Shown: positions 1 to 64,000 of the stretch, in pieces
Position numbering within the stretch: position 1 is the stretch's first letter
How the letters are laid out: the number at the start of each line of letters is the position of its first letter
Assembly (NCBI GenBank): GCA_965242925.1
Contig: CBDEUM010000004.1
Span: 79,031 to 143,030 of the forward strand
Origin: Roseibacillus sp.
GTDB taxonomy: Bacteria; Verrucomicrobiota; Verrucomicrobiia; Verrucomicrobiales; Akkermansiaceae
Direction of reading: 5' to 3'
Length of the DNA stretch: 64,000 nt
Position numbers and translations under genes: made by a program
Notes under the pieces: model-generated
Seen by the model: only the letters and a program-made list of their open reading frames with translations
What the model was told of the DNA's origin: nothing
Database searches by the model: none

Positions 1-159
1 GCCTTTGAAATCCGGATCAGGAAGGACGGGGGCGAACTGGTCACCGTGCTCCAGCGGGCCCGGGGGATCCGGGATCTTCGTGCGGAGGACCGGATCCGGA
101 TCCTGACCGATCCCACGGGGGGCACGATCGTCGAGAAGATCCAGCCCCCGGCGTCTTAA
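1..159 (+). CDS. 3' end of a gene entering the window, possibly an SlyB/glycine-zipper-type lipoprotein C-terminus
   Basis: Frame 1 is open: AFEIRIRKDGGELVTVLQR...DRIRILTDPTGGTIVEKIQPPAS, stop TAA at 157-159. Confidence 0.45.
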   Translation, partial: AFEIRIRKDGGELVTVLQRARGIRDLRAEDRIRILTDPTGGTIVEKIQPPAS

Positions 160-386
160 TCAGCCCTGTTCTGAATTGTTGAAGACGCTTCAGGGTCTTC
201 TGTGCACGACGGTCTGAATCTGGATTCCCGGTAATTGCTCTCCACGATTCGCCTCAGGGTGCCGGTCTCCGCATGATGCCTGGCCGACATCATCCCCTCA
301 CTTGGAGAAGATGTGAGTCTCCAGCATTGAGAGAGCAGAGGCGAGGATGTCGCGGGTGAATCCGCGGGGATCAGAGTAAGCCTGTT

Positions 387-1241
387 TCAGACCGGAACAA
401 GCAAGTCGGGCAACTGCGCGAGGGTGGTGATCAGGGCATCGGGGGAGTGCAGGGCGGTCTGGTCAGAATGCAACCGCAGGGACCGATTGTCACCGGCGAA
501 GAGGGCGGTGTGGAAGCCGAGTTCGGCGGCGGGGTGGATATCCTTGTGGGCGTCATTGCCGAGGTAAAGGGTTTCGGCAGGGGCGATGCCTCGTTGAGTC
601 AGTCTTTCGTGGAGGATCCGGTAGAGAGCAAGTCCCGGTTTGGCGACGCCATGCCGGTAGGAAAAGAGACAAAGGTCCTCCGCGAAACCCAGTTCTTCGA
701 GATCCCGGTCCAGGAGGGCCGGGAAAAGGAGGGGGGTGTAGAACTGGGCATTGGAGACAATGCCGAGGGTCAGCCCCCTGCCGCGCAGAGTGGCCAGGGT
801 TTCGGAGGCTCCTGGCATGGGCCAGACCTGGTTGGTGATGCACTCGCAGGCAAGGGCTGCATGTTCGAGTTCCGGTCCACGAGGCAGGTTCAGCAGTTCG
901 CTCCAGAGATCACGGATTTCAATTTCGGGGTATCTGATGCCCCGGTCGCGGGCGGCTGCGTGTTCCCGGCTGACAAGGTCGTGGAGTCGGTCGGTGAGCG
1001 AACGGTTTCCGGAAGGGGACGTGATTCCGTGTTTTTTGAGGATGGCCCGGAGGGGATCTTTGCGGGGTGACTCTGTCTGGGGGCGCTGGTCTCCGCAGGA
1101 GGAGATGAAGAGGGTGCCGTAGACGTCGAAGATAACAGCCCTGATGCCCGGGAAGCTGGGTAGGACCGGGTCACAGGAGGTGGGAACAGGTTTCATCTCC
1201 CGGGAGAGTTCCCGGATGATTTGAATGGCGGCAGAGTTCAT
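387..1241 (-). CDS. HAD-superfamily hydrolase, probable sugar-glycerate phosphatase
   Basis: HAD motifs FDVYGTL, VSNAQ, KP and GND..KD; last gene of the gpgS operon. Confidence 0.8.
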   Translation of the reverse strand: MNSAAIQIIRELSREMKPVPTSCDPVLPSFPGIRAVIFDVYGTLFISSCGDQRPQTESPRKDPLRAILKKHGITSPSGNRSLTDRLHDLVSREHAAARDRGIRYPEIEIRDLWSELLNLPRGPELEHAALACECITNQVWPMPGASETLATLRGRGLTLGIVSNAQFYTPLLFPALLDRDLEELGFAEDLCLFSYRHGVAKPGLALYRILHERLTQRGIAPAETLYLGNDAHKDIHPAAELGFHTALFAGDNRSLRLHSDQTALHSPDALITTLAQLPDLLVPV

Positions 1242-1243
1242 CT

Positions 1244-2701
1244 TCAGGATCGCAGGAAGTGAAAGCGCTCCGGCTTGAGAAACTGTCCAAGGACCGCCCG
1301 CCGGTTGAGCCAGGTGGGGGTTTCCGGGGTCGCGGCGGCGAGTTCACGGTAGAGGTCCTGATGCGCTTCGGCGTAGCGGGTAACGGAATAGGGTTTGAGA
1401 GCTTCGGGGGCGGCAGGGGGGACATGATGTTCCAATGCGGCGGCCAGCCACTCGGGGGCGGGCACGGAGAAGCCGCCGCTGTTGATCAGGAGATCTCCGG
1501 GGGAGACGAGGGCACGGGGAAAGATTTCCAGTTGCAGTTCCTCGGGGAGATTTCCGAAGTCGAGAAACTTGCCCCGGTCAAGTGTCGCAAGAGTTTCGGT
1601 CACGATGCGGTCGGGAAGTGATTCTCCACAGGAGTGATACAGGCGGAGGAGGTGATCGCGAAGGAGGGTGCGCAGGTGGTTTTCGTTCACCCAGGTGCGC
1701 GGGATCAGGATCTCCTGATAGAGAGCTCCGAGGCTCACGTCGTCGGGCACGAAGCGGGAGGTGATTTCAGGCAGATTACGTCCCAGGAGAGGTTTCCCCA
1801 GGGCCAGAGATTCAAGAAAGGTGAGTCCGAAGCCTTCCGCGATGGAGGTGGTGACGAGATGGGTGGAATGGGACAGCCAGCTCGCGTAGGAGGAATCCAT
1901 CTTATCGCTGGGCGATGAGCGCCCTACGACCCCCATCCTGATGGGGAGATGGTATTGCTTTGCCGCCCGGGTCCATTGATCATAGATCGGATGCCAGGTG
2001 GGATTGTCTGGCGGGAGGGCCAGGGCGAAGGAGGTTCCGGGAGGCGCAAGGGCGGAGAGGAGACAGAACTCCCCGAGATTCTTGCGGCGAATTCCCCGCA
2101 CGGCATAAAAGACAAAGGGGGCACCAGGCTCACGGGTTGTGCGGGGGAATTCTGTCGGTGCTTGGATGGCATTAGGAAGCAGCGAGATCTGTTCCGGTGG
2201 GACTCCGGAGGCCAGCAGGATGGCCTGATCGCGCGGGTTGAGAGTCAGGTAGCGGATCTGTGGGGCGAGGGGATAGAGATGCTCGTGGGTGACCAGATTT
2301 TCGTAATTCTCCGGTCGCCCATCCTCTGCAAGGTCATGGAGATGGAGGACGAGAGGCACGCGACTTCCGGCCAGTTCGGCAACGAGTCCGGGGAAAAGAG
2401 CATTTTTCCCCAGGGTCGGGTTGTGGAGATGCCAGCACGCCGGTTCGGAATTGAGGGCCTGACCGGCAGCCTGTCGCAGTCCGCTGAAGAGTTGCGAGCT
2501 GTCTGCTCCCTCCCGTCCATAGTCCTGGTGGTAGTCCAGGGAGGGAACGACGGTCACCGGAAGCCGGGCCGATCCTTCGTATGCGGTGCCCGACAGGATG
2601 ACGTGCGCGATCCCGGCTCGTGAGAGAGCTTCCGACTGTGCTTCGATCACCCGCGTCACCCCACCAGGACGCAGGTGGTAGTGAATGAGAGCAACGGACA
2701 T
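1244..2701 (-). CDS. GT-B fold (GT4-like) glycosyltransferase
   Basis: N-terminal HYHLRPGGVT, RGIRRKN and EGFGLTFLE motifs. Confidence 0.75.
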   Translation of the reverse strand: MSVALIHYHLRPGGVTRVIEAQSEALSRAGIAHVILSGTAYEGSARLPVTVVPSLDYHQDYGREGADSSQLFSGLRQAAGQALNSEPACWHLHNPTLGKNALFPGLVAELAGSRVPLVLHLHDLAEDGRPENYENLVTHEHLYPLAPQIRYLTLNPRDQAILLASGVPPEQISLLPNAIQAPTEFPRTTREPGAPFVFYAVRGIRRKNLGEFCLLSALAPPGTSFALALPPDNPTWHPIYDQWTRAAKQYHLPIRMGVVGRSSPSDKMDSSYASWLSHSTHLVTTSIAEGFGLTFLESLALGKPLLGRNLPEITSRFVPDDVSLGALYQEILIPRTWVNENHLRTLLRDHLLRLYHSCGESLPDRIVTETLATLDRGKFLDFGNLPEELQLEIFPRALVSPGDLLINSGGFSVPAPEWLAAALEHHVPPAAPEALKPYSVTRYAEAHQDLYRELAAATPETPTWLNRRAVLGQFLKPERFHFLRS

Positions 2702-2725
2702 GGTCAGATAAACCTCCTTTCCATT

Positions 2726-3763
2726 CTACCGGGAACCCGGTCCGGGAAGGTCGAGGGAAGGATCTCCGGGCTGGACCTGTTCATCCCGGGGGGAGGCTCG
2801 GAGAGGAAATTTCAGGCGGTAATCCGGGAGGTTGATAAGAGGCGGGCGTTCTTCTTCCACGAGTTCGGTGGTGACTTCCTGATAGTGGGCTCCGCTGATT
2901 TCCAGAGCCCGGTAGATGTTGGAGATCTCAGCGGCGACGGCGACCTTGCCATCCTTGTGGAGCCGGCTGAGGAAAGACTGGAGAATCCCGAAGGACATCC
3001 TTCCGAGGGCGGCGGTGGATTGGTTGCGATGCACTCTTCGTTCGAGATTAACCTGTGCGAATGCGCCCATGCCCCAGTGAGTGTAAACATCCAGAATGTG
3101 CGAGGTCTCCACGCCATAACCAATCGGGAAGGGGATCCTCTCAAGGAGGTTGCGGCGGACGGCATACTCACCGGAAAGAGGTTGGAAGAGCTGGGTCAGT
3201 TCCGGATAGAAGAGTGAAAAGAGCGGGCGGACGAGGATCTCGGTGACCCGGCCCCCGCCGCTGTTCCGGATGTCCCCGGCAGGTTGGACGATCGGGCGTT
3301 CGTAGAAGGCCTTCACGTAGCCTATGTCCTCATTCCGGATCAGGGGGGCGATAAGTCCGTAGACAAAGCGCGGGTGGATGTTGGCGATGTCGGCATCCAC
3401 GTAGCAGATGATGTCGCCCTGGAGCTGGTAGACCGCCTTCCAGAGGTTTTCACCCTTGCCGCGGTTGAAGCCATGGGAAGGGAGGATGTCGGCGGAGTGG
3501 TAGAAGTCGGCACCGTAGGAGGTGGCGATTTCCGCCGTGCGATCGGTCGAACCGGAATCAATGACGGCCAACTCGTCAACGAGCGGGAAGCGATCCATGA
3601 GCTCGCTCTTGAGGACCACGATTACCTTCCCGATGGTTGTTTCCTCGTTAAGAGTGGGTATGCAGAGCGAGATGCGCAGGCCGGATCTCTCCTTGGCCCG
3701 GCACAGGATTTCCAGATCAGCGAATTCCTGGTGATGGAAAGTGTGAGACTTCAGCCAGGACAC
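2726..3763 (-). CDS. gpgS: Glucosyl-3-phosphoglycerate synthase
   Basis: IPTLNEE, DSGSTD, GKGENLW, DAD, GGGRVTE, QPLSGEY, GYGVE and HRNQ motifs typical of GpgS. Confidence 0.85.
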   Translation of the reverse strand: MSWLKSHTFHHQEFADLEILCRAKERSGLRISLCIPTLNEETTIGKVIVVLKSELMDRFPLVDELAVIDSGSTDRTAEIATSYGADFYHSADILPSHGFNRGKGENLWKAVYQLQGDIICYVDADIANIHPRFVYGLIAPLIRNEDIGYVKAFYERPIVQPAGDIRNSGGGRVTEILVRPLFSLFYPELTQLFQPLSGEYAVRRNLLERIPFPIGYGVETSHILDVYTHWGMGAFAQVNLERRVHRNQSTAALGRMSFGILQSFLSRLHKDGKVAVAAEISNIYRALEISGAHYQEVTTELVEEERPPLINLPDYRLKFPLRASPRDEQVQPGDPSLDLPGPGSR

Positions 3764-3811
3764 GGGCAGTGGGGAGGAAGGCGCAGGCCGGCGGTCCTGG
3801 GCGGGATCACG

Positions 3812-4876
3812 TCACTTGGAGCGAACACAGCGGAATCCGGTGTGATTGGTGGGCGAGAGGGACTCCGAGTAGTGCCGGGCGGCCGGTCGATAGCGCAGGC
3901 AGTAGGTGTGGTGGCAGAGATGAGATCCTCCCTTGGTGACCCAGAGCCAGGCCAGTCGGTGGAAAGGTTTCTCGGCGGGATAGGCCTTGCTCTGGAGAAA
4001 TTCCTGTACCATGGGCTGGCTTACCGGGTTGTCGGGGCCCTTGGGATTGGCCTTTGGTTCCGGGAGTTTGACGAAGGTTGCGTAGTAGTCCGGTCGATAG
4101 AGATCAGCGCAGTGCTCCCATACATTTCCGGCCATGTCGTAGAGTCCGTAGGAGTTCGGGGGGAAGGATTTTGCGGGTGAGGTGCCCGGGAAACCGTCTT
4201 TGGCGGTGTTGATGTTCGGAAATTCCCCCTGGAACACGTTGGCCAGCCATTTCCCCCCGAGCTGCGGCTCGTCACCCCACATGAAAAGTTTGTGATTAAG
4301 GCCTCCCCGGGCCGCGCGTTCCCATTCGGCCTCGGTGGGAAGCCGCTTTCCGGCCCATTTGCAATAGGCAAGCGCGTCTTCGTGAGTGACGCAGACCACT
4401 GGATGACTCATCCGGTCCTTGATGCTGGAAGCCGGACCCTGCGGATGCCGCCAGTTGGCGCCCTGTATGAATTGCCACCACTGCCACTCGGCACCGGGAC
4501 GAAACAGCTCCACCTTGGCGCGAGGAGACTTGAAAAGAAGTGCTCCGCCCTTGAGTTGATCGGGAGGAGCGTCGGGAAAATCCTTGGGATCCCAGCCACG
4601 CTCGGCCTGGGTCTGGTAGCCGGTCGCCTTGGCGAATTCCATGAACTGGCGGTTGGTGACTTCGGTGAGATCCATCCAGAACCCGTCTACCGTCACGGAA
4701 TGAACGGGGGCCTCTTCCGGATATTCGGCTCGGGTCTGCTTGAATTTATGGTCTGATCCCCGGGTGAAGGTGCCCCCGGGAATCCAGACCATGCCCTCCG
4801 GGGCGGGCTTTTCCTGTCCAGGGGAAGAGGACGCGCCGAGGCCGAGCAGAAGCAGGGAAAGGATGGGGGTGCGCAT
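3812..4876 (-). CDS. Formylglycine-generating enzyme (SUMF1/FGE) family protein, secreted
   Basis: Signal peptide; RLPTEAEWE, YGLYDMAGNVWE, KGGSHLC..YC.RYR and GFRC motifs; start placed at ATG 4876. Confidence 0.85.
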   Translation of the reverse strand: MRTPILSLLLLGLGASSSPGQEKPAPEGMVWIPGGTFTRGSDHKFKQTRAEYPEEAPVHSVTVDGFWMDLTEVTNRQFMEFAKATGYQTQAERGWDPKDFPDAPPDQLKGGALLFKSPRAKVELFRPGAEWQWWQFIQGANWRHPQGPASSIKDRMSHPVVCVTHEDALAYCKWAGKRLPTEAEWERAARGGLNHKLFMWGDEPQLGGKWLANVFQGEFPNINTAKDGFPGTSPAKSFPPNSYGLYDMAGNVWEHCADLYRPDYYATFVKLPEPKANPKGPDNPVSQPMVQEFLQSKAYPAEKPFHRLAWLWVTKGGSHLCHHTYCLRYRPAARHYSESLSPTNHTGFRCVRSK

Positions 4877-4923
4877 TGTGGTTTGGCTTTCTGTGAATAA
4901 ATGATCATTTTCACGCACTGGCT

Positions 4924-5697
4924 ATGACCAAATTTCGGCCATGCATTGACCTGCACGACGGTAAGGTGAAGCAGATCGTGGGGGGATCTTTTCGTGATGA
5001 CGGTTCCGCACCGGAGGAAAATTTCGTCTCCGGGCAGGATGCCGGCTGGTTTGCCGGGAAATTCCGGAAGGATGATCTGGCGGGCGGGCATGTCATCATG
5101 CTTGGACCAGGGAATGAAGAGGCCGCCCGCCGGGCGCTGGCAGAGTGGCCCGGAGGTCTTCAGGTGGGTGGCGGAATCACGCTGGTGAATGCGGCCGCCT
5201 GGCTGGAGGCAGGAGCCAGTCATGTCATTGTCACTTCGTGGCTCTTTGATGAAGAGGGTCGATTTCTTCCGGAGCGTCTCCGAGCGCTCTCACGCGAGAT
5301 CGGGGCGGAACGGATCGTGGTGGACCTGAGTTCACGCCGCAGGGCCGGCGGGTGGACGGTTGCGATGAATCGGTGGCAGACCCTCACCGATCTGGAGATC
5401 ACCACTCAACTGCTTGACCGTCTGGGAGGTGACTGTGCGGAGTTCCTGGTGCACGCCGCCGACGTGGAAGGAAAGTGTGAGGGGATCGATGCTGATCTGG
5501 TCGAACTTCTCGGGTCATGGGGAGGGAGACCCATGACCTATGCCGGAGGGGTGGCGAACATGAGCGATCTCAAACTGGTGGAAGAGGGCAGCGGCGGCAG
5601 GGTCGACGTGACGGTTGGGAGTGCCTTGGACCTTTTTGGTGGAAGCGGAATCACATATAAGCAGTTGAGGGCCTGGAATACGGGCGAACGCGAATGA
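4924..5697 (+). CDS. hisA: ProFAR isomerase, His6 (eukaryote-like) type
   Basis: FRPCIDLHDGKVKQIVGG, LQVGGGI, EFLVHAADVEG and TYAGG motifs. Confidence 0.85.
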   Translation: MTKFRPCIDLHDGKVKQIVGGSFRDDGSAPEENFVSGQDAGWFAGKFRKDDLAGGHVIMLGPGNEEAARRALAEWPGGLQVGGGITLVNAAAWLEAGASHVIVTSWLFDEEGRFLPERLRALSREIGAERIVVDLSSRRRAGGWTVAMNRWQTLTDLEITTQLLDRLGGDCAEFLVHAADVEGKCEGIDADLVELLGSWGGRPMTYAGGVANMSDLKLVEEGSGGRVDVTVGSALDLFGGSGITYKQLRAWNTGERE

Positions 5698-6497
5698 AGG
5701 CATTTGGAGTAATCATCGTTATCATGGTAGTGGTCCTGCTGGTGGGCGGAGTTCATCGCAGGATGAGAAACCGTCGCCGGGGTGAGGTGCGGGCCATGCT
5801 CCTGGGCGAAGAGGAACGGGCCCTCCTTCACGAGAAGGTTCCGCTTTATGCGCGCATGCCGGTTGGCCTCCAGCATAAGCTCGAAGGATTGGCCCAGGGC
5901 TTCATCCACGAGATTGGATTCGAACCCTGCGGACATCTGGACGAAGTGACTCCTGAGATGCAGTTGATCATTGCGTCTCAGGCCTGCCTCTTGCTGCTGG
6001 AAAGCGGCTACGACCACTTCGGCCGGTTGCGCAGTGTGCTGATCTATCCCGATGCCTATCAGGTCCGGGACGAAATGGGGGTGGAGAGCATACGACTGGG
6101 CGAGAGCTGGCGGAATGGAAGTGTCGTGCTCTCGTGGGAGAGTGTGCGGCAGGGATCCAGGAATCCGGAGGACGGACGGAACGTCGTCCTCCATGAGTTT
6201 GCCCACCAACTGGATCAATTTGACGGGCGGGCCGATGGGCTCCCGGTATTGAAGAGTCGGAGTGATTATCCGGAATGGACCGAGGCGATGAGGGCCTCTT
6301 ATCAAAAGCTGCGGACAAGGGTGGAGAGGGGAGCCCGGACGGTCCTGGACGATTACGGGGCCACGAATCCCGCCGAGTTCTTTGCGGTTGCCACGGAGAC
6401 TTTTTTTGAGAAGCCCAGGCAACTGGGGAGGGAGCACCAGGGTCTCTACGAGCAAATGAAACGCTTCTACGGTCTCGATCCTCTTGAGTGGGAGTAA
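5694..6497 (+). CDS. MtfA/peptidase M90 family zinc metallopeptidase
   Basis: DGRNVVLHEFAHQLD and YGATNPAEFFAVATETFFEKP motifs. Confidence 0.85.
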   Translation: MKAFGVIIVIMVVVLLVGGVHRRMRNRRRGEVRAMLLGEEERALLHEKVPLYARMPVGLQHKLEGLAQGFIHEIGFEPCGHLDEVTPEMQLIIASQACLLLLESGYDHFGRLRSVLIYPDAYQVRDEMGVESIRLGESWRNGSVVLSWESVRQGSRNPEDGRNVVLHEFAHQLDQFDGRADGLPVLKSRSDYPEWTEAMRASYQKLRTRVERGARTVLDDYGATNPAEFFAVATETFFEKPRQLGREHQGLYEQMKRFYGLDPLEWE

Positions 6498-6591
6498 CTT
6501 GTCGGATCGAAAGGGTCTTCCTGGAAGAGAATCAGAGATTCCCGGCTTGATTTAGTTAACTTTTCTTAATATTCTTTTCCGGAATTGCGAG

Positions 6592-7689
6592 ATGAGTGAC
6601 GCCGCCCCCCCCTTGGAACCAGACCCCTTTGAAGAAACCCTCGCTCCCCTCCCGACCAAGGAGGACGAGGATAGTGTAGAGACAAGCAAGCCGAAGGCTG
6701 TTACCGCGGAGGCTTCGCCGGAAGGGAGTCAGCACGGTGAGGGCGTGGAGCCTGGGCAGGGGCGCAGATCGAATGTCCTGGCCCGGGTGGAACGCCTTGA
6801 CCGGGACGCAGAGGATGCCGCGGAGACGACGATTCCAACCGGACCCCGGTGGAAGTTCTGGAAACGTCCTAATAAACGTGACCGGCAACTCGATACATTG
6901 CGACAGGGCGCGACCGAAATGGTCGGCCTGCTGAGATCCATCCGCGATCGTCTTGAAGGTGAGCACAGCGATCGCAAGGGGTTGATGAAGACCCTCACGC
7001 CTCTCCCCGTTGCAGTGGAGAGCCTTCAATCGATGAGCGAGTGCCAGGCCGAGACCGGTCGCACCTTGACGGGATTGAGGAAGACCCTTGAGCAAAGGGC
7101 GGAAAAGGATGGTCTGATGATACGTTCCCTGGATCGGATGGGGCACACGATGACGCACGTGGAGGAGACTTTCGAGAAACTTGGGAAAACTCTTACCGGG
7201 ATGGATCAGGCCAACCAGCTCAGCGCCAAGAATATGGAGTTGCTCGGTGAACGCGTTTCGGATTCCGGGCGCTTCATGAACGAGTCATTCGTTCAACTGC
7301 GGGAAGCTGAACGGGATTTCACCAATTACCTGTCCCGGACTTCACGCCGCAGTGGCATGGCAATGGTAGCGGTTTGCAGTCTTCTGGTCGTGTCCGTGGT
7401 GGCGGTAGGATTCATGTTCCGGGAGAATCGAAACCTGTTGACCGCGGTCCAGCAGAACGGGTCGCTCGTGGTTCAGGTTCCTCGGAATGAACCCAAGGCC
7501 GAAGCATCCCACAGACTGGCGCTTTTTGATGAGCAACTGAGACAGGTTGATGACGGGATCCAGGAGCCCGATCGTGAAATCGTGACGAAACCAGGGGATC
7601 TGGAGGCTGGCAGGGCGGAAGAGGTTGTTCCTGTGGACACGGAGGCCACCGGGTTGCTCTCCATACGCAAACCGCCTCCCAGGGAGTAG
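6592..7689 (+). CDS. Hypothetical coiled-coil protein with one TM helix
   Basis: 365-aa ORF with a heptad-rich centre and hydrophobic segment MAMVAVCSLLVVSVVAVGFMF. Confidence 0.6.
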   Translation: MSDAAPPLEPDPFEETLAPLPTKEDEDSVETSKPKAVTAEASPEGSQHGEGVEPGQGRRSNVLARVERLDRDAEDAAETTIPTGPRWKFWKRPNKRDRQLDTLRQGATEMVGLLRSIRDRLEGEHSDRKGLMKTLTPLPVAVESLQSMSECQAETGRTLTGLRKTLEQRAEKDGLMIRSLDRMGHTMTHVEETFEKLGKTLTGMDQANQLSAKNMELLGERVSDSGRFMNESFVQLREAERDFTNYLSRTSRRSGMAMVAVCSLLVVSVVAVGFMFRENRNLLTAVQQNGSLVVQVPRNEPKAEASHRLALFDEQLRQVDDGIQEPDREIVTKPGDLEAGRAEEVVPVDTEATGLLSIRKPPPRE

Positions 7690-7762
7690 TCGCCTTCGTG
7701 ATCCGGTATGCGGGCTTCCGGCTTCCGGTTTCCCACCAGTTGGGGTAAAAAAGGAGGAGCGC

Positions 7763-8290
7763 ATGTGGTATTACCTGCAAAACGGCCAGCAAGTGGGACC
7801 GGTTTCGAAGGAAGAGTTACAGGGACTTCTTCAGAGGCAGTCCCTTCCGGTGACCACCGGGATCTGGAGCAGGGGCATGCCGGAATGGGTGCCCGCCAAC
7901 CAGGTGGCCGAGGTGATGGCGGGTGTAAGCGGTGGGTATATACCGCAACCTGTTGCTGGTGGCGCTTATACGAGGGTTTCTGGACCTGCTCCCTGCGGGA
8001 TGGCGATCGCCAGCATGGTCCTGGGAATCATAGGTGTGCTAGGGGCGGTGATCCTCACCTCAGTTCCCGCGATCATATGCGGCCATATCGCACGTCGACA
8101 GATTCGAGATGCGGAAGGACGGGTAGGGGGAGAGGGAATGTCTCTGACGGGGTTGATCCTCGGCTATATGGTAACGGTGCTGAGCGTGCTTGCGATTGGG
8201 TTCGTTATCGTGATGATGTGGGTTGTAGTGGATGCGGCGGCCAGTTATCCGTCAACTCCCACTCCTGCGCCTCTTCCGTCCGCGCCGTAA
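7763..8290 (+). CDS. GYF_2 (DUF4339) plus DUF4190 membrane protein
   Basis: MWYYLQNGQQVGPVS...W..GM.EW domain; AIASMVLG...CGHIARRQI...G.GMSLTGLILG; AGGAGG RBS upstream. Confidence 0.8.
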   Translation: MWYYLQNGQQVGPVSKEELQGLLQRQSLPVTTGIWSRGMPEWVPANQVAEVMAGVSGGYIPQPVAGGAYTRVSGPAPCGMAIASMVLGIIGVLGAVILTSVPAIICGHIARRQIRDAEGRVGGEGMSLTGLILGYMVTVLSVLAIGFVIVMMWVVVDAAASYPSTPTPAPLPSAP

Positions 8291-8374
8291 GGATAACCCC
8301 TTGGGGGTTCTTTCTCAGCGGCGTGGAAGGTCTTGACAAGCGATCCTCCCGAAGTGGATTAATTATGGCAGGCG

Positions 8375-8899
8375 ATGGAATGGTATTACGCGAAAAACAA
8401 CAGGCAGGAAGGACCGGTGTCTGGCGCGACGCTCAAGAGCATGATTGTGTCGGGAGAGATTGCTTCTGCCGACCTGGTCTGGCAGGAGGGTATGGCTGAA
8501 TGGAGGCCCGCAGCTGAGATCAATGATTTCGAGTCTGCGGGAGTTGTTGAGCCTGCGGGAATTGTGGCCCCTCCAGGCGGTTCCCAGATTCCGCAGACCC
8601 TTCCACCGGGTGTCCCCGGTGGGCAGATTCCTCCCGCGGCCCCTCCAAACAATTCCTCGGCCATTGCCAGCATGATATGCGGGATTGTAGGATTGTTCTC
8701 TCCATGCCTTTGTGGGTTTCCCGTGATCGCCTCAATTGTAGCGATCATAATGGGACATGTGGCCCGGGGTGAGATACGGAAGGCAGGAGGCATGCAGGGG
8801 GGCGATGGGATGGCCTTGGCGGGGCTTATCCTGGGCTATGTGGGAATAGGTCTATTTGTTGGGGGAATTGCATTTACGTTGTTGATGGAGGTTTCCTGA
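8375..8899 (+). CDS. GYF_2 plus DUF4190 membrane protein
   Basis: [24 protein letters not shown]...GHVARGEI...[12 protein letters not shown]. Confidence 0.8.
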
Positions 8900-9169
8900 C
8901 GGTTTCTCGGGAACTCCTGATAACGGCGGACAGGCGGCGACTGATCACGAGAGACCCTGGGCAGCGGGGGCGAGAAGCGGAGCAGGCCTTCTCGTGAAGG
9001 GACAGCAGGGCCGGGACTACGGCAGGGGGAATAACCGGACCAGGAGTTGCCCGGGGAGGGGCCCGATATCTTGCTGGCTCCAGCCCGGGTTCGTCAGTAT
9101 TAATCAGTGCGCGACTGGGGTGGCTGTGAACTAGTTGAGTCTCGTCGCCTGAAACAAACAGACAGGAAA

Positions 9170-9685
9170 ATGGAGTGGTTCTACGCGAAGAATGGAAATC
9201 AGGAAGGACCGGTGTCCGGTGCAACCCTCAAGAGCATGATTGTGTCGGGAGAGATCGCCTCCACCGACCTGGTCTGGCGGGAAGGGATGGCCGACTGGAG
9301 CCCCGCAGCGACGATCAATGATTTTGAGTCTGCCGGAGTTGTTGAGTCTGCCGGGATCGTGGCTCCTCCGGGCGGTTCCCAGATCCCCCAGGGAGGTGTT
9401 CCGCAACCGGGGCAGGTGCCGGGGACTCCGGTAGCACACGCGCCGATTTCAAACTACCTCGTCCCGGCGATCCTGGTGACGATTTTCTGCTGCTGGCCCT
9501 TCGGGATCCCGGCGATTGTTTTTGCGGCTAAGGTGGATGGCCTGGTCTCGCGTGGTGACATTGCGGGTGCGTTGGAGGCTTCCAGGAAGGCCAAGACCTG
9601 GACGTGGGTCTCCTTTGGCTGCGGGCTCGGTTCCATATTGCTATACGTTCTGGTTATGACGATCGGGATCGGCGCGGGACTGTGA
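9170..9685 (+). CDS. GYF_2 plus CD225/dispanin membrane protein
   Basis: GYF_2 N-terminus; NYLVPAILVTIFCCWPFGIPAIVFAAKV...GD..GA..ASRKAK. Confidence 0.8.
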   Translation: MEWFYAKNGNQEGPVSGATLKSMIVSGEIASTDLVWREGMADWSPAATINDFESAGVVESAGIVAPPGGSQIPQGGVPQPGQVPGTPVAHAPISNYLVPAILVTIFCCWPFGIPAIVFAAKVDGLVSRGDIAGALEASRKAKTWTWVSFGCGLGSILLYVLVMTIGIGAGL

Positions 9686-10095
9686 GACCGCGCCTGGCAT
9701 TGCTGCTGGCACTGGGGGTTCTGGGTCTGCTGGGGCTCTGCTATATCCGGGGAAATGATCCGGAGGCAGGGGAAGCCTATTTCCCGAGGTGCATATTCCG
9801 GGAGGTCACCGGATTGCATTGCGCCGGGTGCGGCGCGACCAGGGCGGCCCATGCCTTGGCTAATCTCGAACCAGGGGAGGCCTTCCGGAAGAATCCCCTG
9901 CTGATGATCCTGCTTCCCTTCCTGGTTATCGGGGTAGTGCTGGAATCGACGGCATGGGTGATCGGGGAAGGTTACCGTGGGCCCCGGGTGCGATTGCCGG
10001 GGCAGTTGGCGTGGTCCCTGCCGGTGGTCATCGTCGCATTCTGGATCCTCCGGAACATCCCGGGGTGGCCCTTCGAACTGCTGGCCCCCCGCTAG
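9682..10095 (+). CDS. DUF2752 membrane protein
   Basis: C.FREVTGLHCAGCGATRA...NP and FWILRNIP motifs; GTG start overlaps the upstream stop. Confidence 0.8.
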   Translation: MRPRLALLLALGVLGLLGLCYIRGNDPEAGEAYFPRCIFREVTGLHCAGCGATRAAHALANLEPGEAFRKNPLLMILLPFLVIGVVLESTAWVIGEGYRGPRVRLPGQLAWSLPVVIVAFWILRNIPGWPFELLAPR

Positions 10096-10104
10096 GTGCT
10101 GAAA

Positions 10105-10701
10105 TCAGGATGGACCGTTCTGGCGTCCGAGGCTCTCGACATACTTGGCCAGGATGTCCGCTTCCAGATTGACCCGCTGGCCGGGACGGGCTGACTGGAG
10201 GTTGGTGGCCTCGAAGGTATGAGGCGTGATCCAGAAGAGGGCGGATTTTTCCCGGAGTTCGGCAATGGTCAGGGAGATCCCGTCCACTGCCAGGGAGCCG
10301 CGGGGAATGCAGTAGCGCATCACGTCCGGGGGGAGCGTCACTTCGTAGCGGTGGTCCTGGCCGTGGGAAGAAAGATCGATGATTTCACCGGTGCCGTCGA
10401 CGTGTCCCTGCACGAAATGTCCACCAAGACGTCCGTCTGCCGGGAGGGCCCGCTCCAGGTTGACCAGATCACCGTTCCGCAGGCCGTCCAGCGAGGTGAC
10501 CGAGAGGGTCTGGGTAAGGACGTCAAATCCGGCAGTGCCGCCCTCCTGGTGCGCCACCGTGAGGCAGCATCCGTTGATGGACACGCTTTCCCCGATGGCG
10601 AGGGAATCCGCGGAGGGAACCTCAACCACCAGACGGGCCTGCTCATCAAGCGTTTCAAGCGAGGCGACGTGCCCGGTTGCTTCGACCAGTCCCGTGAACA
10701 T
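10105..10701 (-). CDS. ribE: Riboflavin synthase
   Basis: MFTGLVE start; NGCCLT, VNLERAL, GGHFVQGHVDG and DGISLT motifs. Confidence 0.92.
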   Translation of the reverse strand: MFTGLVEATGHVASLETLDEQARLVVEVPSADSLAIGESVSINGCCLTVAHQEGGTAGFDVLTQTLSVTSLDGLRNGDLVNLERALPADGRLGGHFVQGHVDGTGEIIDLSSHGQDHRYEVTLPPDVMRYCIPRGSLAVDGISLTIAELREKSALFWITPHTFEATNLQSARPGQRVNLEADILAKYVESLGRQNGPS

Positions 10702-10710
10702 AGGCGATGG

Positions 10711-12342
10711 TTATAGGAGCATGAATGCCATCCCGACGATGACCGTGGGCACGAGGGCAGCAAGAGCGAGTTTGGCAGGGGAAACGCCCCCCTGGAAGAA
10801 CCGGCCCAGGATGGCCTGGCCGGCTGGATTCGGGGCATTGGCGATCACGGTGAGTCCCCCGCCCGTGACGGCACCGGCAACGACGGCATACTTGGCGGCG
10901 TCGGTCAGCTGGGGGGCCTGGGAGGCGAGGTAGGTGACCGCTGCATTGTCGTTGAAGGCAGTAAGGGTGGCCGCTCCGCTCATGAGAATCCACTCATTAT
11001 GAAAGGTGGTGAGGAGGAGCTCAATCCACCAACCCTGGCATCCGCCGTGTACCACCAGCCCGGCCAGGAAACATCCCACCAGGAGGGGCATGCGCATCCT
11101 GACGTCGTTCTGGTGGTGACCGGTAGCCTCGGTGAAACCCAGGAGGATGAGGAATCCGCCGAGGAAAAGCGGGGGATAGTGTGCCATGAAGACCGTCCAG
11201 CCGAGGAAAAGAAGATGAATGGCGGTTATGACGGGAGGAATAGCATCCTCCCGATCCTCCCAGCGCGCGGGCTGATTCGGATCATGTAGGCTGGGAGGAT
11301 TCTCAAGATCGGAGAATTGCCTGCGGAAGAGAAGGAAATAGAGGGAGTTGGAGAGGATGATGCCGAGGATGGCCTTCCAGCCGAAGTTGGTGATCATGAA
11401 CCCCATGTCCCAATCCCATCGTTCGGCCACCATGAGGACCGGAGGGGCGGCAAACTGGGTGAGGGTGCCACCGACGGAGACGTTCACGAACAGAAGACCG
11501 ATGGTGGCATAAGCGAAGGTGGAACTTGGTTTCAGGGAGTAGAACCTTTTGGCCAGCAGGAGGGCCGCAATGGTCATGGCCGCCGGTTCGGTGATGAAGG
11601 AACCCAGGAGGGGAGTGAGGGTCAGGGTGGAGAACCACCACGCCGCCGGGGTGCCGCCGAAAAGGCAGGCCACCCTGTTGACACAGGCTTCAGAGAGCCG
11701 GATGACGGGTCGGGTGGCGGCGATGGCCATGATGACAATGACGAAGAGCGGTTCGGTGTAGGTGACGTCGTGACCGAGGTAGTGCTGGACCTCTCCGATT
11801 CCGTGCAGGAACCCGTTTCCGGGGGCGATGCCCTGGCACCAGACAACCGCTCCCGCGAGGGCGATGACCCAGATACCAAAGACAGCCTCAACCTCTCCCA
11901 GGGTATGGAAGAACCAGGCGCGGAAGGAGACGTCGTCCTTGGCGTCTTCCTCCGGTTTATCAACCGCCCTCCGCCTCTTCTCCTCGATCACCTTGCGGTG
12001 CCGGGCCTCATGGAGGTGAGCCCTTTCCTTGAAGACTCCCGAGAGGAAGGTGTGGAGAATGGCGCAGGCAAAGATGATGGTTGCGATCAGGTTGAAATGG
12101 TGCTGCGCAACTGCCCTTTTCCTGAGCTTTTCCCAGAGGGTGTTGTCCTTTCCTTCAAAGGCCACATGGTCGGGATCGGTGTAGGCCGGCAGGGGCAGGG
12201 GAAAATGGGCGTGCTGATCCTTCTCGAGCTTCCACTTCCCCCCCCTGGGGTAGGAGGGCTCCTGATCGCTGGCCGCGGAGGCAGGGCCCAGTCCTGAGAG
12301 GAGGATGAGGGCTAACAGGAGAAGGGCGCGCGCGCTGGTCAT
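10711..12342 (-). CDS. Putative Na+/H+ antiporter (DUF1504-like)
   Basis: Multi-TM protein; GEVEAVFG, GSFITEPAAMT, NVSVGGTLT, TAFNDNAA and GGGLTVIANAPNPAG motifs. Confidence 0.75.
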   Translation of the reverse strand: MTSARALLLLALILLSGLGPASAASDQEPSYPRGGKWKLEKDQHAHFPLPLPAYTDPDHVAFEGKDNTLWEKLRKRAVAQHHFNLIATIIFACAILHTFLSGVFKERAHLHEARHRKVIEEKRRRAVDKPEEDAKDDVSFRAWFFHTLGEVEAVFGIWVIALAGAVVWCQGIAPGNGFLHGIGEVQHYLGHDVTYTEPLFVIVIMAIAATRPVIRLSEACVNRVACLFGGTPAAWWFSTLTLTPLLGSFITEPAAMTIAALLLAKRFYSLKPSSTFAYATIGLLFVNVSVGGTLTQFAAPPVLMVAERWDWDMGFMITNFGWKAILGIILSNSLYFLLFRRQFSDLENPPSLHDPNQPARWEDREDAIPPVITAIHLLFLGWTVFMAHYPPLFLGGFLILLGFTEATGHHQNDVRMRMPLLVGCFLAGLVVHGGCQGWWIELLLTTFHNEWILMSGAATLTAFNDNAAVTYLASQAPQLTDAAKYAVVAGAVTGGGLTVIANAPNPAGQAILGRFFQGGVSPAKLALAALVPTVIVGMAFMLL

Positions 12343-12425
12343 CGTTGGGGAGGGACTTTAAGCTCCGCCCTTGCAGGGGCAATGACAATTGGGTGTCTTG
12401 CCTGAAGCCTGTTTCGAGGTAGGCT

Positions 12426-13382
12426 ATGTGCGTGATGAGGACCTCGACAGGGTTGCTGATGGTTTCCCTCGCAGCTGGACTGATCTCTTCCTGTAGCCGG
12501 ATTCAACGGCTGTCGCAGGGGGAACCTGAACCCAGTCCGGCGGAAGCCTTCCAGGTTCCCTCCATGTTCCAGCGCGGTGGAGGAAGGGGGAATGCCCAGG
12601 TCAAGGTGACTCTTGAGGATGCCTCTGAGTTAACGCCGGAGAATGCGGATCGGATCCGGAGCCGGGAGAAAGATCTGATGTGGACAGACCCCGACAATCC
12701 CGAACAAGGGTTGGAGGGGTTGGAAGAGGTCATGGCCGAGAGCTCCCGCAGGGGGCCCTGGCTCACCAGTTACTCGGAAGCCCGGCGGACGGCCATGCGC
12801 GAGGGAAAACCCATACTCGTCTGGTTCACCGATACGCAGTTCAGTCCGCTCTGCCGCTCCCTGGATGCCGAGGTCTTCTCCAAGGCTCCGTTCAAACAGT
12901 GGGCGTCAGGATCGGTAGTTCGGGTGCGACTAGATTTCAATGTGAAGGGACGGAGTGGGGGACCAGGTCGCTCCGCAATGGACGACAGGGTGCGTAAAGA
13001 GAACTACCTGCAGGCTATCAAGGAACGCTACAGGGTGCTGGGCCTTCCCACGGTGCTTGTCATGAACCCGGATGGGACCGTGGTGTCCCGCTACCGGGGC
13101 TACAAGAAGAGCTACTTCGACTTTTATCTGGCCCGGCTGAAGAACGATGCCGGGCGTGCTGTCCAACTTCACCGGAAGTGGCAGGATAGCATGGAACGGC
13201 GTGGCTATCGGGAGTGGAAGGATGCCCGGGGGCGGACAGTCTTTGCGAAGCTGGCCCGATACCGTGGAGGGGACATGATCCTGGTCGAACCTGATGGCAA
13301 GCGTCTCAGTGCAAAGGAAAACAATCTCTCCGGTGCCGACCGGGCGTGGATAGCGACCGCAAAGGCGAAAAGCGGTAATTAG
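12426..13382 (+). CDS. Lipoprotein with thioredoxin-like fold and C-terminal SHD1-like domain
   Basis: Lipobox LISSC; W..SYSEA...A..EGKPILVWFT...SPLC; C-terminal REWKDARGRTVFAKL...LSGADRAWI. Confidence 0.65.
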   Translation: MCVMRTSTGLLMVSLAAGLISSCSRIQRLSQGEPEPSPAEAFQVPSMFQRGGGRGNAQVKVTLEDASELTPENADRIRSREKDLMWTDPDNPEQGLEGLEEVMAESSRRGPWLTSYSEARRTAMREGKPILVWFTDTQFSPLCRSLDAEVFSKAPFKQWASGSVVRVRLDFNVKGRSGGPGRSAMDDRVRKENYLQAIKERYRVLGLPTVLVMNPDGTVVSRYRGYKKSYFDFYLARLKNDAGRAVQLHRKWQDSMERRGYREWKDARGRTVFAKLARYRGGDMILVEPDGKRLSAKENNLSGADRAWIATAKAKSGN

Positions 13383-13465
13383 ATCATTTGTGATTGGTTA
13401 TCGAGGCGGGGAGGGAGCACAGTCCCGCCGAAGAGGCGCAAAGAGCGCTTAATCATCAAACCTCC

Positions 13466-14392
13466 ATGGAGAACGTTATCATTATCGGGACCGGTTGCGC
13501 TGGTTGGACAGCCGCCATCTACACGGCACGGGCAAACTTGGAACCCATCGTCCTTGCCGGGGATCAGATCGGCGGGCAGTTGACCACGACCAGCGAGGTT
13601 GAGAACTACCCGGGGTTCCCGGAGGGGGTGGATGGCTCGACCCTCATGTTCGGCATGCAACAACAGGCCGAAAAATTCGGAGCCAGCATCGAATACAGGA
13701 CGGTAGACCGGGTCGACAGGGTGGATGACGGAACCTTCGTGGTGCACTGTGGGGAGGAGCAACTTGAAGCAAGGACTGTGATTGTGGCTACCGGAGCCCG
13801 TCCCCGCCTTCTTGGATTGCCCAACGAAGAGAATGGCAAGAACGGGTTGACCACCTGTGCGACCTGCGACGGGGCCTTCTACAGGGACATGCCGGTGGCG
13901 GTGATTGGAGGTGGAGACTCTGCCTGCGAGGAGGCAACTTTTCTCACCAGGTTCGCCACCAGGGTCTACCTCATCCATCGGCGTGATGAACTCCGGGCTT
14001 CCAAGATCATGGCCGAGCGGGCGCTCGCCCATGAGAAGATTGAACCAGTCTGGAACAGCGAGCTCACAGCCTACCATCCCGGAGAGGATGGCAAGATGGA
14101 GTCAGTGAGCATCCGCAACCGGGAAACCGGGGAGGAGGGCGCCCTTGAGGTGAAAGGTGTTTTCATTGCCATCGGGCACGTTCCGAACAGTGGATTCCTC
14201 AATGGCCTCGCGGACCTCGACGAGAGTGGCTACATCCTCCAGCTTCCCGGAAAGACCGCGACAAAGACACCCGGGCTCTATGCCGCGGGCGATGTAGCGG
14301 ATCATTATTACCGCCAGGCCATCACCGCTGCGGGTCAGGGATGCGCCGCCGCACTGGAAGCGGAGCGTTATCTTGCGGATCAGGAAGATTAG
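13466..14392 (+). CDS. trxB: Thioredoxin reductase
   Basis: [28 protein letters not shown] and AAGDV motifs; start placed at ATG 13466. Confidence 0.92.
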
Positions 14393-14578
14393 GAGAATCG
14401 AAGAAAACCGTACCACTTGATAAAAATGATGCGGAATTCCTGTCAGCTCTCCGCATGAGAGGACCAGAAGAGCTGCCTTCCCACCCGTTTGCCAGTATTG
14501 GCAGCTGCTCCCCGTATAATGCCGTGAAAGTAGTGACAGCGACGGGGTTCAGCGGCATTATCACTCAGACGCATTGAT

Positions 14579-16300
14579 ATGACAGAATTGCTGATTGGCC
14601 CGGCCAGGAACACAGGATGCCGTGATATTGACGGTCTCTCGGAGGTAATTGTTGCTGCTGCAGCCGGACAACGAAGTCCCCTGGATGACATCCTCGATGC
14701 GGAGATGGTCGACGAGGAACCTTATATGCGAAGTCTCTCCGCAGCCCTTGGTCTCCATTGGCTGGATGAGATCCCGGCGCCGCTTGAGCCTCTCCCGCTC
14801 AGGAAGATCTGCGGACCTCAGGTTGCCTTGCGCCACCGGATCCTACCGGTCGAGTTCGAGGGGAGCGAGGAGCATGGCACCGAGCGTCTCGTGATCGTAA
14901 CATATGACCCGTTCAATCTCGCCGCCCGTCAGGCCGCGGTGCAGGCTGTGGACATGCCCATCGTGTGGCGGATGGCTTCACGGCGCAGGGTTCATGACGG
15001 TCTGCGCCGTCTCTACGGGGTTGGAGCCGACACGTTCGAGCAGATTCTGGAGGGCCGGGATCTCGACTATGACAATCTTGAGCAGAAGGACGAGGCCAGC
15101 GTAATCGACGAGGACGAGGACGAGGAGGCCAGCGTGGTCAAGTTCGTGAACCAGATTATCCGGGAGGCCCTCGACCAACGCGCCACGGATATCCATGTCG
15201 AGCCTCTTGCGGAAAATCTGCGCATCCGCTACCGGGTGGACGGTGTGCTGGTGGATATCGCAGTGCCTGAGAACATCAAAGCCCTGCAAAGCTCGGTGAT
15301 TGCACGCCTGAAGATCATGTCGCGTCTCGACATTGCAGAGCGGCGTTTGCCACAGGATGGACGGATCAATTTGTCCTTTGAGGGATCCGGGATCGACGTG
15401 CGGGTCGCCACGGTGCCTACGGTGGAAGGAGAAAGCGTGAGTCTCCGTCTTCTGAACCAGCAGAGATTCAATGTGGAGATGCTTTCTCTTGAAGCGGAGG
15501 TAAAGGAGAAGATCGATCGCCTTCTTAAGCTCGCCAATGGCATCATTCTGATTACCGGTCCAACTGGATCGGGAAAGTCGACCACTCTGTATTCCTTCCT
15601 GTCGGAGGTGAATGCACCGGAGACGAGGATTGTGACAATCGAGGACCCGGTGGAGAACAAGCTTGATGGGGTGATGCAGATAGCGGTGAAATCCGAGATC
15701 GGGCTCACTTTCGCGAGTGGTCTGCGCTCCATTCTCCGGGCTGACCCGGACATAGTGATGATTGGGGAGATTCGCGATCTGGAAACCGCGGAAATCGCCA
15801 TTCGGGCCTCGTTGACGGGACACCTTGTGTTCAGCACACTCCATACTAACGATGCCCTGGGTGGTATCGGCCGTCTCACCGACATGGGGGTGGAGCCATT
15901 CCTTCTGTCCGCCGCGGTAAGGGCCTTTCTTGCCCAGCGTCTCGTTCGTCGCCTCTGCCGGAGTTGTCGGCGACCAGTCTCCCTGACCGATGAGGAAAAA
16001 CGCGCGCTGGGAATTCCACCTGGTATAGCGGGAACCCCCTATGAGGCGGTTGGATGTGATCATTGCCGTAACACCGGTTTCTCGGGCCGCCTGGCCATAT
16101 ACGAGATCGTGCTGCTGACCCTGCCCATGCAGGACCTCATCGCGCACGGAACCCCGGCCAGCGAGGTGAAGGCCCTGGCGGTCAAGGAAGGGTATGTGCC
16201 GATGCGGGAATATGGTTGGTCCAAGGTGATGCAGGGCGAAACCACCATTGAGGAAGTGATTTCGGTAACCAGCTCTGATCTCGGGGGAGGAGAGGAGTAG
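14579..16300 (+). CDS. GspE/PilB family secretion or pilus assembly ATPase
   Basis: ATDIHVEP, RLPQDGR, Walker A GPTGSGKST, LRADPD, GEIRD, TGHLVFSTLHTN; two CxxC motifs. Confidence 0.9.
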   Translation: MTELLIGPARNTGCRDIDGLSEVIVAAAAGQRSPLDDILDAEMVDEEPYMRSLSAALGLHWLDEIPAPLEPLPLRKICGPQVALRHRILPVEFEGSEEHGTERLVIVTYDPFNLAARQAAVQAVDMPIVWRMASRRRVHDGLRRLYGVGADTFEQILEGRDLDYDNLEQKDEASVIDEDEDEEASVVKFVNQIIREALDQRATDIHVEPLAENLRIRYRVDGVLVDIAVPENIKALQSSVIARLKIMSRLDIAERRLPQDGRINLSFEGSGIDVRVATVPTVEGESVSLRLLNQQRFNVEMLSLEAEVKEKIDRLLKLANGIILITGPTGSGKSTTLYSFLSEVNAPETRIVTIEDPVENKLDGVMQIAVKSEIGLTFASGLRSILRADPDIVMIGEIRDLETAEIAIRASLTGHLVFSTLHTNDALGGIGRLTDMGVEPFLLSAAVRAFLAQRLVRRLCRSCRRPVSLTDEEKRALGIPPGIAGTPYEAVGCDHCRNTGFSGRLAIYEIVLLTLPMQDLIAHGTPASEVKALAVKEGYVPMREYGWSKVMQGETTIEEVISVTSSDLGGGEE

Positions 16301-16324
16301 GCGAGCTGAGAATAATAATTCGCC

Positions 16325-17617
16325 ATGCCACTTTTTGCCTACAAAGCCCTGAGGGGCGGAGCGGTCACCAACGGTGTGATCGAAGCAAATGATCGCCGGG
16401 AAGCATTGCGCATGCTGGATCTACAGGGTTTGCAACCGGTGAAGGTGACCGACACCGGGAAGGGAACCGACCGCAAACCGGAGGCCGCCCCGGTCGCGGG
16501 GGAGAAAAAGAGAGGGGAACGTTCCCCCAGCGCTGCATCCGTCGCTGAAAAGGAGATTCCGGAGGGGCCCGTCAAGCTCAAGCGATCTGATGTGGTTCTC
16601 TTCACCGAGGAACTCAGTGACATGCTGGCAGCTGGATTGCAGCTGGAGCCCGCCCTGCGAGCGATGGAGGGGCGCCAGGAACTCGGAAACCTCAAGATCG
16701 TTTCGGTCAAGCTGCGCCAGATTGTCCGGGATGGAAACAGCTTCTCAAATGCGCTTAACCGCGTGAGCCCCAGTTTTGGTCCGCTCTATTGTTCACTGGC
16801 GGCGGCAGGAGAGGCCAGTGGCGCTCTGGATACCATCCTGCAGCGCCAGGCCCATTACCTTAAAACCCTTCAGGAACTGCAGGGGCGTGTGACCCTGGCG
16901 TTGATCTATCCGGCCTTCCTCATGTTTTCCGGGATCATGGTTTCGATTATTTTCGTGACGAAGCTGATCCCGCAATTGACCAGCCTGCTCGAGAGTACGC
17001 CAGGTGCGGAAATGCCGGTAGGGGCGAAAATCCTGATTGCTCTCAGTGGATTCTTTTCAAAATGGTGGCCCGTCCTGCTGCTGCTCGTGGTGGCGACGGG
17101 CGTTCTTTTCAAGGCCTGGAAGGACGCTGAGGCCAACAAGCCGGCATGGGACCGGATCAAGCTCCGCCTGCCCCTCTTCGGACGCGTGGTGGAGCACCGC
17201 TTTTTCGTTCAGTTTCTGGAAACGATGGCCAATCTGGTAGGGAACGGATTGCCGCTGTTGCGAGCCCTCCAGTTGACCAAGGATGCTACTCCGAACATTC
17301 ACCTGCGGGCACACCTGGAGGAGATGATTGAGATGGTGGGAGATGGACGCTCGCTCTCGAAGTCGATGGTCCGGGCGAAAATCTTTCCCTCGCTTCTGAT
17401 CGACATGGTGGCGGTTGGCGAGCAGACGGGAAAGATCGACGAGGCCCTCCAGCGGGCCGCGACTCGTTACGACAAGGAGTTGAACAATTCCCTGCAGCGG
17501 ATCATGGCTCTGATCATGCCGGCGGTCCTGATCATCATGGCACTTCTTATCGGAACGATGGCCTATCTGATGATTACCGCGATCTTCCAGACCATCAATA
17601 GCCTGAGTGGAAGGTGA
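16325..17617 (+). CDS. GspF/PilC inner-membrane platform protein
   Basis: AGEASGAL, YP and GEQTGKID motifs with three TM segments; follows the GspE gene. Confidence 0.88.
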   Translation: MPLFAYKALRGGAVTNGVIEANDRREALRMLDLQGLQPVKVTDTGKGTDRKPEAAPVAGEKKRGERSPSAASVAEKEIPEGPVKLKRSDVVLFTEELSDMLAAGLQLEPALRAMEGRQELGNLKIVSVKLRQIVRDGNSFSNALNRVSPSFGPLYCSLAAAGEASGALDTILQRQAHYLKTLQELQGRVTLALIYPAFLMFSGIMVSIIFVTKLIPQLTSLLESTPGAEMPVGAKILIALSGFFSKWWPVLLLLVVATGVLFKAWKDAEANKPAWDRIKLRLPLFGRVVEHRFFVQFLETMANLVGNGLPLLRALQLTKDATPNIHLRAHLEEMIEMVGDGRSLSKSMVRAKIFPSLLIDMVAVGEQTGKIDEALQRAATRYDKELNNSLQRIMALIMPAVLIIMALLIGTMAYLMITAIFQTINSLSGR

Positions 17618-17638
17618 CCGCGTGGTGGCTGGAGGTCG

Positions 17639-19243
17639 CTATGGCCCGTCCTCCAGCACGATCCGCGGAAAGACCGGCTTGGCTTTCCCCGTCTGGTGTC
17701 CGGAAGGGAGCAGACCCCAGTGGAGACTGTCGAGGGTGCAGGGTGCAAGATCCCCGGCGCGGAGCTGGTCGAGGATTTTTGCGGCGGCGGTGGGAAGGAA
17801 AGGCGAGAGCAGGACGGCAAGGTGAGCGCAGGATTCGCAGAGGTGGGACAGGATTGTTGCCACCCGGTCGCTCTGTGTTTCATCCTTGCGTAGTTCAAAC
17901 GGTGGGTTTTTCTCGATGAACTGGTTGCAATGCACCACGTGGCGATTGATGGATTTGAGGGCGCCTGGAAGATCATGCTCATCCATGGCGGCAAGATAAG
18001 CGCTGGTTGCCGAGGAGAGGGATTCGCGAACCCCTGCACAGGCCTCATCCTCGTAGTCGTTGCTGATCAACGCTCCGCCAAGGAAGCGCTTCGTCATGTT
18101 AAGCGATCGATTGAGGAGGTTGCCAAGATCGTTGGCTAGTTCGGAGTTGAAGAGAGTAATAAGGCGTGCCACGTCAAAGGCGCTGTCCTTGCCTGTCACG
18201 ATGTCGCGCACAAGGTAGTAGCGGACCGCGTCCACCCCGAACCGGTCGGCCAGTTCGCCGGGATCAACGACATTCCCAAGGGATTTGGACATTTTCTCTT
18301 CGGCATCACCTCCCGTGTCAGAATTGCCACTGACTTTCCTGATGTTCCACCAACCGTGAACCAGGAGGGTGGGCATCTCCTGGTCGCTAAAACCCATCGC
18401 GTGGAGCATGCAGGGCCAGTAAATCGAGTGGGCGGGGACGAGGATGTCCTTGCCGATGATCTGGGTGTTGGCCGGCCAGAGGTTCCCAAATTCGGGCAAG
18501 TCACTTTCCTCGTCCTTCCGATAGCCAGCGAAGGAGACGTAGTTGATGAGGGCATCGAACCAGACGTAGGTGACAAAGTCTGGATCGAAGGGAAATTCGA
18601 TGCCCCAATGCAGGCGTTCCCTGGGCCGGGAGATGCAGAGATCGGTTTCCCCCGCGCGATCGATGGCGTTCAGCACCTCGGCTCGCCTGAATTCAGGGAA
18701 GATCCCAAAATCTCCAGAGCTTACCACCTCCTTGAGCCAGTCGGCGTGCTCAGAGAGCTTGAAATACCAGTTTTCCTCCTCCAGTTCGATCACCTCGCCC
18801 CATTCGTCGCCAAATTCACCCGCCTCGTTACGATCCTTCTCGGTAAGGTATTGTTCCTGCCGGACCGAATAGAATCCTCTGTAAGCTTTTTTGTAGAGTT
18901 GTCCCTCCTGATGAAGGGTCGTGAGGATCCTCTGGACACACCTTTTGTGATTTTGATCGGTCGTTTCGGCCCAGCCGTCGTAGTGCACTCCAAGTTTCTC
19001 CCAGAGCGCGAGAAACTTCCTGGTGTTACGTTGCGCGAGGGTGGCCACATTGACTTCTTCCCGATCCGCGGTCTGCTGCATTTTCTGCCCGTGCTGATCG
19101 ACCCCGGTGAGAAAGAACACCTCATCACCACACAAGCGGCGGTAACGGGCAATGACATCTGCCAGAACCTTTTCGTAGGCATGTCCGATATGGGGAAGCC
19201 CGTTGGGATAGTCGATGGCGGTGGTGATGAAGAACTTACTCAT
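17639..19243 (-). CDS. metG: Methionyl-tRNA synthetase, short form
   Basis: YPNGLPHIGH, YVWFDAL and KMSKS motifs; no C-terminal tRNA-binding domain. Confidence 0.93.
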   Translation of the reverse strand: MSKFFITTAIDYPNGLPHIGHAYEKVLADVIARYRRLCGDEVFFLTGVDQHGQKMQQTADREEVNVATLAQRNTRKFLALWEKLGVHYDGWAETTDQNHKRCVQRILTTLHQEGQLYKKAYRGFYSVRQEQYLTEKDRNEAGEFGDEWGEVIELEEENWYFKLSEHADWLKEVVSSGDFGIFPEFRRAEVLNAIDRAGETDLCISRPRERLHWGIEFPFDPDFVTYVWFDALINYVSFAGYRKDEESDLPEFGNLWPANTQIIGKDILVPAHSIYWPCMLHAMGFSDQEMPTLLVHGWWNIRKVSGNSDTGGDAEEKMSKSLGNVVDPGELADRFGVDAVRYYLVRDIVTGKDSAFDVARLITLFNSELANDLGNLLNRSLNMTKRFLGGALISNDYEDEACAGVRESLSSATSAYLAAMDEHDLPGALKSINRHVVHCNQFIEKNPPFELRKDETQSDRVATILSHLCESCAHLAVLLSPFLPTAAAKILDQLRAGDLAPCTLDSLHWGLLPSGHQTGKAKPVFPRIVLEDGP

Positions 19244-19511
19244 GCTTTTGTTCCGGCAGGGCAGAGATCTGATAGCGGATCAGGAGGAGATTGACCAGCG
19301 TTGCACAGATCGATGTTCACTGGTTCCCGCCGAAGGCCCCGGCCTTCGGGGGAGGGAGTCCGGGCCCGTTTCCAAGTGCCCTGGCCCGGGCGATGGGAAT
19401 TCACCGCGAACGGGACTTCGCAGCAGGTGGAAACAGGCGCCTCCCTCGCGACAGATCACAAGGTGCTCCGGTGACTCGGAGTGTGAATCCACCATGGTGC
19501 CGGCCGTCAGG

Positions 19512-21371
19512 TCAGCGGCGGGTCACAAGAACCTCGAATCCGGCCGAGGCGCGCTGCTGGGCGAACCAGTTCGCCACCGCTATGCGCCGGCTGAAGCTCT
19601 TGTGGGATTCGATCCGAATGTCGATCGTGGTGGCGAGATTAGGGTCCTCGTACACTTCACGTTTCTCCACGAAGAAGAAGAAGGATCGCGTGCCTCCCAG
19701 CGCCTCGTCGTCATCGGTTATCGTTTCCGAGAGGGCACCGGGGTTCACCTGGGAGGCCTTCTCGTATTCGCGGCGCACCACTCCCATCCGTCCGTCCCCG
19801 GTGATCTCCTTGCGCACCACCGGGTTGAGTTTGAGTTCCTTGGCCGTTTCGGTAAAACTCTTACCCGTTGCCATGGCTTCAGTAATCGCGGCATGGTGGC
19901 TGTTGGCTTCCTCCTCCATCGCCTTCATCGCCAACTCCCTGACGAGGTCCTTTTTGACCTCTTCCCTGGCGTCCTCGAAGCTGAGCTCGGATTCCTCCAC
20001 GACTTCTTCAATCTGGAAGTAGATCCATTGATCCTTCCCGATTCCGTGAACCTTGGTAGTGCCGGCGCTCCCGTTGAAGACGGCCTCGGCAGCAGTGCCC
20101 GGCGCGTTGCGGAAGGTGCTGCTGAAATCGCCGGGGAACTTGTCCTGCTCCACCAGGCCGGTGGACTTGAGCTCGAAGCCCAGGTCGGAAGCGGCCTTGG
20201 GGAGGGGGTCTCCGGCATCGACCTTCTCAAGAAGTTCGTCGAACTGCATGGCGAGGTCAAAAACAGCTTCGTTCTTTTCCTGATCAGTTAATTTGTCCTC
20301 GGGCTTGTCCTCGGGCTTGTCCTCGGGCTTGTCCTCGGGCTTGTCCTCGGGCTTGTCCTCGGGCTTGTCCTCGGGCTTGTCCTCGGGCTTGTCCTCGGGC
20401 TTGTCCTCGGGCTTGTCCTCGGGCTTGTCCTCGGTCTTGTCCTCGGGCTTGTCCTCGGGCTTGTCCTCGGGCTTGTCCTCGGGCTTGTCCTCGGGCTTGT
20501 CCTCGGGCTTGTCCTCGGGCTTGTCCTCGGGCTCCTGGCAAGCACCCTCGGCTTGTGCCCGCCGCCGGTTCTCCGGGTGAGGCAGGATCCGGGGTGCTGC
20601 CTGCTTCCGGGGTTTCCTTTGCCTTTACCAGTGCGGCGTAATCCGGAGCGGCGATAATATAGCTGACGCGACGCTTGGGATCAGATTGGTAGCTGCCCTT
20701 GTCGGAGTCCCACTTGCCCTTGATCTCTTCCTCGGTGGGCATGGGCTTGGCAAGGTAATCGGTTACGGGATAGGCGAGCACTTGATAGGAAATTCGTTGC
20801 TGCCGTGAGAGGTAATCGGAAAGAACGACCTCCCGGGAGGTTTCCACTCCGGCACCCAGGAGCTCCTCCAGCTTCTGGAAGCAGATCACCTCACCCATTA
20901 ACTCATTGAGATCCTTGACGGTCATGCCCAGGGATTGCAGTTCACTTCGAGAAATTCGGAATAGGCCCGCTGGTTGAATGCACCGTCCTCCCAGAAGAGG
21001 GTCTCTTTCAGGAAGATTTCGACCTCGGCAGTGGAGGCATGGATACCGAAACCCTCCATGGCCCGCTGCAGGCTCAGGCGATTGATAAGGTATTCGTCAA
21101 TATCAGGTCCGTTATCCCGCGAACCACCGACGAAGGTGAGATAGCCCTGCATCCCGTTTGATCTGCCATTGAGCAGGAGACGCTGAATCAGGCGGGTTGG
21201 TTTGACTGCAAAGCGGTCAAACTGCTGTCGGGTGAAGTCCTGGTCATGCGCGGTGACGACCTTGGGTCCGGTGAGAGACTGATTGGAGCTTCCGAAGAAT
21301 ACGAGCCCCACGAAAATCAGGATCAGGACCACGAACATCAGGCCGGTGTATTTACGGAAGGTCTCTAGCAT
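19512..21371 (-). pseudogene. PpiD/SurA-like membrane-anchored chaperone split by two compensating frameshifts (real or assembly error)
   Basis: MLETFRKYTG plus TM start typical of SurA_N/PpiD; three consecutive ORFs join if a base is added near 20945 and removed near 20558; first and last ORFs are in the same frame. Confidence 0.6.
20293..20532. repeat. Tandem repeat, 20 x 12 bp (TTGTCCTCGGGC), encoding (PEDK)n on the minus strand
   Basis: 20 copies with one variant TTGTCCTCGGTC at 20425-20436; the PEDK frame continues into LTDQEKNEAVFDLAMQFDELLEK. Confidence 0.97.
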
Positions 21372-21539
21372 GTTGCGTTTGGTTCGATCGGAATCCGGCG
21401 GGTCGGCCGGAGGGACGCGTAGTAAAGCAGGGAGGGCTCAGGGATCAAGGGGGATCACTGCTCTAGAAATCGGAGGCCGGAGCCGGCAAAAGTGGGGGGA
21501 GGCAGGTGCTCTCTTCGGGGCGGAAGCGAAGCCTGGTAC

Positions 21540-21674
21540 AGAAGTAGAGGGGGGCTTGCGCCCCCCTCTACGGAGTCCATCAACCTCAGCACGCCATTAC
21601 AGCGATGCGAAGCTGACAACTGCTGTTCACCCTTACATGAAAACTGCAACTGTCGTTGCGGTCTTCACTGTAAT
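21540..21674 (-). ncRNA. Candidate structured small RNA
   Basis: Rod-like fold with G-U pairs only on the minus strand, a TTTAAT -10-like box ending 7 nt upstream, and a terminal GCAA-loop hairpin. Confidence 0.4.
21544..21571 (-). terminator. Strong hairpin, probable terminator of the minus-strand RNA
   Basis: GTAGAGGGGGGC-GCAA-GCCCCCCTCTAC, a perfect 12-bp stem followed by TTCT. Confidence 0.55.
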
Positions 21675-21861
21675 AAGACCATTAAATCGCCAAAACGTTC
21701 GAAAAACACAGTATTTTTTTCATGTTTTTCATAAAGCATTGATTTACAGTGAGCTATACTTCTTACATGTTATTAACATTCGCTGCTTTCCAGGAATAGC
21801 GCCAAGAGGGCTGAAAAAAATACCGCATTGCGTGCTGCGGAACGAAGGATAGCGTTCCGGT

Positions 21862-24051
21862 ATGAGACTGGGTTTTACGGGACTGCTGACAGCGGTGTAT
21901 ATAGCGGGTATGGCGACAAGTATTGAGGCCGCCGACTCCGGGGAGAAGAAAGGTGAGCCCAATCGACTGATTCGCTCGAAATCACCCTATCTGCTGCAGC
22001 ATGCCTACAATCCGGTGGACTGGTATCCATGGGGAGAGGAGGCTTTTGAAAAGGCGCGGAAGGAAAAAAAATTGATCCTCCTGAGCGTGGGGTATTCAAC
22101 CTGCCATTGGTGCCATGTGATGGAGCGGGAGTCGTTTGAGGACAAGAAGGTTGCCGCCTTCCTGAACAAGCATTTCGTCAGCATTAAACTGGACCGGGAA
22201 GAGCGCCCGGATGTGGACAAGGTCTACATGACGAGTTTCCAGGCAATGTTTGGCCAGGGTGGAGGTTGGCCGCTCAATATGTTCCTGACCCCTGACCTGA
22301 AGCCGTTCTTCGGGGGAACCTACTTCCCCCCGCAGGATCAGGGACAGCGGCCGGGGTTCATGACGGTGCTCCAGCGACTCAGTGAATTGTGGTCCAAGGA
22401 TCAGGCCGGGATCATGGCCAAGACCAATGACATCCATCAGAAACTTTCAGACCACCTGACGGAATTACAGAAACTTAACCCGGACGCGGTTTTCACTGGG
22501 AACCTCCTCAAGGGGTTGCCAGAGAAGTTTCTGACCGGAGCGGATCAGGTTAACGGGGGCTGGGGTCGACAGCAGAAGTTTCCCCAGCCTTCCCACCTGC
22601 TCTTTCTCTTGCGCAGCGAGGGAGGGGGACGGGATTTCGCGGTGAGGACGTGCCGCAAGATGATGGAGGGGGGGATCCATGATCAGATCGGTGGTGGCTT
22701 CCACCGTTATACCGTGGATCCAGTGTGGCTGGTGCCGCATTTTGAGAAGATGCTCTACGACCAGGCCCAGTTGCTGGATGTTTATGTCGAGGCCTGGCAG
22801 GTCACGAATGATACGCGGTTCCGGGAGACCGCGGTGGCAATCGCGGACTATGTGCTGGAGGAGCTCACTCACAAGGAGGGTGGATTCTTCAGTGCGCAGG
22901 ATGCCCAGAGCGAGGGAAAGGAAGGGAAATACTGGTGCTGGACCGAGGAGGAACTGAAGGCTCTCCTGAGCGACGCGGAGTTCATGGCTGCCAGGAACTG
23001 GTTCGGCTTTACGGCCGCCGGTAATTTTATCGATCACAGTGATCCCCAGCCTCTGAGGAATCAGAATGTTCTCTTCCGGGCTGATCCCAAGGCGCAGTTG
23101 GGGAGCACCCAGAAGAAGGTGCTCGCGGCTGTGATAGGCAAGATGAAGAGGGCGCGGTCCAAACGGGTGCCGCCGTCCACGGATGATAAGATCCTGGCCT
23201 CCTGGAATGGGCTCATGATCGGCTCGATGGCGAGAGCCGGACGGATTCTGGAGGAGCCACGCTACCTTCAGGCGGCACGGAGGGCCCATGGCTTCGTGGT
23301 GGCGAAACTATGGGACCCTGCCAGCAAGACGCTCTCGCACCGCTGGCGTGAGAATCACGTTGACGGGAGCCAGCAGAGCGAAAGCTATCTCTACTTCCTG
23401 CGGGCCTCGAGGTTGTTATACGAAGCCACCCTTGATCCGGACTACCTGAGGCTGGCTGTGGATCTGGCAGGCAGGGCTCGCGAACTGTTTTATGACGAAG
23501 GAAACGGCGGGTTTTTCGATGGTGAGCAGCGGGATGACCTCGTCTTCAGGCTCAAGGATGATTACGACTCAGCGCTCCCGACTCCAAGTTCCGTGGCACG
23601 GTTGGAGTATGCAGTTCTGGCGGAGATTACAGGGAGTGAGGAGTTCCGTGCGGTGGCCGAAAAATCGCTGCGCTCGGTCGCTCGGATCTTGAAGGAGAGT
23701 CCCACCCAGTTGGCGGGAAGCCTGACGGCACTGGAATTCATGGTGGGCAAACCGGCCCGGATCGTGATTGTGGGAGGCAGTCGTAAGGAGGAGTTTCTCA
23801 AGGTATGCTGGAGAGGCGTGCGCCGTAATCTGCTCGTAATCGGCACCGAGGGACCGGTTTCGGAATTTACCGGCAAATTGGAGGAAAAGGTGCCCGGTGA
23901 AACCACCGTCTATTACTGTGTCGGGCAGACTTGTCGTCTGCCGGAGACCGATCCAGCGGTATTGGCGGGATGGTTGGAGGAGGACCGCGCCACGGGCAGC
24001 AAGACGCCGGACCGGAAGTCGATCATACCCCCGGCGCCGAGTCCGGAGTAG
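21862..24051 (+). CDS. YyaL/SPATA20 family thioredoxin-domain protein
   Basis: [49 protein letters not shown] and [10 protein letters not shown] motifs. Confidence 0.9.
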
Positions 24052-24053
24052 CA

Positions 24054-24548
24054 ATGAGCCTTGATCCAGGGCAGCAGGGGGCCTTGACTGGCGGGGTGGG
24101 AAGTCGTCTGGGCATTCCGGAGTACGCCATGGCACTGGCGCACGTGGCTTCGTTGCGTTCGGAGGATCCCTATCGCAAGGTGGGGGCCGCGGCGCTGGAT
24201 GGGGACAATCGCGTGATCGGGACGGCCTACAACGGGCTCGCACCAGGCTTTGATCCGCCTCCTGGATTCTGGGACGATCGGGCGACACGCCAGAAATTCA
24301 TGCTGCACGCCGAAATCAATCTGTGCAGTCTCTTCCGGCGGGGGGAAGCCAGGTTGGTCGCCACTACGACCATGCCCTGTACCTCGTGTATGCAGACGCT
24401 CTGCTCATACGGTATCGAGGAGATCTATTTCCATGAGATCTACCACCGGTCCGATGCGCCGGAGATCGCGGAGTTGTACGGAATCAGGCTGGAGCAGGTG
24501 GATTACTATCCGCTCAGTGAGTTCGGGTCTCTCGATTCCACCCGCTAG
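24054..24548 (+). CDS. dCMP deaminase family protein
   Basis: RSEDP..KVGA, YNG, HAE.N and PC.SC zinc motifs. Confidence 0.85.
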   Translation: MSLDPGQQGALTGGVGSRLGIPEYAMALAHVASLRSEDPYRKVGAAALDGDNRVIGTAYNGLAPGFDPPPGFWDDRATRQKFMLHAEINLCSLFRRGEARLVATTTMPCTSCMQTLCSYGIEEIYFHEIYHRSDAPEIAELYGIRLEQVDYYPLSEFGSLDSTR

Positions 24549-24577
24549 CCTGCCAGCGGAACGGGGAGGCAGCCGGG

Positions 24578-25408
24578 CTAGTCTCCGTCCTCGGTTGCAC
24601 CGCCGTAAAAGCTCTTTACGAAACCGACTTCTATCATGGTGTCCTCCCACGGCGCGATGGCCGCAGCGCGACGGAAGACGCGGCGGGCGCTGGCGCGCCA
24701 GCGCTCAGCCTCGCTTTCATTGCCGTCATGATAGGAGATGGCTGCGTTGGCATAATAGTAGTAGGGATAGTCGTCGAGATAGTCGTATTTATTTGCAAGC
24801 AGGCGTGCTTCGTCGACCTGCCCCATCCTGAGCTTGCACAGGAAGTACTTGAACTCGATAAGCCGGATCATGGCGACATTTGCCGGATCCATGTCGGGAA
24901 GGATTTTCTCGATGCGCTCATGACACAACTTCCATTTCTTGGTCACGAAATCCATCTCGGCCAGGTTGAAGAGTATATTCAGGACGGGCCGGATCCTGCG
25001 TTTACGAGCGTCGCCCTGCACTCCCTGGAGATCCTTGAGAAAATCCCCCTGTTTTTCCAGGGCGGCTTCGAAGGATGAGCGGGCTTTCTTGAAGTTGCGG
25101 AATTCTACATGGCAGGCACCCTCGAGATTGAGCGAATTGGGGTTATCTGGAAAGATCCGCTGTGCCTCTGCGATTTCGTTGAGTGATTCGATAATTCGCT
25201 TTTGATTGAAGAGACGGGAAGCCTCGAGCATGTGCTTGCGGAAGGCCTTCTTTTCAACGGGATCGATTTCCTCAAAGTCTTTCTGCCACTGAGGGACAAT
25301 TTTCTCCTCGTCCGCAGTAGGGACAAGGGGCTTCTCCTGAGCCTGTAACGGGCAGATGAACAAGGTGAGTGAAGCGCAAAGGAATAGAAGCGTGGGATAA
25401 TGGTGCAT
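24578..25408 (-). CDS. Secreted TPR-like protein
   Basis: Signal peptide and helical repeats (LNLEGAC...A...FE.AL; LFNLAE). Confidence 0.65.
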   Translation of the reverse strand: MHHYPTLLFLCASLTLFICPLQAQEKPLVPTADEEKIVPQWQKDFEEIDPVEKKAFRKHMLEASRLFNQKRIIESLNEIAEAQRIFPDNPNSLNLEGACHVEFRNFKKARSSFEAALEKQGDFLKDLQGVQGDARKRRIRPVLNILFNLAEMDFVTKKWKLCHERIEKILPDMDPANVAMIRLIEFKYFLCKLRMGQVDEARLLANKYDYLDDYPYYYYANAAISYHDGNESEAERWRASARRVFRRAAAIAPWEDTMIEVGFVKSFYGGATEDGD

Positions 25409-25455
25409 GGCGAGTGTTAGCTTAATTCAATATTTCAGGTCTCAGAGCCCTCAAG

Positions 25456-26037
25456 TCAAGACTGGCATCCGTACAGGGCACGGGCGTGGATAAACGTGGC
25501 CACATCCGGGTGGAGCCAGTCGACGGGCAGGTATTCCGGGGTTCGGCTACGTATTTCACTGGCCGAGGCCGGGTGGCTCCCCGGAACGGAATGCACGCGG
25601 AAACCGGGTTGAGGTCGAGGTTCGTCACCTCGATCGTGTACGATGAATTCAACCAGATCAGCCAGATGAGCGGGCCGGCTCCAGGTCTGGATGGCGTTCC
25701 ACTGATCGGTGCCCATGAGCCAGAACAGGCGGGATTCGGGATAGATTTCCGACATCGCTTCAGCAGTGATCCATGAGTAGGACGGGGGTAAAAGCTGCAT
25801 TTCGATTTCGCTGACGACGGCCCACGACACCCCTGCCAGGGCGAGCTCAAGCATTTCAATGCGCTCGTCTTCGCTGGCCAGTGGGCACTCGTTCTTATGG
25901 GGTGATTGCCTGCACGGAATGAAAATGACCCGATCCAGATTCATTTTTTCCCGAGCCAGGCCGGCGATGGCGAGGTGCCCCAGATGGACTGGATCAAAAG
26001 TTCCGCCAAATAAGGCGACACGTCGGGGAGAGTCCAT
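25456..26037 (-). CDS. nadD: Nicotinate-nucleotide adenylyltransferase
   Basis: FGGTFDPVHLGH, SPHK, LMGTD and SASEIR motifs. Confidence 0.9.
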   Translation of the reverse strand: MDSPRRVALFGGTFDPVHLGHLAIAGLAREKMNLDRVIFIPCRQSPHKNECPLASEDERIEMLELALAGVSWAVVSEIEMQLLPPSYSWITAEAMSEIYPESRLFWLMGTDQWNAIQTWSRPAHLADLVEFIVHDRGDEPRPQPGFRVHSVPGSHPASASEIRSRTPEYLPVDWLHPDVATFIHARALYGCQS

Positions 26038-26059
26038 GGAAGGAATGCCTGAGGCCCGG

Positions 26060-26806
26060 TCAGGATCCGGAGCGTCTTTCAATTTCGATTTCGCCCAGGA
26101 TCTGATCCTGCGAGACCACGAACTGGTTGAGTTTCATCAGTTCGAGGAGGGCGAGAAAGGTGACGATCACCTCTGACTTGGTGGAAGCAGAAGCAAATAG
26201 CGACTTGAAGGGCATGCTCTGGCCGGGTGACAGATTTTTCAGCAACATGTCCATCTTGTCGGAGACCGTGAAGCGGTCGTCGATGATGTCACCAAGGTCG
26301 TGGGCTTCCTCAAAGCGCTTGAGGACTCCCTGGAAGGCACGAATCAGGTCAAAGATGGAGATCTCGGCCAGGGGAGCGGCTTCGGGTTTGGCGGATTCGG
26401 GCTTCTCCGGGGCATTGACGAAAACATCCTCCTGTTTGCGGGCCTTCTGGGCGAGGACATTGGCGGCATCCTTGAACTTCTTGTACTCGATGAGTTGGCG
26501 GATAAGCTCCCAGCGGGGGTCATCCTCGTCACAATCTTCCTCCGGGGGTTGCTCGCTCCTGGGAAGAAGGGTGCGGCTTTTGATGTACATGAGGTTGGCC
26601 GCCATCACGATAAACTCCGAAGCCAGATCAATATTGAGCAGTTTGAAGGTCTGAATGTAGTGGAGATATTGCTTGGTGATGCGCTCGAGTGAGATGTCAT
26701 AGATGTCAATTTCGTCCTTCTTGATCAGGTAAAGGAGAAGATCGAGGGGGCCCTCGAATATTTCGAGCCTTACCTTGTAGACATCAGCTTCCACGAGCGG
26801 TTCCAT
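26060..26806 (-). CDS. scpA: Segregation and condensation protein A
   Basis: FEGPLDLLLYLI, IKSRTLLP, DPR.EL..L.EYKKFK and VTFLALLEL motifs. Confidence 0.92.
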   Translation of the reverse strand: MEPLVEADVYKVRLEIFEGPLDLLLYLIKKDEIDIYDISLERITKQYLHYIQTFKLLNIDLASEFIVMAANLMYIKSRTLLPRSEQPPEEDCDEDDPRWELIRQLIEYKKFKDAANVLAQKARKQEDVFVNAPEKPESAKPEAAPLAEISIFDLIRAFQGVLKRFEEAHDLGDIIDDRFTVSDKMDMLLKNLSPGQSMPFKSLFASASTKSEVIVTFLALLELMKLNQFVVSQDQILGEIEIERRSGS

Positions 26807-26923
26807 AGGATAGGGCGTCGAAGTGGGCGAGGTAAAAGGCGAATCCGGGAGCGACTAGCACAAATGAGATTGGCAAAATCGTGCTATGTAGTTAATGATC
26901 CCGCTCCCACGGGGTCCTCCAGC

Positions 26924-28606
26924 ATGCAGAATAATCAGCAGAAACTTGATGAATTCCAGGCTCGCATGAGCCACTGGGTGGCCAGCCAGGGCCTTGTCTT
27001 CCAGTTGATGCACGGTGGGTCGGTGCAAGGAGCACGCTCAACGATTTTCGGATGGTTGGCGAGAATGTGCCTGCGCGTCATGATTCTGCTCCTTGTAGGC
27101 GGTCTGATATTTTTGTTCTATCTCATCAGGCGTCCGTCCTCAGAACTTTTCAACGCCCGGGTCAGTGAGGCTTTAGAGGATGCCACGGGCGCCACACACA
27201 AGAGCCTCGATGTCCACAACGAGTGGATCGAGACCCCCCTTGGCCTCATCAGCAGGAAGGCTGGCTATCTTGAGTTGACCAGCCTCGACATGAAGGGCGG
27301 CGAGGATTCTTTTTTTGATTGGGTTCGTCTGCGAAATGCCAAGACGCGGATGGGATTTCTTGCCGGGATGGTTACAGATTGGGATGGAGAAGAGGTTGTC
27401 ATTGGGAGTCTCAATCTAAGCGTGAAGTCGGGATCCGAGGATGCCGACGGGGCCGCGATCTACCAGACGATCTTCAACAAAGGGGAGAAATTCTCCTTCG
27501 ATCGGGTGGAAGTGCAGAATGCCAGTCTCAGTTGGGGGTATTCGGAGGTGACGGCCGGCAAGATTGAGAACTCCAGATTGAGTGCCCATAGGAAAGGGGA
27601 GGGGTGGAGCGTGATCTTCAAAGGAGGAACCTTTTCGCAGAACTGGCTGAAGGATCTGGAGATCGAAAAGCTGGAATGTGAACTCACAAGGGAAGGGTTT
27701 GAGATTACCGATGGGCGGCTAAGGGGCCGCGAAGGTGTTGGTGTGCTCACCCTGAATGCAAAGGTGACTGGTCCGGTCACCGGTCCGCAGGTGAGCGGTT
27801 CGGGCACCATGCAGGGCATTCCCTTCGACAGTTATCTGGACGACGAGGTGCGGCCTTTTGTCGGGGGGCGCCTGTCAGGAAACTTCAATCTGGGCGGGTC
27901 ACCCTATATTTCGAGTGGGGTCACCATGGCTGCGCAGATCGTGCTGGGGGCCGATGATGAAATTGTCATCCGTGATAAGATCAAGTTGCTTGATGCCATC
28001 TCGCTGGTCGACCGGTATCGAAGCTACAAGAAAGTGCGTTTCCGGGCAGGAAGGTTCAATTTCGAGACAGGCAAGAAGGTTGCGGCCTTCACCGAAATCA
28101 GCCTGGAGGCCACGGATCACATGAAACTGGAGGGTGAGTTCATCTCCCGGCCCCCGGCTACCCAGGAGGTGACTGATGCGATCTATTTCGATGAGCACGG
28201 CACTGCCCGCCCCCCGTCTGCAGATAATAAGGAGGCGGACGAGCTCCTGGAAGAGGTAGATGCAGCAGATTTCAACCTGAAGGATGCCGCCAAGGCGGCG
28301 CGTGAGGAATCAGACAGTGATCAGAAGATCAAGACGATCTTCCAGTCCGAGGTCTTTGGGCTGGAAGTCATGCGTCGGGAGGAAGAGGCGAGGGCCCGCT
28401 ACCGGCGAATCCCCTTCCTTCAGGGCGTATTGAGAATGGGTTTGCACGCCAAGGCCTTCGAACCGAGTCGGTCCAGGGAGTTGGCCGAGATATATCCCAT
28501 CGACGACAAGTCCGGCTTCCGTTGGCTCGAGATCGATCTGGACCAGGGCCTTCCCAGTGCCGGCATAGAAGCTGCGGAGAAGATCCTGCTTCACGCCAAG
28601 GACTGA
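26924..28606 (+). CDS. Hypothetical AsmA-like beta-rich protein with N-terminal TM
   Basis: TM anchor followed by alternating hydrophobic beta-strand pattern; the fold call is an inference. Confidence 0.5.
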   Translation: MQNNQQKLDEFQARMSHWVASQGLVFQLMHGGSVQGARSTIFGWLARMCLRVMILLLVGGLIFLFYLIRRPSSELFNARVSEALEDATGATHKSLDVHNEWIETPLGLISRKAGYLELTSLDMKGGEDSFFDWVRLRNAKTRMGFLAGMVTDWDGEEVVIGSLNLSVKSGSEDADGAAIYQTIFNKGEKFSFDRVEVQNASLSWGYSEVTAGKIENSRLSAHRKGEGWSVIFKGGTFSQNWLKDLEIEKLECELTREGFEITDGRLRGREGVGVLTLNAKVTGPVTGPQVSGSGTMQGIPFDSYLDDEVRPFVGGRLSGNFNLGGSPYISSGVTMAAQIVLGADDEIVIRDKIKLLDAISLVDRYRSYKKVRFRAGRFNFETGKKVAAFTEISLEATDHMKLEGEFISRPPATQEVTDAIYFDEHGTARPPSADNKEADELLEEVDAADFNLKDAAKAAREESDSDQKIKTIFQSEVFGLEVMRREEEARARYRRIPFLQGVLRMGLHAKAFEPSRSRELAEIYPIDDKSGFRWLEIDLDQGLPSAGIEAAEKILLHAKD

Positions 28607-28621
28607 ACCCCGGGGTTTCCC

Positions 28622-29527
28622 TCACGGTCGGGATCCGCCCAGTCCAAGGTCTGTCGCGATCTGCCTGGTGGCACTGCTCTTGTTGAGGGTGTAGAAATGG
28701 AGCCCTTCAACACCTTCTCTTATCAGCTCCCGGCATTGTTCGGTGGCATAGCTGGTGCCTGCTCCAGCAAAGGCTTCCGGGCTGTCCTCCAATCCGGCGA
28801 GGTCACGTTGCAGCTTGGCCGGGAAGTGAACCCCGGCTGCGAGTTCCGCCATGCGGACCATCCCCTCAGGGGTGGTGATAGGCATGATTCCGGCGATAAT
28901 GGGGATCGTGATTCCGGCCAGATGACAACGCTCCCGGAAATCCAGGAAGTCATGATTGTCGAAAAAGAGCTGGGTGCAGATGTAGTCGGCACCGGCATCA
29001 ACCTTCGCCTTGAGGTAGTCCATCTCCTTCATGCGGTTCTGGGTTTCGGGGTGCCCCTCGGGGAAGCCTGCCACCCCGATCCCAAATCCCCCTGAAGGGT
29101 GCTGGTGAGTGTGGTTGAATTTCTGGATGAAGCGGATCAGATCAGAGGCGTATTGGAAGATGTCCTGCGAGCGATCGTAGGCGGGCCTGTCGCGGGGAGG
29201 ATCTCCACGGAGCGCGAGAATGGTGCTGACCCCTGCTTCAGCGTATTGGTTCAAGATAGCCTCGATCTCAGGGGCATCGTGACAGGTGCAGGTGAGGTGT
29301 GGCACCGCGGGAATGGATGTTTCCTGCAGGATTCGGAGAACAAGCTGATGAGTGAGATCCCTCGTGGAGCCTCCCGCTCCATAGGTCACACTGACGAAAG
29401 AGGGGTTCAGTTCCTTGAGGTCGTGGATGGTTGCCAGAAGGCTCTCCGCGCCCTTCTCCGTTCTGGGAGGGAAGAACTCGAAGGAGATGGAGGGCCGGCG
29501 GTTCCGGAAAATGTCGGAAATCTGCAT
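28622..29527 (-). CDS. metF: 5,10-methylenetetrahydrofolate reductase
   Basis: SFEFFPP, SVTYGAGGST, LALRGDPP, TQLFFD and HFYTLN motifs. Confidence 0.93.
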   Translation of the reverse strand: MQISDIFRNRRPSISFEFFPPRTEKGAESLLATIHDLKELNPSFVSVTYGAGGSTRDLTHQLVLRILQETSIPAVPHLTCTCHDAPEIEAILNQYAEAGVSTILALRGDPPRDRPAYDRSQDIFQYASDLIRFIQKFNHTHQHPSGGFGIGVAGFPEGHPETQNRMKEMDYLKAKVDAGADYICTQLFFDNHDFLDFRERCHLAGITIPIIAGIMPITTPEGMVRMAELAAGVHFPAKLQRDLAGLEDSPEAFAGAGTSYATEQCRELIREGVEGLHFYTLNKSSATRQIATDLGLGGSRP

Positions 29528-29675
29528 GGTTTGCGCGTTCTGCTAGCGCCAGGTCGGAATCGGTCCAGCGAAATCCTGTTTGGAATGAAACCTCCAGCCT
29601 GTCCGGGGGTTAAATTCTGTGACGCGCCAGTCATATAGCGTCGCCAAGCCGACCGATCCCTATCATAATATCGTC

Positions 29676-30449
29676 ATGATAACAGTCCGCAAATCCCTCA
29701 TGTTCCTGCTGGGAATGATGATCCTCCCGATCGCCCAGGTGGCGGAGGGGGTTGATGAGAGGGGTGGCGCACGTGAACCGGGCTCCAGACAGGGCCCAAA
29801 GCCGGGCATGAAGGGAGAGCGGAAGCGCAAGGGGCCGGTCAGAGAGGATTTCATGGCGAGTTATGACCGCAATAAGGACGGAAAGATCTCCTTTGAGGAG
29901 TTTGGATCCACCAGGAAGACAGCTGCCCTTGAGGAGGAAGGGAGGCGGCGTCTGTTTAATCATCTGGACAAGAATAAGGATGGCACAATCACCCCGAATG
30001 AGTTGCCCAAGGCCATGCCCCGTCCCGTCCGCGATAGTGACCTGAACCGGAATGGGAGAATCAGCTTTGAGGAGTTCCGGCAGAATGAGCGTCTGAAGGG
30101 GGTCAGTGAGGAACGCATCAAGGCGATGTTCGCCCGCATGGACCGAGACAATGACAGATCCCTTACTCCTCAGGATTTCCGTCGCCGTGGTCCCCGGCCC
30201 CCTGACCGGAGCGAATCCGACAAGCTTGATACGGATCGTGACCACGCCTTGTCATTCCGGGAGTGGAAGAAGAGCCCTCGGCACAAGATTACTCCGGAGG
30301 AGGAACTCCGCCGGCGCTTTAACATGCTCGATCGTAACAAGGACGGGAAACTGGACGATAAGGATCGTGATCGGGAGAGGGAGAATGGGGAAGGTCCCAG
30401 GCCAGGTCCGCGTCACCACCCGCCCCGGCGCGAGAGCGGAAAGCCCTAG
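29676..30449 (+). CDS. Secreted multi-EF-hand protein
   Basis: Signal peptide and six EF-hand loops such as DRNKDGKISFEE and DKNKDGTITPNE. Confidence 0.8.
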   Translation: MITVRKSLMFLLGMMILPIAQVAEGVDERGGAREPGSRQGPKPGMKGERKRKGPVREDFMASYDRNKDGKISFEEFGSTRKTAALEEEGRRRLFNHLDKNKDGTITPNELPKAMPRPVRDSDLNRNGRISFEEFRQNERLKGVSEERIKAMFARMDRDNDRSLTPQDFRRRGPRPPDRSESDKLDTDRDHALSFREWKKSPRHKITPEEELRRRFNMLDRNKDGKLDDKDRDRERENGEGPRPGPRHHPPRRESGKP

Positions 30450-30481
30450 CCTGTTTCAGATGAGTCAGCGGGCCATCCCGC

Positions 30482-31177
30482 TCAGAAGGAGACTTCGAAC
30501 CAGAGGCCTCCATAGATCTCGCTTCCGTCTCTGCTGTCCAGTTCGCAGGACCATCCTGCAAAGGGCGTTATGGAGAGCATGGTGTTGATGTTGTGGGTCA
30601 GCGACGCCTGACCATGGAAGTCGTTCAAACCGGACCGCTCGTAGTAGTCCTCAACCGCGGAGATGCCAGCGCTGATTCTGAGGTAGGTCTTGTCGGAAAG
30701 GGGGATGGACCAATTACTGCCAAGGTGGGCATACCAGCCGTTTGTCGCGAGATCACGATGCACTTTCGCTTCCATATTCCAGTTTCTGTCCGCGTGCCAG
30801 GTGAGGAACAGGCCCAGATCAAAGCCGTTCTCAAGGAAGCTGTGACCGTAGGCGTGGTAGGAGGCGGATCCCCCGACCGTGATGTCCTTGTGTAGACTGT
30901 AGGATAGATCCAGAAAGGCGCCCCCTTCAGTGAAGTTGTCGCTGACCTCGGTGGCAAACCAGCCGCCAGCGCCGAGAGCAAGCGTGTCGTCGAGGACGAC
31001 CTCGGTTTCCAGTTGGAAATCCATGACCACATCAGCAAGGTTGAACCCGCGGTAGACATAATCACTGCGAATGCCGGTGACGGCCTCGATGCCGAGCGGG
31101 ATATCGTCCTCCAGATCGGCGGAAAGAGGGGAGGCAGCAAAGGAAGCAGCAAGGAGAGCGATGACGAGGTGCTTCAT
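30482..31177 (-). CDS. Outer-membrane beta-barrel protein (TorF-like)
   Basis: Signal peptide, SDYVYRG motif and C-terminal Phe. Confidence 0.65.
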   Translation of the reverse strand: MKHLVIALLAASFAASPLSADLEDDIPLGIEAVTGIRSDYVYRGFNLADVVMDFQLETEVVLDDTLALGAGGWFATEVSDNFTEGGAFLDLSYSLHKDITVGGSASYHAYGHSFLENGFDLGLFLTWHADRNWNMEAKVHRDLATNGWYAHLGSNWSIPLSDKTYLRISAGISAVEDYYERSGLNDFHGQASLTHNINTMLSITPFAGWSCELDSRDGSEIYGGLWFEVSF

Positions 31178-31279
31178 GGCGAAAGCGGGTGGTTTCAGCG
31201 ATGGGGCGCGAACAGGGATCGCACGATGGAGCCTGGATGGGAGGAGTGCAAGCTGCCAATGGCATGAGCTTGCGCTGTC

Positions 31280-33079
31280 TTATTGGTCTTTTTGCTCCCG
31301 AGCCACGCTCTTGATTTGCAGGTCACGAAGTTGGTTGGGTGCCGCAGGGGCCGGACTGGAAGTCATGAGATCGGCTCCCTTGTTGTTCTTGGGAAAGGCG
31401 ATCACCTCACGGATGGATTGCTCGCCAGCAATGAGCATGACGATGCGATCCAGACCCAGTGCGAGGCCTCCGTGGGGAGGGGCGCCGAACTGGAAGGCAT
31501 CCAGAATATGTCCGAATTCCGCCCGGGCTTTCTCCTCGCTGATGCCGAGTGCCTCGAACATGGTTGCCTGCATGTCCGCTTCATGAATTCGGATGGATCC
31601 ACCGCCCAGTTCATGGCCATTGAGGACGACGTCGTAGGCCTGTGCCCGCAAGCCTTCATATTCTCCGGACTCCAGTCTGGAGCGGTCCTCATCGACGGGC
31701 CGGGTGAAGGGATGGTGGACCGCGGCCCAGCGTCCCTCTTCCTCGTCATAGGCGAGCAGGGGGAACTCAGTCACCCACAGGAAATCAAACTCGTTTTCCT
31801 TCCCCTCCAGCAGTCCCTGCATGGAGGCGCATTCGAGGCGGATGCGGCCCAGAATTTCGCAGGCCGCCTGCCACTTGTCCGCGGCGAAAAGAACGAGGTC
31901 GCCCTCTTCCACCTCGAGTTCATCCTTCAGACCGGCCAGTTCCTCCTTGCTGAAAAACTTGGTGATCGGGGAGCGCCACGTCCCGGGATCTTCCCCCCTC
32001 ACCTGGATGTAGGCCAAGCCCCTGGCTCCATGATTCACCGCAATCTCGGTAAGCTTGTCCACCTGGCCGGTCGTGATCCCGGAAAACCCCTTGGCGTTGA
32101 TGGCCTTGACCACACCCCCGTTCGCGACCGCTCCGGAGAAGACCTTGAATCCGCTCTCCGCAAAGAGTTCGCTGAGGTCTGCAATCTCCATGCCGAAACG
32201 GCGTTCTGGCTTGTCAGAACCGAAGCGATCCATGGCGTCATGCCAGGTCATGCGCTCGAAGGGGGTGGAGATATTCAGCCCTCGACCGGCCTCGAACATC
32301 GCTGCGAGGCAACCTTCGACAAGTTCGATGATCTGATCGGGATCGGTGAAGGACGACTCAATGTCGACCTGGGTGAACTCGGGTTGACGGTCGGCCCGAA
32401 GGTCCTCGTCGCGGAAGCAGCGCGCAATCTGAAAGTAGCGCTCCACACCTGCCACCATCAGGAGTTGCTTGTACTGCTGCGGGGCCTGGGGAAGGGCATA
32501 GAAGGAACCATGATGCATCCGCGAGGGGACCAGGAAGTCCCGGGCACCCTCCGGGGTCGATTTTGATAGAATGGGAGTTTCCACCTCGATGTAACCCCTG
32601 GCATCCAGGTAATCACGGGCTGCCTTGGTAACCAGGTGCCGGATGCGTAGATTCCTTGTCAAGCGCGGACGCCGCAGGTCCAGGAACCGGTGTCTGAGGC
32701 GCAGGTCTTCATTGGACAGTTCCTTCTCCAGCTGGAACGGGAGGACCTCGGCCTTGTTGATAATGACCAGGTCGGTCGCGGCCACTTCTATCTCCCCGGT
32801 CGGTAGGTCTGGGTTGATGGTGCTCTTGCCATCAATTTCGGGGCGGGCCTCAACGCTGCCGGTCACCTGCACAACGTCCTCCGCCCGCAGGGAATGCGAA
32901 AGCTTGGCGGATTCGGCAGACTCGTCCGGACGGAAGACGCACTGCGTGAGACCTTCGCGGTCCCTTAAATCGATGAAAATGACGCCTCCATGGTCCCGGG
33001 CCGAATTGACCCAGCCAATCAGGGTGATCGTTTGACCATTGTTATCGGGACGGAGTTCGTTGCAGTGGTGTGTTCTCAT
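31280..33079 (-). CDS. aspS: Aspartyl-tRNA synthetase, likely non-discriminating
   Basis: MRTHHC, RDHGG, TPEGARDF, FRDEDLRADRQPEF and GAPPHGGLALGLDR motifs. Confidence 0.95.
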   Translation of the reverse strand: MRTHHCNELRPDNNGQTITLIGWVNSARDHGGVIFIDLRDREGLTQCVFRPDESAESAKLSHSLRAEDVVQVTGSVEARPEIDGKSTINPDLPTGEIEVAATDLVIINKAEVLPFQLEKELSNEDLRLRHRFLDLRRPRLTRNLRIRHLVTKAARDYLDARGYIEVETPILSKSTPEGARDFLVPSRMHHGSFYALPQAPQQYKQLLMVAGVERYFQIARCFRDEDLRADRQPEFTQVDIESSFTDPDQIIELVEGCLAAMFEAGRGLNISTPFERMTWHDAMDRFGSDKPERRFGMEIADLSELFAESGFKVFSGAVANGGVVKAINAKGFSGITTGQVDKLTEIAVNHGARGLAYIQVRGEDPGTWRSPITKFFSKEELAGLKDELEVEEGDLVLFAADKWQAACEILGRIRLECASMQGLLEGKENEFDFLWVTEFPLLAYDEEEGRWAAVHHPFTRPVDEDRSRLESGEYEGLRAQAYDVVLNGHELGGGSIRIHEADMQATMFEALGISEEKARAEFGHILDAFQFGAPPHGGLALGLDRIVMLIAGEQSIREVIAFPKNNKGADLMTSSPAPAAPNQLRDLQIKSVAREQKDQ

Positions 33080-33148
33080 CGAGGCTGTATTTCGGATTGC
33101 AGGCGGCTCGTCAGGCCCCACCTGAGGAGTTTTCTGTGCAGAATGCTG

Positions 33149-34444
33149 CTAGGCAATCAGGGGGCCATCTGGCTGGTCGAGACGGGTGCGCAGCAGTTCG
33201 ATGGGATCTGAATCTGGTGAAATGGACTCTTCGGTGCGGGAATTGAGATTCCTGAGGGTGAGTGCAGGGAACTCGCTGCCAACAACGAAGGCGAACCGTG
33301 CGAGGGTCTGGTCAGCGGCCTTGAATTGCTTGTTTATCCTGAGAGGGGCAAGGGGGTAATCGGCACCGAGACCGGATTCGCGGAGGGTGTTCACGAGTTT
33401 GACGGCTTCGGCGCGCTTCGATTCATCCGCAATGACTACGTAGGCATCGCAGGTGGACTGACGCTGGAGCCAGGCCTGGTACTGGGCGAGGGGACCAGCG
33501 GTCTCATTGAGGAGTTCCATGATTACACAATCTCCCATGGCGTAACCGGTGGCAGGAAGATCGATTGAATCATCCGTGACGATTGATACGAGGGAATCAT
33601 AGCGCCCACCTCCCGCCACGGAACGGAGGGTCTTTCCGGCATCGAAAACCTCGAAAACAACTCCGGTGTAGTAGGCCAGGCCGCGCACGATCGAGAGGTC
33701 AATCGCGGCGAAGCGATCAAGGCCGCGGATTGCGAGATCTGAAAGAACGGCGGACAGGTTCGCGGAACATTCCCCGTCGGCGTCCTGAATGAACGAAAGG
33801 ACGGTTTCCAACTCAACGGAGAAGGGTTTCAGGCGCTCCCGGAGTTTTTCTTCCGGATCACGCTCAATCTTGTCGACTACTTGAAGGAAGGCATCCAGTT
33901 GGGTGTCGCTTATGCCATTGCCCCGGCAAAATTCGAGCCAGGCTTCACGGTCCGAAAGACGCACGCAGAACTCTCCCTCGCTGAAGCCAAGCTCCCGCAT
34001 GACATCTATGGAGAGTGCGATCAGTTCGGCATCGGCGGAGGGAGAGGATTCCCCCAGGATGTCGGCGTTGAACTGGTAGAACTCCCGGGACCGCCCACGT
34101 TGCGGTTTTTCATAACGGAAGCAGCGGCCGATTTCAAACCACTTGAGGGGTTTCGGGTAGTCGCGCTGCTGGGCCGCTGTGATGCGGGCGAGGGAAGCGG
34201 TAAGCTCCGGGCGAAGAACCACATCCCGTCCCCCCTTGTCCTCAAAGCGGAAGAGTTGCTCGCTCAACTCGCCACCGGACTTCTTGAGATAGAGTTCGGC
34301 GCTTTCGAGCAGGGGCGCCTCATATTCCGAGAACCCGTAACGCCTGGCTACACGGGTCCAGGCCTCGAACAGATAGCGAGACAACTGCCGCTGCCGCGGC
34401 GAAAAGTCGCGGAATCCTGGTAGTGGTTGGAAGTTCGATCCCAT
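33149..34444 (-). CDS. hisS: Histidyl-tRNA synthetase
   Basis: LRPELTAS, FRYEKPQRGR.REFYQ, VRGLAYYTG and GGGRYD motifs. Confidence 0.95.
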   Translation of the reverse strand: MGSNFQPLPGFRDFSPRQRQLSRYLFEAWTRVARRYGFSEYEAPLLESAELYLKKSGGELSEQLFRFEDKGGRDVVLRPELTASLARITAAQQRDYPKPLKWFEIGRCFRYEKPQRGRSREFYQFNADILGESSPSADAELIALSIDVMRELGFSEGEFCVRLSDREAWLEFCRGNGISDTQLDAFLQVVDKIERDPEEKLRERLKPFSVELETVLSFIQDADGECSANLSAVLSDLAIRGLDRFAAIDLSIVRGLAYYTGVVFEVFDAGKTLRSVAGGGRYDSLVSIVTDDSIDLPATGYAMGDCVIMELLNETAGPLAQYQAWLQRQSTCDAYVVIADESKRAEAVKLVNTLRESGLGADYPLAPLRINKQFKAADQTLARFAFVVGSEFPALTLRNLNSRTEESISPDSDPIELLRTRLDQPDGPLIA

Positions 34445-34651
34445 TGGGTCCTGAAGCGGGCGGGGAGGATAGGGACGCAGGCACGCTTGTCGAGGAGCGA
34501 GGCGGAAATCCGGTATTTGGCGGTGACAGGAAGGTGATGGCGCGGGATCCGGCAGGTCGTGTCCCTGGACAGAATCCACACTCAATTAGTATCTTTTCCT
34601 TGAATGTCGAAAATACTGTAAGGGGAACGCCCGCACGATGCCAGTCCGGAA

Positions 34652-35668
34652 GTGCCGCGCTCAATATCATTTTCAGAGGTATTGGCGGCGAGATCAGGTG
34701 GTCGAGTTTCGAGTTGGCAAAACAGTAGTGCCAATCTGAAATCCGGCATCACACAGTCGCCGTTTCAAATCCTGCTCTATTATCTCTACCGTTCACTGGT
34801 GGATGCAGGAGGCTATTTTGAGGAACATCGCATCCTCTGTGAGCGACTTGGCCTGCGTGGTCGGATCCTGATTGCAGAGGAGGGCTTGAACGGAACGGTC
34901 TCGGGACCCAGCAAGATGACCGAGGAATACATGAGAATCCTCCAGAGAGACGAACGGACGAAGGGAATCGAATTCAAGGTGGATTCCTCCCGTGCCCACG
35001 CCTTCCCCAAGCTTGATATCAAATTGCGGAACGAACTGGTGACCCTCGCTCTGGGAGAGGATGATTTCTCTTCCATGGAAGAAACGGGGCGGCATCTGTC
35101 TCCGGCCGAGTGGCGGGTGCTAATGGAGAAGGAGGACGCAGTGATGATTGATGTGCGTAATCAGTATGAATGGGAACTGGGACACTTTGAAGGGGCCCTC
35201 CTTCCCCGGGTGCAGAGCTTCCGGGAATTCCCTGAATGGGTGCGTAGAAATCGATCCCAACTCAAGGGGAAGAAAATACTGACTTACTGTACTGGCGGTG
35301 TTCGTTGTGAGAAATTCAGCGGGTTCCTTCTCCGGGAGGGGTTCGAGGAGGTCTTTCAGCTGGGGGGTGGAATCGTGTCCTACGGAAGGGATCCCGCTGT
35401 GCAAGGGGAGAAGTTTCTCGGCAAATGCTACGTTTTTGACGAGCGGATTGGTGTCGAGGTGAATCGTACGGTGGACGCGACAATCATCTCACGGTGTGAT
35501 CATTGCGGCACTACCTGCGATCGCTATGTGAACTGCTCCTGGAGCCAATGCAACAGGCAGCACTTTTGTTGTGAGGCCTGCGAGGATGATGTGATGGGTT
35601 ATTGTAATTCAGTCTGCAGGAAAGCGGCGGTGGTTTCTCTTGCTGCCCGGGGTCACGCAAGCGATTGA
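34652..35668 (+). CDS. trhO: Rhodanese-domain tRNA uridine(34) hydroxylase (YceA/TrhO)
   Basis: GRILIAEEGLNGT, DVRN.YE..GHF, YCTGGVRCEK and GKCYVFDER motifs; true start uncertain. Confidence 0.85.
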   Translation: MPRSISFSEVLAARSGGRVSSWQNSSANLKSGITQSPFQILLYYLYRSLVDAGGYFEEHRILCERLGLRGRILIAEEGLNGTVSGPSKMTEEYMRILQRDERTKGIEFKVDSSRAHAFPKLDIKLRNELVTLALGEDDFSSMEETGRHLSPAEWRVLMEKEDAVMIDVRNQYEWELGHFEGALLPRVQSFREFPEWVRRNRSQLKGKKILTYCTGGVRCEKFSGFLLREGFEEVFQLGGGIVSYGRDPAVQGEKFLGKCYVFDERIGVEVNRTVDATIISRCDHCGTTCDRYVNCSWSQCNRQHFCCEACEDDVMGYCNSVCRKAAVVSLAARGHASD

Positions 35669-35716
35669 ATCCCTGCCCGGGCGGAGACTGTCCGACAGAA
35701 ATCTTCTGAGATCAAG

Positions 35717-36697
35717 ATGACCGAGTCCCCAGCCCCCGACGATCAGCTCAAGCTCGAATTCGAGACCCCTCAGTTCCTGCATTCACTCTTCGCGAACGAT
35801 CCGCGGGAAATGAAATACGCAGAGGAAAGGCTCGGGGTGCGAGCAGTCACGCGGAACGGCTGGATTCTATTCAGTGGTCCACGCGAGGGGCTGAAAATGG
35901 CAAAGCGGCTCTTCTCTGATCTGGAGGAGGCCCGGCGGACCGGTGCGTGCATCGATCTGTCGGACTTCCGCCGGGCGGTTGACTTGGTGGCCGGGGACGA
36001 GGGTAGGAGCCTGGCCGAGTTGCACGCCTTCCGCCTGCTTGGCTCGCGCTCGCGGAAGGCGGTTACACCACGGACCCTGCACCAGCTGGAGTATGTGGAG
36101 GCCATGACCCGTTACCCGGTGGTCTTCGGGTTGGGGCCAGCGGGCACCGGAAAGACTTATCTGGCAATGGCGATGGCGCTTTCCCGCTTAAAGAAGGGAG
36201 AGATCGCTCGGGTTATACTGACCCGACCCGCCGTCGAAGCGGGAGAGGCCCTCGGTTTTCTGCCGGGTGACCTTCAGGAGAAGGTCGCACCCTACCTGCG
36301 TCCGCTTTATGATGCCTTGGATGATATCCTCGAGCCTGAGGAGGGACACCGCTATCTGGAGGACGGGACGATTGAAATTGCACCGCTGGCCTACATGCGT
36401 GGACGCACCCTGGCCCATTCCTGCGTTATTCTGGACGAGGCTCAGAATACGACCCGGGAACAAATGTTCATGCTTCTTACGCGGTTGGGTGAAGGGTCCT
36501 GCTGTGTCGTCACCGGGGATGGAACCCAAGTGGATTTAGGGGAGGGGACACCCTCCGGGCTGAGAGAGGCTGAACAGGCCCTCGCGGAGGTTTCAGGAGT
36601 GGGATTCGTTCATTTTTCGCAGGCCGATGTGGTGCGGCATCCGGTGGTCGGTGAAATAATTGACGCCTACGAAAAACACAGGATTTGCGATGAATAG
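35717..36697 (+). CDS. phoH: PhoH family ATPase
   Basis: GPAGTGKT, RPAVEAGE.LGFLPG, AYMRGRT and DEAQN motifs. Confidence 0.92.
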   Translation: MTESPAPDDQLKLEFETPQFLHSLFANDPREMKYAEERLGVRAVTRNGWILFSGPREGLKMAKRLFSDLEEARRTGACIDLSDFRRAVDLVAGDEGRSLAELHAFRLLGSRSRKAVTPRTLHQLEYVEAMTRYPVVFGLGPAGTGKTYLAMAMALSRLKKGEIARVILTRPAVEAGEALGFLPGDLQEKVAPYLRPLYDALDDILEPEEGHRYLEDGTIEIAPLAYMRGRTLAHSCVILDEAQNTTREQMFMLLTRLGEGSCCVVTGDGTQVDLGEGTPSGLREAEQALAEVSGVGFVHFSQADVVRHPVVGEIIDAYEKHRICDE

Positions 36698-36825
36698 GCC
36701 GATTGGATCTGACAACCGGGACAGAATGACGCGCTGTTAGCTTGAATCACGTTGTAAATGGCCCGGGTGGTTGCTAACCTTCCCGCCGCGACGTTCGCAA
36801 GCAGCAGCTTCTGATCGTCCGGATT

Positions 36826-38514
36826 GTGTTACTGAACCCCGTGGAACTCCTCGATTCCATCAGGCGGCGTCGCTTGAGCAAAAAGGGCCTCTCCTCCGGC
36901 AAGAAGCGCCGTACCCAGGCGGATGGCCCGGTGGCCAGCAGGCTGGATCGCAGCACTGTGCTGCGCTATTCGGTTTACGGAGCCTTCGCCCTCCTCATGG
37001 CGGCCCTGGCGTTTCACTTTGCCAATGGCGACGGGGCAGGGTCGCGGCCGTATTCCACAGTGCTTTCCAGTCTTCTGGTGGTGGGTATGGCGGTTTTTCT
37101 TTTTGAAGCGTGCCACCCGAAAACCGCCCGCCGAAACGGCCACGTCTTTCTCATCTTCTGCTGCCTGGCAGTCCAATTGAGCTGCGTCCGGCTCGTCTCT
37201 GTAATGGTCGATGCGAATTCCTTCCTGGGAGAGCCGTTCAAGCTGCTTCTTGTTCCCTATGCGTTCGCTCCCATGATCCTTTCTGTTCTCCTGAGAACCA
37301 ACCTGGGACTTTACGCAGTAGCCGGCGCCACGCTGCTTGGTGCGTTCTTGATGCCCGCGGAGGCGCTCCTCCCGTATCTTGTGATGAGCGTGGTATGCGG
37401 ATTGGCAGCGGTCCTTGTAACCCGGCAGGTGCGTAAACGGGGCCGTCTCCTCCGGGCTGGGTTTTACGTGGGAGGAGCAGCGGTTCTCCTGGCCTGCAGT
37501 TTCAACATTATTTCTCTGGGTTCGCTGATCGGGGGAGGGATGGTCGAATGGCAGACCTTTGGAATCGAGATCGCCTCGGCATTTGGAGTCGGACTACTGA
37601 CGGGCATGATCGTGTCCGGACTCCTGCCCATGCTTGAGTCAACCTTTACGCTCACCACCGACATAAGCTGGCTTGAGCTCAGCGACCTCAACCACAAGCT
37701 CCTGCGCCGCATGCAACTGGAGGCTCCTGGCACCTTCCATCACAGCATGGTTGTGGCTTCGCTTTCCGAAGCAGCGGCGGAAGAGATCGGAGCAAATCCC
37801 ATGATGTGCCGGGTCTGTTCCTATTTTCATGACATCGGCAAGCTCAACAAACCGGCATACTTCATCGAAAACCAGGGAGAGAGTAATCCCCACGACTCGC
37901 TCACTCCAACCATGAGTGCCCTCGTGATCGTTGCGCACGTCAAGGATGGCCTGGATATGGCAATCAAGAGCAAGCTTAACCCTCGAATCATCGACGTGAT
38001 TCGTGAACATCATGGAGACTCCCTGGTTTACTTCTTTTACCGCAAGGCCCAGGAGCAACGGCGAGTTGAGGAAGGAAAGGTGCAGGAAGGCATCGAAAAT
38101 CCCGAAGATGTGCCCGAGGTTAACGCGAAGAATTTTCGCTACCCGGGGCCGACGCCCCAAACCCGGGAGAGTGGAATCATCTCCCTGGCCGATGCGGTAG
38201 AAAGTGCGTCCCGAAGTCTGCGCAAACCAACTCCTGGCAAAATAAGGACCCTCGTCGATGAGATCGTGTTCAACCGGATCAAGGATGGACAGCTGGACAA
38301 CTGCGGACTCACGGCAAGTGATCTCCGGAAGAGCCGGGACAGCTTTGCCAAGACCCTCCGCAGCATGATGCACAGCCGGATTGATTATCCCAAGCGAGAG
38401 AAACAGCCGAGCGATGATCGCGATGAGCCCCCCACTGCCGGAGGCAGAGTGAAGAACGTGGTCTCGGTTGAGGAACTGGAGAAACACCGTCGCAGGGCCG
38501 CCGGAAATTCCTGA
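36826..38514 (+). CDS. 7TM-HD phosphohydrolase (PgpH-like)
   Basis: TM region followed by APGTFHHS, HDIGK, EHHG and LADAVESASR; conserved phoH-HD-ybeY context. Confidence 0.85.
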   Translation: MLLNPVELLDSIRRRRLSKKGLSSGKKRRTQADGPVASRLDRSTVLRYSVYGAFALLMAALAFHFANGDGAGSRPYSTVLSSLLVVGMAVFLFEACHPKTARRNGHVFLIFCCLAVQLSCVRLVSVMVDANSFLGEPFKLLLVPYAFAPMILSVLLRTNLGLYAVAGATLLGAFLMPAEALLPYLVMSVVCGLAAVLVTRQVRKRGRLLRAGFYVGGAAVLLACSFNIISLGSLIGGGMVEWQTFGIEIASAFGVGLLTGMIVSGLLPMLESTFTLTTDISWLELSDLNHKLLRRMQLEAPGTFHHSMVVASLSEAAAEEIGANPMMCRVCSYFHDIGKLNKPAYFIENQGESNPHDSLTPTMSALVIVAHVKDGLDMAIKSKLNPRIIDVIREHHGDSLVYFFYRKAQEQRRVEEGKVQEGIENPEDVPEVNAKNFRYPGPTPQTRESGIISLADAVESASRSLRKPTPGKIRTLVDEIVFNRIKDGQLDNCGLTASDLRKSRDSFAKTLRSMMHSRIDYPKREKQPSDDRDEPPTAGGRVKNVVSVEELEKHRRRAAGNS

Positions 38515-38527
38515 AGGGAGCAGAGGA

Positions 38528-38983
38528 GTGAGTACGGATGCGAGGAGGGTTCAGGTCCACAATCGGCAGGCATGGCGCCAGCTTCCCGGAGAGTTGGCCG
38601 CATCCCTTGAGAGATGTGGGGAGGCCGCTCTTGGGCTGCTTGAGGAGCGATACCTCGCACGGGTTAAGCTTCCCGGGTTAGTAAGTGTCTCGCTGATCGA
38701 TGATCCTGAGATTCAGCGGGTGCATACACAATTCATGGACAACCCGGACCCCACGGATGTGATCACTTTCCCCTATGGAGAGGAAGGTGATGTCCTGATC
38801 AGCGTAGAAACTGCCGCCCGTCAGGCTGAGCAGCTTGGAGCCTCGTTCGAGCGTGAAATTGCGCTCTATCTAATCCATGGCCTCCTCCATCTGGCCGGTT
38901 ACGACGATACCACGCCGGCCGCACGAGAGGAAATGGACAAGCTGCAGGAGTCCTTGCTGACCAAGGTGCTTGGAAGCCCATGA
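38528..38983 (+). CDS. ybeY: rRNA maturation RNase YbeY
   Basis: PTDVITF and HGLLHLAGYD motifs. Confidence 0.9.
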   Translation: MSTDARRVQVHNRQAWRQLPGELAASLERCGEAALGLLEERYLARVKLPGLVSVSLIDDPEIQRVHTQFMDNPDPTDVITFPYGEEGDVLISVETAARQAEQLGASFEREIALYLIHGLLHLAGYDDTTPAAREEMDKLQESLLTKVLGSP

Positions 38984-39097
38984 AGCTTCTCCGCCGGGCA
39001 AATCCGGGGTTGCCAATGGGGAGCACCTTGACCATCTTTCTGTCCGCCCCGTTGTGTATTTCAGGACAAAAGGGGCCCCACCCACCGATCGCCCATC

Positions 39098-40774
39098 GTG
39101 TATTCAAATCAAGGTTATCTCAGCGAGTTGTTAGTTGAGCGGGGGGTCATCACCCCTGAGGAGATTGAAAAGGCACGCGAAGGAGTGAGCCCGAATCAGG
39201 GTGTCGTTGATCTGCTCGTGGCCGTGGGCGACGTTTCCGAGGAACAGGTAGCGCAGACCATCGCAGCGAGTGCCGGCACGGACTACATCGACATCAACCA
39301 GCATTCTTTCACGGAGCAGGTCTTTCAGGCCATGGATGTGGAGGTGGCGCAACGCTTCCAAGCGGTACCCCTTCAGGATGATGGCACCTACATGACGGTG
39401 GCAGTTGCTGATGCCCTGGACTTTGAAACCCTCGACAGTCTCCCTCATGTGGTCGGGCGGGAGGTGAATTTTGTGGCCGCCACGCCCTCGGCTATCACCA
39501 AGGCTCTGCACGATAATTATGGAGTGGAGTCAGAAGGAGAGGACAGTGGAACCTCATTTACAGTCATCACCGAAGGTGAGACGGAGGTGGCCGACGCAAA
39601 TGACGCTCCCATCATCCGGATGGTTTCCAACATGTTGCTGGAAGCGTTTCGGATGCGCGCTTCCGATATCCATGTTGAGCCGCTGGAGACCACGCTGCGT
39701 ATTCGTTTCCGGGTGGATGGTCGACTGATGGAGATTGATAGTCATCCCAAGCGACTCCTCCCGGCCATTGTGGCCCGAGTGAAGGTCATGAGTGGAACCA
39801 TGAGCATCGCGGAGAAGCGTATTCCCCAGGATGGGCGTATTCAGATGCGTATCGGGGGGAAGGAGGTTGACCTCCGTGTTTCGACCGTGCCGAGCAACCA
39901 CGGAGAGAGCATCGTGATGCGGATACTTGACAAGTCCTCGCTCCTCCTCGGCCTGCCCGAGCTTGGGTTTTTCACGGACGATGAGCAGATCATGCGCGAA
40001 TTGATGGGTCTTCCCGACGGCATCATCCTCGTGACCGGTCCCACCGGATCCGGAAAGACCACCACCCTCTACGCCTGCCTCAACTACATCAACAAGCCCG
40101 ATCGGAAGATCATCACGGTGGAGGATCCCATCGAATACCAATTGGCTGGGATCAACCAGGTCATGGTGAAATCCGACATTGGGATGACCTTCGGGGCCGC
40201 CCTGCGGGCCATGCTGCGTCAGGCGCCGAACATCATCATGGTGGGTGAGATCCGGGATGTTGAGACTGCCAACATTGCGATAAATGCTTCTCTCACCGGT
40301 CACCTTGTCTTTTCCACCCTGCACACCAATGATGCTCCCAGTGCAGTGGCTCGACTCGCGGATATCGGGGTTCAGCGATTCCTCATAGCCTCGGCCGTGC
40401 GGGCCGTGATGGCACAACGACTGGTTCGATCTCTGTGCAAGGATTGCAAGGGGCCGGGTGAGCTGACGGAGTCGGAAATGCGCCTCCTGCGCCTCGATCA
40501 ATCCCAACTGGCGGAGAGCGCCATCATGGGGCCCAACGGTTGCGACAGTTGCAGGAAAGGGGGCTACCGGGGACGTCAGGGCATCTTTGAAATCTTTGAG
40601 GTGGACGATGAAGTCCGCCACCTCATCAACGAAAACCTCAGCACTCCGAAACTACGTAGCAGGGCACGCGAACTGGGAATGCGGACCTTGCGAGAGGATG
40701 GCATAAGGAAAGTTCTTGCCGGGATTACCTCCGCCTCGGAGGTGATCGCAGTCACGATGTCGGACGCCGATTAA
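39098..40774 (+). CDS. PilB/GspE family ATPase
   Basis: ASDIHVEP, GPTGSGKTT, LRQAPN and TGHLVFSTLHTN motifs. Confidence 0.9.
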   Translation: MYSNQGYLSELLVERGVITPEEIEKAREGVSPNQGVVDLLVAVGDVSEEQVAQTIAASAGTDYIDINQHSFTEQVFQAMDVEVAQRFQAVPLQDDGTYMTVAVADALDFETLDSLPHVVGREVNFVAATPSAITKALHDNYGVESEGEDSGTSFTVITEGETEVADANDAPIIRMVSNMLLEAFRMRASDIHVEPLETTLRIRFRVDGRLMEIDSHPKRLLPAIVARVKVMSGTMSIAEKRIPQDGRIQMRIGGKEVDLRVSTVPSNHGESIVMRILDKSSLLLGLPELGFFTDDEQIMRELMGLPDGIILVTGPTGSGKTTTLYACLNYINKPDRKIITVEDPIEYQLAGINQVMVKSDIGMTFGAALRAMLRQAPNIIMVGEIRDVETANIAINASLTGHLVFSTLHTNDAPSAVARLADIGVQRFLIASAVRAVMAQRLVRSLCKDCKGPGELTESEMRLLRLDQSQLAESAIMGPNGCDSCRKGGYRGRQGIFEIFEVDDEVRHLINENLSTPKLRSRARELGMRTLREDGIRKVLAGITSASEVIAVTMSDAD

Positions 40775-40800
40775 TTTCAATCCTAACGCACCAGATTCAA

Positions 40801-42480
40801 ATGGATGATCGCAACGTCTTGGACCTCTTCGTCAGCAGAGGGATGATTGATTCCTCGCTGGCCGAGGACATGCTCCACGAGATTGAAGCCAGCGGGAAGG
40901 ATGTGGGGGATATCCTGACGGATTTCCAGGTAGTTCAGTCCCGGGAGGACATGTGGGCGGTCATTGCCCAGGAACTTGGAGCGGAGCTGGTGGACCTTGC
41001 TGATTTCGTAGCTCCTGAAGAACTGCTGGCGGTCATTCCTGCGCCGATGGCGCGGCTTCATGGCGCGCTGCCCATTAACTTTGATGCAGAGGGCATTACG
41101 GTGGCCCTCCTCGATCCCATGAATCCGCAGACCGTTGAGGACCTGCGCTTCGCGCTGGGGAAGGAGATCAAGGTCGTGGTCGCACCCGTGCATGTGGTGG
41201 AGAAGAAGATCAACGAGGCTTACAGCGGGGGGGCGGATGAAGGGGCCGCCATGGCCGAATTGCTGGGAGAGCTCGATAATGACGGGAAGAATTTATCGGA
41301 GCAGGAACTGGCTGACGAAGCCAATTCCGCGCCGATTGTGCGCTATGTCGACCTGGTCATCTACCAGGCTATCAAGGAGCGTGCCTCCGATATTCACTTC
41401 GAACCATTTGAGAAGGACTTCAAGATCCGCTATCGGGTGGATGGTTCTCTCTATGAGATGGCTCCTCCCCCCGTGCACCTTGCCCTGCCGATTCTCTCCC
41501 GGGTAAAGGTCATGTCGAACATGAACATTGCTGAGCGCCGGGTTCCCCAGGATGGGAGGATCGTGAAGCAGATCGGGGATCAGCAGATCGATTTGCGTGT
41601 TTCTTCGCTGCCCACCTCGTTTGGGGAAAGCGTCGTCCTGCGTGTTCTTGATCGCGCCAACGTCAACCTGTCTCTCGATGTCCTCGGTCTTCCCAGGCAC
41701 GTTGAAGAATACGTGAACACCACCATCAAGAAGCCAAACGGTATCTTTGTGGTGACCGGACCCACCGGGGCGGGCAAGACGACCACCCTCTACGCCGCCC
41801 TGAAGGAAATCAACACCATCGACACGAAGCTCCTGACGGCGGAGGATCCGGTGGAATATGATATCGACGGGATTATCCAGGTTCCCGTCAACGATGCCAT
41901 CGAACTCAGCTTTGCGCGCATTCTTCGTGCATTCCTCCGGCAGGATCCGGACAAGATTCTGGTGGGTGAGATCCGGGACCTGGAGACCGCCCAGATAGCC
42001 ATCCAGGCCTCGCTGACCGGTCACCTGGTCCTCTCGACACTCCACACCAACGATGCCGCAGGATCCATCACGCGGCTGGTGGACATGGGAACGGAGCCCT
42101 TCCTGGTGGCAGCCTCCCTTGAGGGCATCCTGGCGCAGCGTCTGGTCCGGACCATCTGCAAGGATTGCCGCGACAGCTACGAGCCCAATGAGGCCATCCT
42201 GAACCAACTCGACCTCTCGGCTCACGAACTGGGAGATAAGCACTTCTATACGGGACGTGGTTGCGACATTTGCAGTCAGAGCGGACTGCGTGGACGCCGC
42301 GGCCTGTTTGAACTGTTGAGCGTCTCCGACCCCATCCGGGAGATGATCACGGATCGGGCACCCACCGTGGCCCTGAAGCAGAAGGCAATCGAACTCGGCA
42401 TGACAACCCTCCGGGAAGATGGCCTTCGCAATATCTACGAGGGCACCACGACGATTGAAGAAGTCCTCAAGTACACGTAG
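40801..42480 (+). CDS. PilB/GspE family ATPase, tandem paralogue
   Basis: ASDIHFEP, GPTGAGKTT, LRQDPD and TGHLVLSTLHTN motifs. Confidence 0.9.
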   Translation: MDDRNVLDLFVSRGMIDSSLAEDMLHEIEASGKDVGDILTDFQVVQSREDMWAVIAQELGAELVDLADFVAPEELLAVIPAPMARLHGALPINFDAEGITVALLDPMNPQTVEDLRFALGKEIKVVVAPVHVVEKKINEAYSGGADEGAAMAELLGELDNDGKNLSEQELADEANSAPIVRYVDLVIYQAIKERASDIHFEPFEKDFKIRYRVDGSLYEMAPPPVHLALPILSRVKVMSNMNIAERRVPQDGRIVKQIGDQQIDLRVSSLPTSFGESVVLRVLDRANVNLSLDVLGLPRHVEEYVNTTIKKPNGIFVVTGPTGAGKTTTLYAALKEINTIDTKLLTAEDPVEYDIDGIIQVPVNDAIELSFARILRAFLRQDPDKILVGEIRDLETAQIAIQASLTGHLVLSTLHTNDAAGSITRLVDMGTEPFLVAASLEGILAQRLVRTICKDCRDSYEPNEAILNQLDLSAHELGDKHFYTGRGCDICSQSGLRGRRGLFELLSVSDPIREMITDRAPTVALKQKAIELGMTTLREDGLRNIYEGTTTIEEVLKYT

Positions 42481-42542
42481 ATCCTGAAGATTCCACCATT
42501 TAGATTTCCCAACCCTCCCATTAACGCTAGACAATCACTCCA

Positions 42543-43820
42543 ATGGCCAACTTTCAGTATATCGCACTAGACGCCAAGGGCGAGCAGACGACCGGAACCG
42601 TGCAAGCCGGATCCGAAGCCGATGCGGTGGCTCAGCTACGAAACCAGGGACTCTATCCGACCCAGGTGATCCAGGAAGGAAAAGGGAATCTCAGCGTGGC
42701 CGGGAAGAAAGCAGCAGCCAAGGCCCGCGGCAAGAAGAAGGCCCGGGGAAAGACGGGCGGACGAATCAAGCCAAAGATCCTCATGATCTTCACGCGTCAG
42801 TTGGCAACGCTGATCGATTCCGGGTTGCCTCTGCTGCGAGGCCTGACCGTTCTGGGCAAACAGGAACCCAATCAGGTTCTCCGCGGGACCATCAACTCGA
42901 TTGCGGATTCCGTGCAGGGCGGTTCCACCTTTTCGGAGAGCCTGGCGCAGCACCCGCGCATTTTCGATAAACTCTACGTCAACATGGTGAAGGCCGGGGA
43001 ACTCGGTGGTGTGCTTGAAGTGGTGCTTACCCGTCTGGCTGAATACCAGGAGAAAGCCCACAAACTGAAGAACAAGATCGTGGCCGCCATGGTCTACCCC
43101 GTCATCGTCATGTTCATTGCGGTGGCGATCCTGACTTTCCTGATGCTGTTCATTGTGCCGAAGTTCAAGGAGATGTTTGCAGACATGGGGGGGGCCCAAC
43201 TCCCCACGATCTCGAAGGTGGTCTTCGGGTTCTCGGATTTCATGATGGCTATAAATTTTATCCTTCCCAACGCGGTCTGGATTCTCTTTAGCCTCTTCGG
43301 GGTCTGGCTCATCTTCCAGTTCTGGGGCCGCACCAAGGGTGGTCGGCGCTTCCTGGATACGGTCAAGTTGCGCATACCGCTCTTTGGCGAGATTCAGCGC
43401 AAGAGTGCGGTCTCCCGCTTCTCGCGGACCCTGGGGACCCTGGTGACTTCCGGTGTTCCCATCCTGCAGGCTCTGAACATCACCAAGGAGACCGCGGGGA
43501 ACGTGGTAATCTCAGAGGCAATTAGCAAGGTGCACGAGTCGGTGAAGGAGGGGGAATCCATCGTGCAACCCCTCCAAGCCAGTAAGGTGTTCCCGTCCAT
43601 GGTCATCAGTATGGTGGATGTCGGCGAGGAGACCGGTCAATTGCCGGAAATGCTGCTCAAGATTGCGGATGTCTACGATGATGAGGTCGACAATGCGGTG
43701 ACCGCCCTGACTTCGGTCCTGGAGCCCATCATGATCGTTTTCCTGGCTCTGGTTGTCGGTGCAATTGTATTTGCATTGTTCCTACCGCTGATTAAGATTA
43801 TCCAGCAGATGCAGCAGTAG
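42543..43820 (+). CDS. PilC/GspF platform protein
   Basis: FTRQLATL, AGELGG, GEETGQL and EPIMI motifs. Confidence 0.9.
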   Translation: MANFQYIALDAKGEQTTGTVQAGSEADAVAQLRNQGLYPTQVIQEGKGNLSVAGKKAAAKARGKKKARGKTGGRIKPKILMIFTRQLATLIDSGLPLLRGLTVLGKQEPNQVLRGTINSIADSVQGGSTFSESLAQHPRIFDKLYVNMVKAGELGGVLEVVLTRLAEYQEKAHKLKNKIVAAMVYPVIVMFIAVAILTFLMLFIVPKFKEMFADMGGAQLPTISKVVFGFSDFMMAINFILPNAVWILFSLFGVWLIFQFWGRTKGGRRFLDTVKLRIPLFGEIQRKSAVSRFSRTLGTLVTSGVPILQALNITKETAGNVVISEAISKVHESVKEGESIVQPLQASKVFPSMVISMVDVGEETGQLPEMLLKIADVYDDEVDNAVTALTSVLEPIMIVFLALVVGAIVFALFLPLIKIIQQMQQ

Positions 43821-43839
43821 AGAATCCGCCCTCGACCAA

Positions 43840-44424
43840 ATGACCATTTCGCTCAAACCGAAGAGAATCAAGGGATTAAGAGGATTCACCCTCGTTGAAT
43901 TGCTGACCGTGGTTACGATCATCGTCATCCTTTCGGGGATGGTGGTAGGGGTTTCCGCCTTCGTTCAGCGTAAGGCCGCGGTCGACAGGGCAAAAGCGCA
44001 GCTGGCGACCTTTAACCTGAAAATCATCGAATACAAGAATGACGCTGGTGGTTTTCTACCACCCACCTCCGAGGAGGACGTGGAAGCGAGGAGCGGTCTC
44101 ATCCTTTACCGGATGCTCTACGGGGATGGAGTCGGTGACGACGGGATCGTTGGAACCGCTGACGACGGTGCCTTGGATGGGCGACCGGATGAGGGAGCGT
44201 TTCGTGTTTACCTCCCGGACCAACTGGACCCGCATAATAACAACCATAATATGATCAATAAGAAGGGTGGAGAGCTGCCGGTAGAAGTGGTGGATCCCTG
44301 GGGCAACCCCTGGCGGTTCCGCAATCAGAGAGGTGATCCCAGCCAGAAAAATCCTGATTTTGATCTCTGGTCTATCGGTCCTGACGGAAAAAACGGAACC
44401 GTGGACGACATAAAGAACTGGTAG
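43840..44424 (+). CDS. Type IV prepilin / GspG-like pseudopilin
   Basis: GFTLVELL cleavage motif; DPWGNPW and SIGPDGK.GT.DDI.NW tail. Confidence 0.88.
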   Translation: MTISLKPKRIKGLRGFTLVELLTVVTIIVILSGMVVGVSAFVQRKAAVDRAKAQLATFNLKIIEYKNDAGGFLPPTSEEDVEARSGLILYRMLYGDGVGDDGIVGTADDGALDGRPDEGAFRVYLPDQLDPHNNNHNMINKKGGELPVEVVDPWGNPWRFRNQRGDPSQKNPDFDLWSIGPDGKNGTVDDIKNW

Positions 44425-44647
44425 AGGCTGGTCCTGCCTCCCGAGGCATGACAGTCGGGCCTTCGTTGCCCAGGTGTCATGGTGGTGGGCCCCGTGTTCA
44501 TGACGGGGGAGGAAGCGCGTCCCCTTCAATTTTAACTGCTCCCGGGGATTCGGTCTGGTTGCCGACAGCAGGTCCTCTGATCCCCGGTTGGCTCTCCCGC
44601 CCACCGTAATGGGGCGCCTTAGAGCGCAGGGTCGGTGGCCAGTTGCT

Positions 44648-45079
44648 TCAGGCTACCCGGACGGCAGGAGCGGCGGGAATAGCGGCCCCCTGTTCCAGGA
44701 AATGATGAACATTGCGTAATGCGACCGGCGTCCGTGAGAGACGATAGCCGTCAGGGAGACCGCCCCCGACCATCGAACAGGTCGCGATTACGGTGCTGGC
44801 CAGTTCGTGGATCTCCTCCTCCGGGGCGTAAATCACCGAACCCCGGATGCCCCGGTCAATGAGGCGTTCATACCAGGGAGCCAACTGGAGAGCTCCGACG
44901 TAGCTGACCTGGAGGGAAAGGACTTCACTGAGATCGAGGTATTCGACTGCCCCCCTTAGATCATTGGGGAGATGGGAGGCCTCCTCGAGGTAGTGTTCCA
45001 TGTCGACGAGGGTGACATGATCCCATGCCGCTGCGTCGATTACGCGATGATCCAGATGATACTCGTATCCGGCAGGCAT
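44648..45079 (-). CDS. Hypothetical protein, possibly STAS/SpoIIAA-like
   Basis: 143-aa ORF filling an intergenic gap, with an alpha/beta pattern. Confidence 0.5.
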   Translation of the reverse strand: MPAGYEYHLDHRVIDAAAWDHVTLVDMEHYLEEASHLPNDLRGAVEYLDLSEVLSLQVSYVGALQLAPWYERLIDRGIRGSVIYAPEEEIHELASTVIATCSMVGGGLPDGYRLSRTPVALRNVHHFLEQGAAIPAAPAVRVA

Positions 45080-45226
45080 TTAAGAAATCTTAAATACCAG
45101 ACGGCAGGATGCAAGGAGCTTTCCCGGGGAGAATCCGCTGGGTGGCCGGTGCGGAGGCCCCTTCGGCTTCGGGTGGTGAATTGATGTCAGAGGGCCCCGC
45201 AGCACGTCATGCTCACCCCGTGACAA

Positions 45227-45886
45227 TCAGTCCTTGAGCTTCAGCTTGAGCAATTTTGGCTGAATGACGACCCGGCAATAACCGTTTCGCCGCTTGTTCA
45301 AAAAATAGAAATCCTGGTGGTAGTCCTCGGCTCCCCAGAACTTCACGACCTTGCGGATTTCCGTGACGATGGGTTTCTTGAACATCTTCTGGGCCTCTTT
45401 CATGGATGCCTCGGTCGCTTTCTTCTGCTCTTCGGAGTGAAAGAAGACGGCGGAGCGATACTGGGGCCCCTTGTCTGCGCCCTGCTGATCCTTGCTGGTC
45501 GGATCATGGAGTTCCCAGAACCAGGCCAGGACATCAGAGGTTGGGATTTTCTTGGGATCGTAGATCACCTGCACGACTTCAATGTGTCCCGTGTTCTTCT
45601 GGCAGATCTGTTCATAGGTCGGATTCTGCACGAAACCTCCCATATAGCCGGATACTACCGAATGGACGCCCTCCAGTTGCTGGTAAACGGCCTCCACGCA
45701 CCAGAAGCAGCCGGCGCCGAGCGTGATCGTCTCTGATCCTTCGGGGGGAGCTCCTCTTTCGTCGACCGCTTTTTCCTTCATCTTTGTCTTGGGAATCTTG
45801 CTTGTATTCTTGGTGCCGCTGTCCTGGCACGATGCCGCGCCGATGGCGAACAGACCAAGCAGGGTCGAGAGAGCTACTGCTTTCAT
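45227..45886 (-). CDS. msrA: Peptide methionine sulfoxide reductase A, lipoprotein
   Basis: GAGCFWCVE, GPQYRS and AEDYHQ motifs; lipobox AASC. Confidence 0.92.
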   Translation of the reverse strand: MKAVALSTLLGLFAIGAASCQDSGTKNTSKIPKTKMKEKAVDERGAPPEGSETITLGAGCFWCVEAVYQQLEGVHSVVSGYMGGFVQNPTYEQICQKNTGHIEVVQVIYDPKKIPTSDVLAWFWELHDPTSKDQQGADKGPQYRSAVFFHSEEQKKATEASMKEAQKMFKKPIVTEIRKVVKFWGAEDYHQDFYFLNKRRNGYCRVVIQPKLLKLKLKD

Positions 45887-46208
45887 GATGCCCAGAGGTT
45901 AACGGTTGTCATCTTGTTGTGCAACCGGAAGGAATTGTGGAGAGCCAGAAAATCCGGCCGGAAACCCAACCAATTGCCTGTAAATAGCGGTTAATTCCCT
46001 GTTGGCGATTTCTTTCGTGGGCCCTGTTCGACTGAGGGAGAGTTTTGATTCCTCCCCGATTCCGGTCCTCTTTGCCGCTGAGGATCAATCCCTTGCCGGC
46101 CATCTGCGAGGCCTCGGTGACCGGTGATCAGGGAGTGGCCCTGTTAAAGTCGCCCGTCACTCTGCCGACTTGCGAAGAATCAGGTCGTCCTCTATGACCG
46201 CCTGGTCC

Positions 46209-47138
46209 ATGGCTGCTACGGTTCTCGATCTCAGGAATGTACAGAAGATCTACAAGGGCAGGGTCGAGGCTTTGCGGGGGATCTCATTACAGGTAGCGGA
46301 GGGATCAATCTTCGGTTTGCTCGGCCCAAATGGAGCGGGCAAGAGCACCCTGGTGAAGATTCTCACCACCATCATTCATCCCACCCGGTGCGAGGGAACA
46401 ATGCTGGGGTGCCCGGTGGGTCACAAGCCGACCCTCCGACAGGTGGGCTACCTGCCCGAGCATGCCCGCTTCCCAGCCTACCTCACCGGGCGTCAGGTGA
46501 TCCAATACGCCGCCGGTCTTGCCGGGGTCCGGGTGAATCCAGAACGCGTCCGGAACCTCCTCAAGCTGGTGGGGATGGAGGGCGCCAGTGAACGTACTCT
46601 GAAGACCTACTCCAAGGGAATGGTGCAGCGGATCGGGTTCGCCCAGGCTCTGGTTAACGATCCCCAGCTGGTTTTCCTGGATGAGCCGACGGACGGAGTC
46701 GATCCGGAGGGGCGTCGTGTCATGCGTGAATTGCTTCTGAAGCTGCGGAGCGAGGGAAGGACCGTATTCGTGAATAGTCACCTTCTTGGTGAGCTGGAGA
46801 CCGTTTGCGACTCGGTTGCCATTCTCAAGGAGGGATCGGTCGTCAGGCAGGGAGCCCTGGCTGAGCTCACCGGCGGATCGTGCCGGTTCGAAATCATTAC
46901 CGCAGGGCCAATCGGGGAGGAGGTGGCTGAGAGGTTCCGGACGAAGGGATTGGTGGTTGAGGAGAGACGGGTGGAGGTTTCCGGGGGCGATGCCGAGCCG
47001 GTCCAGCCCGTGCTTGATGCTCTGCGCTCCGAAGGGTCAGTCATCACCGAGGTGCGTCAGGTACGCCAGTCGCTGGAGGATCTCTTTCTGGAATCGGTCG
47101 CTGATGAAAGCGGGCGGAAAGGGAAGGATTCGTCATGA
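46209..47138 (+). CDS. ABC transporter ATP-binding protein
   Basis: GPNGAGKST, YSKGM and LDEPT motifs. Confidence 0.9.
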   Translation: MAATVLDLRNVQKIYKGRVEALRGISLQVAEGSIFGLLGPNGAGKSTLVKILTTIIHPTRCEGTMLGCPVGHKPTLRQVGYLPEHARFPAYLTGRQVIQYAAGLAGVRVNPERVRNLLKLVGMEGASERTLKTYSKGMVQRIGFAQALVNDPQLVFLDEPTDGVDPEGRRVMRELLLKLRSEGRTVFVNSHLLGELETVCDSVAILKEGSVVRQGALAELTGGSCRFEIITAGPIGEEVAERFRTKGLVVEERRVEVSGGDAEPVQPVLDALRSEGSVITEVRQVRQSLEDLFLESVADESGRKGKDSS

Positions 47139-48166
47139 ATACGCTTGGCGTTCTCCTTCTTGACTCCTTCCGGATGCTGCGATCACAGAAGCTCTTCTGG
47201 ATCGTGCTGACGCTCTCCGGAATGGTGGCGCTGGGGTATGCCTCCATCGGTTTCGACCAAAAAGGCATATCGCTCTTCTTCGGCTTGTGGACCATCGAAC
47301 ATGAATCCCTTCAGTTGGGGACGGAGGAGTCCAGGGAACTGTATCTCCTTATCTTCACCAACACCATCGTCCCTCACTGGCTTGGGTTGTTCGCGGTGGT
47401 GCTGGCCCTCATTTCCTGCGCCTCGATCTTCCCTGAATTCGTGCGCGAGGGATCGGTTGACCTGACGCTCTCCAAGCCGCCGCGCCGCATCACACTGTTC
47501 CTGGGCAAGTATCTGGGAAGTCTCCTGTTCGTTTTTCTGCAGGTCCTGCCATTTACGGTAATCGTATTCCTGTCCTTCGGCCTTCGTTTTGAAGAGTGGA
47601 ATCTGGGTCTTTTCTGGGCGGTGCCTCTGGTCGTGCTCGTCTTCAGCTTTGTCTATGCCATGCATGTTCTGATCTCGATCTGGTCGGGTTCCACTGTCTT
47701 CGGTCTGCTCGCCGCCTGCCTTGTCTGGGGTGTGTCGGTGCTCACGGAATGGACCGAAGACATCGTTTACCAGTTTGCCTACACTGTTCCGCAGGCAGGC
47801 ATGAAGCCGGACTGGGCTGGCGGGGGGGTTGAGGAGATGGAACCCCGGGAGAGCGCAGGGGAGTTCATGGTGGGGTTGCACAGGTGCCTCGATGTTCTCC
47901 GGACCCCGTTGCCGAAGACCCGTGCGGTGGGGGCTCAAATGAGAAATCTGATCAGCGTTGACCAGGGCGGCAGCGGACTGGCAGGGAAGTCTCTCCTTGG
48001 TTCACTGTTCAGTGATTCGTCCATGGAGGTGCCGCCACACATCGCGGAGGCCGAGCGCCGCGCTGATCAGCGGCATCCCGTGTGGAAGGATGTGGGGAGT
48101 TCGCTCTGTTACGAATTACTCGTGGCAGGGTTGGCGGCCTGGATTTTCGCCCGGAGGGATTACTGA
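47135..48166 (+). CDS. ABC-2 type transporter permease
   Basis: Multi-TM protein, LSKP..R..LFLGKY and C-terminal F.RRDY; overlaps the ATPase stop. Confidence 0.8.
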   Translation: MNTLGVLLLDSFRMLRSQKLFWIVLTLSGMVALGYASIGFDQKGISLFFGLWTIEHESLQLGTEESRELYLLIFTNTIVPHWLGLFAVVLALISCASIFPEFVREGSVDLTLSKPPRRITLFLGKYLGSLLFVFLQVLPFTVIVFLSFGLRFEEWNLGLFWAVPLVVLVFSFVYAMHVLISIWSGSTVFGLLAACLVWGVSVLTEWTEDIVYQFAYTVPQAGMKPDWAGGGVEEMEPRESAGEFMVGLHRCLDVLRTPLPKTRAVGAQMRNLISVDQGGSGLAGKSLLGSLFSDSSMEVPPHIAEAERRADQRHPVWKDVGSSLCYELLVAGLAAWIFARRDY

Positions 48167-48257
48167 GAAGGATGCAGTTGGCCCGGATGTGTGGGCGCGC
48201 CAGGAAAACCCGTTCGGTCAAGGGGGAATGCCGGATCCTGCAGGTGGCAGGCGAAAA

Positions 48258-50393
48258 TCACTGGTCGGCAGATTGTGTTTTCGCCTCTCCAAGGTGCTCC
48301 CTGATGAAGCCCTGGATATAGCGCGAGCCAAAGAATTCCTTGGTGACTTTCGGTTCGTCGCCGTGGGGCAGGTAGAGGACATTGACCGGGACAGCCCTCC
48401 TCTTCAGTTCGGCAATGGTCTGGGCAATTCTCGGATCGTAATTGGTGAAATCAGCCTTGAGAGGCAGGATATTGTGCGTATCGAACAATTTCCGGACCGC
48501 CCTGTTGTATCCCCGGGACTTGTTGACCTGGCAGGTCGCACACCATGTGGCGGTGAAATCCACATAGACAGGCCTGCCCTGCTCAAGGGCCTGTTCTACG
48601 GCCTCGGGTGACCAGGGTTTCCAGTCGAGACCCGCCGGGGGCGGTTTGGAGGACATTAGTCCAACGCTGGAAAAGAGAACCGCGGCGACATAACCAACTG
48701 TCCGGGTACGTCTGGTCCGGGAAATGACGCACCAGCGGCCGTAGACCCACAGGGCGATTCCGATGAAGGTCAACCCCAGGACGATTGGAAGCATCTTGCC
48801 GAGACCAACCTCCTTGAGAGAGAGTAGCGACCAGAGGAGAAAGCCAGCAGTGCCGAACAGGAGAAAGGCCATGGCCTGCTTGAAGGATTCCATCCAGGGT
48901 CCGGGTCGGGGCAGTTTTTCGACCAGTCTGGGAAAGGCAGAGAGGAGGACGTAAGGGAAGGCTAATCCGAGCGCCATCATGGTAAAGGCCAGGAGAAAGA
49001 GCAGGGGCGACAGATTAAATGCCAGGCCGATGGCAACACCGAGAAAGGGCGCGGAGCAGGGGGTTGCCACGACCGTGGCGAGTACACCGGAAAAGAATGA
49101 TCCGCCCGCTCCCTGCTTGTGTGTCAGGGTGCCGCCCACACTGGTTGCGGAGGCTCCAATCTCGAAGACCCCGTACATATTCATGGCAAGGACGAACATG
49201 ACGAGCATGAGAACCCAGACGACCCAGGGGTTCTGCAACTGATAACCCCAGCTGACATCCTGTCCCACGCTTCCTATCACACCTTCCCGCAGTCCCAGCA
49301 ATAGTCCGGAGAGGATCCAGAAGGAGAGCAGGACCCCGCCGGCATAAATCAAGCCATGAACCAGGATCGACCTGCGGTCCTCGCCCGCCTGTTGCACGAA
49401 GCCCATGATCTTGATTCCAATGACGGGGAATACGCAGGGCATGAGGTTCAGGATCATTCCGCCAAGAAACATCCCGCCAAGGATGGCGAGAAGTTTTGAA
49501 AAACTGACAGGGGGATTGGCGGTCGCGCCGTATTCCACCTCTACGAGGTAACCTTTTTCGCCGAGAGTGAGGATTCCGCCGAGAGTGCGGGCCGTTTCGG
49601 AATTGGATTCCTCGTTCCGGGCAATTGTCCAGCGCACTCCGTTCTCTCCCCGTTCCACGACCGGGTCGGATTGGGCATCCATCACTTGTTCGTAATCATA
49701 AAAGTGAATCTTCCCCTCCGGGACCGCATCAGCGGGAGAAAGCAGGAGGGTGATTTCACTGCTCGTCTTGCTGGCCTGGACCGTCAGGTTGCCGGGGAGC
49801 GCTCCCGGTTGCATGGCGCGGGCCGCGGTAAAGGCCGGGGCATTGACCGGATCGTTCACCGCTTCCGCGGCAACCGGAAGGGTGATTTCGCTGGGCGTAG
49901 CCGGACGTCCGAAGCCTGGTTCAGGGAGGCAGTTGTTCTCGTCGCAGATCTGCCACCGGGGAGTGGCGCTCACCGTCACTTTCGAGCCCACCTTGAGATT
50001 GGGTGGCGGAGTGATCTCAAAGAGGTGATAGACCAGCGGCTCGTAGCCATAGGTCTTCTTTCCGGCCGTGGTGCCAATGTGAGGAACAGGCCAGGCCACT
50101 CGTTCGGCCTTGAATCCTGGTGGGAGTTTCCAGTTCGGTTGCAGGGACATCCCGACAAAACCGGGATTGATGAAGTAGGAGTGCCAGTGGGGAGGGTGGG
50201 TCAGCTTGATGGTTGCCTGGAAGGGCTTGCCGGGCGCCAGGCTCCTGACCTCGGAGAGAAACTCCATCCTGCTTGAGTTGCCGGACTGCTCCGCGGCCGC
50301 GAAGGGATCGAAGTCCTCGGCCTGCCCCTCGATGGGCAGGGCGAATCCAGCGGTGAGGATGAGTGGGGCGAAAAGATGACTGAGTGGTCGCAT
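48258..50393 (-). CDS. dsbD: Thiol:disulfide interchange protein DsbD family
   Basis: LNLMPCVFP, ATPCSAP, PRPGPWM and DFTATWCATC motifs. Confidence 0.88.
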   Translation of the reverse strand: MRPLSHLFAPLILTAGFALPIEGQAEDFDPFAAAEQSGNSSRMEFLSEVRSLAPGKPFQATIKLTHPPHWHSYFINPGFVGMSLQPNWKLPPGFKAERVAWPVPHIGTTAGKKTYGYEPLVYHLFEITPPPNLKVGSKVTVSATPRWQICDENNCLPEPGFGRPATPSEITLPVAAEAVNDPVNAPAFTAARAMQPGALPGNLTVQASKTSSEITLLLSPADAVPEGKIHFYDYEQVMDAQSDPVVERGENGVRWTIARNEESNSETARTLGGILTLGEKGYLVEVEYGATANPPVSFSKLLAILGGMFLGGMILNLMPCVFPVIGIKIMGFVQQAGEDRRSILVHGLIYAGGVLLSFWILSGLLLGLREGVIGSVGQDVSWGYQLQNPWVVWVLMLVMFVLAMNMYGVFEIGASATSVGGTLTHKQGAGGSFFSGVLATVVATPCSAPFLGVAIGLAFNLSPLLFLLAFTMMALGLAFPYVLLSAFPRLVEKLPRPGPWMESFKQAMAFLLFGTAGFLLWSLLSLKEVGLGKMLPIVLGLTFIGIALWVYGRWCVISRTRRTRTVGYVAAVLFSSVGLMSSKPPPAGLDWKPWSPEAVEQALEQGRPVYVDFTATWCATCQVNKSRGYNRAVRKLFDTHNILPLKADFTNYDPRIAQTIAELKRRAVPVNVLYLPHGDEPKVTKEFFGSRYIQGFIREHLGEAKTQSADQ

Positions 50394-50432
50394 GGGATGA
50401 TTAGTGACGGCGGTATTTTACACAACCTGACC

Positions 50433-50466
50433 AAAAGAAAAAGCAGCGGGAATTTCCCGCTGCTTT
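50433..50466 (-). terminator. Intrinsic terminator after the glycine-zipper gene
   Basis: AAAGCAGCGGGA-AAT-TCCCGCTGCTTT followed by TTCTTTT on the minus strand. Confidence 0.75.
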
Positions 50467-50493
50467 GTAGAAGGATTAACTGGTGCGAAATCT

Positions 50494-50751
50494 CTAGTAG
50501 CCACGCACGTGGCCTTGCTGTTTATCCTTTGCGTTTCCGGCCGCAGCGCCAGCAGCGCCTCCGACGGCTGCCCCGATGAGGGCTCCGGTTCCGGCATCGC
50601 CATCCCCGACATTGTTACCGATAATGGCGCCCGCTACGCCCCCAAGGGCGGCCCCGGTGAGGGCTCCGGCCTGGGTGTTGGGGCCGGCGGCACAACTCGC
50701 GAAGAGGAGAGAAACGGCGGCTGTGAGACTGGTCAGGAGTTTGATTTTCAT
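50494..50751 (-). CDS. Glycine-zipper lipoprotein
   Basis: Lipobox FASC and GALTGAALGG..GAIIG / GALIGAAVGG repeats. Confidence 0.85.
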   Translation of the reverse strand: MKIKLLTSLTAAVSLLFASCAAGPNTQAGALTGAALGGVAGAIIGNNVGDGDAGTGALIGAAVGGAAGAAAGNAKDKQQGHVRGY

Positions 50752-50843
50752 GGTGTATTCGTGTTTGGTTCAGTTGCTTTGTGGCATCTTAATCCGTTGC
50801 GCTCTCCGAGACAATCGAAACAATCAAGTGGAGGTTCTGCTCT

Positions 50844-51884
50844 TTAGGACGCAGAAACCGCAGAACTATTCAAAATTTCTCGGATCAGTTTTGGTCCGTG
50901 GTAGATGAATCCGGTATAGAGTTGGAGGAGGGTGGCGCCGGCAGAGAGTTTTTCTGCGGCATCGACGGCCGACATGATGCCCCCGACACCGATGATCGGA
51001 ATCCTGTCACCAAGGTCGTCGTGAAAGCGGGAGATCACCTCGGTGGAGTTTTTCGTCAGGGGAGCACCAGACAGTCCGCCCGCCTCGGCGTGGGATGGGT
51101 GAGCGCCCACCTCCGGGCGCTCAACGGTGGTGTTGGTGGCGATGAGGGCATCGAGACCATGATCGAGAAAGACCCTGCTCAAGGCGCGGATCTCCCCGGT
51201 CTGAAGATCGGGGGCGACCTTGATGGCAAGGGGGACCTGACGACCGGTCTCACGGAGCAGGATGTCGCGCTCACTCTGCAGACGATCGAGAAGGCGGGCG
51301 GCGGGCTCGGGGCCCTGGAGATCCCTCAAGCCCGGCGTGTTGGGCGAGGACAGGTTCACCGCGATGTAATCCGCCACTGGCCAGGCCTCCCGCAGGCAGA
51401 TCAGGTAGTCATCGATGGCCTGCTCATTGGGGGTGTCCTTGTTCTTGCCGATATTGAAGCCGATCACGCCCTGAAAACCCTTGGTCTTCCGCACGTTGGC
51501 AACGCCCTCCGTGACGCCGGGGTTATTGAACCCCATCCGGTTGATAATGGCATCGTGTTCCGGGAGGCGGAAGAGGCGGGGCCTGGGATTGCCATCCTGG
51601 GGACGTGGAGTGATGGTTCCGATCTCGATGAAGCCGAATCCCAGGCGGCCGAAGGCATCAATGGCATTGCCTTCCTTGTCCATGCCTGCGGCGAGGCCGA
51701 GGCGATTGGGAAAGGTCAGTCCCATGCATTTCACCGGTGCCAGGCCCGGTGAATCGCCAGCCAGGCCTTTCAGGACGCCGCAGTTTTCCGCCAGTCGCAG
51801 GGCGGCGAGTGACCAGTCATGGGCCCGTTCGGGATTGAGGCGGAACAGGAGCTTGCGCGCCAGCGGGTAGGTGCCTTCGAGCAT
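50844..51884 (-). CDS. pyrD: Quinone-dependent dihydroorotate dehydrogenase
   Basis: AAGMDK, NRMGFNN, N.SSPNTPGLR, KVAPD and GGLSG motifs. Confidence 0.93.
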   Translation of the reverse strand: MLEGTYPLARKLLFRLNPERAHDWSLAALRLAENCGVLKGLAGDSPGLAPVKCMGLTFPNRLGLAAGMDKEGNAIDAFGRLGFGFIEIGTITPRPQDGNPRPRLFRLPEHDAIINRMGFNNPGVTEGVANVRKTKGFQGVIGFNIGKNKDTPNEQAIDDYLICLREAWPVADYIAVNLSSPNTPGLRDLQGPEPAARLLDRLQSERDILLRETGRQVPLAIKVAPDLQTGEIRALSRVFLDHGLDALIATNTTVERPEVGAHPSHAEAGGLSGAPLTKNSTEVISRFHDDLGDRIPIIGVGGIMSAVDAAEKLSAGATLLQLYTGFIYHGPKLIREILNSSAVSAS

Positions 51885-51944
51885 GTTTTCCTGCCACCGT
51901 TATGCTCGACCAGGGGGGCGGGAGCAAGAAGGGAGTGGGGACGT

Positions 51945-53045
51945 TCAGTCCGCGAGGTGGGAAACAATGGAGTCCACGAGCAGGGGCCCCCTGCCAAGGA
52001 GGCGCAGATGGTCTCCATCCCATCCTGCCAGGCCCTCCTCAATGGTGTGCCCTATGCGCTCCTCCGATACGGCGCCGAGGTGGCGGCGATGAACGCCCTG
52101 GTCCGTCCGCAGCATGAGGGCGATGCGTTCGAGATCGAGTTGGGCTCCGGTGAGATCTTCTGCTTCATGCTCGGCGTGGCCGGCCTGCTCGACCAGTTGG
52201 ATGTATTGCCGGGTGTCTGGAATGTTCTTCCAGCGGCGCCCCGCGATGGTGGACACCGCGGATGGGCCGAGGCCGAGGTAGTTCATTCCGGCCCAGTAGG
52301 CCCGGTTATGACAGCTCTCGAATCCTGGTTGGGCGTAATTGGATGTCTCATAATGGCGGAATCCGTGTTGGGTGAGCAGATTGTGTGCAAGTTCGAACAT
52401 CTCCGCGTTGAGCTCGTCCTTGTCGTGGTAGAGGCCCTGCTGAAACCGTTCGAAAAAGGGAGTGTCTTCCTCGTAAGTGAGATTGTAGGCCGAGATGTGG
52501 GTGGGGGAGAGGCTCAGGGCCTTTTCCAGACTGTGCCGCCACTGGCTCAGGGACTGACCGGGGATGGAGAAGATGAGATCGATGCTCACGTTCTCGATCC
52601 CGGCCTCCCGGAGGAGAGCGAAAGACCGTGTGATCTCGGATGGGCCGTGCGTTCTTCCCAAGGCGGTGAGATTCCCGGGGTCAAAGGATTGCGCCCCCAG
52701 AGAAACCCTCGAGATTCCGAGATCCGCGTATGCGCTTGCAGTCTCTCGCCCGAAAGTGGCCGGATTCGCCTCGAGGTTGATTTCCGCCTCTGGCAGAAAT
52801 CTGAAGATCTCCCGCAAACCCTCCAAGAGTCGGCGGAGGAGGAAAGGGGAGAGCATGCTGGGAGTGCCGCCGCCGAGGTAGACCGTTTCGAGGCCCGGGA
52901 TCGGTAGTCTGGAGGACCGGTCCCCGGCCTCTGCCAGAAGGGCGTCAACAAAGCGCGCCATATCCGTGTTCCCCGGGGTGTGCTTGTAAAATGAGCAGTA
53001 GGGGCAGATGCGGTGACAGAAGGGAATATGGAGGTAGAGATGAAT
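51945..53045 (-). CDS. hemW: Radical SAM heme chaperone HemW
   Basis: The frame extends upstream of the listed ORF to IHLYLHIPFCHRICPYCSF (CxxxCxxC); GGGTPS, EANP and YETSNY motifs. Confidence 0.88.
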   Translation of the reverse strand: MHLYLHIPFCHRICPYCSFYKHTPGNTDMARFVDALLAEAGDRSSRLPIPGLETVYLGGGTPSMLSPFLLRRLLEGLREIFRFLPEAEINLEANPATFGRETASAYADLGISRVSLGAQSFDPGNLTALGRTHGPSEITRSFALLREAGIENVSIDLIFSIPGQSLSQWRHSLEKALSLSPTHISAYNLTYEEDTPFFERFQQGLYHDKDELNAEMFELAHNLLTQHGFRHYETSNYAQPGFESCHNRAYWAGMNYLGLGPSAVSTIAGRRWKNIPDTRQYIQLVEQAGHAEHEAEDLTGAQLDLERIALMLRTDQGVHRRHLGAVSEERIGHTIEEGLAGWDGDHLRLLGRGPLLVDSIVSHLAD

Positions 53046-53113
53046 GAAGGTTATCGTGATTTGTGATTTGTGATTGGTGATCGGGCCAGGGAGTGGGCAG
53101 TCTCCGGCGGGCG

Positions 53114-54103
53114 ATGAACACGGCAGAACTCGGCACCGATATCCTGCGTGAGGTTTCGCGCTCCTTTTATCTCACCCTCAAGCTTTTGCCGAGCGAGTTC
53201 CGGGGGCCGCTCAGTCTGGGTTACCTGCTGGCGCGGTTGAGCGATACCATTGCCGATGCCGGTTCGATTGATCTGGCGCGGCGCCAGGCGCTCCTGGAGC
53301 AGTTTTGTTCCCTGCTGAGTGGGCCGGCAAGACGCAGCGATATACAGAAGTTCGCCTGCGCACTGCCCGGTGAACTGGAGGGATCGGGTCTCGAGCGGGG
53401 GGAATGGGATCTTGTGCTGCGGGCAGCCGACTGTTTCGACTGGCTTGACATGATGGAGCGGAAGGTGGGCAGTCATATCCGCAAGGTGGTGGGGATTATT
53501 ACCGGAGGACAGAGCTGGGATCTCCAGCGTTTTGCCGGCGATTCCGTGGTGCGCCTGGCAGAGGACGATGAACTGGAATCCTACGCCTACCAGGTGGCGG
53601 GCTGTGTGGGAGAATTCTGGACTGAAATAGGCTTCACCTGCAGCGACCGTTTTGCCCGTGAAGACCGGGCCACCCTGCTGCGCTGGGGTGCCAATTATGG
53701 AAAGGGACTGCAACTGGTAAACATTCTGCGGGATGTGCCGGAGGATCTTGCAAGGGGACGATGTTATCTGCCTGGAAGGGGCTCGGTGGAAGCAGAAGAG
53801 CTGGGTGCGGAATTGCCCCGTTGGCAGATTCGTGCCAGGGAGTTGCTGGCCGATGGTTTGCGTTACACCGCCGCGCTGCATGGCAGCAGGCTCCGGATGT
53901 CAACCGGATTGCCCGCTCTTCTGGGAGGGCGCACCCTGGACCGGTTGGAAAACGCCTCGTGGGCGGATCTTGAAATGCGAGTCAAGATTTCCCGGGGAGA
54001 GGTGAAGCGGAGTCTGTGGGGGGCGTATGCGAGAAGCGCTCCCTGGTTGCCGGGATCCTGGAAGGGTGAGTACCGGCGTGCTTGCCAAAGGCTCGCCAGC
54101 TAA
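53114..54103 (+). CDS. Squalene/phytoene synthase family protein
   Basis: VSRSF, DTIAD, YQVAGCVGEF and LQLVNILRDVPED motifs. Confidence 0.85.
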   Translation: MNTAELGTDILREVSRSFYLTLKLLPSEFRGPLSLGYLLARLSDTIADAGSIDLARRQALLEQFCSLLSGPARRSDIQKFACALPGELEGSGLERGEWDLVLRAADCFDWLDMMERKVGSHIRKVVGIITGGQSWDLQRFAGDSVVRLAEDDELESYAYQVAGCVGEFWTEIGFTCSDRFAREDRATLLRWGANYGKGLQLVNILRDVPEDLARGRCYLPGRGSVEAEELGAELPRWQIRARELLADGLRYTAALHGSRLRMSTGLPALLGGRTLDRLENASWADLEMRVKISRGEVKRSLWGAYARSAPWLPGSWKGEYRRACQRLAS

Positions 54104-54118
54104 CAAGATCACATCGCG

Positions 54119-55513
54119 ATGGGCCAGGGCACCGATATCCGCTGCGTGGGAGCGATACTCCATTATCTCCCGGTGGAGACCCGCATGCCCCTTAAATTCG
54201 GGATCGAGACCCTGACCTCGGTCACCTGCGCGCGCGTGCGGATGACGGTGGAGGGGAGGGACGGGCGCACTGCAGCCGGGTGGGGGGAAACTCCGCTCAG
54301 CGTGACCTGGGTCTGGCCTGGATCACTCGCCTATGAGGAGCGGCATCTTGCAATGAAAGCGTTCTGCGAAGTGCTCGCAGGAGCCTGGAGCGGGTTTGAT
54401 GGGGAAGGGCACCCGCTCGAGATTGGACACGATTTCGTGGAGGGGAAACTTCCGGGCCTCCTTGAAGTCTTTAATCTTACCCGGGCGGGGGAGCCCATGC
54501 CCTGGTTGGCGGCTCTGGTGTGCTGTTCGCTCTTCGACATTGCAGTTCACGACGCTTACGGAAATTTGCACGACCGGAGCATATATAAACTCTATGGCTC
54601 CGAATACCTGAACCGTGACCTCTCAGCCTACCTCGAACCCGCGGAAGATGTTCCGGTCACCTTCCGGGGGCGCTATCCCGATGAGTTCCTGGGTTCACCA
54701 CCCCCGACCCTTCCGGCCTGGCACCTCGTGGGTGGGCTCGACCCGGTGGGGCCTGACGAATTAACCGGGGAGGAGCCGGAGGACGGATATCCGGTCGAGT
54801 TATCGGAATGGATTGCCAGGGATGGGCTGAAATGCCTCAAGATCAAGCTGCGAGGCAACGAAGCGGAGTGGGATTACGCAAGAACGGTGAAGGTCGGACA
54901 GATCGCTCTCGAAACGGGGGTGCGATGTCTCAGTGCCGATTTCAACTGCACGGTGACGGATCCGAACTACGTGAACGAAATTCTCGACCGGCTTGCAGTG
55001 GACCATCCCTCACTCCATGAGATGCTGCTCTACGTCGAACAGCCCTTTCCGTACGAGCTTGAAGAGAACCGGATTGACGTCCATAGCGTTTCGTCACGCA
55101 AGCCGCTTTTCCTCGATGAGAGTGCCCACGACTGGAGACTGGTGCGTCTTGGCCGCGAACTGGGCTGGAATGGAGTGGCCCTGAAGACCTGCAAGACCCA
55201 GACCGGGGCCCTCCTGAGTTGTTGCTGGGCCAGGGCCCACGGCATGAGTCTCATGGTGCAGGATCTCACCAACCCGATGCTGGCGCAGATCCCCCACGTC
55301 CTCCTTGCGGCCCACGTCGGAACCATCATGGGGGTGGAGACCAATGCCATGCAGTTCTATCCCGAGGCTTCCACGATCGAAGCAAAGGTGCATCCCGGTC
55401 TCTATCGACGCCGGAACGGTGAGCTGGATCTTGGCAGCATCAGCGGCGCCGGATTCGGCTACCGGGTGGATGAGATCGGACGGGAGCTCCCGGATCCCGT
55501 CGTCTCGGGTTAG
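54119..55513 (+). CDS. Enolase superfamily (mandelate racemase/MLE-like) protein
   Basis: GWGE, KIK, D.N, EQP, LDES and ALKTCK motifs. Confidence 0.75.
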   Translation: MGQGTDIRCVGAILHYLPVETRMPLKFGIETLTSVTCARVRMTVEGRDGRTAAGWGETPLSVTWVWPGSLAYEERHLAMKAFCEVLAGAWSGFDGEGHPLEIGHDFVEGKLPGLLEVFNLTRAGEPMPWLAALVCCSLFDIAVHDAYGNLHDRSIYKLYGSEYLNRDLSAYLEPAEDVPVTFRGRYPDEFLGSPPPTLPAWHLVGGLDPVGPDELTGEEPEDGYPVELSEWIARDGLKCLKIKLRGNEAEWDYARTVKVGQIALETGVRCLSADFNCTVTDPNYVNEILDRLAVDHPSLHEMLLYVEQPFPYELEENRIDVHSVSSRKPLFLDESAHDWRLVRLGRELGWNGVALKTCKTQTGALLSCCWARAHGMSLMVQDLTNPMLAQIPHVLLAAHVGTIMGVETNAMQFYPEASTIEAKVHPGLYRRRNGELDLGSISGAGFGYRVDEIGRELPDPVVSG

Positions 55514-57186
55514 TCGGACTCCGGCCCGCGGTTGCCGACCCCGGAATTCTCCTGCGTTGTTCCGGGGGTTCCCTCTACAAGGCCAACATTTCCAGCCAGG
55601 ACATTGTTGCTGGGATCCCGGTCCTCGTTGCCATTGAGATTGATGGTGCTGCGAATGGCAATCTGTTCGCCCGTGGCCGGTTCATTGATGGGCAGGGAGA
55701 CCACGTGGGAGGCGCCGCCCTGCAGGCGGGGGAGGGTTGTGGTGAAGATGTCGTCATGAATGATGACATCCATCGTGGTTCCAGCCAGGGCCTCCGTCCC
55801 CTGGTTCTGGACCGTAACCTGCAAGGTTCCCACCACCTCTTCCCCGGTGGGGGGCTCATACCAGTTGGAGGCCACTGCGAGGTCGAAGCGACCGGGGGTC
55901 TGGGTGTTGACCATGCGGTCGACGTCCAGGTTGCCACCCCCGTAAAAGGGGTCGTCCCCCGGGGCTCCCGCGGCATTCATGTTGTTTTCGAGGATCGTGA
56001 GGGCCTGCTGGGGAAGAAGGAGGCCGGATTGGGTTTCGGTCATGGTGGCGCCGAGAGCTCCGGTCACCAGCGGTGCGGCGGCCGAGGTGCCGGAAAAACT
56101 GGTGTATTCCTCCCCCGGCCAGGCGGCCATGATATCAAAGCCGGGGGCGCCCACATCGATGGCGTCCCCCGTGTTGGAGAAGGCGAGATGCTGTCCGGCC
56201 GCATCGACAGCACCCACCGCGATCACGCCTTCATAGGCCGCCGGGTAGCTGGGGGTCGAGAAACCCTCATTCCCAGCGGCGGCCACGATGAGGACCTGCT
56301 TCTCCCCTGCGTAGGCCACTGCGTCCTGGACCAGCGGGCTGTCTCCATAGGACCCCATCGAGATATTGATGATCTGGGCCCCTTCATCGACCGCCCGGAC
56401 AATTCCTTCTGCCAGGAGGAAGGTGTTCGAGCCTCCGTTTTCATCCGCGATTCGAATGGAGAGGAGGCTCGCCCCCGGGATGATTCCCTGGCTCACTCCA
56501 TCGTCTCCTATCATGAGGGCGGCCACAGCAGTTCCGTGTCCATGGAGGGCGATGGAGGGGCCATCGCCGGTAATCAGATCGATCTGCCGCACGCGTTTCC
56601 CCAGGGTGCCATGCTCACCAACACCCGTGTCCAGCATGGCGAGGCGGACGCCTTCGCCCCATTCCGAGTTGTCGCCGGTGATGCCCAACCACTCAAGGGT
56701 GTTGCGGCCGAAGCCGACCGCGTTTGGCTGGGCATCCACCTGGGGGAGTTCGGGAATGGAGACCCGGAAATTGGCAAAGCCGTCGTCCTCGTCGAGCAAG
56801 CCGTCGAGATCATCGAGGTTGTCAAAACCGATGCGGACGGCCCTGAGCTTGTCCAGCCGATCAAGGAGGCGTGCCTTGTTCCCGGAGAGCCTGGCAAGGA
56901 AGTCCCGGTAGTCCTTCTCGTTGTCGAAGCGGACGATCCGCTCGCCCGGGAGGCCGAAGAGGATCTCGTCGAGGCGGGGTGCCCGCCGGCTGCCGTGGCG
57001 CTTGGGGGCCTTGCTCGCCAGATTGGGGGCATCGAACTGGACAAAGGAACCCGGTTGCCTGTGAGGGCCCCTGCCGGCCTTGTCCCGCTGCACGCTGGTC
57101 AGGATGTCGCGGATGAGCCAGAACCCGAGGAGGGCAGCAAGAAGGGCGGCAGCCCCCATGATGTATTTTGACTGCGGGATCCTCAC
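55510..57186 (-). CDS. Membrane-anchored S8 subtilase with C-terminal CARDB-like domain
   Basis: Catalytic motifs LDTG, HGT, AAGN and GTSAAAP; DLAV...VTVQNQG...D.DPSNN; start placed at GTG 57186. Confidence 0.85.
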   Translation of the reverse strand: MRIPQSKYIMGAAALLAALLGFWLIRDILTSVQRDKAGRGPHRQPGSFVQFDAPNLASKAPKRHGSRRAPRLDEILFGLPGERIVRFDNEKDYRDFLARLSGNKARLLDRLDKLRAVRIGFDNLDDLDGLLDEDDGFANFRVSIPELPQVDAQPNAVGFGRNTLEWLGITGDNSEWGEGVRLAMLDTGVGEHGTLGKRVRQIDLITGDGPSIALHGHGTAVAALMIGDDGVSQGIIPGASLLSIRIADENGGSNTFLLAEGIVRAVDEGAQIINISMGSYGDSPLVQDAVAYAGEKQVLIVAAAGNEGFSTPSYPAAYEGVIAVGAVDAAGQHLAFSNTGDAIDVGAPGFDIMAAWPGEEYTSFSGTSAAAPLVTGALGATMTETQSGLLLPQQALTILENNMNAAGAPGDDPFYGGGNLDVDRMVNTQTPGRFDLAVASNWYEPPTGEEVVGTLQVTVQNQGTEALAGTTMDVIIHDDIFTTTLPRLQGGASHVVSLPINEPATGEQIAIRSTINLNGNEDRDPSNNVLAGNVGLVEGTPGTTQENSGVGNRGPESD

Positions 57187-57362
57187 AATGCCGATAAAAC
57201 CTGTTTCAGGGCGAAAAGTCGTGACCGGGACTCTCCCGACTATAACCCGGCTGCCCCGAAAACGAAACCCAATCCTGAACCATGGGGTCCCAGGCTGCCT
57301 GAGATTGACATCGAAGGCGAATCGATACTTGAGCTTTGGAGCGAGTGCGGCAGAAAGCGCCA

Positions 57363-58835
57363 GTGCGCGACCTGTTGCGAGATCCTGCCTGGCGGGAGGA
57401 GGACATGGGGTTTCCCCTGCCCGATTCTCCACACGCCTGTGTGGTGAGTCTTCCCACCTGGGAGGCGGTCATTGGTTATGAGGAGAGTGATCCCGCGGTG
57501 GTGGGGAAGATGCGCTCGGGTTATCCCCGCTTCTTCCTCCATCCCATCACCGCAAGCTACCTTGAGGGACTGGAGGGCGAGCATGCCGGGAAAGGGGAAC
57601 GGCTCATGGCCTATTCCTCGCTGGCAGCGGCTCAGCGGGCGGCCAAGTTTGTCAGGCAGCGGACCGGTCTGTCCGGGAGAGTGATTGATTCCGAAGTGCC
57701 TCTCCTTGCCGTGCCCGAGGGGGGCTACCAGGCGGCCCGGGATTACTGGAGACACACGGGGGAGTTGATCAGTAGTCGCCAGGCGGAAGATCTCCAGCGT
57801 GGGGTGGTTGCGGATTGCTCCCAAGTGGCTGGGTTTCGATGCTCTCTCGCGCAGGTGATGGGGGTCAGGGAACAGGATGCCTTCTTTTTCGAGAGTGGAA
57901 TGGCAGCCATCTTCGCGCTCTATCGTGCAGTGACTGCCCGTCGTCCCGGCTTGAAGACCCTCCAGCTCTGTTTTCCCTATGTGGATGCCCTCAAGGTGCA
58001 GGAGCACTTCGGGGCGGGGGTCGACTTTGTCAATTCACCCCGGGGCGATGCGCTTGACGAATCCCTCTCCGCCATCCGCCAGGGGGTCTACGCGGCGGTC
58101 TTTTGCGAAGTCCCCAGCAACCCGCTTCTGCACACGGTGAACCTGCCCGCGGTGGCGGAGGCCTGTCGGGAATCCCGTACCCCGCTGCTGGTCGATGACA
58201 CGGTGTGCAGCCACCTCAATATCGATGCTCTCTCCCATGCCGATGCGGTTTCCACCAGTCTCACCAAGTGGGTTTCCGGAGTGGGCGATGTCCTGGCCGG
58301 TGCGGTGCGACTCAATCACTCGTCACCCCTTGCAGAGGAGTTGCGCAGGGTGTTTGATGACGAAGTGCCCGATGGTTCCCGTCTGTATCCGCGGGACGCG
58401 GAAGTCCTGGCCGCTAATGCGGCAGATTTCGAACTGCGGGTAAACGAGTGTAACAACAATGGCCGGGCAGTAGCGGAGTTCCTTCATGATCATCCTGCAG
58501 TTGCGCAGGTCTGGTATCCCAGCCTGATTGATCGCGTGGAGTATGAGGCTCTCCAGCGTCCGGGAGCAGGCTTTGGCGGATTGATGAGTTTCACCCTGAA
58601 ACTTCCCGAACGGACCCCGGAACTCTATAAGGCCATGCGGTTCAGCAAGGGGCCGAGCCTGGGCACGGATTACTCACTGCTGTGTCCCTACGCCTTGCTC
58701 GCGCACTACACCGAGATCCCCTGGGCCAATGAATGCGGGGTGGCCACTGAACTGCTTCGTCTCTCGGTGGGCCGGGAACCGGTTGAGGACCTGCTGACGC
58801 GCCTCGACGGGGCCCTGGCGGTGGCCGAAAAGTAG
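57363..58835 (+). CDS. PLP-dependent trans-sulfuration enzyme (Str2-like cystathionine gamma-synthase)
   Basis: HACVVSLPTW..V.GYEE, GYPRFF, SGMAAI, E.PSNP, SLTK and GPSLG motifs. Confidence 0.8.
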   Translation: MRDLLRDPAWREEDMGFPLPDSPHACVVSLPTWEAVIGYEESDPAVVGKMRSGYPRFFLHPITASYLEGLEGEHAGKGERLMAYSSLAAAQRAAKFVRQRTGLSGRVIDSEVPLLAVPEGGYQAARDYWRHTGELISSRQAEDLQRGVVADCSQVAGFRCSLAQVMGVREQDAFFFESGMAAIFALYRAVTARRPGLKTLQLCFPYVDALKVQEHFGAGVDFVNSPRGDALDESLSAIRQGVYAAVFCEVPSNPLLHTVNLPAVAEACRESRTPLLVDDTVCSHLNIDALSHADAVSTSLTKWVSGVGDVLAGAVRLNHSSPLAEELRRVFDDEVPDGSRLYPRDAEVLAANAADFELRVNECNNNGRAVAEFLHDHPAVAQVWYPSLIDRVEYEALQRPGAGFGGLMSFTLKLPERTPELYKAMRFSKGPSLGTDYSLLCPYALLAHYTEIPWANECGVATELLRLSVGREPVEDLLTRLDGALAVAEK

Positions 58836-58903
58836 CGGAAAGCTGCCCCGACCGGTGAAGAGTATCCGGGTCCGGCAGGAAGGGTGCCCGGACATATCCC
58901 GGG

Positions 58904-59335
58904 TCAATCGCAGTGATCTTCCGGATGATAAACCTCGGGCTCGGTGCTGTAGGGGCCAAGGCGTTCGACCGCAGTATTGCGAACCCGCACCACCAGTTCG
59001 GCCATCAGGACGGGCAGAAGCATGGCCGCCACCCGTCGTTTCATCGCGGCCGACGGTTCACCGGAATGATTTGGAGCGGGGACATCCTTGGGGCGCAGGA
59101 CGGACAGGATTCCCAGGAGTGCACGCGGTGATCCGCGATGCATCACCTTGAGAATTTCCTCGCGCATCCAGCGGGTGCAGAAGATCCAGTAGTTCGGTTT
59201 CTCATGACGATCTTCGAAGCTGTCCACGATGTCCTCCCAGAGGTGCCGGTTATCGTGGTGGAGAACGGGATCGGTTCGGCAAGCGGTGAATTCGACCGAG
59301 TCGAGCAGGAATTTGAAATGAGCCGGAATGTTCAT
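58904..59335 (-). CDS. Hypothetical protein
   Basis: 143-aa ATG-started ORF filling the gap; no recognised motif. Confidence 0.5.
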   Translation of the reverse strand: MNIPAHFKFLLDSVEFTACRTDPVLHHDNRHLWEDIVDSFEDRHEKPNYWIFCTRWMREEILKVMHRGSPRALLGILSVLRPKDVPAPNHSGEPSAAMKRRVAAMLLPVLMAELVVRVRNTAVERLGPYSTEPEVYHPEDHCD

Positions 59336-59834
59336 GGCGCTTCAGTCTGTTGTTCTCTTAACCGTAAAACGATTGAGGCGATTTTTTTATTCAGTTGGGC
59401 CTCCTCGCTGTAGTTGAAAAACAGGGAAGACAGGGGTCGTCTGGGTAATACGCTACACCATTGTCTTTGGCGTGCTACCCGCCCATGCGTCTTTTTCCGG
59501 GAAAATTGCAAAAAGGGATTCATCTCCAGTGGCGTCCGCAGTTTCTTTCCTGCCTGGATCAACATTACGTGAGTTGTCCTGCTTCCCTAACAACCGGTAT
59601 ATACCCCTCCAGAGGTATCGTCCCTGCCTGTGAGGAAGTTTAACGGGATTGGAAACTCCAGCCTAAATCAGGATGGTCGCGGGAGGAAGGGTGTCGCCGC
59701 TTCAGACAACCGGGGGCAGGCTCATTCCGGGGGCTTTTCCTGCGCTTTCCGTCGGACCTCCCTCGCCCGGCATTCTGAGATCGGGCCGGTCTTTCTCGAT
59801 CGCGGGGGAAGGGATGGATAGGCTGCTCTCACCA

Positions 59835-61550
59835 ATGATGAGAATACTCCTTCTAGCGCTTATAACCTGCTGCCCCATGTCCTTATCGGCGGCCCGGCCC
59901 AACGTGCTGTTCATTGCGATCGATGACTTGAATGACTGGGTTGGCTGCATGGGTGGTCATCCCCAGTCCCGGACACCAAACCTGGATCGATTGGCCGCTT
60001 CGGGAGTGCTCTTTACGAATGCGCACTGTCCCGCGCCGGCGTGCAATCCGTCGCGTTCTGCGATTTTCACGGGCATTTCCCCCCATCGGTCGGGTCTTTA
60101 CCGCAATGGGCAGAAGATGCGCCAGGTCCTCCCTGCAGCCGAGTTGTTGCCCAGAACCTTTTCCCTGGCAGGCTATTGGTCGGCGGGATCCGGCAAGATG
60201 CTGCATTACTTCATCGATGCGCAGTCGTGGGATGAATACTTCCCGGAAAAAAAGACGGAGAATCCCTTTCCGCGCACCTTGTATCCCGAACAACGGCCGG
60301 TGAGCCTCCCGCGGGGAGGGCCCTGGCAGTATATTGAGACCGACTGGGGACCCCTGGATGCCAGTGATGAGGAGTATGGCGGGGACTATCTTGTCTCGGA
60401 ATGGATCGGCAAACAGTTGCGCAGGAAACATGACAAACCCTTCTTCCTGGCCTGTGGAATCTACCGTCCGCACGAACCCTGGTTTGTTCCGAAGAAATAC
60501 TTCGACGCGTTCCCCCTTGAGGAAATCCGTTTGCCGCCAGGATACCGGGAAGACGACCTTGATGATCTGCCTGCTGAAGGCAAACGGATGGGACCTAACC
60601 GTTACTTCGCCCATATCCGCGGTCAAAAACAGTGGAGAAGGGCGGTGCAGGGTTACCTGGCCTCCATCTATTTTGCCGACACCATGCTGGGACGCGTCCT
60701 GGAGGCACTCGAGCAAGGGCCGAATGCCAAGGACACCATCGTGGTGCTGTGGTCTGATCATGGTTGGCACCTGGGCGAAAAACAGCATTGGCAGAAATTC
60801 ACCGCGTGGCGGGCCTGCTCCCGGGTGCCATTGATCATGCGGGTGCCCCCGGGAACGCCCGGCTTATCCAAAGGCACATCCCCCGGGTCCTGCTCCCAGC
60901 CGGTGAGTTTGCTGAGTCTGGCGCCGACTCTGCTCGAATTGGCCGGGCTTCCACCGGTGGATGATCACGACGGACCCAGTCTGATCCCCCTGCTGCTTGA
61001 TCCGAAGGCAGATTGGCCCCACACGGCGGTAACGCACCTCGATGCACCCGGCAGTTATGGGTTGAGTGCCGCAAAGTGGCGCTACATTCATTATGCCGGG
61101 GGCGGAGAGGAGCTCTATGAGATTGAGACGGACCCCTACGAATGGAGGAACCTGGCGAATGAGGCAGCGCACTTGCCCACCTTGAAACGGCTGCGTGCAC
61201 TCGCTCCGAAAAAGTTCGCAGAGTTGGTTCAACCGAAGGTGGAATCCCTGCCGGCACTGAAATGGGCGCCGTTGCCTGACGGGGGAAAGGCACCTCCATC
61301 AAAACCTGATGGAAATCCCTTTGATGTGGTCTTCATCAACAACAGCACCCGTCAAGTCGATCTCCTGTGGATGGATCGAACCGGTGGCACCAGGGACTAC
61401 GGAGCGATTGCTCCTGGTGGACGAATTCGCCAACAAACGCGTCCCGGTGCGATGTGGATGATTGCCACGACCGAAGGGAAGAAGAGGAGGAATCTCGGCT
61501 TCTTTGAAGTCGGGGATCGTGCGGCCCGGGCAGTGGTGCCGGGGAAGTAG
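59835..61550 (+). CDS. Sulfatase (iduronate/choline sulfatase-like) with C-terminal VHL-beta-like domain
   Basis: PNVLFIAIDDL, CNPSR, GK..H, RPH.P and SDHG.HLGEK motifs; tail FINNS...V.L.W.D..G...YG...PG....QQT..G..W. Confidence 0.88.
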   Translation: MMRILLLALITCCPMSLSAARPNVLFIAIDDLNDWVGCMGGHPQSRTPNLDRLAASGVLFTNAHCPAPACNPSRSAIFTGISPHRSGLYRNGQKMRQVLPAAELLPRTFSLAGYWSAGSGKMLHYFIDAQSWDEYFPEKKTENPFPRTLYPEQRPVSLPRGGPWQYIETDWGPLDASDEEYGGDYLVSEWIGKQLRRKHDKPFFLACGIYRPHEPWFVPKKYFDAFPLEEIRLPPGYREDDLDDLPAEGKRMGPNRYFAHIRGQKQWRRAVQGYLASIYFADTMLGRVLEALEQGPNAKDTIVVLWSDHGWHLGEKQHWQKFTAWRACSRVPLIMRVPPGTPGLSKGTSPGSCSQPVSLLSLAPTLLELAGLPPVDDHDGPSLIPLLLDPKADWPHTAVTHLDAPGSYGLSAAKWRYIHYAGGGEELYEIETDPYEWRNLANEAAHLPTLKRLRALAPKKFAELVQPKVESLPALKWAPLPDGGKAPPSKPDGNPFDVVFINNSTRQVDLLWMDRTGGTRDYGAIAPGGRIRQQTRPGAMWMIATTEGKKRRNLGFFEVGDRAARAVVPGK

Positions 61551-61639
61551 CAAGGATCTCCGGGCGTGGGCTTCCGGAAAGAAATACGCGGGCTTTTACA
61601 GCCTGGGCCACTGTGTATTATCCGGACACGATTTCACCG

Positions 61640-61712
<73 letters not shown>

Positions 61713-61945
61713 CCTTTTAGCTGCAACGAGTTACGCGGATTTAGGGTGACGCCGATTTCACCCAACGTGCCCCTAACGTGCCCTTACGTTTTTCGGTAGC
61801 TCCATCCAAGGGGCCATGGGCGAGAATAACGCTAACTGCCCTATTAAATCCCTGTTTTTTGAGGGCACAGAAAACCCCCGGAGCGCGGCAGCGGAAATGA
61901 ACCGCCACGCCGCCGGGGGCGTATCTGTATGTCCCGCAAAAATGT

Positions 61946-62476
61946 TTAGGCCGTGATCCAGAGGTCGCTGAGCCACTTGAGCACCCCGCGCCGGGGGGCC
62001 TGGAGGGTCATGTCCTCTGACAGATCCTCCAAATTCTTCTTCCGCTGGAGGATGTTGATTACCTTCGGCGACCTGGTGATGGGGATACCCAACTCGTTGG
62101 CCTCGGCCCGCTCTTTTTCCTCAGTCGCCTCAGCCAGTTCCCCGGCAGCCACTGCGGCCTTCGCGACAATGGGCTGAAGCAGGGGGCAGGTCACCTCCTG
62201 CCGGATCTTCTTGCCGAGGGCGTTGAGCATGTTCACGGAGCCGTCCCTGTAGGCTTCCGCGCGGGGGGCGTCGGCCACGTGAGCGCCGTAAGCGTCGGCG
62301 GCCTCGATGGCGGCATGGACGTCGTCAGCGCAATGGCACGCCCTGCTCAGTTCCCCCTTCTTCTCCACCCATTCCGCCCGGTCATACTTCCGGGCAGCGT
62401 CTGTGATGGCGGTGAGTTGGTCCTCTAGGACCCCGATTTTCTTCAGCTCGCCGGCTGTGAGTTTGAGTAATTTCAT
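61946..62476 (-). CDS. Hypothetical helical protein of the element
   Basis: 176-aa ORF whose ATG overlaps the upstream stop (ATGA). Confidence 0.65.
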   Translation of the reverse strand: MKLLKLTAGELKKIGVLEDQLTAITDAARKYDRAEWVEKKGELSRACHCADDVHAAIEAADAYGAHVADAPRAEAYRDGSVNMLNALGKKIRQEVTCPLLQPIVAKAAVAAGELAEATEEKERAEANELGIPITRSPKVINILQRKKNLEDLSEDMTLQAPRRGVLKWLSDLWITA

Positions 62477-62835
62477 TTGAATACTTGTGGAAATTTTTTT
62501 CTGAATTCGATGCGCCTTTCGGCTGCACCGCTTTCGGACATGTCGATCTGCCGATACAGTGAAATGACTGCGGCCTTCCCTGCCTCGATATCCCCAGGCG
62601 TAGCTTCCCGCTCATACAGATCCGGGGAACCTCGCTTGAGCTTTCTCCGCTCCGAATCACTGGCTAGTGCGGCCATTCCGATGGCGGTCGCGATGGGCAC
62701 CTTTAGGGCAGCGTATTCTTTGTGGTAGATGCGCGAATGAAGCTCCAAGCACGTTTCGAGGAGTTGGCTGCGCGACTTCCCCCGCAGCTCGCTTATGAAC
62801 TCTTTGCGCGATGAATTAGCTGTGATGGTTCTCAT
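62473..62835 (-). CDS. Hypothetical protein of the element
   Basis: MRTITANSSRKEFISEL...; ATG 62835 overlaps the 3' end of the upstream gene. Confidence 0.6.
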   Translation of the reverse strand: MRTITANSSRKEFISELRGKSRSQLLETCLELHSRIYHKEYAALKVPIATAIGMAALASDSERRKLKRGSPDLYEREATPGDIEAGKAAVISLYRQIDMSESGAAERRIEFRKKFPQVFK

Positions 62836-63040
62836 GGCAGATAAAATTGATTCTTCGTTGCAGGTCCGACCGGGTGGCAGCGTCGAGCAGCAAGGCGAGA
62901 AGTGGCCCAAGCTGTGACCCGTGCTCCCGGAGCCAGTCGAGCAGCGCGTCGGGGCTTTCAATCGGCGCACCTTGCGACCGCAACACCCGGAGGCGTTGGC
63001 CCGAAACACCGTAGACGCTGGCTAATTCTTCAGAGGTCAT
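62816..63040 (-). CDS. Small HTH protein (Nu1/excisionase-like winged HTH)
   Basis: TSEELASVYGVSGQRLRVLRSQGAP...LLDW pattern. Confidence 0.55.
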   Translation of the reverse strand: MTSEELASVYGVSGQRLRVLRSQGAPIESPDALLDWLREHGSQLGPLLALLLDAATRSDLQRRINFICHENHHS

Positions 63041-63126
63041 TCGCAACGAAAGAAGTATAGGTCGCGTGCTCCTGGGGCCAACCCCAATATTGTTTAAACT
63101 GATGTTTTCTAGTCTAACATTGATTC

Positions 63127-63375
63127 ATGGAATTGACCCTACGGGAGATCGCCAGTTGCTATGAGATGAGCCCACCCGCGCTTCTTCGATACCGGCAGAG
63201 GGGCGTTGATCTGATGGACCCGCAGGCAGTGGTGGATTCGATGGTGCGGGGTGATCGACCCTCGCCGGTCTGCGATCAGATCCGTGGGCGGTTGACCCCC
63301 ATCAGGCGGGAGTTGACGAAAGCCGTGATGCGGAAGGGTGGAGATCCAGAGGTATTCGGCCTGGACCGGATCTAG
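63127..63375 (+). CDS. Small HTH protein, divergent and apparently paralogous
   Basis: TLREIASCYEMSPPALLRYRQRGVDL.DP pattern. Confidence 0.55.
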   Translation: MELTLREIASCYEMSPPALLRYRQRGVDLMDPQAVVDSMVRGDRPSPVCDQIRGRLTPIRRELTKAVMRKGGDPEVFGLDRI

Positions 63376-63376
63376 T

Positions 63377-63491
63377 GATCAAAACCCCACTTTTGGGGCT
63401 TTGCTCGGGCCGTGGTTTGAAAGGGCAAAAATGACCTTTCATGATGCCGGGGATCAAAAGGCCGAAATCGGACCTTTGCTCGGGCCGGGGT
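63377..63491. repeat. Array A: three imperfect 24-bp palindromes at a 37-38 bp period
   Basis: Palindromes at 63380-63403, 63418-63441 and 63455-63478 with GCCG(G/T)GG linkers. Confidence 0.75.
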
Positions 63492-63510
63492 CAGCGCACG
63501 CATCGCGCAC

Positions 63511-63749
63511 GCTCAAATGTTTCACGCGTGAAACATTTAGGACGTCCCTCTCGGAGAAGATGCGCACGCCTCGTCTATGCTCAGATGTATCGTCGACGAT
63601 ACATCTAGGACGGCCCTCTCGGAGTATATGCGCATGTATCACGCACGCTCAAATGTTTCCCCGGGGAAACATTTAGGACGTCCCTCTCGGAGAAGATTTC
63701 GCACGCCTCGAGCACGCTCAAATGTAACACGCGTGTTACATTTAGGACG
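63511..63749. repeat. Array B: four perfect, sequence-variable 24-bp palindromes at a 68-69 bp period
   Basis: Palindromes at 63515-38, 63583-606, 63651-74 and 63720-43, each flanked by GCTC and AGGACG. Confidence 0.95.
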
Positions 63750-63892
63750 GGCCGGGGTTTAAAGGTCATATTTATTACTTTTTCCGACTCCGGGGGATGC
63801 TCTACCACGGCAGGAAAAAAGAAGCCCGAGGTCCAGGACGAAAAAAGGGGTGTCAAAATGACACCTCAAAAACAGCAGACAAAATAGCGGAA

Positions 63893-64000
63893 GAGAAGTG
63901 GTCCCCACAATGGGGACCACTTGGAGAAGAGAAGTGGGGGCAACAATTGCCTCCACTTGCAGGAGAGAAGTGCGGGCCACAATGACCCGCACTTGGAGAC
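63893..64000. repeat. Array C: 36-bp units GAGAAGTG-N6-ACAAT-N6'-CACTTG-N5, at least three, reaching the window edge
   Basis: Units start at 63893, 63929 and 63965; N6 and N6' are complementary. Confidence 0.92.

Follow-up and report, generated by a model that had tools for sequence, protein, structure and literature searches.

A hypervariable array of palindromic hairpin units behind a small regulator-like gene in a tRNA-associated element of Roseibacillus sp.

The window analysed here, a stretch of 64,000 nucleotides of Roseibacillus sp. DNA, ends in a dense run of palindromes directly behind a small gene, and the question is what these palindromes are and why they stay palindromic while their sequences change. 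A preliminary description had counted at least 12 palindromic cassettes behind this gene, and all 12 units were found where it had placed them, in positions 63377–64000, as palindromic or hairpin units of three families (Table 1). Loops are 0–4 nt long (up to 6 nt in two outlying units), and the linkers between hairpins measure 9–11 nt, are near-constant within a family, and are purine-rich on the plus strand. Core CATATTTATTAC of the degenerate A-type unit is also found within A-type flanks in the related loci L016 and L018, and at the position of the lone hairpin L023 has a different hairpin after a common TCCAGGACGAAAA. Between 63720 and 63900 the G+C content is 0.40 with a strong A skew, with arrays on both sides. 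The end of the contig is also the end of the window (64000), and array C is therefore incomplete; in an L014-like contig of run X1 it is followed by ...GTTAACCTCCAG.

Table 1. Positions of the features at the array end of the window
Feature	Position	Strand	Remarks
tRNA-Met (CAT)	61640..61714	+	ARAGORN; Rfam tRNA, 75 bits; integration-side flank of the element
GC-rich stem-loop	61875..61919		tRNA-proximal end, just beyond the 3' end of the 176-aa gene; conserved island end
176-aa ORF	61946..62476	-	helical, without known family
121-aa ORF	62473..62838	-	without known family
76-aa HTH-like gene	62816..63046	-	leftward regulator of the divergent pair
Candidate divergent promoter/operator region	63047..63126		between the 76-aa and 82-aa genes
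82-aa HTH-like gene	63127..63375	+	last three codons go with the array-bearing haplotype (GLDRI-stop vs GLPRC-stop)
Array A	63377..63493	+	three hairpins, two alternating subtypes; linkers end GCCGGGG or GCCGTGG
A-type hairpins of array A	63377-63406, 63418-63441, 63455-63478
Array B	63494..63766	+	four units, periods 68/68/69 nt, perfect 24-nt palindrome in each
Array B palindromes	63515-63538, 63583-63606, 63651-63674, 63720-63743		perfect, 24 nt
Degenerate A-type unit	63761..63782	+	non-palindromic core CATATTTATTAC; lower-G+C stretch
Lone hairpin	63847..63867	-	intrinsic-terminator-like on the minus strand: stem, then T run
Array C	63887..64000	+	three 36-nt units, 12-bp stems, 3-nt loops; ends with the contig
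Array C hairpins	63896-63922, 63932-63958, 63968-63994

A chance origin of the hairpins is excluded. The 624-nt array region contains five perfect stems of at least 8 bp, each of them 12 bp long, compared with a mean of 0.064 (maximum 2) in 500 dinucleotide shuffles and 0.088 (maximum 2) in 102 other 624-nt tiles of the window. Among the 280 perfect hairpins (stem of at least 9) across the assembly to which the window belongs (G000; 4.58 Mb, 89.9% complete), array B is the sole cluster of three or more.

That each family combines constant flanks with a variable self-complementary core, as first described, is borne out by covariation counts. In family A 90.9% of the cells are paired and both sides have changed in 6/10 pairs; the corresponding values are 100% and 7/12 for family B, and 96.7% and 6/12 for family C. 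In no family did any of the 500 shuffles attain a covariation score as high as the one observed. Array B consists of standard pairs throughout, with one G-U cell and no unpaired cells. Between two alleles the 249-nt gene differs at 2 sites and palindrome B2 at 4, and the four differences in B2 are two exactly compensating pairs (63584/63605 and 63589/63600). Structure is thus what the arrays conserve. The array is real, fast-changing, and non-coding, with stems that vary yet stay paired.

The non-coding nature also follows from the period of array B (68/68/69 nt), which is not consistently a multiple of three. The preliminary description had named a decayed low-complexity gene as the outcome contrary to its own proposal, and such a protein-coding origin of the array is extremely improbable. 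One frame is open through the array in L014, where it forms a 1038-aa ORF, but in the window this frame closes at 63676, periods of 68/68/69 and about 38 nt put successive units out of frame, stem substitutions are compensatory and not synonymous, and 0/7 array reading frames match any Pfam family at E<=1. The short peptides first quoted for the cassettes are correct translations, but there is no sign of their being made. Their proposed likeness to segments of phage DUF3102 and ParB genes is not supported by the same Pfam result, by blastn of the array, which had no match among 50,697 phage and 72,556 plasmid records, or by tblastn of the longest array reading frame, which had a single match at E 0.5.

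In which molecule the pairing matters is less easily read from the stems. One loop is inverted on the same stem, CAA in the window and TTG in L014. Because of this inversion and the 100% standard pairing of array B, templated correction at the DNA level or symmetric recognition of DNA fits as well as selection on RNA. Folding is far stronger than in shuffles on both strands (z about -6.2) and does not distinguish them. Stem mismatches comprise 8 G-T against 4 independent A-C cases, a difference that is not significant; AGGA occurs seven times and TCCT zero times in the plus-strand linkers, and stems carry A-tracts on the 5' side and T-tracts on the 3' side. Together with the terminator-like lone hairpin of the minus strand, the mismatches, purine-rich linkers, and A/T-tracts are weak hints in favour of the plus strand. 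The one RNA contig aligned (run X19) covers 62800–63021 only, outside the arrays, and run X3 gave none, which counts against a transcript through the arrays.

The genes next to the array support its proposed place in a mobile element that integrates at tRNA genes. The four-gene module adjoins tRNA-Met in the window and tRNA-Ser in L019, and two of its four genes adjoin tRNA-Leu in L009, so that three different tRNAs flank the module; an integrase of the tyrosine type, an AAA_25 ATPase, and a DnaG-like primase are joined to it in the related metagenome loci L023 and L024 only. In related elements the AAA_25 and Zn-ribbon/Toprim primase genes are convergent with the 82-aa gene. Since capsid or transfer genes were absent from the related loci seen, the element is probably helper-dependent. 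The 5' part of the GC-rich stem-loop is a 27-nt motif that recurs with at most 3 substitutions elsewhere in the assembly, by a tRNA-Ser (C4:67351) and after a tRNA-SeC (C30:304516). A search for attR with the 3' end of the tRNA gave a tRNA-Arg gene as best match, and the continuation beyond the contig end, where attR and an integrase of this copy would lie, is unassembled. Contig C23 was considered as the continuing contig, and rejected.

Profile searches gave little to classify the four ORFs: none matched Pfam, and the 76-aa gene gave only a weak match to a PHROG small terminase (E 0.093). A lead of 0.85 to Terminase_5/HTH_23 came from a language-model atlas for the 82-aa protein and is to be taken as a lead only; its AF2 model (pLDDT 90.3, six helices) had no significant match in the PDB. 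The name HTH, used from the start for the two small genes, is therefore plausible but weakly shown. Of 1.84 billion representatives, the 82-aa protein accounts for only one cluster at 50% identity. Its family had no matches in the genome contig collection or in 400 other genomes of the order, one weak match in 19 genomes of the genus, and one weak partial match in viral contigs. There are 26 homologues of the 76-aa gene, one from Roseibacillus sp. according to its source. Homologues of the 121-aa ORF occur at nine loci (L016–L019, L021–L024, and L009; 35–81% identity), and syntenic homologues of the 176-aa ORF in L016–L019 and L021–L023 (29–46% identity); the AF2 model of the latter (pLDDT 78.7) matched nothing in the PDB at E<=0.001.

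The coding parts of L018 are diverged, and the candidate promoter/operator region is largely conserved just 5' of the 82-aa gene; the region has one sigma-70-like site, on the minus strand. It also contains ATGTT-N9-AACAT, and the B palindromes read ATGT(T/A)-N10-(A/T)ACAT, which raises the question of whether the palindromes could serve, in double-stranded DNA, as additional operators or decoys that the two small HTH-like proteins bind. Perfect palindromes without loops suit dimeric binders. On the other hand, the spacing is one base off (N10 against N9), arms of 5 bp often arise by chance, unpaired loops occur in A-, C-, and L020-type units, and at least three unrelated families whose cores differ would call for several proteins. 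Furthermore, the window and L014 share an identical 82-aa protein, but their palindromes differ. We consider an operator function quite unlikely.

Comparison with 11 related loci shows the array to be optional, inserted where the 82-aa gene stops and before GTTAACC, a conserved motif. In 6/11 loci the stop codon lies within GTTAACC, and a conserved motif some 90 nt long comes immediately after; the five loci with an array, and the window, have 270 to >620 nt inserted exactly at this point, beginning 2–20 nt past a new stop codon. Counterparts of the cassettes in related elements, which the preliminary description had anticipated, thus exist; 5/11 loci have an array, and 6/11 have none. As the latter retain the same gene set, the array module is dispensable. 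Loci with near-identical genes differ in the number and family of units. In L014 the array is kept in a remnant flanked by ceramidase-like and pectate-lyase genes, and in L014, L016, and L020 it adjoins the 90-nt motif and plus-strand cargo genes, not a rep gene. The L018 gene shares about 78% identity with that of the window in its 5' part, but from about 63300 to the end of array A the identity is about 99%, with one 12-nt core swapped between identical flanks. Contigs of run X5, from one sample, include three alternative continuations after the gene or the first units and one that matches the array of the window. The array is exchanged by recombination, and the high conservation of its left part between diverged elements hints at a benefit beyond that of a mere terminator.

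Based on these observations, we tentatively favour, as possible but short of an even chance, a module of stem-loops that duplicates, marks a transcript end or the site of an insulator, and is kept paired in single-stranded form. The tandem stem-loops would sit where the transcript of the 82-aa gene ends and the cargo region begins, and may grow and shrink through unit duplication, gene conversion between units, and recombination between elements. The stems would stay paired because they matter, or are corrected, while single-stranded, either as RNA or as ssDNA. If the array has a function, it would most probably be one in cis: to terminate or insulate after the regulator gene and before the promoter that follows, and to protect the 3' end by its structure. 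Such a function would be REP/BIME-like. In a terminator scan of the array region, only two minus-strand sites pass, that of the lone hairpin at 63865–63849 and a minor one at 63837–63825; none of the A, B, and C units fits the terminator consensus, their T runs being 3–4 long, and this counts against a transcript-end role. Twelve hairpins are also far beyond the needs of termination.

Replication offers a different use for single-stranded hairpins. The units could be accessories of an origin, either ssi-like loading or priming sites or units with iterons, to be used by the AAA_25 helicase and the DnaG-like primase of the element. Hairpin priming signals are established for DnaG-type primases, and both genes are found in related elements, convergent with the 82-aa gene. 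The arrays flank the lower-G+C (0.40), A-skewed segment at 63720–63900, AGGACG occurs in each B unit, and L023 and L024 have GGACGG-type repeats and TCCGTGGA half-sites by the AAA_25 stop codon. An origin accessory is nevertheless unlikely, as six of the 11 related loci have the same genes and no array, the array adjoins the 90-nt motif and cargo and not a rep gene in L014, L016, and L020, and the differing stems argue against a single sequence-specific initiator.

The preliminary description had envisaged a library of sites for helper proteins. Read as a DNA collection of binding or loading sites (pac, oriT, or ParB-type) from diverse helper phages or conjugative elements, this would agree with the probable helper dependence of the element, whose loci as seen lack capsid and transfer genes, and with the lead for the 82-aa protein to a small-terminase-type HTH. 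Mimics of oriT likewise combine a constant flank with a variable hairpin, and apart from two additional bases at its centre unit B1 resembles a chromosomal parS consensus; a consensus scan gave only one near-parS site in the genome. This library is unsupported and very unlikely, because the array has no counterpart in phages, plasmids, viral contigs, or, with covariance models, the genomes of 40–100 relatives, the cores within a family are close variants of one another and not unrelated captured sequences, and half of the related elements are without the module.

The underlying searches were as follows. Covariance models of the three families (R1–R3), run on G000 and on 100, 40, and 40 relatives, found no copy away from the locus; they returned the training units and two weak matches (G002; G046, E 0.02), and that in G002 was rejected, being coding sequence. 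Regular-expression and covariance searches of G000 gave copies at C4:142401-143029 only. The B-flank pattern had no match in viral contigs. A 19-mer A-linker pattern gave 44 single matches in the genome contig collection; the two looked at of the 44 (L055 and L056, from related phyla) lie inside coding sequence and were dismissed as chance. Rfam gave no match to the arrays, either here or in five related loci.

A role in trans is also conceivable. The array could be an RNA cargo expressed from the promoter of the regulator gene, serving as a decoy or sponge for a host or helper factor that recognises hairpins, or as a guide-like array. The module is optional, hypervariable, and horizontally exchanged, and heads a variable cargo region; on the plus strand, purine-rich single-stranded linkers of 9–11 nt would separate stable hairpins. 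A precedent for variable-palindrome arrays as guide RNAs is described for TIGR systems (PMC12045711; bioRxiv 10.64898/2026.09.09.750476). We regard such an RNA as doubtful, since the linkers are near-constant and hence not spacers, there is no Rfam match, the RNA contig covers only 62800–63021, and G000 (89.9% complete) gave no match to CsrA, Cas1, or a Nop domain. A CsrA sponge was rejected in view of the lack of CsrA in G000, and an RNA anti-CRISPR in view of the lack of Cas1 and CRISPR arrays. A more speculative and somewhat less probable variant would be an expressed, exchangeable RNA or ssDNA cargo whose specificity resides in variable hairpin tops on constant scaffolds, the hairpins acting as decoys against host or helper factors that recognise hairpins, or as recognition tags by which the element selects the helper or competitor it interacts with, and their diversity in populations being maintained by conflict.

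The array lacks the defining features that were tested for TIGR, CRISPR, attC, and REP sequences. One likeness is to REP/BIME elements, with which it shares mosaic clusters of tandem stem-loops, conserved linker motifs, and a position in (here presumably) transcribed intergenic space after stop codons, and transcript-end structure is a likely common role. REPs in enterobacteria occur as hundreds of dispersed copies with conserved stem sequences, linked to RAYT transposases. By contrast, all copies of the array are at one locus of one element, the sole hairpin cluster in the genome, and its stems vary. As in the iteron or hairpin origins of primase-helicase islands such as PICI/SaPI and of RSF1010-type replicons, there are repeats round a lower-G+C stretch, and the element has, in related loci, both a primase and a helicase-like ATPase of the AAA_25 family. 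Iterons, however, are indispensable direct repeats of one sequence by a rep gene, whereas the array units vary in sequence, are optional, and adjoin cargo genes.

Integron attC sites likewise conserve structure over sequence, and are part of tyrosine-recombinase elements with a variable cassette region. They are 57–141 nt long and imperfect, with extrahelical bases and RYYYAAC/GTTRRRY cores, each after an ORF; the array units are near-perfect hairpins of 22–27 nt with no ORFs between them. The right junction GTTAACC resembles attC GTTRRRY only loosely. In CRISPR arrays the variable parts are unpaired spacers and not self-complementary stems as here, and neither Cas1 nor CRISPR-like arrays were found in G000 (89.9% complete). 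Type III toxin-antitoxin loci of the ToxI type have near-identical tandem repeats of ~36 nt followed by a ToxN-family gene. In the present array the stems differ between units, and in L014 the 90-nt motif and a pectate lyase come after array C; the right flank in the window is unassembled.

TIGR-Tas arrays call for closer comparison. A TIGR unit has two unpaired variable spacers of 8–12 nt flanked by box C/D inside a palindromic stem, and the arrays adjoin a Tas gene with a Nop domain (PMC12045711; bioRxiv 10.64898/2026.09.09.750476). TIGR arrays and the present one are both tandem arrays of mobile elements in which palindromic stems vary by unit and short motifs are constant, and the 36-nt period of array C equals the length of a dual-repeat tigRNA. 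The array differs in its loops of 0–4 nt, its near-constant linkers, and the lack of a Tas-like gene in the flanks in L014, L016, and L020, and assignment as TIGR was rejected because the defining variable spacers are absent. In L014 the arrays lie between the 82-aa gene and a pectate lyase. The Pfam Nop model had no match below E 0.8 in G000, a result to be read with the remoteness of Tas proteins from this model and the unassembled right flank in mind. In the literature searched on tandem hairpins, phage satellites, and Roseibacillus mobile elements, with the TIGRSafari catalogue outside its scope, an array of such kind is undescribed.

The locus provides a clean natural case of structure-only conservation, in which near-identical strains differ by perfect compensatory changes. 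The setting is a non-coding module, both optional and recombining, on a mobile element of abundant but little-studied marine Roseibacillus-like Verrucomicrobia. If the module merely marks a transcript end, it would show how hairpin repeats of a single locus are born and their pairing kept up; if it is cargo with a function, the accessory repertoire of small integrative elements would gain a non-coding class. Every homologue of the gene adjoining the array sits on a short contig, and the presence of an array at the locus explains why assemblies break here.

The 82-aa gene is followed, from 2 nt past its stop codon to the end of the contig, by 12 hairpin or palindromic units, in agreement with the preliminary description, which had counted at least 12 palindromic cassettes. 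Hairpin density in these 624 nt exceeds chance: five perfect stems of at least 8 bp are present, compared with a mean of 0.064 (maximum 2) in 500 dinucleotide shuffles and 0.088 (maximum 2) in 102 other tiles of the window, and the folding z-score against shuffles is about −6.2 on both strands alike. The whole 4.58-Mb assembly holds 280 perfect hairpins (stem at least 9, loop at most 6), with array B as the sole cluster of three or more.

Location of the gene module, hairpin units and related sites (G000, the Roseibacillus sp. assembly GCA_965242925.1; C4, C23, C30 and C34, its contigs; L, compared loci; G008, G012 and G014, genomes of relatives)
Feature	Location	Strand	Remarks
Window	G000:C4:79031-143030		contig C4 stops at window base 64000
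tRNA-Met	window 61640-61714
ORFs of 176, 121 and 76 aa		minus	3′ of tRNA-Met
82-aa ORF		plus	divergent to the three minus-strand ORFs
Array A			three hairpins, two alternating subtypes
Array B			four units, 68/68/69 nt; perfect 24-nt palindrome in each
Degenerate A unit			one
Lone hairpin			one
Array C			three 36-nt units; 12-bp stems, 3-nt loops
tRNA-adjoining islets	L012, G000:C4:67099-67384; L013, G000:C30:304501-304615; L007 (G012); L008 (G014); L010 (G008)
~90-nt motif and other sites of its core	L014:1949-2060; G000:C23:12790-12877; G000:C30:305637-305705, 342103-342191
GCTTGCC..CTGCGCC.GGGG motif	G000:C30:305702-327839 (5 copies); C23 (3 copies); C34:309366; L019, L020

Units from the window and related loci were pooled and aligned for arrays A (n = 10), B (n = 8, of which 7 distinct) and C (n = 5). 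Pairing is found in 90.9, 100 and 96.7% of cells, and both sides have changed in 6 of 10, 7 of 12 and 6 of 12 pairs, respectively. The observed covariation score was reached by 0 of 500 shuffles in each family, and pairing drops to 18–53% in slid registers. The stem base and linkers are constant and the upper 4–6 bp of the stem vary, which bears out the proposal of constant flanks around a variable self-complementary core.

As judged by locus comparison, the array is an optional insert after the 82-aa gene, whose product is encoded in 11 metagenome loci. In six of these (L017, L019, L021, L022, L023 and L024), the gene ends ...TGT TAA within GTTAACC, directly followed by a conserved motif of ~90 nt. 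Arrays are found in the window and the other five (L014, L015, L016, L018 and L020), between ...CCGG and TGTTAACC. The protein ends GLDRI* with an array and GLPRC* without one, and 13 aligned homologue clusters divide into six GLDRI-type and seven GLPRC ends. The L014 array, whose arrangement L015 shares, consists of A units, three B units and two C units; L016 has ~8 A-type units and one B-type palindrome, and L020 a different family with 14–16-bp stems. In L014/L015, L016, L020 and one contig from sequencing run X1, where the sequence to the right can be read, the 90-nt motif comes after the array, and plus-strand cargo genes, e.g., pectate lyase and an LRR lipoprotein, come next. The motif (GTTAACC...TTTTACATTTTT...CCGTAGGGTTCCCGTG), present downstream of the 82-aa gene or of the arrays at every related locus, contains alternative CCGCTG/CAGCGG pairings and may be a promoter or leader. 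A further motif, GCTTGCC..CTGCGCC.GGGG with GGTAGG and ATG after it, lies upstream of small lipoprotein-like genes whose signal peptides are nearly identical; these genes form series resembling cassettes, in the cargo region of the element as well as elsewhere.

Compared with the L014-type allele, the window differs at two sites in the 249-nt gene and at four in palindrome B2, the latter being two pairs (63584/63605 and 63589/63600) that compensate exactly. One C stem, identical in both, carries loop CAA in the window and TTG in L014; this loop inversion is a DNA-level event. The L018 gene is ~78% identical to the window over its first ~170 nt and ~99% identical from ~63300 through array A, and one 12-nt core is replaced between identical flanks. 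Because of this identity jump and core swap, we propose that recombination carries the array module from one diverged element to another and that units convert one another. Contigs from one sample (run X5) show three alternative continuations after the gene or first units, and one contig matches the window array; at their low depth, they inform on presence only.

Synteny of the four-gene module is kept in L016–L019 and L021–L023, and partly in L024. In L023 the module is linked with genes for a tyrosine integrase (E 7.9e-14), an AAA_25 ATPase (1.8e-13; also present in L024) and a Zn-ribbon/Toprim primase, and two related copies lie in tandem (78% identity), with an apparent partial tRNA between them by eye where ARAGORN calls none. 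The neighbouring tRNA is Met in the window and Ser in L019, and Leu adjoins two module genes in L009. The relatives thus support the earlier view of a putative tRNA-integrated mobile element. The assembly lacks the integrase and attR of the window's own copy: within G000, the right-junction motif is absent, and the sole look-alike of the tRNA 3′ end is a tRNA-Arg gene. Several further tRNA genes (for Ser, SeC, Phe and Leu) precede short islets that have the tRNA-proximal end in common with the element, namely a GC-rich stem-loop, to which L012 and L007 add the 3′-terminal 48 codons of the 176-aa gene (79–83% protein identity); this suggests that the same element family integrated and decayed repeatedly. 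The AAA_25 stop codon is adjoined by the half-site TCCGTGGA, as an inverted repeat in L023:5555-5577 and a direct repeat in L024:1540-1565, with GGACGG-type repeats nearby; these resemble protein-binding sites and are possibly the true origin.

Pfam and PHROG searches with the 176-, 121-, 76- and 82-aa ORFs gave nothing better than E 0.07. For the 82-aa protein, 15 close homologues were found, every one on a contig of at most 4.3 kb, and in a set of 1.84 billion representatives its family makes up one cluster at 50% identity. Its predicted model has six helices (pLDDT 90.3) and no significant match in a PDB structure search. The label of HTH gene is left with weak leads, namely Atlas 0.85 to Terminase_5/HTH_23 clusters and a MerR_1 match, short of the cut-off, to a distant partial homologue. 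Of the homologues of the 76-aa protein, one carries the source name Roseibacillus sp., and runs containing parts of the window stretch are seawater/marine metagenomes from 14 studies. An oligo-dT RNA-seq library (run X19) contains one contig that spans 62800-63021 with 16 differences and represents the 76-aa gene of a relative; DNA carry-over is possible. The divergent promoter region (63100-63126) contains ATGTT-N9-AACAT, which is similar to the B palindromes in their outer parts (ATGTT-N10-AACAT), possibly by chance.

On the safest account, the array would be a stem-loop module that is bound to one locus and duplicates there, at a transcript-end or insulator position between regulator gene and cargo promoter, where the stems would stay paired via selection on, or templated correction in, a single-stranded form. 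Roles as trans-acting RNA, origin accessory or decoy operators have lower odds, as has the helper-phage site library first proposed, for which every search for counterparts, in phages, plasmids and viral contigs, came back empty. The arrays match no Rfam family, and covariance models R1–R3 (for the three array families) find no copies beyond the array locus in G000, in 100 relatives (R1) or in 40 relatives each (R2, R3). A coding function was rejected, with periods of 68/68/69 and no Pfam match for any of 7 reading frames. In L014:1446-4562, an open frame of 1038 aa extends from within the 82-aa gene across the entire array and on into the gene for pectate lyase. The frame is closed in the window, so that stop-poor repeat sequence probably accounts for it as an artefact.

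Among published arrays with palindromic stems varying from unit to unit, the nearest are TIGR stem-loop arrays (PMC12045711; bioRxiv 10.64898/2026.09.09.750476). Their defining feature is unpaired dual spacers with box C/D, which the present arrays lack, and in L014, L016 and L020 the arrays have no Tas-like gene at their flanks. Cas1, CRISPR arrays, CsrA and a Nop-domain match were not found in G000 (89.9% complete).

The strand of the stem-loop module is indicated weakly, by 8 G-T versus 4 independent A-C mismatches in the stems, linkers that are purine-rich on the plus strand (AGGA 7, TCCT 0) and a lone hairpin that is terminator-like on the minus strand. Upstream of the tRNA, a 625-aa ORF (59673-61550) shows a sulfatase-like CxPxR motif by eye.

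Follow-up and report, generated by a model that had tools for sequence, protein, structure and literature searches.

Four different symmetric palindromes arrayed in a Roseibacillus island, in units that look like decayed pieces of phage DUF3102 genes

Background

Tandem arrays of sites, among them plasmid centromeres, iterons and sopC-type arrays, are built of direct repeats of tens of bp with an inverted repeat. Sites can also lie inside the gene of their own binder: the iterons of the phage lambda origin are in gene O, and parS is found in the parB/spo0J gene. REPs are dispersed in many copies per genome; the three hairpin families of the DNA that is described here are all at one locus.

Symmetry in DNA can also have a mutational origin. 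Quasipalindromes undergo template-switch mutation (PMC7202029, in the part of that paper drawn on here), a process that needs no selection to produce changes mirrored in both arms, symmetric centres and inverted loops, and hairpins can be created by template switching (bioRxiv 10.1101/2023.04.19.537475, likewise in part).

The window (the whole stretch of 64,000 nucleotides that was analysed) is the last 64 kb of contig C4 of a Roseibacillus assembly. Near its end lies an array of four palindromes, each perfectly symmetric and each different from the others.

Anatomy of the array

The array comprises the following features (a strand is given where there is one).

63494 to 63766, minus strand: array of four units spaced 68, 68 and 69 bp apart, each unit with ~23 codons that resemble a segment of a DUF3102 gene in the minus-strand reading, (Y)MRI.SER.VL - NVxxxxHL - SV/I..AC
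63515 to 63538: palindrome 1, AAATGTTTCACGCGTGAAACATTT, identical to the palindrome in a DUF3102-type gene of viral contig L163
63583 to 63606: palindrome 2, AGATGTATCGTCGACGATACATCT; the allele of L006, L007 and X1 has 2 differences per arm, all mirrored
63651 to 63674: palindrome 3, AAATGTTTCCCCGGGGAAACATTT
63720 to 63743: palindrome 4, AAATGTAACACGCGTGTTACATTT

All four 24-mers have 12-nt arms, no loop and no mismatch, and their starts are 68, 68 and 69 bp apart. The preliminary description had placed four perfect 24-bp palindromes at these positions, and all of its coordinates, arms and symmetries are borne out. Its scaffold of 68-69 bp is confirmed by the spacing and by the period of 68 that Tandem Repeats Finder assigns (63494-63726, 3.4 copies, 73% matches). 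Perfect loop-less palindromes with arms of at least 12 number 10 in the 4,581,007-bp assembly, where about 0.3 would be expected from length alone, and 4 of these 10 are in the array. The central tetramer is self-complementary in 4 of 4 palindromes (the chance being 1/16 each).

The palindrome frame AAATGT..C......G..ACATTT is exact in three of the four units, and unit 2 departs from it by one mirrored outer change. Within the assembly, linker and frame are confined to the array locus, save for one near-palindrome on contig C42. (This 24-bp near-palindrome, at C42:57657-57680 of the same genome, G000, has the same outer frame, pairs at 11 of 12 positions and stands 57 bp upstream of a porin-like gene; its chance expectation is about 0.001, an estimate, and no regulator gene is adjacent. 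With no regulator nearby, the site is uninformative.) Elsewhere in the window, at 20293-20533, a 12-bp unit, TTGTCCTCGGGC, is repeated in 20.1 copies with 99% identity.

The contig ends 234 bp downstream of the array, inside a second array, and the genome is 89.9% complete, so that a DUF3102 gene or another partner could be missing from view. The array is found in variant forms on independent metagenome contigs and on Logan contigs from other studies, and is therefore no assembly artefact, a possibility that the preliminary description had entertained. The same description held that the array is not a continuous coding repeat. This stands for the units as they are (noncoding, and out of frame at 68 bp) but has to be qualified as to their origin, which appears to be in coding sequence.

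The island and its hairpin families

The neighbours of the array are these.

61640 to 61714, plus strand: tRNA-Met, adjoined by a four-gene module
61946 to 62838, minus strand: genes for proteins of 121 and 176 aa, part of the four-gene module, no family
62816 to 63046, minus strand: divergent gene for a 76-aa protein, a paralogue of the 82-aa protein in its N-terminal part (33% identity over 39 aa)
63127 to 63375, plus strand: gene for an 82-aa protein, directly upstream of the arrays, no Pfam family, six-helix model
63377 to 63491: third family, hairpins of variable stem (CAAAA-stem-loop-stem-TTTG) with GCCGGGG-type linkers; more units in L008
63825 to 63865, minus strand: two terminator-like hairpins between the arrays, in a stretch similar to what lies 3' of the L015 AAA_25 gene
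63887 to 64000: second array, 36-bp period, 12-bp variable stems and CAA loop, running off the contig end

A Pfam scan of the open reading frames at 61.9-64.0 kb gave nothing above cut-off, and no family was assigned to any of the four proteins of the module. For the 82-aa protein there is no noteworthy Pfam, PHROG or PDB sequence match. Its predicted six-helix model is confident; Foldseek finds nothing for it at E<=0.001, and the best Z in VIA-align is 5.2, with HhH/H3TH-like rows at Z about 4, which is below the meaningful level for helical proteins. A profile search against 1.84 billion representatives gave 6 matches, all uninformative. Neither this protein nor the 176-aa protein has a relative in the viral contigs or the genome contigs; about 15 clusters of close relatives of the 82-aa protein are all on short contigs.

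Eleven metagenomic loci of these relatives were compared. In L015 and L009 the same four-gene module stands beside a tRNA fragment and a tyrosine integrase, and L015 has genes for AAA_25 and a CHC2/Toprim primase after it, with a hairpin-rich intergenic region; the module is therefore part of an integrative element. The assembly of the window has no primase, AAA_25 or integrase homologue, and in L006 the island is reduced to a truncated remnant. In five loci (L009, L011, L013, L015 and L016) the small gene runs straight into a conserved GTTAACC... element, without an array. The small gene has a different ending, over its last three codons, in the window, L006/L007, L008, L010 and L012, and it is there that hairpin arrays are inserted. 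Being missing from related islands, the arrays are an accessory insertion; they are also dispensable, because islands do without them and because L006 keeps its array in a truncated remnant.

These surroundings bear on the possibility that the array serves its own island in cis, as an origin, a centromere-like region or a packaging region for the primase/AAA_25 or for the 82-aa/76-aa proteins. The gene order of L015 with its hairpin-rich region is consistent with such a role, as are the position of the array directly after the 82-aa gene and the 11-bp direct repeat and further short dyads that each unit holds. Five related islands nevertheless have the same genes and no array, the genes for primase, AAA_25 and integrase are absent from the window's assembly, four different cores would be poor repeated sites for one protein, and a period of 68 bp would put neighbours on opposite faces of the helix. 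A cis site of the island is, on this evidence, decidedly unlikely.

Several other observations were made in and around the island. The conserved element of ~90-130 bp, GTTAACC...TTTTACATTTTTCTCCCGCTGTGATGTGGCC...GTAGGGTTCCC, is present at every locus, behind either the 82-aa gene or the arrays (L006:1940-2060 and L009:3745-3830; also L011, L012, L013, L015 and L016). Its later part recurs in the genome of the window (C23:12790-12877, C30:305637-305730 and C30:342103-342191), upstream of several genes for secreted proteins or lipoproteins. The element has no Rfam match; a promoter or a leader is a possible identity. The last part of the 176-aa gene (...WITA stop), together with its GC-rich terminator hairpin, recurs beside another tRNA on C30 (copies at 61864-61946 of the window and, in G000, at C30:304408-304580 and C4:67314-67389), the C30 copy retaining only a 21-codon remnant open reading frame. 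The pattern suggests that related islands integrated repeatedly beside tRNA genes.

The second array has a period of 36 bp (a multiple of 3); it pairs in 58 of 60 cells, and 6 of 12 pairs are changed on both sides. At L006:1856-1932, in the same family, one loop is inverted (CAA to TTG) and the stem is unchanged. The genome G010, which is of the same genus, has a DUF3102 palindrome that likewise has a CAA loop, and the 36-bp hairpin family may be another derivative of a DUF3102-type site. Among viral contigs the 36-bp hairpin pattern has 2 matches, both single chance matches in coding sequence. The third family (63377-63491; L008:1690-2010, with about 8 units in L008) is made of an A-tract, a 5-8-bp stem, an A-rich loop and a T-tract, and has the look of a bidirectional terminator.

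A role in RNA has to be weighed here, the transcribed hairpins acting as terminators or insulators, as small RNAs, or as guide-like RNAs of the kind found in stem-loop TIGR arrays. The array region folds far better than its shuffles on both strands (z about -8). The neighbouring hairpin families are terminator-like, with two such sites on the minus strand at 63825-63865, and stem-loop TIGR stems are variable but consistently palindromic (PMC12045711, as far as the part used here goes). On the other hand, self-complementary tetramers at 4 of 4 centres are not needed for an RNA loop, mismatches in the neighbouring families show no G.U bias to one strand, and neither spacers nor box C/D separate the arms, which abut. 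Rfam gives nothing over the arrays at E<=5 (61500-64000), and in 8 related loci at E<=0.1 only the tRNA and one plastid-UTR match on the opposite strand of a tRNA. PF01798 (Nop) has no match in the genome, which is 89.9% complete with the contig ending at the array; the control matched in 4 archaea. A structured RNA is accordingly very unlikely to be what the array encodes.

Variation between strains

Eight units (7 of them distinct), from the window and two metagenomic loci, were aligned. All 84 of 84 paired cells are complementary and 7 of 12 pairs have changes on both sides, values that none of 500 shuffles reaches. L006/L007, whose 82-aa protein is 100% identical to that of the window, have three units. 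Unit 1 is identical to unit 1 of the window. Unit 2 has two differences from its counterpart in each arm, and each of the four is mirrored, between strains whose flanks are 96-100% identical. Unit 3 has a single uncompensated change, which makes a G.T pair (an intermediate). L008, with an 82-aa protein that is 99% identical, has one unit, with a further perfect allele and a mirrored outer change from G-C to C-G; a 13-bp direct repeat, CTCGGGCCGGGGT, flanks this single 68-type unit. Logan contigs of other studies contain the L006 allele again and, read from the listed differences, one more perfect allele in a different module order. (At most 0.40 of the sampled words were found in any sequencing run; run X3 covers nothing of the region, and the RNA run X20 covers 63048-63230 only, upstream of the array.) Two palindromes of 30-34 bp with a 67-bp period and a different scaffold lie at the same junction after the small gene in L012 (L012:257-357); they show a mirrored C/T...G/A difference, and an X4 contig has the L012 scaffold with another stem.

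The symmetry of the palindromes is thus actively maintained, as was surmised in the preliminary description: 4 of 4 changes in unit 2 are mirrored between strains with nearly the same flanks. The proposed search of metagenomes for alleles and copy numbers turned up both, in near-identical strains. The mirroring of every change, which was claimed there within the array of the window, extends to the unit 2 alleles and the outer change of L008; the single G.T of L006 unit 3 is an exception, and goes part of the way towards the symmetry-breaking mutations that would have spoken against that description. The suggestion that one arm is written from the other remains viable, given flip-type changes, a symmetric centre and the inverted loop of a neighbouring hairpin in L006. 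Mirrored changes are mostly of this flip type (T-A to A-T, G-C to C-G). Divergence per site is 0.40 in the inner 12 bp, as against 0.07-0.08 in the downstream linker and the outer arms, a conservation of the outer arms 6 times that of the core; the inner core is still symmetric. Selection for two-fold binding may keep the symmetry, or template switching from arm to arm, or the two together.

On one X1 contig position 63886 is joined to 63494, that is, module order differs between strains. Such rearrangement is in keeping with site-specific recombination sites, and the geometry of the palindromes is compatible with 9+6+9 (9-bp inverted arms and a 6-bp centre as the crossover region, the different hexamers making the sites heterospecific); an integrase is also present in related islands. 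But the arms vary as well as the centres, no recombinase is adjacent, the link to DUF3102 would be left unexplained, and symmetric crossover regions lose directionality. The probability of this account is slight.

Palindromes of the same frame in phage DUF3102 genes

The window's own frame, AAATGT..C......G..ACATTT, was used to scan viral contigs and gave at least 115 matches. Among the matches listed, 30 are perfect 24-bp palindromes and 14 have 11 of 12 pairs; with five free pairs, about 0.1 perfect ones would be expected among 115. Most of the listed matches are in long open frames that encode N-V-x-x-x-x-H-L, and in the alignment this motif comes directly after a helix of the form LG..r.tA.RyM..A, which can be read from that alignment as HTH-like. 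Thirteen loci, picked from the 44 listed with 11 or 12 pairs, were scanned for families. PF11300 (DUF3102) is matched by 10 of the 13 at E<=0.01, and in 7 cases the score exceeds the curated cut-off; phrog_1733, 1748, 15609 or 6146, families with no function assigned, are matched by 10 of the 13. A few palindromes are in other regulator-like frames (L083). The outer bases and C9/G16 of the viral sites are conserved and the core differs by phage.

A sample that was not picked by palindrome gives the frequency of such sites: 14 DUF3102 matches came from 10 of 301 genomes of the same bacterial class, and 4 of the 14 have a palindrome with 10-13-nt arms at the NVxxxxHL spot. In 9-10 of the 14 no palindrome is present at arms of at least 9; DUF3102 genes can thus do without it. 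The DUF3102 gene of Streptococcus phage Javan370 contains the site, whereas the homologue in Abc2 reads NSSTLSNL and has no palindrome; it follows that the codons are shaped by the DNA site, rather than the site by the codons. Both phages have the DUF3102 gene immediately behind the small cro-like gene of a divergent switch, with an antirepressor gene following, and the window's array occupies the same relative place. Javan370 has one copy of the site and no further half-site cluster, so that a multi-operator role is not evident there.

Searches for the function of these proteins and for the frame elsewhere gave little. The model of the DUF3102 N-terminal part (pLDDT 81) has no PDB match at E<=0.001, NCBIfam has no name for the DUF3102-type protein, the literature search on DUF3102 found incidental mentions only, and that on the Sfi21 operator nothing relevant. 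PF11300 has no match in the window's own genome (89.9% complete). The frame was matched in 5 of 400 other genomes of the phylum, non-palindromically, its reversed control also matching in 5, and had 5 matches, all non-palindromic, in 19 genomes of the genus. The linker pattern was found in 0 of 40 relatives and 0 viral contigs, and a spurious open reading frame across the array found nothing in a protein collection.

Three kinds of evidence tie the units of the window to these genes directly. First, L163 contains palindrome 1 exactly, in a 358-aa DUF3102-type gene that reads RYMRIAEKWDEIA-NVSRVKHL-SVRK; of the 14 bases 3' of the palindrome, 11 agree with unit 1. The preliminary description had proposed that the 24-mers be compared with phage sequences, and the outcome is divided, for alleles 3 and 4 and the unit 2 allele of L006 were not found in the narrower viral scan, which was complete (16 loci). 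(Allele 2 and the L008 allele are outside the scanned frames; palindrome 1 is the only allele with an exact viral counterpart.) Second, G010 has two DUF3102 genes that read RYMNLYRKRDEIL-KIVTMTNL-SLTDAY. The palindrome at this place is imperfect, and the TCCT...GAGC flanks are common to these genes and the units. Third, protein alignments of the units to the G010 segment are reached by few shuffles (units 1 and 2, 0 of 2000 each; L006 unit 2, 2 of 2000; unit 3, 8 of 2000). DNA-level similarity to G010 is modest (shuffles reaching it: unit 1, 1 of 1000; unit 2, 6 of 1000; unit 3, 30 of 1000; unit 4, 604 of 1000). Since these alignments beat shuffles, each unit looks like a decayed copy of ~23 codons of a DUF3102 gene around an embedded site. 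If DUF3102-embedded palindromes are grouped as proposed here, the array shares with them the frame and the variable core; its units, being noncoding, differ from them in not lying within a gene that matches PF11300 and encodes NVxxxxHL after an HTH-like helix.

Noncoding collections of different palindromes also occur in phages. The 47-kb viral contig L148 has at least 17 different perfect palindromes, 13 of them loop-less, in the 1.6 kb of noncoding DNA at its start, with a cI-type HTH gene 2 kb from the array. One of them is a 24-mer that is found singly in 16 other viral contigs. (Four of these 16 were translated, and three of the four were scanned, as DUF3102-type genes, phrog_1748.) L175 has a noncoding array of about 10 different perfect palindromes beside a Mor-family gene. 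The palindromes of L148:1-1620 and L175:499-1899 have the form (C)AAA-N9|N9-TTT(G), and those of L148 are often followed by a TAtAAT-like hexamer. The recurrence of these sites points to a class of phage DNA sites that has not been described.

A possible role for the array

The analysis shows how the array is built, that its changes are mirrored, that it is accessory and variable between strains, that sites of its kind recur in DUF3102 genes and that its units derive from gene fragments. Beyond this we infer binding, a binder and a docking or decoy role along the following lines. A piece of a DUF3102 gene of about 69 bp, comprising the end of the HTH-like helix, the palindrome and about six further codons, appears to have been tandemly amplified and to have lost its coding capacity. 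The resulting array, on the minus strand, lies after the 82-aa gene of a module that is otherwise found in islands with integrase, primase and AAA_25 genes beside tRNA genes. The presence of a single dyad at a fixed codon position in the DUF3102 genes of many phages argues that the palindrome is a DNA-level cis site, presumably of an early-region DUF3102 module, with conserved outer bases and a phage-specific core. The putative binder would be a protein that contacts DNA as a dimer, in the simplest case the DUF3102 protein itself, and the core would set its specificity. The array would then be a candidate panel of four sites with different cores, on an element without a DUF3102 gene, and could dock or titrate the DUF3102-type proteins of incoming or resident phages, allowing the element to sense a helper or to interfere. 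Symmetry would be kept by two-fold binding, by copying between arms, or by both. That the units are amplified DUF3102 gene pieces, their palindromes protein-bound cis sites and the array such a panel is the reading that we tentatively favour, its probability being a little short of even. A panel of sites for dimeric proteins had been suggested before, and the suggestion gains indirect support because single palindromes of the same frame, with their own cores, sit in the DUF3102 genes of many phages.

The array might instead be debris without function: a captured DUF3102 fragment, duplicated by slippage, its symmetry due to intrastrand template switching and its core changes to mutation and conversion. 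Much of what has been described can be accommodated. The array is missing from related islands, its copy number and order vary among near-identical strains, and its units are out of frame (68 bp). Mirrored changes of the flip type, the symmetric centre, the one intermediate and the loop inversion nearby all fit copying, and quasipalindrome template-switch mutation is an established process (PMC7202029, in the part cited above). What debris does not explain is that DUF3102 genes retain the same kind of site at one codon position, its outer bases and C9/G16 conserved, in phages that differ greatly from one another. It also leaves unexplained the phage noncoding arrays of 10-17 different palindromes and the 6-fold higher conservation of the outer arms compared with the core. 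We regard this account as a real possibility, on balance doubtful.

A bolder version of the panel is that DUF3102 is a large family of phage DNA-binding proteins whose specificity has diversified together with the embedded palindrome, and that arrays are panels directed at rival or helper phages. NVxxxxHL, beside the recognition helix, is encoded by the site, so site and reader would change in one mutational step. The island and the phages represented by L148 and L175 would collect heterologous palindromes in order to sense, titrate or block DUF3102 proteins, and the array could be thought of as a sequence-addressed, protein-based counterpart of a spacer array. This version is speculative and we consider it unlikely.

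Were the panel to prove real, DUF3102, a domain that is common in temperate phages of streptococci and bacilli and in many uncultured viruses, would acquire a testable function. The palindromes and their proteins would form a natural series of orthogonal pairs for studying how DNA-binding specificity diversifies, and arrays of heterologous sites, on an island and in phages, would give mobile elements a means, not seen before, of reading or jamming the early regulators of others. Even if the array is neutral debris, the correction of palindromes from one arm to the other is cleanly recorded in nature at this locus.

Comparison with known systems

The array belongs to no CRISPR, TIGR, REP/BIME or Rfam family. 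A CRISPR array was rejected on the grounds that the variable part is the palindrome, that the remainder is a decayed gene fragment and that no open reading frame at 61.9-64.0 kb has a Pfam family above its cut-off. The 'inverse of CRISPR', as the array was first characterised, finds no support as a system: there are no acquisition or effector genes near it, it is missing from related islands, and its scaffold is what is left of a decayed gene piece. Stem-loop TIGR arrays, the closest idea in print, resemble the array in having a palindromic variable part and short conserved flanks (PMC12045711 and bioRxiv 10.64898/2026.09.09.750476, in the parts used here), the second array of the window having a 36-bp period. 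TIGR stems, however, flank two spacers of 8-12 nt with box C/D and are served by a Nop-domain Tas protein (according to the same part of PMC12045711), while the arms of the array abut and its halves are complementary; with no loop and nothing between the arms, a TIGR stem-loop array was rejected. REP/BIME and REPIN sequences (PMC3116915, in part) are similar in being mosaics of hairpin modules at the 3' ends of genes, with strain-variable copy number. They were rejected because linker, frame and third-family scaffolds are confined to one locus, the linker pattern being found in 0 of 40 relatives.

A parS site, the canonical 16-bp palindrome on which ParB nucleates, was also considered and rejected: a single ParB is encoded in the host, on C38, and no site there comes near the consensus sequence. 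We take palindrome 1 to resemble the parS consensus only when two extra central bases are allowed for. Template switching is a mutational mechanism and not a function, and leaves the conserved outer bases and the recurrence in DUF3102 genes to be explained.

Centromere and iteron arrays offer a further comparison. Like the array of the window they are tandem, stand beside a small gene and vary in copy number between strains. Known arrays of this kind repeat one site, whereas each copy in the window has a different symmetric core and related elements have no array; for the 82-aa protein beside it no convincing structural relative was found. Comparable, too, are the lambda origin and parS inside the genes of their binders: as in DUF3102 genes, a dyad in the coding region dictates codons and differs between related phages. 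The DUF3102 case is distinguished by a single putative site per gene, in a family without a known function, and the window by what appear to be copies of the site region that have parted from the gene.
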